A stretch of 32,000 bases of DNA from Haloquadratum walsbyi C23 (GTDB lineage Archaea; Halobacteriota; Halobacteria; Halobacteriales; Haloferacaceae). Both the position numbers and the translations under genes were made by a program. A model generated the notes under the pieces. The model did no database searches, was not told the DNA's origin, and saw nothing but the letters and a program-made list of their open reading frames with translations. The DNA is taken from positions 990,001 to 1,022,000 of the forward strand of contig NC_017459.1 of assembly GCF_000237865.1 (NCBI RefSeq). Reading direction: 5' to 3'. This document shows positions 1 through 32,000 of the stretch, piece by piece (within the stretch, counting starts at the first letter, position 1; the number at the start of each line of letters is the position of its first letter).

Positions 1-84
1 TGATCGACCGTTTAATATATTGGGTTCGTTCGAATGAATTACGTCATGAAACTGTCTATGAGTGCAGTGATTCATAAAGTAATT

Positions 85-567
85 TTAAACGTCATTTTCA
101 TTTGGCATATCGTGTGAATCTGACTCATCAACTTCGGAATCGGTGTTTTCTGTGTCTGTGGCTTCAACAGGAATCTCCTGACGTTGGCGAAGTGATACAA
201 GCTGTTTTTCTGCTGCAGGTTTCAACGAGAAACTCCCGTTGATATCTGCTGGCTCACGACCGTGCACGACTCGACCAAATGGTCCGGATACGACAGGATA
301 TAGACCTTCGAGTGTTTCCACCAGTGGTTTCGCAGCGTTATATTCTTCAAGAATACGTCGTATCGTCGCAGCGCCGACATAGATTGTTTCATCTTCGATG
401 AGTGCGAATACAAATGGATGTGCATTAAATTGGGCTTCCAATATTTGCTGCACTGATTTGGACTCCCACCGAATTGGTCGAACATTAGAAAGACGGCATG
501 TTACCGTCGCTGCAGCCGCACGAAACGCTGGGTTACTTCCGTCGTATACGAGCAGTGAGTCAGCCAC
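85..567 (-). CDS. DUF393/DCC-like (thiol-disulfide oxidoreductase fold) protein, Cys-less variant with acidic C-terminal tail
   Basis: 160-aa ORF. The N-terminal 'LLVYDGSNPAF' sits where DCC/DUF393 proteins have YDGxCxxC, but both Cys are replaced. The downstream 'IRWESKSVQQIL ... ALIEDETIYVGAATIRRIL' follows the family layout. The tail is rich in Asp and Glu. Confidence 0.5.
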   Translation of the reverse strand: MADSLLVYDGSNPAFRAAAATVTCRLSNVRPIRWESKSVQQILEAQFNAHPFVFALIEDETIYVGAATIRRILEEYNAAKPLVETLEGLYPVVSGPFGRVVHGREPADINGSFSLKPAAEKQLVSLRQRQEIPVEATDTENTDSEVDESDSHDMPNENDV

Positions 568-721
568 ATATTCTGTATATACGTAATACTTCTTAATGGT
601 GAGGCTTTTATTTCCATATGCTGAATTTTGTGCGTCGATGATGGTACTGTTTCGATGGAGTGTCTCATACGGTTATACAGATATATGCAGATATATGTGA
701 GTCCACTGTATTATATCATAT

Positions 722-892
722 ATGCCAATACGGACTGATATTATCAACGGCATTGTTTCGACCGTGATTAGTGTCGTAGCAACAGTTGCGATGGCTGATA
801 GTGATGATACATGGGATCTAAGTGATGTTGTCCTTGCAGTTGCTGTTTCGGCGTTTCTTTCTGGGTTCTTTACAAGTTACTTCGCCGAATGA
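722..892 (+). CDS. candidate small membrane protein (56 aa, two hydrophobic segments)
   Basis: ATG at 722 and TGA at 890-892. Translation is MPIRTDIINGIVSTVISVVATVAMADSDDTWDLSDVVLAVAVSAFLSGFFTSYFAE. It is below the 60-aa cutoff of the ORF track and lies in an otherwise empty 425-nt gap. Confidence 0.35.
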   Translation: MPIRTDIINGIVSTVISVVATVAMADSDDTWDLSDVVLAVAVSAFLSGFFTSYFAE

Positions 893-992
893 TTATTATC
901 TGATTTGACACATACGTATCAGAGTTATATTGAAATAGTACAGTAGTCATCCAGCTACATATACAGCGTCGGCACGTACAGTAGATATATTC

Positions 993-1718
993 ATGACTCA
1001 GCGATCAGGTCGCTTTCGAGTCTACCGTGTTGTTCCATCAGTGCCACATCTCAATCTGCAAGCAGTTGACGAGCTAACGCTCTATACGGTCTATGAGTCA
1101 GGATATGAAACGATACAGGAGTCAGTTGACACACTTCGGACTGGCGATTTAATCGAGGCAACGATTTCAGGTGACCCAGCAGATGATGCAGAGGCGTGGC
1201 GGTTGACAGCGATTGATCGCATTGGTGGCGTGCGTATGGACTTTGCAGTCAATGCAACGCTTCCAGCAGTCGCTAATACCTGCTGGGAATCCGGTCAGTC
1301 CGAACCACGGTGTGTGACACTCGCCAATCAGGATGACACTCAGTCAAATTCTGGTCCCGACGGTGGCTTTGAGTCATCGACAGACACTGACTCGGCACCC
1401 CCCATTGGGGCTTGCTGTGTCCAACCTCGAGCGGGGCTTCCTGATGGTGCATTCATTCCAAATATTCTCACTGGCACGCTTCCGCTTGAATCAGTGTTAC
1501 AGTCTGTGCCTGGGACTGATGATCCGGCTGTCACCGCATTATTCATTGATCCCGCCCGCCCAAGCGCCGACAACTATGAGATACCATTTGGCGTTGTTCT
1601 GTTATTCACCCAGTCTGATACGGATCTTCGAAAGCGACTTTATCAGCAGTATGACTGCCCAACTGAGCCTGATTCTGACATCGATACCCGACCATCATTT
1701 GATCCATATGCGATGTAA
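993..1718 (+). CDS. hypothetical acidic protein
   Basis: 241-aa ORF with haloarchaeal acidic composition. I recognised no motif. The overlapping alternative-frame ORFs look spurious. Confidence 0.55.
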   Translation: MTQRSGRFRVYRVVPSVPHLNLQAVDELTLYTVYESGYETIQESVDTLRTGDLIEATISGDPADDAEAWRLTAIDRIGGVRMDFAVNATLPAVANTCWESGQSEPRCVTLANQDDTQSNSGPDGGFESSTDTDSAPPIGACCVQPRAGLPDGAFIPNILTGTLPLESVLQSVPGTDDPAVTALFIDPARPSADNYEIPFGVVLLFTQSDTDLRKRLYQQYDCPTEPDSDIDTRPSFDPYAM

Positions 1719-1777
1719 TCAACCTGATTATAATTTTCTGCCAGGCAAATTAATATCATTCAAGCCATAGCTATCAT

Positions 1778-2395
1778 ATGAATAAGAAAGCTGTACAACG
1801 TGCATGGGAGGATATCGCCGAGACGTACGCACAACGTCGTGATCCAAACGGTTCTGATGCAGACCTTGTTTTTGATCTTCAATCAATGGTCGGTCAGGAT
1901 GCGACTATTCTTGATGTTGGATGTGGTGATGGAGCGCGAACGCTAGATAATCTCTCTGAGTCAGGCACTAACGTTGGGCTTGATATCGCTCGACAAAATC
2001 TTGAGCTTGCTCACGACATTGTCCCAACCGCACGGTTACTTCAGGCGGAGATGACACAACTTCCAATTGCAAGTGACTCGATTGATGCTATCACCGCCTA
2101 TCACGCTGTCTTTCACGTCCCCCGTGGCAATCATTCGACTGTCTATAACGAATTTACGCGTGTCCTCCGCCCAGGTGGGACGCTTCTTATGACACTTCCA
2201 GGAGGACGATATGAAACAGTCCGTCGAGGATGGATGGGCGGTGAGATGCTGTTTTCTGCACCTGGACGAGAACAAACGCTCACATACCTCCAAAACGCCG
2301 GATTCGATAATATTCGTACACGACAAGTCACCGATCCACTTGGGAGTAATGCTGAGTTTGTGTTTGCTGACCTCACAGAATCACAAGTAGAGTAA
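1778..2395 (+). CDS. class I SAM-dependent methyltransferase
   Basis: Motif I 'ILDVGCGDGARTL' and post-I 'VGLDIA' are present, together with 'LRPGGTLLMTLP', which is typical of the Methyltransf_11/25 fold. Confidence 0.85.
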   Translation: MNKKAVQRAWEDIAETYAQRRDPNGSDADLVFDLQSMVGQDATILDVGCGDGARTLDNLSESGTNVGLDIARQNLELAHDIVPTARLLQAEMTQLPIASDSIDAITAYHAVFHVPRGNHSTVYNEFTRVLRPGGTLLMTLPGGRYETVRRGWMGGEMLFSAPGREQTLTYLQNAGFDNIRTRQVTDPLGSNAEFVFADLTESQVE

Positions 2396-2623
2396 TAAAA
2401 AAGACATATTATATACGCAGGGTTTTATTGCCCTAGAGTCCTCAATTATTGAGTCAGCAATCTCTGTGAGCATTCAGATTCAATGAGTGAATTATGCAAG
2501 GAGAAGGGACTGATAAAAAATCTGCGTTCAGCTTTGAAAATGGAAAGGGCATATATAGACACAGCAAAATGTGTCAAAATATGATCATTTATATTGCTGT
2601 TGTCATTTCAACCTAGAGTCCAT

Positions 2624-3337
2624 TCAGTCGTCAGCGTTAGCGCTAGCTTCGGTCGGTTCAATGTTCAATCTGTCCAACAACGTTTTTGCAGCCTCACTGC
2701 TCGATCCTGGTCCCCGTCCGGTGATTAGATTCCCATCAACTGTAACACTTGTATCGGCATCAAGTTCAGCATCCCACTCTGCGCCAGCCGCTCGAACTTC
2801 ATCCTCAACCCAATATGGGAGCTTTCGTCCATCAGGCATGCAGTCATCATCATCAACGATTCCCTCTTCCCACTCATTCGGGAATCCGGTTACATTCCGA
2901 CCAGCTACAAGCATTGATCCGTCGGACCCGCGAGTGAATGCGAGAATTCCAACGGCATGACATACAACGAGTGCAACACCATGGTCATCCTCGACGGCAG
3001 TTCGAAGCGCCCTTCGAGCATGTTGGTCATGCGTGATGTCAAATTCTGTCCCATGACCTCCAGGAAACACAACAGCGTCGTAATTGGCTGCATCGACAGA
3101 TGCGAGCGTTTCAGGATTATTTAACCGAGGATCGTTCTCATGAATATCACAGAGATGATCAGCGTATTCCGAACCAACCTCATCGGGATCAATTGATCGA
3201 TCATCAATGACTGGTTGTTCACCCGTAGGTGTTGCAACAGTTACTGTAACTCCAGCGTCATCAAGCGTTGTAAGTGGCTCAATACATTCTTCTCCCCAAT
3301 AGCCTTCCTCCGTAACAATGAATAATGCACTTGTCAT
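2624..3337 (-). CDS. DJ-1/PfpI family (type 1 glutamine amidotransferase-like) protein
   Basis: Contains 'VVFPGGHG' and the nucleophile-elbow 'VVCHAVGILA' (Cys-His), characteristic of the DJ-1/ThiJ/PfpI fold. Confidence 0.85.
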   Translation of the reverse strand: MTSALFIVTEEGYWGEECIEPLTTLDDAGVTVTVATPTGEQPVIDDRSIDPDEVGSEYADHLCDIHENDPRLNNPETLASVDAANYDAVVFPGGHGTEFDITHDQHARRALRTAVEDDHGVALVVCHAVGILAFTRGSDGSMLVAGRNVTGFPNEWEEGIVDDDDCMPDGRKLPYWVEDEVRAAGAEWDAELDADTSVTVDGNLITGRGPGSSSEAAKTLLDRLNIEPTEASANADD

Positions 3338-3512
3338 ACACTGTCTCTAATGTAGTCAGCGCTCAAACACCCTTTGATATGACTCATCAAATCCTGCACT
3401 GATGAACGACCACAATACTGTGGCATCGATAATAGCAGTCAAACAGCATATAATATAATTGTTGATGGATATTTCACCCATATCGCCATCTGCTTCTTTA
3501 GAGAAACACAGT

Positions 3513-5066
3513 ATGACGCATACGCTCAGCGAGACATCTACGATTGTGATTGGCGGAGGATTCAGTGGGCTTTCGACAGCTTGCTATCTTGCAGATGCCG
3601 GTGTCGATGTCACGATTCTTGAGCGTCAGGATACGCTTGGTGGCGTTGCTGGACGCATTGAACGATCAGGATTTCAATTCGACACGGGTCCATCATGGTA
3701 TTTGATGCCGGACGTGTTCGAACGTTTCTTTAATGAACTTGGATACGACCCTACAGAATATTATTCGCTGACGCGGCTAGATCCTAATTATCGTGTCTTC
3801 TGGAAGGATGGTGACACAGCAATATTGCCGGCTGACCGAGAGGGTCAACGCGAGCTCTTTGAGCAATATGAATCCGGCGCAGGCGCAGCACTTGACACAT
3901 ATCTTGAGCAGGCTGCAGATGCGTATGAAATTGGAATGGAAGAATTCGTATATAAACATCGACCACGCTTTCGTGACTGGGTTGACCCCGGATTACTCCG
4001 AGCAGCACGTGGCATTACGCTTGTTGGATCAATGGATGATCATATAGCCTCGTACTTCGACTCAACAAAACTTCGGCAGTTACTTGAATATACATTGGTC
4101 TTTCTTGGTGGGTCGCCATACAATACTCCGGCGTTATACTCACTGATGAGCCATGTCGATTTTAATATGGGTGTATACTATCCAAGAGGTGGTATTGCAA
4201 GCGTCGTCGATAGTATCGAAACTATTGCTCACGAGTTGGGCGTAAATATTGAGACAAACACACCCGTTACTGGACTTAGCCGTGCCCACAGTGACACCGG
4301 TGTTCGTGTGCAAACCAGTGCAGACACTCATATCGCGGACCGTGTTGTTAGCACCGTCCCCGTTGCACATACTGACCGTGAACTACTTTCCGACGGGGTC
4401 TCTGATCACGACGGTTCATACTGGGAGTCGCGGACATACGCACCTGGAGCGTTTTTGTTGTACTTAGGCGTTGAGGGTGAGCTTGATTCGCTCGAGCATC
4501 ATACACTTATTCTGCCAACTGATTGGCAATCACATTTCGAATCGATATTTGATGATCCAACATGGCCGACGGATCCATCATATTATGTTAACGTTCCTTC
4601 ACAAACCGACTCAACAGTCGCTCCTGATGGTCATTCGACAGTTGTTATTCTCGTCCCAATCGCACCTGGACTTGATGATAGCGATGCTATTCGTGAACGG
4701 TACCGTGAGAAAGTACTTACTGACCTTGCTGTTCACACTGGCATCGACCTTCGAGATCGGATCGTCGTCGAGGAGACTGCCTGCACTAGTGAATTTGCGG
4801 CGATGGGATATCCGGATGGCACAGCATTAGGACTGGCACACACACTAACACAGACCGGTCCATTCCGACCCGCTCATCGGTCTGATGCCGTCCCTGGATT
4901 GTATCATGCAGGGTCATTCACCGATCCTGGAATCGGCATGCCGATGTGTCTCATTAACGGGAAACATGTTGCTAGCGCCGTTGTGCGTGACATTAAAAAT
5001 GATCGTGCAACAAGTAGGATATCATCAGTGTCATCGGTTGTATCGCAGGCATTTGGGTTTGATTGA
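3513..5066 (+). CDS. phytoene desaturase family (CrtI/CrtD-like) FAD-dependent oxidoreductase
   Basis: N-terminal dinucleotide-binding motif 'IVIGGGFSGLSTACYLADAGVDVTILE' followed by 'LGGVAG'. Length is CrtI-like. The ATG at 3513 places the Rossmann motif near the N-terminus; TTG at 3459 and ATG at 3465 are alternative starts. Confidence 0.85.
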   Translation: MTHTLSETSTIVIGGGFSGLSTACYLADAGVDVTILERQDTLGGVAGRIERSGFQFDTGPSWYLMPDVFERFFNELGYDPTEYYSLTRLDPNYRVFWKDGDTAILPADREGQRELFEQYESGAGAALDTYLEQAADAYEIGMEEFVYKHRPRFRDWVDPGLLRAARGITLVGSMDDHIASYFDSTKLRQLLEYTLVFLGGSPYNTPALYSLMSHVDFNMGVYYPRGGIASVVDSIETIAHELGVNIETNTPVTGLSRAHSDTGVRVQTSADTHIADRVVSTVPVAHTDRELLSDGVSDHDGSYWESRTYAPGAFLLYLGVEGELDSLEHHTLILPTDWQSHFESIFDDPTWPTDPSYYVNVPSQTDSTVAPDGHSTVVILVPIAPGLDDSDAIRERYREKVLTDLAVHTGIDLRDRIVVEETACTSEFAAMGYPDGTALGLAHTLTQTGPFRPAHRSDAVPGLYHAGSFTDPGIGMPMCLINGKHVASAVVRDIKNDRATSRISSVSSVVSQAFGFD

Positions 5067-5237
5067 CCTTATTACTACTGGCACTGCGCGGACTCTGTAT
5101 CATCTACTTAATTTCGTTTCGTATCTATACAAGATGAGAATTCACGCAAGCCAGGAGCAAACTTATTACTCATTTATCTCTGGCAGAGCCGTATAATCCA
5201 TTCAACACCCAATCAGTCTCAGAGATGGACAGAAGCG

Positions 5238-5999
5238 ATGGAGCGTGTGTATTTCCCAGCTATATCAACACATGCAAGAGACCTTCGTAAGGATTTTTTT
5301 ATTGGTCGTACTCGGGGTGATGTGCGCGCAATCACTAATAGCGGCTGGATTGAGGTTGTCACGGGGTCAATGTTCTCAGGTAAGACTGAGGAACTCCTCC
5401 GTCGATTGCGACGAGCCGAGATTGCTGGTCAATCTATTGCTGTATTCAAGCCTGCTGTTGATGACCGATATGGAGAGACAACTGTTGGGTCACATGTCGG
5501 TCGACAATGGGAAGCAGCGGTTGTTCCGAATGAAGGAGAAGATATCTGGAATATCAAAGACGAACTTTCGAAGAAAAAGCAGAATCACCGGACAACCACT
5601 CAATGCAGGAGTGGTGACGGGACAAACAACCCAGGTGGAGTAATTCCATCTAATGATGACTCAGTCGATGTTGTCGCCATTGATGAAGCAAATTTCTTCT
5701 CAACTGAACTTGTGTCTGTTTGTGAATCGCTAGCGAATGATGGCTATCGGGTCGTTGTGTCTGGCACTGATCAAACATATCGCGGCGAGCCATTTGAACC
5801 ACTTCCACAATTAATGGCGGTCGCAGAATATGTTGATAAATTACAGGCAATCTGTACACAATGTGGTGAACCTGCAACGCGGAATCAGCGACTTGTTGAT
5901 GATTCCCCCGCACATATCGATGATCCGACAATCGTCGTCGGTGCTGATGAGACCTATGAGGCACGATGTCGTAACTGTCATATTCTCCGGCATGAGTAA
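5238..5999 (+). CDS. tdk: thymidine kinase with an internal low-complexity insertion
   Basis: P-loop 'GSMFSGKTEELLRR', 'AIDEANFF', and a C-terminal zinc ribbon 'CTQCGEPA...CRNCH'. The start is uncertain; GTG at 5322 would give a canonical short N-terminus. Confidence 0.85.
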   Translation: MERVYFPAISTHARDLRKDFFIGRTRGDVRAITNSGWIEVVTGSMFSGKTEELLRRLRRAEIAGQSIAVFKPAVDDRYGETTVGSHVGRQWEAAVVPNEGEDIWNIKDELSKKKQNHRTTTQCRSGDGTNNPGGVIPSNDDSVDVVAIDEANFFSTELVSVCESLANDGYRVVVSGTDQTYRGEPFEPLPQLMAVAEYVDKLQAICTQCGEPATRNQRLVDDSPAHIDDPTIVVGADETYEARCRNCHILRHE

Positions 6000-6007
6000 C
6001 TCAAGAT

Positions 6008-6610
6008 GTGACGACATGGGTTGAAACGCCGACAGGTGGGCGTGAACGCGGACCACGTGGTGTTGTGCGGGCATGGATTGCTGTTATTATCGCCCCCCGG
6101 CAGTTTTTCGCCAGTGCTGTTACACCTGGCGATCAAGCACCAGGTCTTGTTTTTGCTATTAGTATTGCAACCGCATACGTCGTTGGACTGTTCGCTGGCA
6201 ATCCGTCGCAAATCCCTCAATTAAGTAATAACCTGATGACTTCGGCTGGCATTACAGTCCTTGCGGTTGTACTTCTTATTGCACCGGCAATATTGCATCT
6301 CACCGCTGCAGTTCAGACAATTGTATTGATATTTGTTGTCCCAGATCGGGCAGGCGTCAGCGAGACAGTGCAAATAGTTGCATATGCAGCAGCACCATGC
6401 ATCATCGCTGGAATCCCAATCGCCGCTCTCCGAGTTGTTTGCGCAATATATGCGAGTATATTGCTTATTATTGGAATACGAGAGGTACACACAACGAGCA
6501 CACTGCGTGCAGTTATCGCTGCAGGTATTCCTGCGACGCTCCTCTATGGGTCCGCACTCGGTGGTATTGATGCCGGGGTTGAATTGCTTCAGTCTCTCAG
6601 TATTTTATGA
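6008..6610 (+). CDS. Yip1-domain family integral membrane protein
   Basis: 200 aa with about five hydrophobic helices after an N-terminal '...IIAPRQFF' segment typical of Yip1/YIP1-like proteins. It has a GTG start 9 nt after the tdk stop. Confidence 0.65.
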   Translation: MTTWVETPTGGRERGPRGVVRAWIAVIIAPRQFFASAVTPGDQAPGLVFAISIATAYVVGLFAGNPSQIPQLSNNLMTSAGITVLAVVLLIAPAILHLTAAVQTIVLIFVVPDRAGVSETVQIVAYAAAPCIIAGIPIAALRVVCAIYASILLIIGIREVHTTSTLRAVIAAGIPATLLYGSALGGIDAGVELLQSLSIL

Positions 6611-6695
6611 TCAGATAATAACGAGATATCAGTGCGCAATAAGTGATGAGTGGGATTCGACAATCGTTTTAGTCGTGGACTGCTCTAAGTAATTA

Positions 6696-9005
6696 ATGGA
6701 TTGGATTACGCATGATGAGGACGTTTGGTTCGATTTCAGGGGAGATTCCCCACAACAGTTGACCGCAGGACGATATTACCGTGGAACGGTTGATGGATTC
6801 GCAGACTTTGGTGTCTTTATTGATCTAGCCTCGGGGGTCACTGGATTATTACATCGAAGCGAACTTGACCGCCGACTTGAAACACTCGATTGGGAGTCTG
6901 ATGATACTGTCTTTGTTCAAGTAAAAAACGTTCGTGATAACGGAAATATTGATCTTGGCTGGTCGATTAGGCAATCACAGTCTGAATTCCGTGGGTCAGA
7001 GATTCACGACCCGACTGGAGCAAATGATGGTGAACCTGTTGGGTCTGAAACCGATGACAACACAGATGCTGCGTTGACTACAGAAGCTACTGCAACACCG
7101 TCAGTCTCACGTGGAGGTTCCGACGCGGATGCTGCGACAGTCAAGCGGACACCAGCGGCGACAAGCACAGAGGACACATCAACAGCAAGCACCGACGAAA
7201 CCATATCTGCTGATACTGATCAGGAAACGCCTGGAGAGCCAGCTAACACTGAGGCTGGAATAACAGCGGCAGAGACAGAAACAGAAACGAAAACAGAAAC
7301 GGTGTCAGTCAGTGCTGAAAAAACGAGCACAGCAACAAATGCCGCATCTACACAGTCACCATCCTCAACCACCCAAGGTATTGATGTGGATGACGACGAT
7401 GATGACGAGCTATCGAACCAATCTCCGCCTGTCTCAGATTCACCTCAGAAAACTGAGTCTGAGGCGTTGAATGAACTCGCGGATGACAGAGAGCCAGTCT
7501 CGATTGACTCACTCTCTAATCGGGTTGGAAGTGACGTTCAAATTGAAGGTGAAATTGTTGAAGCAAGACAAACCGGTGGTCCAACAGTCTTCGAGCTTCG
7601 AGATGAGTCAGGGACTGTTGAGTGTGCAGCCTTTGTTGAGGCTGGTGTCCGTGCATATCCTGATGTAGGTGATGGTGATATCGTTCGATTGAATGGTGAA
7701 GTTGAGCGCCGTCGTGGCGAGATTCAAGTTGAGACGAGTGAACTCACACCACTTGAGGGTGCTGCAGCAGAAACCGTTGAAAACCGTCTTGTTGATGCAC
7801 TCACCGCTGAAGCTCGCCCTGAAACGGCAACAGTGCTTGCAACTGATGATCCCCTTTCAGCGCTCAGTTCGCAATTTGTTGATGCTGCAACAGCTATTCG
7901 ACGAGCCGTGTTGGAGTCGCGCCCAATTGTGGTCCGACACGCCGCAACAGCTGATGGATACGTTGCTGGAGCAGCGATTGAACGAGCTGTGCTCCCACTT
8001 GTCAAAGAGGAACATGCGCGTGCAGACGCAGAATACCATTTCTTCACACGACGACCGCTTGACGACCCTGTCTATGGAATGGACACAGCAACAAATGACG
8101 TGACACAAATGCTCCAAGACAACGAGCGGCATGATGAAAAGCTCCCACTGGTCGTTCTCGTTGGCGTAGGCGGAACTGTTGATTCACTTGACGGCATTGA
8201 GCTACTTGGTGTGTATGACGCCCCACGTATTGTTATCGACGCTGGCGATCTTGATGAGGCGATTCTTACAGAGGTGGATACTGTTGTCTCACCCCTCATA
8301 GAGAGTAATGACTCTTTGACAGCGGTCCCCATCTCAACCGGAGCAGTTGGTGCAAACCTTGCTGCAACAATTAACAGTGAGATTACGGCTGAACTCGAAC
8401 ATCTCCCTGCTGTAAGCTATTGGGATCAGACACAGGCTCCGTCAGTATATATTGATCGCGCCGCCGCGGCTGGATATGATGCTACACAGACGCGTGAACT
8501 GCGTGAGGCAATTGCATTAGAAGCATATTATCAGTCATATCAGGATAAACGTGAGTTGATCACCGATCTCCTGTTCGAGGACGACGGCGGACTTGCCGGG
8601 CATGTCTCTGAACAGTTTAGACTCAAACTTGATGCCGAGGTTGAAACAGCAGAAGCGAATCTTGAGACATACCGAGCTGATAATGTTGAAGTCGTCAAGC
8701 TTGATGCAGATGCATACAGCCATCGCTTTGACTTCCCACCAACAGCGCTTCTCTCAGAAACACTACATCGACAAACACGGAGTGAGTCATCAGTGACAGT
8801 TGTGTATTCAACTGATGAACTATTCGTGCATGCAACGACTGATCTCGATATCCGTGCAGTCGCTTCGGCAGCAGGGAATACTGTCCCTGAAGGTGGCGTA
8901 ACAGCCGTTGGAGTTCGACAGAATCGAGTTGAATTCCTTGCTGGGGCACGTGAATCTGTTGTCGATGCTGTTGTTGATGCTGCTGTTGCACAGATTAATA
9001 ACTAA
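6696..9005 (+). CDS. RecJ-like DHH-family protein with N-terminal S1 domain, acidic low-complexity linker, OB fold and degenerate DHH motifs
   Basis: S1-like 'GRYYRGTVDGFADFGVFIDLASGVTGLLHRSEL'. OB-like 'VQIEGEIVEARQTGGPTVFELRDESGTVECAAF'. The DHH-domain layout is present, but motif I reads 'VVRHAATADG' and motif III reads 'IVIDAGDLD'. The linker contains an ETETETKTET repeat (7272-7301). Confidence 0.7.
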   Translation: MDWITHDEDVWFDFRGDSPQQLTAGRYYRGTVDGFADFGVFIDLASGVTGLLHRSELDRRLETLDWESDDTVFVQVKNVRDNGNIDLGWSIRQSQSEFRGSEIHDPTGANDGEPVGSETDDNTDAALTTEATATPSVSRGGSDADAATVKRTPAATSTEDTSTASTDETISADTDQETPGEPANTEAGITAAETETETKTETVSVSAEKTSTATNAASTQSPSSTTQGIDVDDDDDDELSNQSPPVSDSPQKTESEALNELADDREPVSIDSLSNRVGSDVQIEGEIVEARQTGGPTVFELRDESGTVECAAFVEAGVRAYPDVGDGDIVRLNGEVERRRGEIQVETSELTPLEGAAAETVENRLVDALTAEARPETATVLATDDPLSALSSQFVDAATAIRRAVLESRPIVVRHAATADGYVAGAAIERAVLPLVKEEHARADAEYHFFTRRPLDDPVYGMDTATNDVTQMLQDNERHDEKLPLVVLVGVGGTVDSLDGIELLGVYDAPRIVIDAGDLDEAILTEVDTVVSPLIESNDSLTAVPISTGAVGANLAATINSEITAELEHLPAVSYWDQTQAPSVYIDRAAAAGYDATQTRELREAIALEAYYQSYQDKRELITDLLFEDDGGLAGHVSEQFRLKLDAEVETAEANLETYRADNVEVVKLDADAYSHRFDFPPTALLSETLHRQTRSESSVTVVYSTDELFVHATTDLDIRAVASAAGNTVPEGGVTAVGVRQNRVEFLAGARESVVDAVVDAAVAQINN

Positions 9006-9364
9006 TATATCGCGAGCGAATCGACTGACGCCCCAGTACAGTTCACTCTACATTATTTTGTCTACCCTGACAGTTCATTCAAACGACGAGGGACAACGTC
9101 ACAGTTGGTTTTAGGACTTATCTCTGAAATTATCGCTAGCTATAGTACTCTTTCAACAATTGGATATGTATCGAACGACACGCTTAACCTCAAAACAGCG
9201 CGAATATCAAATATGGACATCCGCTCGATAGATCCGCGAGTGAATACCTGTCAGGATAAATATATATCTGGCGATCAATACTCAATATATCAGCATACTG
9301 ATTTTGATCCTTACTTTGATCTATCAACAGCGGATATCACATACACTATCATAGGAGCCAAACA

Positions 9365-11074
9365 GTGAGCACTGAAACAGACACAGACGACACGGGATCA
9401 GAGCCTGACCCAACGGAGACGGAAGCATTCCGCAGCACCTGTAAGCATCTTGTCGAGCAAATCGTCGCAGGTGATGTCGACCGCGATAGTCTCGAGTCGG
9501 CAAAACTAGATGCTTGTTCACAATATGGGTCACCAAAGGTTCCAAAAAACACAGATATCCTTTCACATGCCTCCGCGGCGAATCGCGATGATGTCAAATC
9601 CGTTGTGCGGCGGAAGCCTGTCCGGACCGCATCAGGTGTCTCACCAATTGCGATAATGACTTCTCCGCACATGTGTCCGCATGGTAAATGCCTATATTGT
9701 CCAGGCGGTCCTGCAAGTGAGTTTGATTCCGCACAGAGTTACACTGGACATGAACCTGCTGCAGCACGTGGCAAGCAGAATGAATACGACCCATATGGTC
9801 AGGTAACACTCCGACTTGAGCAACTTCGACACATCGGACACCCGGTTGATAAAGTCGAACTCATTATTATGGGGGGAACAATGACTTCACGGAGTCATGA
9901 TTATCAAGAGTGGTTCCTCAAACGTGCGCTTGAAGCGATGAATGATTATGATACTGATTCAAAACCGGATCCTGCATCTGATCAATCATTTAAACCTGAT
10001 CCGGAAGATGTTGAATTTCGGTATCTTGAAGACGTCATTGCGGAGAATGAGACTGCAGATATTCGGAATATCGGGACAACCTTTGAAACAAAACCGGACT
10101 GGTGTGACCCAGAACAGATCGACCGGATGCTTGACCTTGGTGCGACAAAAGTCGAGGTTGGCGTGCAGACAACCTATGAGCGGATTAATCGCGAAATGCA
10201 TCGAGGACATGGTGTGCAAGCATCAATCGATGCAAACCAACGACTCCGCGATGCCGGATTCAAAGTTGGCTTCCATATGATGCCTGGACAACCAGGAATG
10301 ACGTCTAAGATGATCCGCGAAGACTTCCGACAACTGTTCAATCGCACCGAATATCGTCCTGATTATCTGAAGATCTACCCAACACTTGTTGTACGCGGAA
10401 CTCGCGTATATGATCAATGGCGGCGCGATGATTTTGAACCACTTGATAATGAAACAGCCGCAGAAATAATCGCAGAGGTAATGGGGATGATTCCAGAATA
10501 TACGCGCCTTCAGCGTGTTCAACGTGATATCCCTGCAGATTTCATTGATGCTGGTGTATGGAAGTCTAACCTGAGACAATTAGCCAGTCAACGTGCTGAT
10601 GAGAAGGGAATTGAGATTCGTGATATTAGGGCACGTGAGGCAGGATTGAATGAAACTGACCCTGATCCTGAGCATATTGAATTGAATGAAATGACATATG
10701 ATGTAGCTGGCGGGACCGAACACTTCCTCAAGTTTGAAGATTCGTATGCAGATCTGCTCATTGGATTCTGCCGACTTCGATTCCCAGGAGCAACAGTTCG
10801 TCGCGAACTTAAAAACGCTGCTGTGGTCCGAGAACTACATGTATATGGAAGTGAGGCAGGAATTGGGGCAACAGCTAATAAATCCGAATCTACTGGAGAT
10901 ACTGCTTGGCAACATAAGGGGTATGGAAAACGGCTTATTACTCGTGCTGAGGAGCTGGCACGTGAGGCTGGGTATGATTCACTTGCAATTATCTCGGGAA
11001 TCGGTGCTCGACAGTACTATCGGCAGAAACTTGGGTATCATCAGGACGGACCGTACGTTGCAAAGAAATTATGA
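9365..11074 (+). CDS. elp3: Elp3-type radical SAM/GNAT tRNA uridine(34) modification enzyme
   Basis: Radical-SAM cluster 'CPHGKCLYCPGG', 'IMGGT', and a C-terminal GNAT 'HKGYGKRLITRAEELAREAG'. GTG start with GGAG about 9 nt upstream. Confidence 0.9.
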   Translation: MSTETDTDDTGSEPDPTETEAFRSTCKHLVEQIVAGDVDRDSLESAKLDACSQYGSPKVPKNTDILSHASAANRDDVKSVVRRKPVRTASGVSPIAIMTSPHMCPHGKCLYCPGGPASEFDSAQSYTGHEPAAARGKQNEYDPYGQVTLRLEQLRHIGHPVDKVELIIMGGTMTSRSHDYQEWFLKRALEAMNDYDTDSKPDPASDQSFKPDPEDVEFRYLEDVIAENETADIRNIGTTFETKPDWCDPEQIDRMLDLGATKVEVGVQTTYERINREMHRGHGVQASIDANQRLRDAGFKVGFHMMPGQPGMTSKMIREDFRQLFNRTEYRPDYLKIYPTLVVRGTRVYDQWRRDDFEPLDNETAAEIIAEVMGMIPEYTRLQRVQRDIPADFIDAGVWKSNLRQLASQRADEKGIEIRDIRAREAGLNETDPDPEHIELNEMTYDVAGGTEHFLKFEDSYADLLIGFCRLRFPGATVRRELKNAAVVRELHVYGSEAGIGATANKSESTGDTAWQHKGYGKRLITRAEELAREAGYDSLAIISGIGARQYYRQKLGYHQDGPYVAKKL

Positions 11075-11155
11075 TTCAGATACGATTCTACTAATAACAC
11101 GCAAAAATTATTATTTACTCTCAAAATTTGCATATCTGCTGGATGACATGACTCA

Positions 11156-11770
11156 TTATAATCTCTTTTCCATTGAGACATGTGGAATACCAGCTTCCTC
11201 AAACACGTCACTGACAGTGCTGTACCCACATACATTATAGAATGACTCAACACGTGTCTGTCCATGAAGTCGAAGAATCGAGAGTCCACATTGTCGTGCG
11301 TGTGTCTCAACGGTCTGCATGAGGCGTGCTCCCCATCCTTGGTTCCGATGATCAGCAAGAACAGCCACTCGCTCAACTTTCCCAATAGTAGTAGTCTCTG
11401 TAACCGCTGTTTCAAGATTACAATTTGACTGTTTGGTATTACCGCTACAGGTGTCGGTATCGGCGTCGGTATCGGTATCAGTATCAGTATCAGTATCAGT
11501 ACTAATTTTCGCATCAATATCACTACCAGAATCCGAAGCAACACTGTTGTCTGCATCATCCGGGACGCTTTCATTCAGTACCCTGAGCCGAGCGGTACCA
11601 ACCGGTTGTGACCCGCTGTAAGCGATGAAATGAGCAGTTGGAGCCGCTGGATTGTCATGCTCATCCCATTCGAGCGTTTCACTGATATCCTGTTCATTAA
11701 CGAAAACACGATGACGTACACTAAACACATCTTCTCGCTGCTCACTAGTCGTGGCTAACTCAACTGGCAT
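11156..11770 (-). CDS. GNAT family N-acetyltransferase with about 60-aa low-complexity insertion
   Basis: GNAT motif A 'VAVLADHRNQGWGARLM' and an N-terminal 'VRHRVFVNEQ' block. The insertion 'SVPDDADNSVASDSGSDIDAKISTDTDTDTDTDTDADTDTCSGNT...' lies between them. Confidence 0.8.
   Translation of the reverse strand: MPVELATTSEQREDVFSVRHRVFVNEQDISETLEWDEHDNPAAPTAHFIAYSGSQPVGTARLRVLNESVPDDADNSVASDSGSDIDAKISTDTDTDTDTDTDADTDTCSGNTKQSNCNLETAVTETTTIGKVERVAVLADHRNQGWGARLMQTVETHARQCGLSILRLHGQTRVESFYNVCGYSTVSDVFEEAGIPHVSMEKRL
11451..11502. repeat. hexanucleotide microsatellite (GTATCR)n, about 8 units, encoding (Thr-Asp)n on the minus strand
   Basis: Direct read: gtgtcg gtatcg gcgtcg gtatcg gtatca gtatca gtatca gtatca gtac. 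Confidence 0.9.
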
Positions 11771-11847
11771 CGTTCGATATTATCATTGTAATCAAATCGG
11801 CATGATTGAGTGCAGAGTGTTCGCCTTTTTCGGTACTCGCTGCAGCA

Positions 11848-12660
11848 TTATGTCGTTTTACTTGCTTCTCTTGCATCATCAGTCCAGTTCGGTTCAGAAA
11901 CCGTTGTTTCTCCAAGTTGAGTATAGTTTGTTGCAAATCTGATTCGGAGTGTTCGCCTATCAGTCCTAAACTGAGCGTTAAGCTGTAACTCTCTGATAAC
12001 ACCGTTTTCATCAATCACAAGTGTTGAGGTAGCGTTTTCGACAGTTGCAGTTGATGTTTGCGTAAGATTCTGTACATCGGTGACCGACTGCAATTCATAT
12101 CGAATAACCGCTGTGTCACCACGCTGTGTCTGTTCAACACGCCTATATTCGATTGTGTTGATTAGCCGCTCAATGAGTGATCGCTGAGCAGTTGTATTGA
12201 CGGTCGCCTGCTGTCCCTGTTGAATTGCGTATTGCGACTGATTTGATTGTGTTTGATTAACATATATTGTTCCGTTATTATTGTAATATTGATCAGTACT
12301 TTGAACAGAACGACTTTGAGATTGAGATCGTGACTGTGATTGTGCCTCTTGTTGCTGTGTTGTCGTTGCGACAAGCAACTCCTGGTTTGCTCTGAGGTCA
12401 ATTCGACGAGTGCTTTCGGTTTGCTGTATAACACTCACGTTTGTGGTTTCTGTCACTGTCCGCTGTTCCGTCTGGATTATATATGACTCGGCTGCTGAAA
12501 GGCCAGTGATGTGTGCATCAGCGATCTCCGTTGCGTTAAGACCAGATTGAGGAAGCGACTCAAACGTACTATCATCTGGACCCGGAGCAGTCGGTGCAGA
12601 GCACCCAGCGATGATGAGGAGAAATACAACGCCAGCAACGATAATTGGAGTACGAGCCAT
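11848..12660 (-). CDS. secreted lipoprotein, function unknown (Gln/Ser/Thr-rich)
   Basis: Signal peptide with lipobox 'VVFLLIIAGCSAP'. The mature part is rich in T, Q and S and includes 'QSQSRSQSQSRS'. Confidence 0.65.
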   Translation of the reverse strand: MARTPIIVAGVVFLLIIAGCSAPTAPGPDDSTFESLPQSGLNATEIADAHITGLSAAESYIIQTEQRTVTETTNVSVIQQTESTRRIDLRANQELLVATTTQQQEAQSQSRSQSQSRSVQSTDQYYNNNGTIYVNQTQSNQSQYAIQQGQQATVNTTAQRSLIERLINTIEYRRVEQTQRGDTAVIRYELQSVTDVQNLTQTSTATVENATSTLVIDENGVIRELQLNAQFRTDRRTLRIRFATNYTQLGETTVSEPNWTDDAREASKTT

Positions 12661-12845
12661 CTATTTTGCCGATAGAGTAGCCAATGAAATAGACTTACGT
12701 TTTGCTATACGTCATCTGCATGAGTATGCACTATACATGCATGTTTGACTCCTAATTATGACCAACGGGCACTTACAGCGCTTTTTCAGAACAACTGAAG
12801 CAAACAGAACGGTCGGCTTTTGAATGTGCTAGAGATATAGTATCT

Positions 12846-15005
12846 ATGGACCCGAAGCAGGAATTAACAAGCGTTGATATCGCTGCTCTCGTCACCGAAT
12901 TACGCCGATACACGGGTGCAAAAGTCGATAAGACATACCGATATGGCGATGATCTGCTTCGATTTCGGATGCGTGATTTTGATCGTGGACGACTTGAATT
13001 ATTGATTGAGGTCGGTACGCAAAAGCGTATTCACACTGCTGATCCTGATCATGTACCAGATGCCCCTGAGCGACCGCCAAATTTTGCGATGATGCTTCGA
13101 AATCGACTGTCAGGAGCAGATTTGGTAAACGTTGAACAGTTTGAATTTGACCGTATTATGATCCTCAGCTTCGAACGTGGTGAGGAGATGACTCGTATTA
13201 TCGTGGAGTTATTCGGCGACGGAAACGTCGCTGTTGTTGATTCGGCTGGTGAAGTCATTCAAAGCCTGGAAACAGTTCGATTAAAGTCGCGAACTGTTGC
13301 CCCTGGAGCACAATATGAGTTCCCAGATTCCCGTGTGAATCCACTCCAGGTTACATATGACCGATTTGTCAGTCTGATGAATGAGTCTGACACCGACATT
13401 GTTCGAACACTCGCAACGCAATTGAATCTCGGTGGGCTCTATGCTGAGGAAGTGTGTGCACGAGCGGGCATTGACAAAACAACGCAAATTACGAATACCT
13501 CAGACAAAATATATCGTGCAATTTATACTGCGCTTGAATCGTTGGGGACTCAACTTCAAAGCGGGGATTTTGAACCACGATTATACGCCGATGACGATGC
13601 TGTCATTGATGCCACTCCATTCCCACTTGAAGAACGGAAACAACAAAATCTCGATGTAACAGCATATGATAGCTTCAACGGCGCGCTGGATGTCTATTTC
13701 CGAGAGGTAGACCGCAATCCAGCCGCAGAAGAATCAGGGCAGACACGTCCTGACTTTGCGGCAGAAATCGCAAAGAAGCAGCGGATTATCGAACAACAGG
13801 AGGGGGCAATTGATGATTTTGAACAGCGTGCTGAGGCAGAGCGATCCCGCGCAGAGCTATTATACGCGAATTATGAACTTGTCAATGAAATAATCGAAAC
13901 AATTCAGACAGCAAGAGCCGAAGATACCTCATGGGACGAAATTCGTGAAACATTTGCAATGGGAGCCGAGCGTGGAATCGATGCTGCTGCGGCTGTTGTC
14001 AGTGTCGACGGTGCTGAAGCGATGGTCACAATCGAGATTGATGACGTGCGTGTGCCAGTCAATGTTGATGTTGGCGTTGAGAAGAATGCTGATCAGCGTT
14101 ACACGGAAGCCAAGCGAATTGAGGAGAAAAAAGAGGGTGCACTCACCGCCATTGAAAACACGCGTGAGGAACTCAATGCGGTGAAACAGCGTCGCGATGC
14201 ATGGGATCGTGAGGATGCGAAACCTGATACTGAAGATAATGCCGATAACACAGAAACTGTTACAGACAAAGTTAACACTGGCACCGAGCCGAGTCGCATG
14301 GGTCCGACAAATGATGAATGGCTCTCAATGACATCAATTCCACTACAAAAAAATGATGATTGGTATGAGCAATTCCGGTGGTTCCACACGTCGACAGGAT
14401 ATCTTGTTGTCGGAGGGCGTAATGCTGATCAAAACGAGACGCTCGTCAAAAAATATCTCAATAAACATGATCGATTCTTCCATACAGAGGCACATGGTGG
14501 ACCCATCACGATTCTCAAAGCAAGTGGTCCATCAGAGCCGGCTGAACCGATTGAACTCACAGCGGAGACGCGCCGTGAAGTCGCGCAATTTGCCATTTCA
14601 TATTCATCAATCTGGAAGGAAGGACGTTATGCAGATGATGCATATGTCGTCACCCCAGATCAGGTTTCAAAAACCCCGGAGTCAGGAGAGTATATTGAAA
14701 AAGGCTCATTCGTGATTCGAGGCGATAGGACATACATTCGAGATGTCGCCGCGGAAATAGCAGTTGGAATTCAGTGCGCGGATGAAACACAGGTAATCGG
14801 TGGTCCCCCATCGGCAATTGCGGATCGAGTTCCAACAATGGTCCAAGTCCGACCGGGTCGTTATGCGCAGAATGATGCCGCAAAATTAGCCTATCGCGAG
14901 TTTCGCAATCGGTTTGCTGATGAATCGTTTGTTCGTAAGATTGCAAGTCCAGACAAAATCCAAGAGTTCTTACCACCTGGTGGGAGTGATCTTGTCGATG
15001 AATAG
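12846..15005 (+). CDS. NFACT family protein (archaeal Rqc2/RqcH/FbpA homolog, ribosome quality control)
   Basis: N-terminal NFACT-N '[15 protein letters not shown]...KVDKTY', a central coiled-coil, and NFACT-R/DUF814 '[43 protein letters not shown]'. Confidence 0.85.
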
Positions 15006-15040
15006 TAGCATCTTTGTCTGAGAGCATTTATACTACTAAT

Positions 15041-16108
15041 ATGCGCATTCCGAGTCGCGGACGCGGCGAGGAGGGGAAAGAACAGTGGACACTTGTCCCT
15101 GAGAATGTTGATGATCTGTGGCATCTTTCACACGTTCTAGAACCGGGCGATCGTGTTGGTGGTGATACAACTCGTCGAATCCAACGTAATGATGAAAATC
15201 TCCGAGATACCGGTGGACAGCGCGAACACCTCGTGGTTACGATCGAAGTCGCGGATGTTGAGTTTGCTCGATTTGCAAACCGACTGCGAGTCGGTGGTGA
15301 GATTATCAGTTGCTCTCGTGAGGATGAACTCGGGCATTATCACACACTAAATGTTGAGTCTCATGATGAAATCATCGTGACAAAGAAATTTGCTCCCGAT
15401 CAACGAAAGCGGATTGAAGCTGCTGAGGAGGCAGCTGAAAATGCTGATGTTGCTGTTGCAACTATTGAGGAGGGCGAAGCGCATATTCACACCGTTGCTC
15501 AGTATGGGACTGAAGAACAATTCTCACGAACTGCGACAACTGGGAAAGGTGAATATTCACAGCCGCGAACAGAGCTATTCGCAGAGTTCGCAGCTGCCCT
15601 ATCACGGATGGATGTTGATGCGATTATTCTGGCTGGACCAGGATTCACTAAACAAGACGCTGAGGAGTATATCCAGTCAAATAACCCAGAAATTATAGAT
15701 AAACTGACTATTGTTGATACAGCAGCTGTTGGTGACCGTGGTGTCCACGAAGTATTGAAACGTGGCGCTGTCGATGAGGTGCAGACACAGACTCGTATTT
15801 CTGCTGAGGCTGAGTTAATTGATGAATTAATGGAAGGAATTGCAACCGGTGAGAAGATTGCATACGGAATCGATGAAGTAGCTAAGGCAGCTGAATTTGG
15901 TGCTGTTGATGATCTTCTTGTCGTTGATGATCAACTCAGAGAGGAGCGACGCGATTCTGGTGATTGGTCAACTGACGTCGATACTGTTCTTCAAAATGTC
16001 GAGCAGCAAGGCGGGTCAGTGACGGTTCTCTCTGGGGAGTTTGATCCTGGACAACGATTGCGAAACCTCGGTGGGATTGCAGCTCTTTTGCGATATCGAC
16101 TCCAGTAA
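15041..16108 (+). CDS. pelA: mRNA surveillance protein Pelota (Dom34 homolog)
   Basis: '[22 protein letters not shown]' and the eRF1-like domain layout. The ATG at 15041 is preferred over the TTG at 15014. Confidence 0.9.
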
Positions 16109-16165
16109 CCAATATCCTCCCACAATTGGACTTCAGACTTTTTTGTCGTTCATCTTTGTCTTTAA

Positions 16166-16423
16166 TTATCGGTGGTCGAGTGCGCGAAGTAGTCTGTACG
16201 CTTGTGCTCCACTTATAATAATCCCAGCGACCCGCGAATCCGCTTGGGCTAAGATGCCAGCTTCTATGATACCTACAGTTCCCGTCTTGAACGGATTCAA
16301 TACTGCAGTATTAATCACTGCAAGTGGCTCACCGGTTTCACCATTTTCGAGTGAAGAAAGTGGTAATACAAACCATGCATTGCTTTCGTCAAATCTAGTG
16401 GCATACGCATATTCACACATCAC
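16166..16423 (-). CDS. hypothetical small protein; promoter or N-terminus possibly disrupted by the adjacent IS
   Basis: 85-aa ORF with GTG/ATG start at 16423/16420. The reading frame stays open upstream into the IS left end. I recognised no motif. Confidence 0.35.
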   Translation of the reverse strand: MMCEYAYATRFDESNAWFVLPLSSLENGETGEPLAVINTAVLNPFKTGTVGIIEAGILAQADSRVAGIIISGAQAYRLLRALDHR

Positions 16424-16448
16424 GTCGCTGTATGAAGGGATAGCGGCA

Positions 16449-17772
16449 TGTGTTGATACGTTCCTCGGCTCTGCACGTTTAAGTAGGGGCGTGATGTAGG
16501 CAGCATTGAAACCTGATGCTGCCGATTACGGATTTCCTCTCGTGCACCGACGTGCTGGATGAATTCGACTCGCTATCATATCATCAAACGACTCACGCCA
16601 AAACGTACGTGACAGGTCTTGCTGCGGGCCGCAGCAAGACTGTAACCGGAATTGCACGAGAGGTCCTTCCTGCCGGAAGTGACCGAGCACTCAACAAGTT
16701 CATCACCGAATACGATTGGGATGAGGATCAGCTCAACCACGAGCGGTTAGAGGAACTGCAAAAACACGGAGAGACACGCTGGTCACAAAACGGCTATATC
16801 GTTATTGACGATTCAGTCATCCAGCGAACCGGGAAGTCCCTTCCCGGTGCTGGAGAGTTCTACGATCACTCTGAGGGTGAGCCTGTTTGGGGACAGAACC
16901 TCGTCTACGCGTTCTATACCGATGATAAAACGTCCTATCCACTTGCTTTTCGCCAGTACGAGAAGGCCGACGACGAGGACGAGGAAGACGAACAGGAGAC
17001 AAAATACGACCTCGCACGAGAGATAATCACGGAATTAGAAGAAGAGGTAGGTGTGCCTGCGGGCACCTACCTCTTCGATGCATGGTTTGCTCATGACTCC
17101 GGTCTGATCGAACACGTCGAATCACACGGCAAGGACTGGATTGGACCACTACGGGGCAACCGACAGGTGACCTACGCGAACAAAGAGAGACGCGTCGATG
17201 CGCTCGAAGAGTGCATCGACAAGGAAGAGCGAGAAGTTGACGGTGAAACGTACAAAATTTGGACTAAGACAGTCCCTGTCTCGAAATTAGGTGAAGTTCG
17301 GCTGGTAATCACAGAGAAGGTTACCGATGAGGACAAAGAGAATCCAGTAAAGTATCTTGCGACGAGCAAGATTGACGCGCCTTCGGCACACATTATTCGG
17401 AGCTATTCGTACAGATGGCGAGTAGAGACATTCTTCGAGGACTCGAAAGAGGATCTTGGCTTAGGAGACTGCGAGGTTCGTGATTCTGACGGTGCCAGTC
17501 GTCACTGGCACCTTCAGATGCTGGCCTACAGCCTTCTTCGGCTTGGTCCGGAATCGAGCGCCTCGGAGCGACTTGTCTCGAAAGCCTCGTCGCTCCGATC
17601 ACAACTCGAACACGGTCTCAAGGAGACGATCTACAACATGTTTTCCTGGGTGCGCGATCAACCAGACCGCGATCTCGATGGACTGATGGAAGATATTGAC
17701 CACCTCTTTCTCCATTCTGAGGGCGGTTTATAAACGTGCAGAGTCGAGTACGTTCGTTATCGTCTCAACACA
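16449..17772 (+). mobile_element. insertion sequence with a single DDE transposase (IS4/IS701-superfamily-like haloarchaeal ISH)
   Basis: Imperfect terminal inverted repeats: 16458-16481 'ACGTTCCTCGGCTCTGCACGTTTA' versus the reverse complement of 17731-17753 'ACGTACTCGACTCTGCACGTTTA'. An outer 'TGTGTTGA' (16449-16456) pairs with 'TCAACACA' (17765-17772). The element is GC-richer than its flanks. I found no clean target-site duplication. Confidence 0.7.
16516..17733 (+). CDS. DDE transposase (IS4/IS701-like)
   Basis: Candidate catalytic residues lie in 'IVIDDSVIQR', 'YLFDAWFAHD' and 'YSYRWRVETFFEDSKEDLGL' (Y-x2-R-x3-E-x6-K signature). Confidence 0.85.
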   Translation: MLPITDFLSCTDVLDEFDSLSYHQTTHAKTYVTGLAAGRSKTVTGIAREVLPAGSDRALNKFITEYDWDEDQLNHERLEELQKHGETRWSQNGYIVIDDSVIQRTGKSLPGAGEFYDHSEGEPVWGQNLVYAFYTDDKTSYPLAFRQYEKADDEDEEDEQETKYDLAREIITELEEEVGVPAGTYLFDAWFAHDSGLIEHVESHGKDWIGPLRGNRQVTYANKERRVDALEECIDKEEREVDGETYKIWTKTVPVSKLGEVRLVITEKVTDEDKENPVKYLATSKIDAPSAHIIRSYSYRWRVETFFEDSKEDLGLGDCEVRDSDGASRHWHLQMLAYSLLRLGPESSASERLVSKASSLRSQLEHGLKETIYNMFSWVRDQPDRDLDGLMEDIDHLFLHSEGGL

Positions 17773-17822
17773 CTCGTTAGTTATACGGGAAAAATTAAAT
17801 TATTAAATATAATATAAGCAAT

Positions 17823-18089
17823 CTAATCAGCGTTTATTGCTGCATTGTCACTTCTGTGTCCTGCAGATGCTGATTCGGCTGATCGTGATTGGGAACGATC
17901 AGATTGTGTCTCAAGTGCTGCAGACACTGGTCCATTGATGAAAAGTGCATGTCCGACGATACCAGCAGCAACTCCAGCCGCGAGTGGTACTGCTTGTGGG
18001 AGCGTCAATCCAAGTTCTATCAGCCCGCCCGAAAGTCCAAATAGTGCAAGTGGGATCAGGCCAAGGACGTAATCATAATACTCAGTCAT
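17823..18089 (-). CDS. small two-TM membrane protein, function unknown
   Basis: 88 aa with 'LGLIPLALFGLSGGLIELGL' and 'AVPLAAGVAAGIVGHALFI', followed by a Ser/Arg-rich tail. Confidence 0.5.
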   Translation of the reverse strand: MTEYYDYVLGLIPLALFGLSGGLIELGLTLPQAVPLAAGVAAGIVGHALFINGPVSAALETQSDRSQSRSAESASAGHRSDNAAINAD

Positions 18090-18323
18090 AATGTATTAAT
18101 ACATACCGTGGCTACTTATATAAATTTTTCGTGTACATAATGCATGCCCACTGTGTTGCCACTATCGATTATTCTCATAACTTATGAGTGAATAGCAACT
18201 CAAACGACTGAGAAGGAGATCATAAAAAGTGAAACAGTATCGAGTTTATCGATAATCATGATAACAATTAAGTAATAACAATATACTGAGCAATATCAGA
18301 TTGATACTTATTGTATTACCAGT

Positions 18324-18372
18324 AAACGACCACGGGTCGGGTGACCCGTGGAACTCTCGCTGTTTCCTTTAG
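18324..18372. repeat. unsplit copy of a 49-nt hairpin plus promoter-like module
   Basis: 'aaacgaccacgggtcgggtgacccgtg' is directly abutted to 'gaactctcgctgtttcctttag'. The hairpin has a 7-bp stem (18331-18337 with 18344-18350). The halves match 20055-20081 at 25/27 and 20431-20452 at 19/22. Confidence 0.8.
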
Positions 18373-18384
18373 ACCGAAAGCTGA

Positions 18385-19182
18385 ATGACGGCAGACTGTA
18401 TTATATATTACATGCGTGTCGCCGAGCAGACATGGCCTGAATTGGACTCATATATTAGTGAGGAATCACTCGCGGTTGTTCCGCTGGGTTCGACAGAACA
18501 GCACGGTCCACATCTCCCACTGTCGACAGACCATCTGATTGCAGAGGCATTTGCACGCGAGGCCACCGATCGGACAGGCTATCTCTGTACTCCACCGATC
18601 AATATTGGAGTCAGTCCGCATCATAGACAATTTCATGGAACAATGTGGGTTGATGCACCAGTCTTCCGTGATTACGTTGAGTCTCTCACACGGAATTTAG
18701 CGTACCATGGCATTGACCGGGTCATCTATGTGAATGCCCACGGTGGAAATGTTGAACATCTCCGCGAAGTTGGGCGTCGTCTCCGTGATGATGAGACGCT
18801 ATATGCGATTGAATGGATGTGGAATGAGAGCATCCCAGAACTTGTTGACACATTATTCGAACAAAATGGTCCACACGGTGGTCCCAAAGAAACAGCGATG
18901 ATCCAGTATCTCCAGCCTGAGTTAGTCAGTACTGACCGTCTTGCGGATGCGAGAGATGAGGGTCTTATAGAGTTCACAGATGATAATACACGAAAGTTTG
19001 GTTCACGAACATTCTATGACGCAATTGATAACACCAATAACGGTGTCTTAGGGGATCAAACCGATGCAACACCTGAAAAAGGTGAAAAAATGTTTGAGTC
19101 CGCAACAGAGCAGCTTGTGAAGCTCTGTCGATGGCTTGATCGCCAGACGATAGCTGATCTAATGCCTAAAGATCACGTATAA
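18385..19182 (+). CDS. creatininase-family amidohydrolase
   Basis: 'PLGSTEQHGPHLPLSTDHLIAEA' and 'VNAHGGN' are creatininase/ArfB-family metal-binding signatures. ATG at 18412 is an alternative start. Confidence 0.85.
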   Translation: MTADCIIYYMRVAEQTWPELDSYISEESLAVVPLGSTEQHGPHLPLSTDHLIAEAFAREATDRTGYLCTPPINIGVSPHHRQFHGTMWVDAPVFRDYVESLTRNLAYHGIDRVIYVNAHGGNVEHLREVGRRLRDDETLYAIEWMWNESIPELVDTLFEQNGPHGGPKETAMIQYLQPELVSTDRLADARDEGLIEFTDDNTRKFGSRTFYDAIDNTNNGVLGDQTDATPEKGEKMFESATEQLVKLCRWLDRQTIADLMPKDHV

Positions 19183-19248
19183 AATATTAACTAAGATGGT
19201 AAGATGGAATAAAATGATGCAGTCACTATGCTAACTGAATCACATCGG

Positions 19249-19273
19249 GGTCAACCTCCGAGGCAGTTAACCG
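19249..19273. terminator. hairpin in the convergent intergenic region (candidate bidirectional terminator)
   Basis: GGTCAAC (19249-19255) pairs with GTTAACC (19267-19273), 7 bp with one mismatch. It lies between the stops of the creatininase-family and DsbA-like genes. Confidence 0.3.
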
Positions 19274-19319
19274 AATGACATTGCTGATGGCAGACTGACT
19301 GGTTGTTATGAGTACTGGC

Positions 19320-20003
19320 TCAGTAAAATTCAGCTTCGATTGCAGATTTAACACTCGACCAATCGGGTCTTGAAACAGGAATTCCATTAACGAATATAGT
19401 TGGTGTGCTGTCAACCCCACGATCGATACCTTGTTGTCGAGTATCTTCAATAACAGGCCGGTATGGCTCCTGTTTTGCAGAAGCGGCGACAAAACAATTG
19501 TCAACCTCAATCGGGGACGCAATATCATGAACAATTTGATACCCATTGGTGTTAAGTTCAGACTGCTGTTCATACACGCCCGTTATGAAATCAAAAAATG
19601 CTTTATCATCTGCCTTATCATGAACCGCACGCGATGCAGATGCGGCGCGCCAAGACCACTCTGACACCGGGATAGGAAAGTCAAAATACTGATATTGGAC
19701 ATCACCTTGTTCAACATAGTTTGAAACGATCTTGGGTGCGACCTCTAAGCTGAATGTTTGACAATGAGGACATGCAAAATCTTCAAATACAGCAACAGTT
19801 ACTGGGGCATCATCCGAACCCCGAGTCGGCGTTGGAAGCGATGAAACACGATCAATTGCACCAACGTCACACTCGAGTGGTCCAGTAACGTCATTACTCG
19901 TGCCGCCAGCATTGGTATTTCCGCCAAGACACCCTGTCATTGCCCCACCGCCGACAGCACCAATCATAGCGATGTACTTACGCCGAGTTGACTGCATACT
20001 CAT
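19320..20003 (-). CDS. DsbA-family thioredoxin-fold oxidoreductase, Tat-signal lipoprotein
   Basis: 'STRRKYIAMIGAVGGGAMTGCLGG' combines a twin-Arg motif with a lipobox. The active site is 'FACPHCQTF'. Confidence 0.85.
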   Translation of the reverse strand: MSMQSTRRKYIAMIGAVGGGAMTGCLGGNTNAGGTSNDVTGPLECDVGAIDRVSSLPTPTRGSDDAPVTVAVFEDFACPHCQTFSLEVAPKIVSNYVEQGDVQYQYFDFPIPVSEWSWRAASASRAVHDKADDKAFFDFITGVYEQQSELNTNGYQIVHDIASPIEVDNCFVAASAKQEPYRPVIEDTRQQGIDRGVDSTPTIFVNGIPVSRPDWSSVKSAIEAEFY

Positions 20004-20054
20004 TCATTCCTTCCCGGGTCATTTAGCGATTATTAAACTTGGATGACATCGCAT

Positions 20055-20081
20055 AAACTACCACGGGTTGGGTGACCCGTG
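20055..20081. repeat. left half of the split module (hairpin; terminator-like on the minus strand)
   Basis: 'aaactaccacgggttgggtgacccgtg'. The stem is 20062-20068 with 20075-20081. On the minus strand it is followed by 'tagttta'. Confidence 0.8.
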
Positions 20082-20414
20082 AAGTACCTCGGGGTCAAGC
20101 CCCGGAGGCTTCCCTGTTGAGACCGCACTACATCAGCAAGGGAATTTAATTCCTCCCGACCTCTTCCATGAGGAATCGGCTGGAAGTAACACCCGAACAC
20201 ACCGCAGCGCCCGTGGGAGTCGGTCACTCCACCATGACCCGTTGAAACCTCCGTCGCACCGCCAGCGGCGGACGTTGAGAGGGACCACATTTCTAGACTA
20301 CCACAGCCAGCAGTAGATGAAGACCGTTAATCCGTCTTTGAGATTTTCTTGACTATACCTATCTATGCCGGCTTCACCCTCGGGTCATATCAGTATCAAA
20401 GCCCCAAGGCACTC
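20082..20414 (-). ncRNA. GC-rich structured RNA; best guess RNase P RNA, identity unconfirmed (7S/SRP RNA or other not excluded)
   Basis: G+C is 54 of 80 nt in 20201-20280, against AT-rich flanks. A 13-bp terminal helix GAGUGCCUUGGGG/CCCCGAGGUACUU has three G.U pairs that are valid only on the minus strand. Internal hairpins are AAGACGGAUUAACGGUCUU, CUAC..GUAG, CCGCC-GCU-GGCGG and GGUGGAG..CUCCCAC. 'GAGGGUGAAGCCGGCAUAG' resembles the CR-I/P4 motif GAGGAAAGUCCGGGC but is not identical. The only ORF here (85 aa, minus strand) has non-protein-like composition. Confidence 0.5.
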
Positions 20415-20430
20415 GGCTTATTTATTTATA

Positions 20431-20452
20431 GAACTCTCGCTGTGTTCTTTAT
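20431..20452. repeat. right half of the split module (promoter-proximal on the minus strand)
   Basis: 'gaactctcgctgtgttctttat' matches 18351-18372 at 19/22. Confidence 0.8.
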
Positions 20453-20455
20453 ATC
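20447..20455 (-). promoter_or_regulatory. TATA-like box upstream of the GC-rich RNA
   Basis: The minus strand reads 'gatataaag', about 27-35 nt upstream of the first base of the terminal helix (20414). A second AT block, 'tataaataaataa', lies at 20418-20430. Confidence 0.3.
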
Positions 20456-20590
20456 ACCGGTAAATTCTCTTTATAAAAATTCATTCATCATAAACTAGCA
20501 GTCAATTGGCGCTCGTTTAATGTAATATGAATCATATAAGTGGATGATAGAACCAGTCGATTTTTCACCGGCGCATGTTCTCAATATAAT

Positions 20591-20809
20591 ATGGAATTTG
20601 ACGAAGACGACAGCGTAGTGTTGCATGATAAGCACAGCGAATTCGATGGTAAGACCGGAACAGTTACACAGGTCGTCGAAACGATGTTTGGAGATGCAAC
20701 ATATACTGTCAGTTTTGAGGATGGTCAGGAAGTTGGTATTGCTGCAGACCAACTTGACCCGGTTGAAACTGAAACAAATACAGACGAAAACAACACTGCG
20801 TCTGAGTAA
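20591..20809 (+). CDS. small acidic protein, function unknown
   Basis: 72 aa from the ATG at 20591: 'MEFDEDDSVVLHDKHSEFDGKTGTVTQVVETMFGDATYTVSFEDGQEV...'. The GTG-extended N-terminus in the ORF track looks non-native. Confidence 0.55.
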   Translation: MEFDEDDSVVLHDKHSEFDGKTGTVTQVVETMFGDATYTVSFEDGQEVGIAADQLDPVETETNTDENNTASE

Positions 20810-20844
20810 GCGAGTCTTTTTACCCCTGAGGCTAAAGCAGGAAT

Positions 20845-21300
20845 ATGCCTCAGATACCGTTCCATTATATTGATTTACGCACATTCTCATATGAGACTGA
20901 GGATGAAAAGCGCGTCAATTCTGCACTCCAAACGATTCTCCCTGAGGATTTCCCTCTTACCCGGACGGAGAGCAGTGGTCACCATGGTGATCGAATTATT
21001 GTGTTCTCAACCCGTGTGGAGTCAGCCGATGCAATACGGCATGTTCTCATACAGCTTGCACGATTACCGTCATTTGAGACACTTCAATCAGAGCTTGATG
21101 AACGAGTTACAGAAAACACTGAGTTATTTCTCCGATTAGACAAGCAGGCTGCATTCCGTGGAATGATACGCCGTGGTGAGGGAATTACACTTCGTGCGAA
21201 GGTTGAGGCATACCCAGCAAAAAAATCTGCTGCAGTAAAGAACGCAGATGAGGCATTGACACAGGCTGCATCCTTACTTGCAGCGAATGACTCTGAATGA
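20845..21300 (+). CDS. archaeal RNA-binding protein of the DUF54/COG1325-like ('predicted exosome subunit') family
   Basis: 151 aa. 'RTFSYETEDEKRVNSALQTILPEDF' and 'FLRLDKQAAFRGMI' resemble the family signature. This call is from memory and is moderate. Confidence 0.6.
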   Translation: MPQIPFHYIDLRTFSYETEDEKRVNSALQTILPEDFPLTRTESSGHHGDRIIVFSTRVESADAIRHVLIQLARLPSFETLQSELDERVTENTELFLRLDKQAAFRGMIRRGEGITLRAKVEAYPAKKSAAVKNADEALTQAASLLAANDSE

Positions 21301-21584
21301 GAATTAACACGATATATAAACTGCCCTCCCTTGCTTGATTTATTTTAGCCTCTTATCGAATGTTAGTGATTTTATATTTTTATCCGAAGCAGAGCGCGTA
21401 ATCGGGCGTTCCAATTGAATTAACTGTGGTTTCGGATATAAGCATTGGTCATATTGCCGACGACTGTTATGTGATATATAATCAAATTATCGTCGTCTCT
21501 TGTTCACAGGTGTCGCATCTGTCCTCCGCAGACAGCAGCTCTGTGCTGTCATCCTCATGTTGTCATTCAATATCAGATATCATA

Positions 21585-22148
21585 TTATTTGATCGAACAT
21601 CCCTGTGATGGCGTCTCTGTTAGTGGAATTGGTTCATCATTGAGCACAGCTTCAACAGCCCGTCGCATCTCATAAGCACTCACGGCTTCATTGGGTGACA
21701 TTGCATCATCAATCCGTGAGTGGAATACAAGTTCAAATTGGCTTTCATCACCGGAGCTCCTTCGATTGAATAAGAATGGATCGGGCGTGCATACCGCTCC
21801 ATACTCATCAGTGACCGCCTGTGACTCATCGCGAAGATATGCTGTATACCGAACTTCATCAGCGGAGACCCGTTCGCGCATTCGATCAAGACTGTCCTCA
21901 GGATATGCCTCGGCGTCATTTGGATTGATACCAACGACAGCCAGCGAGGGATATGTTTCTGTTAGATGATTCAATTCCTCAACCTTTGCCTCGGCATATG
22001 GACAATGATTGCAGGTAAATACGATTAAAACCGCATCATAACTCAGCAGGTCATCTAATGCAACTGTGTCGCCAGCGGCTGCTGGTAATTCAAAGTATGG
22101 TGCAGGATCACCACGTGACAGTTCAGAATCAGACTCAACTAAGACCAT
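21585..22148 (-). CDS. thioredoxin-fold redoxin (AhpC/TSA-like, CxxC)
   Basis: 'DAVLIVFTCNHCPYAEAKVEEL' and 'VVGINPND'. Confidence 0.8.
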   Translation of the reverse strand: MVLVESDSELSRGDPAPYFELPAAAGDTVALDDLLSYDAVLIVFTCNHCPYAEAKVEELNHLTETYPSLAVVGINPNDAEAYPEDSLDRMRERVSADEVRYTAYLRDESQAVTDEYGAVCTPDPFLFNRRSSGDESQFELVFHSRIDDAMSPNEAVSAYEMRRAVEAVLNDEPIPLTETPSQGCSIK

Positions 22149-22266
22149 TATATTATATTACATGTATGTAACTGGATATAAAAACGATGGTTATCGAATT
22201 GCACTTCTGACACCGTAGTTGATAAAATAATTTATTCCGCCTGAGAGAGTAATCATATTTGGTGCA

Positions 22267-22713
22267 ATGACAAAACGACAAAATCCCTTCCGAGAGCTTG
22301 AACGACTGTTTGAGCAGATGCACAAGAACGTTGAGGAGGCCGCAACACAACTGACGGCTGAATCATCAACCGGGATAACACCAACAGGTACAATCCGGGT
22401 TGATCTTGAGGATCGGGAAACAGCATTTGTCGTCACTGCAGAACTACCGGGATTTAATCGTGAAGACATTGATGTCCAATTAACTAATCAAATACTGCAG
22501 ATACGAGCTAATCAAGAATCCGAAATGGGGTCAAACTCTGATAGCGGATATATACGGCAGGAGCGGTATCACGCCTCAGTCTCACGCTCAATCCGACTTC
22601 CAAAAAGCGTTGACCCTAATGAGGTTACTGCAAAATATAATAATGGTATATTGAGCATTGAAATGGCTAAAAAAGACCCAAACACTAATGAAACACAGAT
22701 TGAGATTGAATAA
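22267..22713 (+). CDS. hsp20: Hsp20/alpha-crystallin small heat-shock protein
   Basis: Alpha-crystallin domain: 'VDLEDRETAFVVTAELPGFNREDIDVQL' ... 'YNNGILSIEMAK'. Confidence 0.9.
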   Translation: MTKRQNPFRELERLFEQMHKNVEEAATQLTAESSTGITPTGTIRVDLEDRETAFVVTAELPGFNREDIDVQLTNQILQIRANQESEMGSNSDSGYIRQERYHASVSRSIRLPKSVDPNEVTAKYNNGILSIEMAKKDPNTNETQIEIE

Positions 22714-23396
22714 CTTCGAAATATCTCTAGGAAGATTACATCACGAATCTGCTGACTGGCTGTAGTATCTATATACACAATGGTTTGCTGTAGGCGGTTC
22801 GAGATCTATAGCTCATATATTACCATTCTCGATATCCAAATCACAATCAAGAGCTTTGATGAGTTCTGTCAGTTAATACTCGTAATAGGTATTGTTACTT
22901 TCAGAGATTACTATTGGTGGTTTTGTTTGGTGGACGAGATTCACTCTTGGGAGCAATCCCCGAGATACTTTACCTCAATTGTTGTAGATTCAACAACACC
23001 GCTACGTTATACAGATTCGAAGAGAGTACCTGCGATTTTCGCCGTCTTCAGGAATCTGTGAGTTCTGGTGTGCAAACGAAACCAGCGGTCTCGGTAATCC
23101 AGGATGAATCAAACAATCCGGAATCATTCCATGTTCGATTGTTCACCCGAGATTTCAATCCGTTATTTTAATTCTCAGGCAGCCTTCTTCAACAATAGGA
23201 ATCAGGCGAGAATAGAGTGATTCTGCCGTGTCCGACGATGGCGACCTGTTCGCCCTAAGAGCTGATATAAATTCACATCCCTGAATCTATACCACATACT
23301 GATATGCTTCTTTATCGAAGACATACCTCAATACAATCACAATCTTTCACAATCGATATGAGCAAACCATTTCAAGCCAGCACTCCTCGCACTTGT

Positions 23397-23885
23397 ATGG
23401 CAACGAAGCGGGAACTAGTCGACTTGTTGCTGAACGATGCTCGACAGAGCGCAGATGATATTGCACGCCAACTCGGTGTTGACGCAGCGACAGTTGATGC
23501 GCTCGTCGACGAGTTAGAAGCCGAAGGTGCCGTCCGTGGGTATCAAGCGGTTGTCGATTGGGACCGTCTTGACACAGATCATGTCCGTGCAGAGGTAGAG
23601 CTAAATGTCGAACTTGACCGCGAGACAGGATATCAAAAAATTGCACGTCGAATCGCCAAATTCTCTGAGGTAAGTTCACTCCGACTTATCTCGGGAAGCT
23701 ATGATCTTGCTGTCGAAGTCGAAGGGGAGTCAATGCATGATATCTCTACGTTTGTCTCCGAGCAAATTGCACCGATTCCAGAAATAACACAAACCGTGAC
23801 ACACTTCGTAATGACGACATACAAAGAACGTGGTATTTATTTCGAAAACAATGATGAGGATGACAGGCTTGCTGTGTCACCATGA
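23397..23885 (+). CDS. Lrp/AsnC family transcriptional regulator
   Basis: HTH 'LLNDARQSADDIARQLGVDAATVDALVDELEAEGAVRGY' followed by a RAM-like domain. The ATG at 23397 is preferred. The stop overlaps the next start (ATGA at 23882-23885). Confidence 0.85.
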   Translation: MATKRELVDLLLNDARQSADDIARQLGVDAATVDALVDELEAEGAVRGYQAVVDWDRLDTDHVRAEVELNVELDRETGYQKIARRIAKFSEVSSLRLISGSYDLAVEVEGESMHDISTFVSEQIAPIPEITQTVTHFVMTTYKERGIYFENNDEDDRLAVSP

Positions 23886-25159
23886 CTGATCGGCAAGGTC
23901 ATTCAGCATCATCGATTGAATCAGAACAGGCAAACGATGAAATAAGGAATCCCGACCACACTAGTGGCAATATACACCGTTTATCACAGCGAGCAAAACA
24001 AACACCGCCATCTGGTATTCGTCGATTCTTTGAGTTAGCAGATGAGATGGATGATATTGTCTCATTGGGTGTTGGTGAGCCAGACTTCTCTGCACCATGG
24101 GCGGCTCGGTCGGCGGCGATTGATGCGCTTGAGCGTGGAAAAACGTCATACACTGCAAATCGAGGGCGAAGTGATCTCCGGGCAAATATCTCCGAGCATG
24201 TCAAACAGTATGATCTTGAGTATGACCCTGATGAAGAGATTCTTGTCACTGCTGGCGCCAGTGAAGCAGTTGACCTTGCAATGCGAGCGCTTGTTGACCC
24301 AGGTGAGACTGTTGCTGTGCCGAAACCGTCATACATTTCATATGCACCGTCTGTGACGTTTGCTGGCGGTGAGGTTCGATCTGTGCCAACGCGTGCAGAG
24401 ACCGATTTTACCCTCACATATGAAGATCTCACTGCTGCTAATGCATCAGAGGCGTCAGCACTTGTTCTCTGTTACCCGAATAATCCTACCGGAGCGGTTA
24501 TGACTCGAGACGAACTTAGGGATGTTGCCACTTTTGCTCGTGAACATGACTTATTTGTGCTCTCGGATGAGATCTACTCTGCGCTTCGGTATGATGATGA
24601 ACATGTCTCGATTGCAACGCTCCCAGAAATGCGCGAGCGAACTCTCGTATTCAATGGGTTCTCGAAAGCATATGCCATGACAGGAATGCGATTAGGATAT
24701 GCACTTGGTCCACAGGAAGTTATTGATGCGATGAATCGAATCCATCAGTACACAATGCTCTCAGCACCGACAACCGCACAGGCAGCAGCGATGGAAGCAA
24801 TCAATTCATGTGAACCAGCCGTCGAGAAAATGCGTCAGGCGTTTGATCGTCGTCGTCAATTTGTCATCTCACGATTTAATGAACTTGGGATGGACTGTTT
24901 TGAGGCAAAGGGCGCATTCTATGTCTTTCCAAAGTGTCCACCGGGATGGGAAGATGATGAGGAATTTGCCGAAGCACTCATTCATGAAGAACGAGTTGCG
25001 CTTGTGCCCGGACGCGTCTTTGGAGACGGTGGCGAGGGTCATTTACGGGTCTCATATGCATCCGGAATGGATGATTTGAAAACTGCACTCACTCGAATCG
25101 AGTCATTTCTTGAATCTTATCCCACCTCAGCGTCACTTGAGGTATCCGATACAGCATGA
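23882..25159 (+). CDS. class I/II PLP-dependent aminotransferase (aspartate/aromatic type)
   Basis: 'NPTGAV', the PLP-Lys block 'FNGFSKAYAMTGMRLGY', and 'LRVSYA'. Confidence 0.9.
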   Translation: MTDRQGHSASSIESEQANDEIRNPDHTSGNIHRLSQRAKQTPPSGIRRFFELADEMDDIVSLGVGEPDFSAPWAARSAAIDALERGKTSYTANRGRSDLRANISEHVKQYDLEYDPDEEILVTAGASEAVDLAMRALVDPGETVAVPKPSYISYAPSVTFAGGEVRSVPTRAETDFTLTYEDLTAANASEASALVLCYPNNPTGAVMTRDELRDVATFAREHDLFVLSDEIYSALRYDDEHVSIATLPEMRERTLVFNGFSKAYAMTGMRLGYALGPQEVIDAMNRIHQYTMLSAPTTAQAAAMEAINSCEPAVEKMRQAFDRRRQFVISRFNELGMDCFEAKGAFYVFPKCPPGWEDDEEFAEALIHEERVALVPGRVFGDGGEGHLRVSYASGMDDLKTALTRIESFLESYPTSASLEVSDTA

Positions 25160-25720
25160 GGATCTCCGCATAGCAGATGATAGTATATTTAACATGAATT
25201 ATACTGTCAAAGACTTCTGAATCAGTATCTTGAAATATATCACTGCGATTAAATTCTATTTATATTTAACCCCAAGTTGAGCTGCTAATTTAAGATTGGT
25301 ATGATTGCTGAGATTGGCAGGTCGAAAAAGAGATCCCCTCCCCAGTTTCAAGAAACGAACAGCGATAGTCGTGAGTGGGAGAGAGCGGTTCACGTTAATT
25401 AATTATCAATTATCGGCTACTTATTCGTGATTTTGTTTCAAATCTCAAGCGGAGACAAATGTTACTGTTTCTGCAGCTCTTCGCACTAAATATAAATCCC
25501 CAGTGTATTCGCTTACACATGACAGTTTTGTTTCTGATGCCAGATCAAATCAATTGCAATCATGAATGCGAGTAAACCCTCTATTGTACAATCAAGCATA
25601 TTACGATGATAATACAGCAGCAACACAGGTCACTGTTCACCTATCAATCAATCCACACATGAATTATTACTGTACAGGACATCATCGAGGAGATTCCATC
25701 ATCGTCAGACCTGAGTCATC

Positions 25721-27241
25721 ATGCGCATACCAAGGAGCCATATGAGTCACTGGCAAGCCCGCGGTTTGATGATTCTGATATTGATGATTGTTATAACTGC
25801 AGGTATTCTCCCACTTGTAACCGCTCAACAGTCTGATGTGACGATTGGATCGATCAATGTGACACCAACGAATCCCTCCTCAGGTGACGCTGTAGTCATC
25901 AATGCGGAACTCAGAAATTCTGAGACGAGTACTGGAAGTGTAAAAATATCTCAAGTAAGCATTGACGGTCCATCGATTGATGAGAATGCTGATGATATCG
26001 GAAAGCTCGGACCAGGCACATCGGTCACAGTACCATTTTCGGTTGTCTTCGATGAACCAGGACAAAAGAAACTCACGGTCACAATGTATGGGCAAGAGGA
26101 TACTGGAAGCGTATTTTCCATCCAAAAGCCAGTATACGTTTCCGTTGAGCGTGATAGCACGCTTCTATCATCAACAACTGAAACTGTCGCCGCCGGAGGG
26201 CTTGCGCCAATAAATATCACTGTATCAAACGGTGATAATGAGGCAATTACTGGCGTCCAACTCACAGTTGATGATGTTCGAGTTGAGGAACCACAACGAA
26301 CACGTGGGTCAATTGCATCTGGTAGCGAGCAGACATTTCAGTATGATGCATATTTTGAATCGCCTGGTCAACATTCATTGACTAGTACGATTATCTATCA
26401 AACAAGCGATGGAGTGACACACCGAACGACTGAAACGATCCCAATCACTGTTGAGCGTCCGCGGGTCAATGTTGATCTTTCTGTGCGCGCTAATTCGAAT
26501 CAATCGGGCGGAACAATAGTTGAACTCACCAACTTTGGAAATACATATCTAAGTGACATTACAGTGAATGCAGCAGCGAACGGAGATATTGTTGCTCGAA
26601 AATTACTTTCAAATCTACAATCCGAAACAAGCCGATCTCTCACGTTTGAACCCGAGAGTGGTGTCAGTGGACCACTAGAGTTCACAGCAAGATATGAAGC
26701 TGCTGGTAAAACCCACTCGGTATCTGCAACAACCAATCAGGCGCTTGGAGAAATTCGACTCACCAGTGTTGAAACAACACAGGGTGGTACAGCAGTGACA
26801 ATCACCGGAGACGCTGCAAATATTGGTCGTACAAATGCTGATGGAGTCCTACTTAGTATCGCCGACACGAGTTCAACAACCCCTGTATCACCATCAGGTG
26901 AATATTTTGTTGGTGAGATAGAAGCAAGTGAATTTGCGACATTCGAACTTACCGCATCGGTACAGCCAGATATTAACACAATCCCTGTCAATGTTGGCTA
27001 TGTCGTCGAGGGAGACCGCATTCAACAGACTCAGCGAATTTCACTACCTGTAGACCGAATAAATGCATCAACCGAGGCACAGGATGCTGCGGCGGTGGCT
27101 CAGCAATCGAATGATAGATCTGATGACCGCACTGGTAGTGCTGGACTCCTCGGCAGTCTTCCGCTTCTTCCGATTGGTGCTGTCGTTATGATACTTGTCA
27201 TTGCAATAGGTACGTATCGGTGGCGTCGTGTTACACAATGA
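25721..27241 (+). CDS. secreted, C-terminally anchored surface protein with repeated CARDB/COG1361-like beta domains
   Basis: Signal peptide 'LMILILMIVITAGILPLVTAQQ'. Repeated Ig-like segments such as 'ITVSNGDNEAITGVQLTV' and 'IVELTNFGNTYLSDITVNA'. C-terminal TM 'LLPIGAVVMILVIAIGTYRWRR'. Confidence 0.7.
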   Translation: MRIPRSHMSHWQARGLMILILMIVITAGILPLVTAQQSDVTIGSINVTPTNPSSGDAVVINAELRNSETSTGSVKISQVSIDGPSIDENADDIGKLGPGTSVTVPFSVVFDEPGQKKLTVTMYGQEDTGSVFSIQKPVYVSVERDSTLLSSTTETVAAGGLAPINITVSNGDNEAITGVQLTVDDVRVEEPQRTRGSIASGSEQTFQYDAYFESPGQHSLTSTIIYQTSDGVTHRTTETIPITVERPRVNVDLSVRANSNQSGGTIVELTNFGNTYLSDITVNAAANGDIVARKLLSNLQSETSRSLTFEPESGVSGPLEFTARYEAAGKTHSVSATTNQALGEIRLTSVETTQGGTAVTITGDAANIGRTNADGVLLSIADTSSTTPVSPSGEYFVGEIEASEFATFELTASVQPDINTIPVNVGYVVEGDRIQQTQRISLPVDRINASTEAQDAAAVAQQSNDRSDDRTGSAGLLGSLPLLPIGAVVMILVIAIGTYRWRRVTQ

Positions 27242-27900
27242 GTGTCATTGAGCTTCATGATGTTCTTAAACGATACCAAAGCGGTGAACAGACCGTTGAA
27301 GCGCTCAAAGGGATTGATTTCCATGCTGACCGCGGGCAAATGGTTACGGTTATTGGTCCTTCTGGTTCTGGCAAAAGTACGATGCTTAATATGATCGGAC
27401 TTCTTGATACGCCAACCCATGGGACTGTTTCTCTTGATGATAATAATGTAACAGATTATACTGAAGATGAGCTGACAGAAGAACGCCGGTCAGGAATCGG
27501 GTTTGTATTTCAGAGTTTCTATCTTTTACCGATGCTCACCGCGACCGAAAACGTCGAATTACCCTCAATGTGGGATACATCTGTTGATCGTCGTGACCGT
27601 GCTATTGACTTACTTGAACGCGTTGGACTCGGGGATCGACTTAAGCACACACCAGATCAACTCTCGGGTGGTCAACGACAGCGCGTTGCAATCGCCCGCG
27701 CGTTGATTAATCGTCCTGAGATCCTGCTTGCAGACGAACCAACAGGAAATCTTGATCAAGATACTGGTCAAACAATTCTTGAGGAAATCACGCGGCTTAA
27801 AAATGAAGAAGATATTGCGATTGTCGCCGTGACCCATGATGAACAACTTGTTGAATATGCTGATCGTGTCGTTCGACTCGTTGATGGGAGCGTGCAGTGA
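27238..27900 (+). CDS. ABC transporter ATP-binding protein (MacB/LolD-type)
   Basis: Walker A 'GPSGSGKST', signature 'LSGGQRQRVAIARAL', Walker B 'ILLADEPT'. The start ATG overlaps the upstream stop (ATGA). Confidence 0.9.
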   Translation: MSVIELHDVLKRYQSGEQTVEALKGIDFHADRGQMVTVIGPSGSGKSTMLNMIGLLDTPTHGTVSLDDNNVTDYTEDELTEERRSGIGFVFQSFYLLPMLTATENVELPSMWDTSVDRRDRAIDLLERVGLGDRLKHTPDQLSGGQRQRVAIARALINRPEILLADEPTGNLDQDTGQTILEEITRLKNEEDIAIVAVTHDEQLVEYADRVVRLVDGSVQ

Positions 27901-29057
27901 TTGGTCTTGACAGTCTTTTCCGCCGGTTTCCAAGTGTTAAAATGGCATGGCGAAATCTCGGTCGCAATCGAATTCGAACAGGGTTAGCGACGCTTGGAAT
28001 CATCATCGGTGTTATTGCAATCGCCTCACTTGGGATGGCTGGCGCTGCACTTCAACAGCAGGCGCAATCGAATTTGGGTAGCCTGACGAATGAAGTGGCG
28101 GTAAGTTCTGGACAAGATAGCACGCAGGACGGTATCACCATTGATCAAGTTGAGCAGATGCGAGATATCATCGCTGATGCTGAAGTTGTCCCGCAAAAGA
28201 CAAATCAAACCACACTTAAATCCCGGGATGGGCAGGAGGTATTCGTCAGTGTCGTTGGGGTTACTAAGGCGAGTGCACTGTATGACACGACTGTCGGTAA
28301 AGCACCCACCCGTCTTCAAAACGGTGCATTAGTAAGTGTTGAAACGGCTCGTGAATTGGGACTTGAACTTGGCGACCCTGTTGAATACGACGGGTCGTTG
28401 TATCGAATCCGTGGATTTCTTGCGGCTGAGGATGGCTTCGGTGGTGGTGGTGGAAATGAACTTGTCCTTCCATTATCTGCACTTTCTGAACAGGAATACT
28501 ACGATTCTGTGACTGTTGTCGCCGCAAGTGGTGAGGCTGCAACCACCGTTGCAGATATACTTGAAGCGGATTTCAATGAACAGGGACGTGACAGTGAGGA
28601 AATCCTGAGTATCAGGAGTTTTGCAAGCACACAAGATAGTATTAATTCATTTTTAAATACGCTTAATCTTGCACTTCTTGGCATTGGATCCATCTCATTG
28701 ATTGTTGCAAGTGTTGCAATTCTAAATGTAATGTTGATGAGTACAATTGAACGCCGCGGGGAAATCGGCGTGCTGAGAGCTGTTGGTATTCGCCGTAGTG
28801 AAGTCCTTCGAATGATCCTCGCAGAGGCAATATTCTTGGGTCTCATCGGTGGTATCGCTGGTGCCATAGCATCACTTGGTGCCGGATATATACTATTTCA
28901 GGTTCTCGCCAGCGACGGAATGTTAGTGTTTACCTGGGCAGGACTCCAACACTTATTATCTGGATTTGCCTTTGCGGTCTTTGCAAGTACCCTGAGTGGG
29001 GTATACCCTGCCTGGAAAGCTGCAAATGATCCACCTGTCAAAGCACTCAGAGGATAA
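27897..29057 (+). CDS. ABC transporter permease, FtsX/MacB-like
   Basis: An N-terminal TM helix, a large extracytoplasmic domain, then three C-terminal TM helices with 'ERRGEIGVLRAVGIRRSEV'. GTGA overlap with the ATPase gene. Confidence 0.85.
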   Translation: MIGLDSLFRRFPSVKMAWRNLGRNRIRTGLATLGIIIGVIAIASLGMAGAALQQQAQSNLGSLTNEVAVSSGQDSTQDGITIDQVEQMRDIIADAEVVPQKTNQTTLKSRDGQEVFVSVVGVTKASALYDTTVGKAPTRLQNGALVSVETARELGLELGDPVEYDGSLYRIRGFLAAEDGFGGGGGNELVLPLSALSEQEYYDSVTVVAASGEAATTVADILEADFNEQGRDSEEILSIRSFASTQDSINSFLNTLNLALLGIGSISLIVASVAILNVMLMSTIERRGEIGVLRAVGIRRSEVLRMILAEAIFLGLIGGIAGAIASLGAGYILFQVLASDGMLVFTWAGLQHLLSGFAFAVFASTLSGVYPAWKAANDPPVKALRG

Positions 29058-29159
29058 TAAACAAATCCCCATACTTGCAATGCACAGGTAATCGAGGCGA
29101 CTGCCTCGGGGGTTGACTCCGGGGTGAGTTCAGTGATAAATACATATGATACAATACTT

Positions 29160-30425
29160 ATGAAACGTCGATCATACCTCCGCCAGAGTGTACTTCCTCT
29201 TATTTCGAGCGCTGGTATTGGTGCTGTATTCGCTGGATGCACCAGGACTGAGAGTGATGATTCGAGAATCACAACATCCGACAAGATGGCATCCACCACG
29301 ACATCTACATCTGCACAATCAGATACCCAAGTATCGCAGGTCCGAATTGAAACTGTCCTCACTGGACTTACACATCCGTGGGGACTGACACACCTGCCCG
29401 ACACTCAGAAATCACTACTTACTGAGCGAGTCGGTCGGTTGCTACTTGTTGATCGGTCAGCGGGCACATATGATCGTGTCAATGGAGTACCAGGCGTATT
29501 TACCCGTGGTCAAGGTGGACTGCTTGATGTTTGTATACACCCATCGTTCCCAGACCCATCATGGGTATATCTGACATATGCGGTTGCTCGCGATGATGGT
29601 GCAACGACAACTGCAGTCGGGCGTGGGCGACTGGACCGCGACGATCCTCGAATTACTGACTTCGAGGCACTCTATTATGCTCGTCCCTATGCCGACTCAG
29701 CAGGTCATTTTGGATCACGTGTCATCGTTGGTCCAGATAATAAGTTATATATAACTGTTGGTGACCGACAGTTCAAAGACTTCGGTCCAGATCATGTCGC
29801 TCAAGACCGAGGGAGCGATCTTGGAGCGACACTCCGATTGAATCTTAATGGAACAATCCCTGATTCAAATCCATTTATTGATGATTCATCCGCGCGAGAT
29901 GCAATATTTAGCTATGGTCATCGGAATGCACAAGGACTGGCTGTTCATCCTGACACAAATGCGATCTGGCAAACGGAATTCGGTGAGCGAGATGGTGACG
30001 AAATAAATATACTGACTGCTGGCGGTAATTACGGCTGGCCAATTGCAGATGAAAGTTGCCAGTACGGGAGTGATGAACCGATTGGTGTCTCACACGGTGA
30101 CCGAGAGGATGTAATCGCACCAGTGTATTCATGGCCATGTGGAAGTGGTGGATTTCCGCCAAGTGGTATGGCGTTTTATGATGCTGAAACAGCCAGCAAA
30201 TCTCGTGGTATTGTGGGGTGGCAGGGAGATCTTTTCGTTGGTGGATTAGCCTCACAGTCACTCGCGCGGTTCCGTATTGACAATCAACAGATTGAATTAA
30301 TTGATCATCTTCTCACGAATCGTGGATGGCGCATTCGTGCTGTTTCTGCCGCTCCGGATACCGGAGCAATATATGCAGTAATTGACTCAGATGATGCAGA
30401 ACTGATTCGGCTTGTGTCTGCTTGA
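29160..30425 (+). CDS. PQQ-dependent sugar (glucose/sorbosone) dehydrogenase-family beta-propeller, Tat lipoprotein
   Basis: 'MKRRSYLRQSVLPLISSAGIGAVFAGC' combines a twin-Arg motif with a lipobox. 'GHRNAQGLAVHP' and 'GGNYGWP' are family signatures. Confidence 0.85.
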   Translation: MKRRSYLRQSVLPLISSAGIGAVFAGCTRTESDDSRITTSDKMASTTTSTSAQSDTQVSQVRIETVLTGLTHPWGLTHLPDTQKSLLTERVGRLLLVDRSAGTYDRVNGVPGVFTRGQGGLLDVCIHPSFPDPSWVYLTYAVARDDGATTTAVGRGRLDRDDPRITDFEALYYARPYADSAGHFGSRVIVGPDNKLYITVGDRQFKDFGPDHVAQDRGSDLGATLRLNLNGTIPDSNPFIDDSSARDAIFSYGHRNAQGLAVHPDTNAIWQTEFGERDGDEINILTAGGNYGWPIADESCQYGSDEPIGVSHGDREDVIAPVYSWPCGSGGFPPSGMAFYDAETASKSRGIVGWQGDLFVGGLASQSLARFRIDNQQIELIDHLLTNRGWRIRAVSAAPDTGAIYAVIDSDDAELIRLVSA

Positions 30426-30439
30426 TATCCTCCTCCACG

Positions 30440-30481
30440 TTTAGTGATTCGACAAACTTCTGGGTGAACTGATTCACTAAA
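30440..30481 (+). terminator. inverted repeat just after the dehydrogenase stop (candidate terminator)
   Basis: 'tttagtgattc' (30440-30450) pairs with 'gattcactaaa' (30471-30481), 11 bp with one mismatch and a 20-nt loop. Confidence 0.3.
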
Positions 30482-30548
30482 TCGATGCGAGAGAACTATT
30501 CTGACTGATGTATGTCTAGTTAAGCACCCACTTCTTCTGTGAACTACT

Positions 30549-30945
30549 ACACGCGGAGGAATTCCACGGCACCACACGCACCGCTGAGTTGGGAGTTTCA
30601 GGTGCAGGTTCACAGGCTGCCGAACTCACACGCCGTGCGAACCAGTGTGCGGTCGAGGAACGGACAGCCTCTTTGAATTGGGAGTATCACAGCTTAAATC
30701 ACGGTACTCCTATCTTCACCCGAAAACGCGCTCCTGTGTTAGTTTCCCCACAGGAGCGGTGGTCGGTGGTCAGTGGTCAGTGGTCGGTTTCACCAGACTC
30801 AGAGTTACTCACGTCAACGCTCGCCCGGTGCTTATTCTTTGTTTCCCACATGGGGCACACTCTGCTTCCAGCGTGGGCGGACACTCATACTTGAACCGCC
30901 ACCTTTCGGGCGCTTGGCTACAGTGGGATCATAGTCAGTGCGCCG
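30549..30945 (+). ncRNA. unassigned candidate structured RNA (GC-rich, hairpin-dense island)
   Basis: G+C is 48 of 80 nt in 30551-30630. Stems: 30562-70/30632-41, 30593-98/30622-27, 30681-88/30703-10, 30730-38/30749-57 (perfect 9 bp), 30876-80/30896-900, and 30909-20/30932-44 (12 bp with one bulge). All four G.U pairs in these stems are valid only on the plus strand. Overlapping ORFs in three frames have non-protein-like composition. Confidence 0.3.
30757..30788. repeat. tandem heptamer (CRGTGGT) x4 plus a partial unit
   Basis: Direct read: cggtggt cggtggt cagtggt cagtggt cggt. Confidence 0.85.
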
Positions 30946-31158
30946 ACAGTTATATATACATCATGTTTCGACCGTTCGGGAACCCCCGGCTGCGACGGCG
31001 CGTGTCCACGGTCTGAGACTATGTGGTATTGTACCTGTATTAGCTATAATCCGCATGAATCGCTTCGGGTATTCGCCTCGACCGCCGATAAAATTTCAGC
31101 CAATGTATCTCTGTTGAAATCCTCAGAGAGTTACATGTTCATCCTGTAATTCCACGAG

Positions 31159-31980
31159 ATGAAGCCCCTCCCGAAGTCGCAAATTCTCCGTTTTACTGAG
31201 AAAGCGATCCGCCTGATCCGCCGAGTAGTCTCCCGGTACTTCTTGAAGTTCTCTAAACACCGCTATACACTTCCCCAACACGTTGTTCTGCTGTGTCTCA
31301 AAGTTCGGAAGAACACGATCTATCGTGGACCGCTTGACGAATTAATCGATATGCCACGCATCCGTCGTGTCCTCGTGTTAGCTGAACTTCCTACGCCATC
31401 AACGCCCTGTAAGACATTCTATCGACTTGATATGACCGTATGGCGTGTCTTATCGACTCTCTCCGTCACGCTACTTCAGACGAGCGGAGTTGTTGGGGTT
31501 GATACGTCAGGATTTGACCACAGTCACGCTTCGAAACACTACACGAAACAAGCCGAATTCACGATTTAGTAGCTCAAAGTAACGCTGCTGGTCGATGCGA
31601 AAGTGAACGCAATTCTCGACCTCCACGTGACGATGACTCGGAAACACGATAGCCAAATCGCTCCGTCGTTGGTTAAGGGCAACGCTGAGAGTATTGATGT
31701 TCTGCTCGGTAACAAAGGCCAGGACGACCAGAAAATCAGGCGACTTGCCCGGCAACACGAAGTTCGGTCACTGATCAAGCATCGTGAGTTCATATCGCTC
31801 CACAAGGCATGGAACACCTATTTAGACGCTGACGTTTAGGATTAACAGAGTCAATCACAGACGGTCAACTCTACGCTCAAGCGGAAATTTGATTCGTTCG
31901 CCCGCTCACGGCACTGGTGGAAATAGTTCCGTGAACTCACTATCGCTTGTCTCAGTCACAATATCGACCGATCACTCTGA
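31159..31980 (+). pseudogene. IS5-family (haloarchaeal ISH-type) DDE transposase, inactivated by in-frame stop codons
   Basis: A single reading frame carries 'GVDTSGFDHSHASKHY', 'LKVTLLVD..ILDLHVT..RKHDS', 'LIKHREF', 'TVNSTLKRKF' and 'RHWWK'. It is interrupted by stops at 31567, 31570, 31837, 31843 and 31924, and ends at the TGA at 31978-31980. I saw no frameshift. Confidence 0.8.
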
Positions 31981-32000
31981 ATGGTCAAGACAGATCCTCT

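Follow-up and report, generated by a model that had tools for sequence, protein, structure and literature searches.

Palindrome-associated transposable elements (PATEs) are derived from IS200/IS605 transposons. The 52-bp terminal-only PATEs, the HqIRS46-type PATEs and the SMR-A elements, with which the sequences of the present locus are compared, have all been described by Dyall-Smith et al. (2011; PMC3119063), and SMR-A elements were reported to target the palindromes of PATEs. Moreover, PATEs often encode omega RNAs, which must act in trans (Meers et al., 2023). RNAs of PATEs or HqIRS elements are not mentioned in the transcriptome paper on H. walsbyi (PMC5496347).

The window, i.e., the whole 32-kb stretch of DNA that was analysed, contains a short repeat that is contiguous at one position (site A) and split at another (site B). 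Comparison of both copies with the described elements leads us to propose, with a probability of roughly 0.85, that both sites are 52-bp terminal-only PATEs and that site B represents one PATE within another. The elements belong to a class already known in Haloquadratum and catalogued in 2011. The intergenic pattern of an RNA gene accompanied by an empty shell would be explained by nested IS200/IS605-derived miniature transposons, and the import of this explanation is mostly for annotation.

The split repeat at sites A and B

The initial annotation of the window had described a 49-nt module that is contiguous at site A and split by exactly 349 nt at site B, and its figures were reproduced by direct reading of the sequence. 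Positions 18324-18350 agree with 20055-20081 at 25 of 27 positions and 18351-18372 with 20431-20452 at 19 of 22, the two halves at site B being separated exactly by the 349 nt of 20082-20430. Once these 349 nt are removed, local alignment yields one ungapped 49-nt match between 18323-18371 and its counterpart at site B (20054-20081 plus 20431-20451), while the flanks share no similarity. Each half, with up to three mismatches allowed, has only two copies within the 32-kb window and does not occur in 100 dinucleotide-preserving shuffles, and a repeat search of the window returned the same site A/site B pairs. The hairpin has an 8-bp stem at site A, one base pair longer than the 7-bp stem of site B, and the sole difference within the hairpin, C18338 against T20069, lies in the loop, as had been stated before. 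When degenerate end bases are counted, the repeat unit extends to 52 bp (18322-18373).

We built a profile of this mini-PATE from 31 metagenomic copies. Site A gave a full-length match (E 1e-19), and site B matched in two separate parts, with profile positions 24-51 falling at 20081-20054 and positions 3-23 at 20451-20431, which places the split exactly at the leader/hairpin boundary. All parts of the unit are read on the minus strand. At site A (18322-18373), the target motif TCTAA (18369-18373) is followed by an 18-nt left-end leader AGGAAACAGCGAGAGTTC (18351-18368), the palindrome CCACGGGT-loop-ACCCGTGG (18330-18351) and the right-end tail TCGTTTAC (18322-18329), with no core between them, an architecture and length that correspond to Table S9 of PMC3119063. 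At site B, the 5' part of the outer mini-PATE (20431-20453) holds the degenerate target motif TATAA (20449-20453) and the leader AGAACACAGCGAGAGTTC (20431-20448), and its 3' part (20053-20081) holds the palindrome (20061-20081) and the right-end tail TAGTTTAT (20053-20060), the counterpart of TCGTTTAC. At both sites, the 52-bp unit would be a non-autonomous element in which the target motif and left-end leader are joined to only one subterminal hairpin and a right-end tail.

We identify the repeated module as the 52 bp left of an IS200/IS605 transposon that has lost its genes, a terminal-only PATE. It resembles the core-deleted PATEs of HqIRS46 and ISHwa23 in its length of 52 bp, in the same set of parts, in its multi-copy occurrence and in its apparent mobility as a unit. 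It differs from the two examples printed in PMC3119063 in having a leader (CAGCGAGAGTTC) and a hairpin (CCACGGGT...ACCCGTGG) that are both of an HqIRS44/ISNph6-8-like subfamily, and the tail TCGTTTAC.

Copies and relatives of the 52-bp unit

Hypersaline metagenomes were scanned for the hairpin and gave at least 120 stretches. Among the matches listed, the contiguous leader-hairpin-tail unit was found in at least 35 distinct flank contexts, in line with the multi-copy occurrence in unrelated flanks that characterizes terminal-only PATEs, while longer elements had the hairpin as their right end in at least 51 contexts and as their left end in at least four. The split state was represented among the matches listed only by L073, which covers the locus of site B itself. 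The repeat is therefore abundant and generic, as the initial annotation had envisaged for two halves scattered independently over the genome, but it moves as one contiguous unit and not as separate halves.

The leader and hairpin of the 52-bp unit are shared with full-length elements. An element of L048 that encodes a Y1 transposase, TnpA (PF01797, E 5e-39), has the initial 44 nt of the site A unit as its left end, and in L153 a near-identical left end, with the motif TCTAT and with GAGAGTAC replacing GAGAGTTC, is followed by TnpB (PF07282). L080 is a PATE of about 430 bp whose 18-nt leader is identical to the AGAACACAGCGAGAGTTC of site B, the target motif being TCTAA as against TATAA at site B. 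The entire mini-PATE family probably goes back, by core deletion, to parents of the kind of L080 and L048, which carry the same hairpin at both ends.

These relatives bear directly on the claim that the unsplit copy is a promoter fused to a terminator, the shell of an RNA gene. According to this reading, an archaeal promoter abuts a terminator hairpin in the 49-mer, which could be reused as a regulatory module; at site B it would frame an RNA gene, and at site A its product would be a transcript that is tiny or empty. Indeed, the minus strand of site B has a TATAAAG upstream of the body and the hairpin with TAGTTTAT downstream, and a PATE with fused left and right ends is transcribed in Halobacterium salinarum (PMC4615843), which makes a small transcript possible. 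However, what was taken for a TATA box is the TCTAA target motif in site A as well as in most of the at least 35 contiguous copies listed, and at site B the complete left end of the inner element separates the supposed promoter from the RNA. Moreover, elements that encode TnpA or TnpB have leader and hairpin together as their left end, and the copies stand in unrelated flanks, as those of a mobile element do. A regulatory module is extremely improbable on this evidence; the right half corresponds to the left-end leader of an IS200/IS605 element after its target motif, and the left half to the subterminal palindrome with its tail.

The same copies speak to the direction of the change. Scarless excision of IS200/IS605 elements (PMC10055086) would leave precisely the contiguous sequence of site A, which might accordingly have held an inner-type PATE that was lost by TnpA excision or by deletion, the split state being ancestral. 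Against this stand at least 35 independent contiguous copies versus one split locus among the metagenome matches listed, as well as L001 and L009, which are contiguous too apart from an unrelated SMR-A-like insert, and site A itself bears no sign of a former occupant. We consider a precise loss at site A very unlikely and retain the insertion of one PATE into another at site B.

The inner element at site B

The separating sequence at site B (20082-20430, minus strand) had been described as a GC-rich RNA candidate plus an AT block. Its ends and its homologues identify it as a second gene-less PATE, of the HqIRS46 type and of the same superfamily, which lies inside the outer PATE. With the target motif TCTAT and the terminal CAC included, as is the convention of the family, it covers 20079-20432. 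The 5' near-terminal palindrome (20377-20410), GCCTTGGGGCTT(TGATACTGATAT)GACCCGAGGG with the enlarged loop in brackets, starts 20 nt after TCTAT, at the same spacing as in HqIRS46; the 3' palindrome and tail CCTCCGGGGCTTGACCCCGAGGTACTTCAC occupy 20079-20108, and the two palindromes are mutually similar, both being of the CCTYGGGG...CCCCGAGG type. The ends match those given for HqIRS46 in Table S9, namely TCTAY, 20 nt and GAGTGCCTYGGGGCTT...CCCGAGGGTGAA at the 5' side and GAAGCCTC(C)GGGGCTTGACCCCGAGGTACTTCAC at the 3' side, and are related through the HqIRS46 entry of that table to ISNph7, ISHwa17 and ISNph12.

With 349 nt, the inner element is too short for a transposase and has no transposase ORF. 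A tblastn search of the body with five TnpB proteins returned nothing below E 0.6, and tnpA and tnpB are absent from the 32-kb window, with no TnpB match anywhere in it. The inner ends, AAATAAATAAGCC... and ...GAGGTACTTCAC, do not form terminal inverted repeats, and there is no target duplication, since removal of the 349 nt restores the paralogous 49-mer with 0 duplicated bases. A classical MITE with inverted repeats and target duplication was considered for the body and rejected, as were a bulge-helix-bulge intron, a group I or II intron and a CRISPR-related RNA.

The inner element shares with the HqIRS46-type PATEs of Haloquadratum walsbyi the lack of terminal inverted repeats, target duplication and coding capacity, the 5' arrangement of TCTAY, 20 nt and palindrome, the 3' end, and the fact of being hit by other mobile elements. 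It is shorter, at 349 bp, than the listed members of HqIRS46 (376-493 bp), and it differs from the printed ends of HqIRS46, by which alone the two were compared, in a 5' palindrome loop enlarged by 12 nt and in TCTAT instead of TCTAC.

Matches to the 3' 25-mer of the inner element came from 36 genome stretches belonging to many haloarchaeal genera, and in at least 10 of the 36 the upstream 220-290 nt are 69-81% identical to the body in the window. These relatives extend from TCTACAG to TACTTCAC over 373-497 bp and lack tnpB; complete gene-less copies occur in about eight haloarchaeal genera, in differing flanks. No record labelled Haloquadratum was among the matches of this 25-mer scan, although HqIRS46 contains the 25-mer. 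Among the related contigs examined, none carried an orthologous empty site B, i.e., the outer PATE without the inner one: of the look-ups by exact protein of the neighbouring genes, one returned nothing and one a short contig, and all others led to sequences with the 349-nt insert. The insertion is therefore deduced from the paralogous copies. The suggestion of an RNA cassette within a repeated intergenic sequence was essentially right, the cassette being a gene-less and presumably mobile PATE and the repeated sequence a multi-copy 52-bp PATE.

The junction between inner and outer element is ambiguous by 3 nt. Boundaries at 20082-20430 leave a perfect outer element (GAGTTC/CAC), and the family-conserved ends (TCTAT...TTCAC) imply insertion 3' of TCTAT into a pre-insertion sequence GAGTTCTAT/GGG.

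Dyall-Smith et al. describe a route to 52-bp terminal-only PATEs in HqIRS46 and ISHwa23, the loss of the core by repeat-mediated deletion. Applied here, site B would be a single full-length parent PATE and site A its core-deleted derivative, and the probable origin of the mini-PATE family from two-hairpin parents (L080, L048) agrees with such a route. Nevertheless, no direct repeat flanks the 349 nt, and the CACGGGT hairpin is present only once at site B. The 349 nt also possess their own left and right ends, which belong to another subfamily with a CCTCGGGG-type palindrome and TCTAY at 20-nt spacing, and the true full-length relatives of the outer element carry different cores. For this pair of sites, descent by core deletion is hence highly improbable.

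Under the nested arrangement, the 349-bp HqIRS46-type PATE would have entered the site B copy at the leader/hairpin junction without target duplication. It has retained its left end, with the TCTAT motif, the 20-nt leader and the palindrome, together with a 3' region of about 290 nt that overlaps the tnpB end and the right end of autonomous relatives. We infer that a Y1 TnpA acting in trans could mobilise both elements as single-stranded circles in a "peel and paste" manner, each being inserted 3' of a TCTAN motif. The inner RNA, if transcribed, might serve a TnpB provided in trans as its omega RNA, with the adjacent flank as guide, and cleavage of the vacated site guided by this RNA would lead to restoration of the element.

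The structured RNA of the inner element

The 3' part of the inner element, about 290 nt on the minus strand (20079-20368), is an omega-RNA-like structured region (nhmmer E 2e-76) that stops exactly at the 3' end of the element at 20079. In a cross-genus alignment, 81 base pairs were predicted with 95.1% of the cells paired, and 27 of the 81 pairs showed compensatory changes. Shuffled controls gave 13.1 +/- 2.4 such pairs changed on both sides, with 0 of 500 reaching the observed number, and slid controls gave 4-8. Canonical pairing reached 95.1% for the minus strand versus 83.2% for the opposite one, and 118 G-U cells favour the minus strand. The earlier view of the GC-rich body as a structured minus-strand RNA is supported by this covariation. 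It is the cross-genus alignment only that settles the strand. Early population variants had conflicted on it, one G-U/A-C case in L009 favouring the plus strand, and folding of the single sequence was uninformative on either strand (z-scores -1.7 and -2.0).

A search of the whole window against Rfam 15 gave 0 matches at the gathering threshold, and in 19900-20600, at E-values up to 10, only two chance-level matches appeared. SRP RNA, RNase P and other curated RNA families were rejected on these results, and tRNA or tmRNA because ARAGORN found none.

Positions 82-303 of the RNA profile match loci in which an ORF of about 445 aa (PF07282) ends 39 nt before the end of the element. The right ends linked to tnpB that are matched by the body profile (L069, L114, L058, L135 and L149) do so over 220-240 nt, up to the element end. 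The 5' part of about 80 nt, which contains two covarying helices, matches gene-less copies only and not the tnpB-linked ones. By sequence comparison, the 3' 290 nt or so are homologous to the 3' end of tnpB plus the right end, where the omega RNA is encoded.

Strong covariation and conservation across genera, together with the presence of the RNA at this locus in every related contig spanning it, might also be expected of a fixed cellular non-coding RNA gene, such as an unrecognised housekeeping RNA, that happens to lie beside repeats. Yet the homologues, delimited by TCTAC and TACTTCAC, have unrelated genomic surroundings and share homology with the 3' region of tnpB together with the right end, and Rfam offers no match to SRP RNA, RNase P or another family. 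We assign hardly any probability to a fixed gene, as opposed to an RNA carried by a PATE.

With no matching Rfam family, the assignment as omega RNA draws solely on positional homology and covariation, and a function of the inner RNA as an omega RNA of TnpB seems reasonably probable. It resembles omega RNA/reRNA and the sotRNAs that accompany IS1341-type tnpB genes in haloarchaea (Gomes-Filho et al., 2015; Meers et al., 2023) in its length of about 220-290 nt, its location on the top strand, its homology to the tnpB 3' end and the right-end hairpin at its boundary. It differs from them by the lack of a tnpB in cis, by the 5' 80 nt or so that are confined to gene-less copies, and by having no Rfam family. 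If the RNA is an omega RNA, the TnpB model for IS200/IS605 elements (PMC10055086) would place the putative guide in the approximately 20 nt directly 3' of the inner right end (20058-20078, minus strand), which are the hairpin of the outer PATE.

One might go further and regard the RNA of HqIRS46-type PATEs as a distinct class of trans-acting omega RNA, conserved in at least eight haloarchaeal genera and with a PATE-specific 5' domain (helices 1-2), whose guide at site B is the hairpin of a competing IS605-type element; nesting at the leader/hairpin junction and RNA-guided targeting would then perhaps reflect competition between elements and not chance. We regard this extension as unlikely.

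The gene-less HqIRS46-type element thus carries a widely conserved structured RNA that is undetected by Rfam models, and a covariance model made from the present alignment would prevent such loci from being flagged repeatedly as novel RNAs. As candidate natural omega RNAs uncoupled from tnpB, HqIRS46-type elements may also bear on the action of TnpB in trans.

Further insertions at the two sites

Other mobile sequences were found at both sites. L001 and L009, which represent other strains, contain a 108-nt repeat inside the hairpin loop of site A, between CGG and GTG. This insert has imperfect terminal inverted repeats, with the ends TGGTGCTCC... and ...GGAGTACTA, and no target duplication. 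Compared by description, it agrees with SMR-A (HqIRS42/43/55), which is about 110 bp long, has imperfect inverted repeats, makes no duplication and lies within a PATE palindrome. The insert sequences of L001 and L009 could not be assigned to a named HqIRS family from the supplements of PMC3119063. In the DNA examined, the 108-nt insert had one copy only, at site A. At site B, the inner PATE is interrupted in L005-L008 by the 3' end of an element of the HqIRS56/ISHwa21 type.

A repeated 52-bp element and its split copy

The G+C content of the window (47%) and the acidic proteins encoded in it fit the expectation for Haloquadratum, and its genes are present in saltern metagenomic contigs at 96-99% identity. 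The initial annotation had described a 49-nt repeat that is intact at one site (site A) and split by 349 nt at another (site B). This was confirmed, since 25 of 27 positions are identical between 18324-18350 and 20055-20081 and 19 of 22 between 18351-18372 and 20431-20452, the halves of site B lie exactly 349 nt apart, and site B without these 349 nt forms a single ungapped 49-nt alignment with site A, with unrelated flanks. It was also correct that the only difference between the two hairpins falls in the loop. Each half occurs at two places only within the window and was not found in shuffled sequence.

Palindrome-associated transposable elements (PATEs) of H. walsbyi are non-coding IS200/IS605 derivatives with near-terminal palindromes, without inverted terminal repeats and without target duplication; the 52-bp 'terminal-only' PATEs are the product of core deletion (Dyall-Smith et al., 2011, PMC3119063). 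Site A reads on the minus strand as a 52-bp unit (18322-18373), TCTAA-AGGAAACAGCGAGAGTTC-CACGGGTCACCCGACCCGTGG-TCGTTTAC, and its layout is that of the PATE ends in Table S9 of the same study, where a TCTAA/TCTAC target motif is followed by a leader with GAGTTC at its end, then by a palindrome and finally by a TACTTCAC-like tail. The hairpin, used as query against metagenome contigs, matched at least 120 stretches. Among the matches listed, leader, hairpin and tail are contiguous in at least 35 distinct flank contexts, hairpin and tail form the right end of longer elements in at least 51 contexts, and leader and hairpin followed by GTGAA form a left end in at least four. The split state was seen among these matches in L073 only, and the L073 locus is site B itself. 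It is therefore unlikely that site A arose by the precise loss of a former occupant, and the proposed remnant of a deleted second copy is disfavoured.

In the stretch L048, an element that codes for a Y1 transposase (PF01797, E 5e-39) has as its left end the initial 44 nt of the site A unit, and TnpB (PF07282) is encoded downstream of a near-identical left end in L153, with a TCTAT motif and GAGAGTAC in place of GAGAGTTC. A PATE of ~430 bp (L080) has an 18-nt leader identical to that of site B, the target motif being TCTAA in L080 and TATAA in site B. The supposed promoter-terminator shell thus consists of the left and right ends of TnpA/TnpB-encoding elements, and a regulatory shell is an unlikely reading of the 49-mer.

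The 349-nt body and its relation to HqIRS46

On the minus strand, the GC-rich body (20082-20430) begins with (GAGT)TCTAT-AAATAAATAAGCCGAGTGCC-TTGGGGCTT[12-nt loop]GACCCGAGGGTGAAGCCGGC and ends with GGGAAGCCTCCGGGGCTTGACCCCGAGGTACTTCAC. The published ends of HqIRS46 are TCTAC-AGATTAACAGGCAGAGTGCC-TCGGGGCTTGACCCCGAGGGTGAATGCCGTC (5') and CGGTGAAGCCTCGGGGCTTGACCCCGAGGTACTTCAC (3'; Table S9, PMC3119063), and the 20-nt 5' spacing is common to both. The 3' 25-mer of the body was found in 36 genome stretches of Halorubrum, Natronomonas, Natronoarchaeum, Halalkalirubrum, Halapricum, Natronococcus, Halovenus and other genera, and in at least ten of them the 220-290 nt upstream are 69-81% identical to the body. 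HqIRS46-type relatives extend from TCTACAG... to ...TACTTCAC over 373-497 bp and were found to lack tnpB. One copy from Natronomonas, L042, has a 5' end that departs from that printed for HqIRS46 at a single base of the palindrome loop (CTTGCCCCC versus CTTGACCCC). Judged from its matching ends, the 20-nt spacing, the relatives across genera and the near-identity of the Natronomonas copy to HqIRS46, the body belongs, in diverged form, to the HqIRS46-type PATE group. HqIRS46 is present in 16-22 copies per H. walsbyi genome, and its published 3' end includes the 25-mer GGGGCTTGACCCCGAGGTACTTCAC; no Haloquadratum-labelled record carried this 25-mer in the genome collection, where the genome may be masked or absent.

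The best-supported history is that of nested PATEs. Both sites would first have held a 52-bp terminal-only PATE. An HqIRS46-type PATE would then have entered the site B unit (20053-20453) between leader and hairpin, through the single-strand 'peel and paste' reaction of TnpA, and would have produced no target duplication. A profile of mini-PATE copies aligns with the whole of site A (E 1e-19) and with site B in two pieces (profile positions 24-51 and 3-23), which places the interruption exactly at the leader/hairpin junction. That site B is a single parent PATE and site A its core-deleted derivative is unlikely, as the 349 nt are not flanked by a direct repeat and complete ends of its own are present in the body. 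Of the interpretations offered initially, only that of an RNA cassette inserted into a repeated element held, in the form of an HqIRS46-type PATE inside a mini-PATE. The junction can be placed in two ways, 3 nt apart: the boundaries first annotated leave a perfect outer element (GAGTTC/CAC), and the conserved ends of the family imply insertion after a TCTAT motif, with the terminal CAC of the inner element completing the outer stem. A search of related contigs for an orthologous empty site B found none. All components belong to classes already described for H. walsbyi and are in this sense already known.

A 27-nt AT-rich indel (TTATAAGTTATATAGCGTCATGACTGG, plus strand) lies at ~20352, between the 5' palindrome of the inner PATE and the first RNA helix; L001-L004 have it, the window and L009 do not. 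In other genera, the spacer upstream of this helix has a TTTAWG-like box ~30 nt away, and the indel may touch an internal promoter. In L003 (1-277), unrelated sequence adjoins the 3' end of the inner PATE at the expected place of the outer hairpin, which may represent another mobile element or an assembly chimera.

A structured RNA in the body

Eleven copies of the body were aligned, nine of them from other genera and the remaining two being that of the window and one Haloquadratum variant. Their consensus structure comprises 81 pairs; 27 of these show compensatory double changes, and 95.1% of cells are paired, with 118 G-U cells. Column shuffles gave 13.1 +/- 2.4 covarying pairs (0/500 reached the observed value) and slid controls 4-8; canonical pairing reaches 95.1% on the minus strand of the window versus 83.2% on the opposite strand. 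An nhmmer profile of this alignment matches the window at 20368-20079, and its positions 82-303 also match loci with a ~445-aa ORF carrying a Cas12f1-like TNB domain (PF07282), whose stop lies 39 nt before the element end. By this match, the conserved GC-rich body corresponds to the region encoding the TnpB guide RNA of IS200/IS605 elements, which is called omega RNA or reRNA and, in haloarchaea, sotRNA (Gomes-Filho et al.; Meers et al.). According to Meers et al. (PMC10055086), PATEs 'often encode omega RNAs', for which TnpB has to be supplied in trans, and expression of a PATE with fused left and right ends was shown in Halobacterium salinarum (Gomes-Filho et al., PMC4615843). No tnpB was found within the window; the RNA appears omega-RNA-like, with a predicted omega role. 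A fixed cellular RNA gene is an unlikely explanation of the body, since the genomic surroundings of its homologues are unrelated and their sequences match tnpB 3' regions.

The RNA profile also recovered gene-less copies in L105 and L130, and the right-end hairpin of L130 is of the CACGGGTCACCC...type, which places the inner and outer elements in one superfamily. The one useful side result is a model, supported by covariation, of an omega-RNA-like RNA carried by a PATE and missed by Rfam. Columns 24-85 of the alignment (window ~20295-20350, minus strand) hold two covarying helices at the RNA 5' end, which occur in gene-less PATE copies only; tnpB-linked relatives match the profile from position 82 on.

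Other mobile elements around the locus

Site A and site B are both covered by two related contigs, L001 and L009. In each, 108 additional nucleotides stand in the hairpin loop of site A, with CGG on one side and GTG on the other (L009 3277-3384, L001 3256-3363; window 18340/18341). This insert, which the window lacks, is bounded by imperfect terminal inverted repeats (TGGTGCTCC... / ...GGAGTACTA), and no target duplication accompanies it. By size and target it fits the SMR-A repeats, elements of ~110 bp whose insertion sites are PATE palindromes (PMC3119063). A different 108-nt miniature element, also missing from the window, is found at the equivalent of 19237 (L009 4283-4390, L001 4262-4369, L073 283-390, L170 1343-1450) and in L053 (497-603). 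Its terminal inverted repeats are of the sequence CAGTGATTAGT, and 3 bp of the target are duplicated (TGA; TCA in L053). The window has an insertion sequence at 16464-17748 (18-nt terminal inverted repeat, 94% complementary) with a DDE transposase gene of 405 aa (16516-17733; PF13546, PF01609); L001 and L009 lack this gene, and no transposase gene was called there in the interval from the OCD fragment to the DUF8015 gene. Several related assemblies end within the 349-nt body. In L005-L008, a sequence ending GGGATTCCTCCGCG...GGAGGAGGATGTCAA (L005 1-57, L006-L008 1-18) interrupts the body beside its 5' palindrome, at the position corresponding to 20368/20369, and the contigs terminate there; comparison with Table S9 identified this sequence as the 3' terminus of an HqIRS56/ISHwa21-type element (...GGGATTCCTCCGCGTTCACGCGGAGGAGGATGTCAA). 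The 108-nt inserts, the missing DDE gene, the assembly breaks and the interrupted body mark the region as a hotspot of small mobile elements.

A degenerate HqIRS46-like palindrome with tail (TGCCTCGGAGGTTGACCCCGATGTGATTCA; 19236-19265, minus strand), located a short distance downstream of the creatininase gene, is probably a decayed terminal-only PATE; in other strains, the second 108-nt element is inserted at its end.

Follow-up and report, generated by a model that had tools for sequence, protein, structure and literature searches.

Between a dehydrogenase gene and an IS remnant, the window (the whole 32-kb stretch of DNA analysed here) carries a GC-rich island crowded with hairpins. An earlier note had placed this island at 30549–31010 and proposed a novel structured ncRNA, a transposon-associated guide RNA left behind by a lost IS, or a decayed foreign GC-rich fragment. 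This raised the question of what the island is and on which strand it should be read. We found that the island is the body of a 624-bp non-autonomous element and not a novel plus-strand RNA; it consists of two nested mobile repeats of haloarchaea, both of kinds already described. The element very probably spans 30422–31045 on the minus strand as one copy of an HqIRS56-type PATE (a transposase-less IS200/IS605, IS1341-group derivative), and the bounds proposed earlier were thus too narrow.

The features that had drawn attention to the island were recovered. GC content was 0.53–0.565 over 30500–31000 compared with 0.47 in the whole window, the 7-mer repeat had a period of 7 with 4.6 copies and 92% matches, and local stems were present, including a perfect 10-bp stem (30729–30738/30749–30758). 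ORFs were open in several frames, none of them protein-like, and a Pfam search of the six-frame translation of the family consensus returned nothing. An Rfam check confirmed that no RNA family could be assigned at the gathering score anywhere in the 32 kb; at E ≤ 10, 30300–31300 gave only two chance matches, sR12 and SMAD5-AS1 (E 2.3 and 7.2). A tRNA/tmRNA scan gave nothing, and RNase P and SRP readings were rejected because no Rfam covariance model of either kind matched. The hairpin density, GC excess, odd ORFs and 7-mer repeat are all explained by nested mobile repeats, and the GC richness and hairpin density in particular belong to the structured element, which also occurs in much GC-richer haloarchaea.

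A transposase-less element with fixed ends

When genomes were scanned with a 22-mer taken from the element's middle module, about 70 loci were returned, all haloarchaeal and from at least eight lineages. Many of these loci lay at contig ends, a location that is a hallmark of repeats. The flanks differed at each of the 70 loci, indicating a multi-copy, mobile element, and a further copy was found on a contig of the same organism. The 34 non-redundant full copies measured 440–546 nt (all but one 488–546 nt) and had sharp common boundaries; the copies with full flanks showed an identical architecture, and 0 of them had an internal tnpB. TTAT(A) and GTCAA bordered nearly all family copies. Over its whole length the island was colinear with elements of ~490 bp that carry no annotation in Natrarchaeobaculum and Natrinema, with indels of 1, 2 and 6 nt that are incompatible with coding, and the window copy, itself ~490 bp once its insertions are subtracted, was 50–71% identical to the other retrieved members. 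The HqIRS56-type PATE family therefore extends beyond Haloquadratum to at least eight haloarchaeal lineages with a single fixed architecture. The island was single-copy in a repeat search within the window and had no blastn match in the phage collection. A scan of viral contigs with CGGTACTCCTATCYTC gave 20 loci, among which many chance matches are expected by our estimate, the pattern having 15.5 specified bases.

Read on the minus strand, the element begins after a TTAT transposon-adjacent motif (TAM) with the left end and its hairpin, and continues through the middle module and the omega-RNA scaffold to the right-end terminus, which is followed by a putative guide flank (Table 1). Both ends carry near-terminal palindromes, the two termini do not form an inverted repeat, and the ends are related to those of IS605/IS1341-type transposons. 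The element is non-coding, too short for a transposase and without an internal tnpB. There is no target-site duplication: the flanks ...GTGTCTGC and ATAATCCGC... have no common repeat, and the borders are instead fixed oligonucleotides.

Table 1. Features of the element and its borders, listed along the minus strand in window coordinates
Feature	Position	Strand	Basis
TAM TTAT (plus strand ATAA)	31046..31049	-	TTAT(A) precedes nearly every family copy; outer sequence variable
Element left end	30950..31045	-	family alignment; matches HqIRS56 5' end
Middle module, ~130 nt	30823..30949	-	most conserved part of family; multi-helix, covarying
6-nt insertion ATACTT	30887..30892	.	loop of GGCGG/CCGCC hairpin
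Omega-RNA (sot0042-like) scaffold body	30552..30811	-	homology to tnpB 3' ends and RF02656 match of relatives
7-mer microsatellite (CGGTGGT) x4.6	30757..30788	.	TRF; expansion within variable scaffold loop
14-nt insertion	30684..30697	.	94% gaps at these family-alignment columns
SMR-like 108-bp insert	30442..30549	.	imperfect terminal inverted repeats TAGTGATTCGAC / GTGAACTACTA
Right-end terminus and outer arm of right-end palindrome	30422..30439	-	minus strand reads CGTGGAGGAGGATATCAA
Flank 3' of right end (GCAGACACAAGCCGAA)	30406..30421	-	position from right-end terminus; putative omega-RNA guide

Both published HqIRS56 end strings, 5' and 3', can be aligned to the family consensus as well as to the window copy. 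HqIRS56 PATEs of H. walsbyi (Dyall-Smith et al., 2011, PLoS One 6:e20968) have a 5' end of TTATA followed by ..GCAGGCGCAATACCACG..TTCA..CGTGGATACGCGCCGTCA and a 3' end of ..GGATTCCTCCGCGTGAAC.CGGAGGAGGATGTCAA; they fall in a size class of 466–688 bp, lack inverted terminal repeats, target duplications and ORFs, and are often struck by ~110-bp small mobile repeats (SMRs) in a near-terminal palindrome, all as in the present element. The conserved minus-strand start of the left end, AGCTAATACAGGTACAATACCAC, matches the HqIRS56 5' end 'TTATA TGCTGAGCAGGCGCAATACCACGATCTTCAGGCCGTGGATACGCGCCGTCA' in Table S9 of that work (PMC3119063), where TTATA likewise stands at the 5' end. The right-end terminus, GGATATCAA on the minus strand, agrees with the HqIRS56/ISHwa21 3' ends in the same table; it has one mismatch to the family terminus GGAGGAGGATGTCAA, and two 98%-identical alleles (L100 and L102) carry the consensus terminus TTGACATCCTCCTCCGCG. 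Unlike the present element as analysed here, the 2011 description treats these PATEs as DNA repeats, with no omega-RNA content or conserved structured core.

The second of the two nested repeats lies within the right-end palindrome. Its arms, CCTCCGCG/CGCGGAGG (inner arm at 30552–30559), are perfect in the alleles L100/L102 and are split in the window copy by the 108-bp insert, which sits in the middle of the tetraloop of the right-end hairpin, between TT and CA on the plus strand; the split is visible both in the sequence and in the comparison with the alleles. Thus, what had been taken for a dehydrogenase terminator hairpin is a region inside the element, made of the split palindrome and the 108-bp repeat. 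The inverted repeats of the insert can also be given as TAGTGATTCGAC/TAGTAGTTCAC, and a second copy with 99% identity occupies an unrelated hairpin loop on a metagenome contig (L101, 632–739). With a length of ~110 bp, inverted repeats, insertion into a palindrome, no target duplication and more than one copy, the insert has the defining features of Haloquadratum SMRs, which are known to insert into the near-terminal palindromes of PATEs (Dyall-Smith et al., 2011, PMC3119063). It resembles HqIRS42/43/55 in its size of 108 bp, its imperfect inverted terminal repeats, its lack of target duplication and its location in a near-terminal palindrome loop, a likeness of size, repeats and target.

The window copy is damaged. 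In addition to the SMR in the right-end loop, its left-end subterminal hairpin (31006–31026, plus strand CCACGGTCTGAGACTATGTGG) is imperfect, and it carries three more insertions. Of these, the 14-nt insertion is common to the alleles L100/L102, and ATACTT is common to a few copies of the Haloquadratum lineage. The 7-mer array, a copy-number-polymorphic microsatellite, is missing from 86–92% of family copies and has two fewer units in the 98%-identical alleles; other Haloquadratum copies have different microsatellites at other positions. The TATATA stretch remarked on earlier is present in the window copy and the 98%-identical alleles, but the family consensus at that place is CTTACAGAGACGC.

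These findings do not fit debris of a lost IS, since the element is a complete, discrete PATE, bounded by a left and a right end of its own and present at about 70 other loci. Nor is it tied to the neighbouring IS remnant, as had been supposed. DNA matches place that remnant in the IS5 family (its two ORFs had no Pfam match), and the element is unrelated to it.

An omega-RNA scaffold homologous to tnpB 3' ends

The suggestion of a transposon-associated guide RNA proved right in kind, in that the element contains the omega-RNA scaffold of an IS1341-type TnpB element; the strand, the boundaries and the origin from a lost IS were wrong. A Natrarchaeobaculum relative (L001) showed 72–74% DNA identity to the 3'/right end of two annotated tnpB elements (L003 and L004). 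Its first 160 nt at the 5' side matched the last ~100 nt of annotated TnpB genes plus ~55 nt downstream, antisense to the plus strand of the window, and the window aligned colinearly with all three. An intact relative (L060) matched RF02656 (sot0042) at 45.8 bits, E 1e-10, on the tnpB-sense strand over model positions 1–174 (the full model), and also matched HgcC (E 6e-5); the tnpB-linked L003 matched RF02656 at 77.8 bits, E 3e-20. Both scores lie below the RF02656 gathering score of 88, but the E-values still indicate homology. In the window copy, 30300–31300 had no RF02656 match even at E ≤ 10, probably because of the 108-bp insert in the terminal loop together with a 32-nt and the 14-nt insertion.

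The whole scaffold, including the right end, extends from about 30811 to 30422 on the minus strand. It occupies the element's 3' end, overlaps tnpB C-terminal codons and ends at the right-end boundary, and the end of the RF02656 model coincides with the right-end hairpin. Two short remnants of TnpB C-terminal codons are present: at 30702–30717 the reverse complement is near GAGGATAGGAGTACCG (EDRSTG), and at 30796–30808 it is GTAACTCTGAGTC (about SNSES). A variable hairpin occupies 30729–30758. Haloarchaeal sotRNA/TnpB omega-RNAs (RF02656 sot0042; Gomes-Filho et al., 2015; related HgcC, RF00062) have the same scaffold start AAGUAACUCCGAGUC, the same internal helices, a terminal 'RE-like tetraloop' hairpin followed by GGAUGUCAA, and the same overlap with TnpB C-terminal codons. 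Unlike sot0042, the present element has no tnpB in cis, its relatives score below the gathering threshold, and an extra conserved module of ~130 nt lies upstream. Taken as homology, these data identify the 3' half of the element as a sot0042-type omega-RNA scaffold.

No protein gene accompanies it. A tblastn search of the island and of the entire window with two TnpB proteins from haloarchaea gave nothing, and a cognate tnpB was sought without result by TnpB similarity in the island, the window and the contigs of the same organism. A check for a decayed gene, TnpB included, had been suggested; no protein matched in any frame. We therefore rejected a frameshifted protein gene, given the empty TnpB and Pfam searches and the presence of only two short codon remnants. 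The same remnants, the clear decay of the window copy, and the reported origin of some PATEs in IS605-type transposons that lost their core (Dyall-Smith et al., 2011, PMC3119063) would suit a related view, in which the island is a decayed, frameshifted tnpB pseudogene fragment, debris of a once-autonomous IS1341 element that has no independent existence. We consider this very unlikely. Against it stand the empty searches and the ~490-bp architecture and boundaries common to 34 diverged copies from at least eight lineages, an architecture that includes a middle module missing from the tnpB elements examined. The common architecture and boundaries and the possession of this module in so many diverged copies imply that the element, a PATE, spreads as a unit.

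A conserved, structured middle module

The middle module was 79–82% identical between the window and the Natrarchaeobaculum copies. It comprises a 14-bp hairpin (30949–30935 with 30926–30912) and a junction closed by GCCCG/CGGGC (30911–30907 with 30827–30823). Three hairpins lie inside this junction, namely GGCGG...CCGCC, one whose loop reads GAAA in the family consensus but GAAG in the window copy, and CCC...GGG. RNAalifold on the family predicted 45 pairs, 22 of which had compensatory changes. In the middle module, 92.7% of cells were paired and 44 cells carried a compensatory change compared with 12.3 in shuffles; the observed level was reached in 0 of 500 shuffles. Helix 3 is invariant because it served as the search pattern, and its conservation is partly an ascertainment effect.

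Neither Rfam (window copy and L060, E ≤ 10) nor Pfam (six frames of the family consensus) gave a match to the module. In the plasmid collection it occurred only inside the PATE family of this element, and it was not found in the tnpB-carrying elements examined. At two loci (L038 and L076) the module seemed to adjoin tnpB, but in each case a PATE copy is nested immediately ahead of the start codon of a tnpB. The module sits directly 5' of the omega-RNA start as defined by RF02656, the usual place of tnpB.

The module is most likely a structured leader that the omega-RNA needs in order to be expressed, processed or kept stable, or that the element needs for its handling as single-stranded DNA. 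A bolder interpretation, which we regard as possible but rather unlikely, is that it is an undescribed functional RNA domain that makes, stabilises or loads omega-RNA for TnpB supplied in trans, or competes for TnpB; a functional module of this kind would represent an RNA-level adaptation of a non-autonomous transposon and not leftover sequence. Even less likely than the pseudogene discussed above is that the module is independent cargo, a functional RNA or ribozyme that is, for example, self-processing or intron-like as in IStrons. Cargo would account for its being the best-conserved part of the family, for its compact junction of several helices, which has a GNRA loop and shows compensatory changes, and for its position exactly 5' of the omega-RNA start. 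However, no group I or II intron or ribozyme model in Rfam matched the window copy or L060 at E ≤ 10, the restriction of the module to this PATE family in the plasmid collection argues against an independent RNA, and part of its conservation comes from the search pattern.

We assigned the PATE to the minus strand because of its homology to tnpB and RF02656, and not from folding energies or G.U/A.C counts, which moderately favour the same strand. It had been claimed that G.U pairs worked only on the plus strand; the family has more of them on the minus strand (the middle module has 85 there versus 25 on the plus strand, the left end 56 versus 15 and the omega part 130 versus 77), although these counts lean toward the minus strand since the structure used was optimised on it. 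The window copy placed on the family consensus helices gave 9 G.U and 11 A.C cells. The alifold energy was -221 kcal/mol on the minus and -213 kcal/mol on the plus strand, each structure being optimised on its own strand. Folded as a single sequence, the island was only modestly more stable than its shuffles (z = -2.1 plus, -0.78 minus). A novel plus-strand structured ncRNA gene unrelated to transposons is accordingly the least probable reading of all and scarcely credible: the slightly better folding of the plus strand than of its shuffles, the close alifold energies and the lack of an Rfam match would allow it, but the locus belongs to an element that recurs in many copies and has transposon ends and a TAM. 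On the opposite strand its 3' half shares homology with TnpB omega-RNA, and both the GAAA (GNRA) loop and the most frequent G.U pairs make sense only when the minus strand is read.

Presumed mobility in trans and the dehydrogenase junction

How such a PATE might move can be outlined from established knowledge of IS200/IS605 elements and TnpB. TnpA acting in trans would recognise the end hairpins, and the element would leave and enter the genome in single-stranded form, inserting 3' of the TAM. A minus-strand transcript would be processed to omega-RNA, whose guide would be the flank that follows GTCAA, which in this copy is where the dehydrogenase gene ends. Alleles without the PATE (TTAT + GCAGACACAAGCC...) would next be cut by TnpB in trans, and recombination would restore the element. 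These partners are assumed to act in trans because the 32-kb window contained neither tnpB nor tnpA, and nor did the contigs retrieved from the same organism.

Elements of the same concept have been reported in bacteria. The PATE-like elements of Geobacillus stearothermophilus (Meers et al., 2023) consist of minimal, protein-less IS200/IS605 ends that TnpA would mobilise in trans, and carry omega-RNAs for use by TnpB in trans; unlike the haloarchaeal family, they are bacterial and unrelated in sequence, and the activity shown there is that of the parent IS elements. Transcription of PATEs is documented in Halobacterium (PMC4615843), whereas a Haloquadratum transcriptome paper makes no mention of them, and a preprint by Meers et al. 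states that PATEs 'often encode omega-RNAs' on which TnpB acts in trans. Gene-less omega-RNA carriers such as the present family bear on in-trans, TnpB-guided homing, and they keep turning up as false positives when new ncRNAs are sought.

The flank that would serve as the omega-RNA guide consists of the final 16 nt of a glucose/sorbosone dehydrogenase ORF (Pfam GSDH match). Exact-protein look-ups of this dehydrogenase with either of two start codons gave no record; it is 79–80% identical to those of sequenced Haloquadratum, and in other Haloquadratum genomes a convergent RdfA-domain gene lies 26–75 nt past the ortholog, with no such element between them. The empty site, GC|ATAA, is a reconstruction and not an observed allele, the orthologs being at ~80% protein identity and diverged downstream; in it, the TAM would have given the dehydrogenase its original TAA stop. 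The predicted joint of the empty allele is GGCTTGTGTCTGCATAATCCGCATGAATC, and that of an allele lacking only the SMR would read CCTCCTCCGCGTTCACGCGGAGGAATTCC. Orthologous dehydrogenase genes terminate at the same codon position; in the window, the last codon is completed by a T of the element, and the stop codon is the element's TGA.

The island is part of an HqIRS56-type PATE with a nested repeat

GC content was 0.53–0.565 at 30500–31000, against a window average of 0.47, and Tandem Repeats Finder and an inverted-repeat search recovered a 7-mer array and local stems, in agreement with the earlier note. Against dinucleotide shuffles, the folding advantage of the island is modest (z = −2.1 for the plus strand, −0.78 for the minus), so its sequence by itself is weak evidence for an RNA. 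The note had assigned no RNA family, and no Rfam family matched the window at gathering score; at E ≤ 10, just two chance-level matches were found in 30300–31300. No tRNA was found by a tRNA scan, and no further copy of the island within the window. GC exceeds 0.54 in just one further 300-nt bin, which lies inside an ORF near the window start, has no similarity to the PATE, and is probably the "first island" of the note.

Coordinates of features in the window
Feature	Position	Strand	Remark
Other GC-rich bin	1201–1500		inside ORF 993–1718
IS701-like stretch	16464–17753		ORF 16516–17733 (405 aa)
PATE	30422–31045	minus	
Right-end terminus	30422–30436	minus	one mismatch
omega-RNA scaffold	~30811 down to 30422	minus	
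Nested repeat	30442–30549		108 bp
Island	30549–31010		
14-nt stretch	30684–30697		
Perfect 10-bp stem	30729–30738/30749–30758		
7-mer array	30757–30788		(CGGTGGT) x4.6
Middle module	30949–30823	minus	~130 nt
ATACTT	30887–30892		
IS remnant	31109–32000		IS5 family

The note had asked whether the island is repeated or IS-linked. A blastn search of plasmids showed that it matches unannotated DNA on two Natrarchaeobaculum sulfurireducens plasmids at 79–82% identity, and in a MAFFT alignment a ~490-bp stretch of that DNA runs colinear with the entire island. With indels of 1, 2, and 6 nt, the sequence is non-coding, and the plasmid copies lack the 7-mer array. A search with the Natrarchaeobaculum copy matched its first ~160 nt to the last ~100 nt and ~55 nt downstream of genes annotated as "RNA-guided endonuclease TnpB family protein" in Halarchaeum, Haloplanus, Natronorubrum, and others, in antisense orientation relative to the plus strand of the window. 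Reverse-complemented, the invariant motif CGGTACTCCTATCYTC gives the E-D-R-S-T-G codons and GACTCGGAGTTAC the (S)NSES codons of the TnpB C-terminus, which reads ...NQSNSESSASLDEDRSTGWLAQP. A decayed protein gene, for which the note had proposed a search, was not borne out: tblastn with TnpB found no similarity beyond these two codon remnants, and no Pfam family matched any frame of the family consensus. One plasmid copy (L002, pAArc-Mg-01) carries a ~310-bp insertion at ~3678–3989, nested after GGAGTTAC, that is missing from the copy of strain AArc1 (L001); the copies are otherwise 94–99% identical.

A scan of 185,579 species genomes with a 22-mer bait from the best-conserved part (TGGGYGGACACTC N0-6 GAACCGCCA) yielded 70 loci, every one of them in haloarchaea. 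One Haloferacaceae MAG holds dozens, frequently at the ends of contigs; Haloquadratum J07HQW1 has about ten and Natrinema gelatinilyticum several, and further loci lie in Salinarchaeum, Natronomonas, Halovenus, and Haloarcula. Alignment of 40 fully flanked copies with the window copy revealed ~490 bp in common with abrupt edges of conservation; the 34 copies non-redundant at 93% identity measure 440–546 nt, all but one 488–546 nt. On the tnpB-sense strand, every copy starts with TTATAGGTGGAACAGGCGCA..CCCACG.CGTTCACGGCGTGGATACGCGCCGTCACAG and ends with ..GGATTCCTCCGCGTGAACGCGGAGGAGGATGTCAA, and the sequence beyond these limits is unrelated from copy to copy. Both ends match those published for the PATE HqIRS56, and the 3' end also matches that of the IS1341-type ISHwa21 (Dyall-Smith et al., 2011, Table S9; PMC3119063). 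HqIRS56 is 532–574 bp long within a family (HqIRS56-70) spanning 466–688 bp; PATEs have near-terminal palindromes but no inverted terminal repeats or target duplication, are too short for a transposase, and number 177–194 per Haloquadratum genome (PMC3119063). The element is an HqIRS56-type PATE that carries a nested small mobile repeat, an ordinary repeat type already described in haloarchaea, and a "novel structured ncRNA" was set aside because the island is a copy of this published type with HqIRS56 ends.

No tnpB was found inside any fully flanked copy. Two apparent adjacencies in different genomes (L038:189-691 and L076:6296-6636) are PATE copies 13–33 nt upstream of a tnpB start codon, and it looks as if the PATE nests recurrently between the left end of a tnpB element and its gene. 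A second left-end-like hairpin lies ~80 nt past the PATE in L038. A contig of the window's organism (L099:881-1439) holds a second, diverged copy with ~72% identity to the family consensus.

Right end and internal insertions

The right-end terminus GGAGGAGGATATCAA was located ~110 bp left of the apparent end of the family alignment. The minus strand across it reads ...GAATTCCTCCGCG | TG-TAGTAGTTCAC...GTCGAATCACTA-AA | CGTGGAGGAGGATATCAA | GCAGACACAAGCC; that is, the right-end hairpin CCTCCGCG-TGAA-CGCGGAGG is interrupted mid-tetraloop by 108 bp whose termini are imperfect inverted repeats. Scanning metagenomes with a 23-mer from this insert yielded four contigs (L099–L102). At 98% identity, L100 and L102 represent alleles of this locus, in which the hairpin arms and terminus are exact consensus (TTGACATCCTCCTCCGCG ... 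CGCGGAGG); L099 is 97% identical to the window from 30442 on, with the match stopping at the end of the contig stretch compared; and L101 carries a 99%-identical 108-mer (632–739) in the loop of an unrelated perfect palindrome (GACCTCTCCCAGC / GCTGGGAGAGGTC). Its location in both the PATE tetraloop and this palindrome loop suggests that the repeat targets hairpin loops. In similar size and in its near-terminal palindrome target, the insert behaves as the ~110-bp small mobile repeats of Haloquadratum, which "insert within the near-terminal palindromes" of PATEs and have struck 9 of 19 and 12 of 23 HqIRS56 copies (PMC3119063).

The 7-mer array has two fewer units in the 98%-identical alleles (L102:1502-2200 and L100:350-1045), and other Haloquadratum-lineage copies carry (GTCCGT)n (L042, L046, L047) or (CAACT)n (L046) at different positions. 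This variation in unit number, together with the other expansions, indicates that the array is a neutral microsatellite polymorphic in copy number. Of the family copies, 94% lack the 14-nt stretch, and ATACTT is present in just a few Haloquadratum-lineage copies.

omega-RNA homology, middle module, and proposed mechanism

In haloarchaea, IS1341 tnpB has a sense-overlapping transcript, sot0042, which is now equated with the omega-RNA. The intact family member L060 matched its Rfam model, RF02656, over model positions 1–174 on the tnpB-sense strand (45.8 bits, E 1e-10), as well as HgcC (E 6e-5), and the tnpB-linked L003 scored 77.8 bits against RF02656; both fall below the gathering score of 88 and outside formal Rfam membership. 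Their homology to it is nonetheless clear. The model runs from AAGUAACUCCGAGUC to a final hairpin, the "RE-like tetraloop" of Gomes-Filho et al. (2015; PMC4615843), who also reported a PATE-derived RNA expressed in Halobacterium. The window copy has no Rfam match owing to insertions of 108, 32, and 14 nt. RNAalifold on the 34-copy alignment gave 45 pairs, 22 with compensatory changes. The note's candidate of a transposon-associated guide RNA was therefore essentially right by TnpB/RF02656 homology, with its strand corrected to minus by tnpB homology and its limits to those of the PATE.

Across the family, each of the three element parts has more G.U than A.C cells when read on the minus strand; the window copy alone has 9 G.U and 11 A.C, with no strand preference. 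The note's argument from G.U pairs for the plus strand therefore fails. Several of those plus-strand pairs are likely transition damage, since the decayed arm CTTCTTCTG, the seeming partner of CGGAGGAA, lies inside the inserted repeat.

No part of the family is better conserved than the middle module, which separates the left end from the omega-RNA start. A 14-bp hairpin comes first, then a junction with GCCCG/CGGGC as its closing helix; of the three hairpins inside the junction, one has a GAAA loop in the consensus. With this structure, 92.7% of cells pair, compared with 35–43% in slid controls, and 44 cells changed on both sides versus 12.3 ± 2.9 in shuffles; helix 3 served as search bait, so its invariance is uninformative. 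The module had no match in Rfam (window copy and L060) or Pfam and was not found in the tnpB elements examined; in the plasmid collection it occurs solely inside this PATE family, and the related PATE copies L005 and L006 have a different sequence at its position. Most plausibly, it is a structured leader of the omega-RNA or a single-stranded-DNA feature. The remaining interest lies in this module and in the spread of the family over many haloarchaeal lineages.

The terminal hairpin is used by both TnpA and TnpB. PATEs often encode omega-RNAs acted on in trans (Meers et al., preprint), and from this and established IS200/IS605 and TnpB biology we infer the following steps. TnpA in trans would excise the tnpB-sense strand and insert it 3' of TTAT; the minus-strand transcript would yield an omega-RNA with the flank GCAGACACAAGCCGAA as its guide; and TnpB in trans would cut PATE-free alleles, so that element retention would be favoured. 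The window copy is probably crippled, because its terminal hairpin holds the 108-nt insert, its terminus carries two transitions, its left-end hairpin is imperfect, and no partner genes were found nearby.

Insertion site and neighbours

A glucose/sorbosone dehydrogenase ORF (Pfam GSDH match) takes the final T of its last codon, and its TGA stop, from the element end. Removing the element in silico gives ...TCTGC|ATAATCC, that is, GCA TAA with the same protein end; thus, in the reconstructed empty site, the transposon-adjacent motif TTAT overlapped the original stop codon. Dehydrogenase orthologs in other Haloquadratum genomes (79–80% protein identity) share this codon position as their end, and a convergent RdfA-domain gene lies 26–75 nt beyond it, with no 600-bp element in the gap. 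In Haloquadratum J07HQW2 (L107, KE356561.1; ~3797–3852), a ~52-bp "terminal-only" PATE, TTATAGAATACAAGGAGAATACGCGCGTTTTCAGGCGCGGGAGGATGTCAA, directly follows the orthologous gene, which suggests that TTAT at the gene end is a hot spot of recurrent insertion.

The note had also offered the island as a leftover linked to the neighbouring IS. The first ~50 bp of this remnant are 90–98% identical to IS5-family ends on many haloarchaeal plasmids; by family it is unrelated to the PATE, and the proposed link fails. Its ORFs are interrupted by stop codons, and a Pfam search gave no match. Farther upstream, the IS701-like stretch resembles transposase genes of the IS701 family on plasmids of Halosimplex, Halococcus, and Halocatena (~84% DNA identity).
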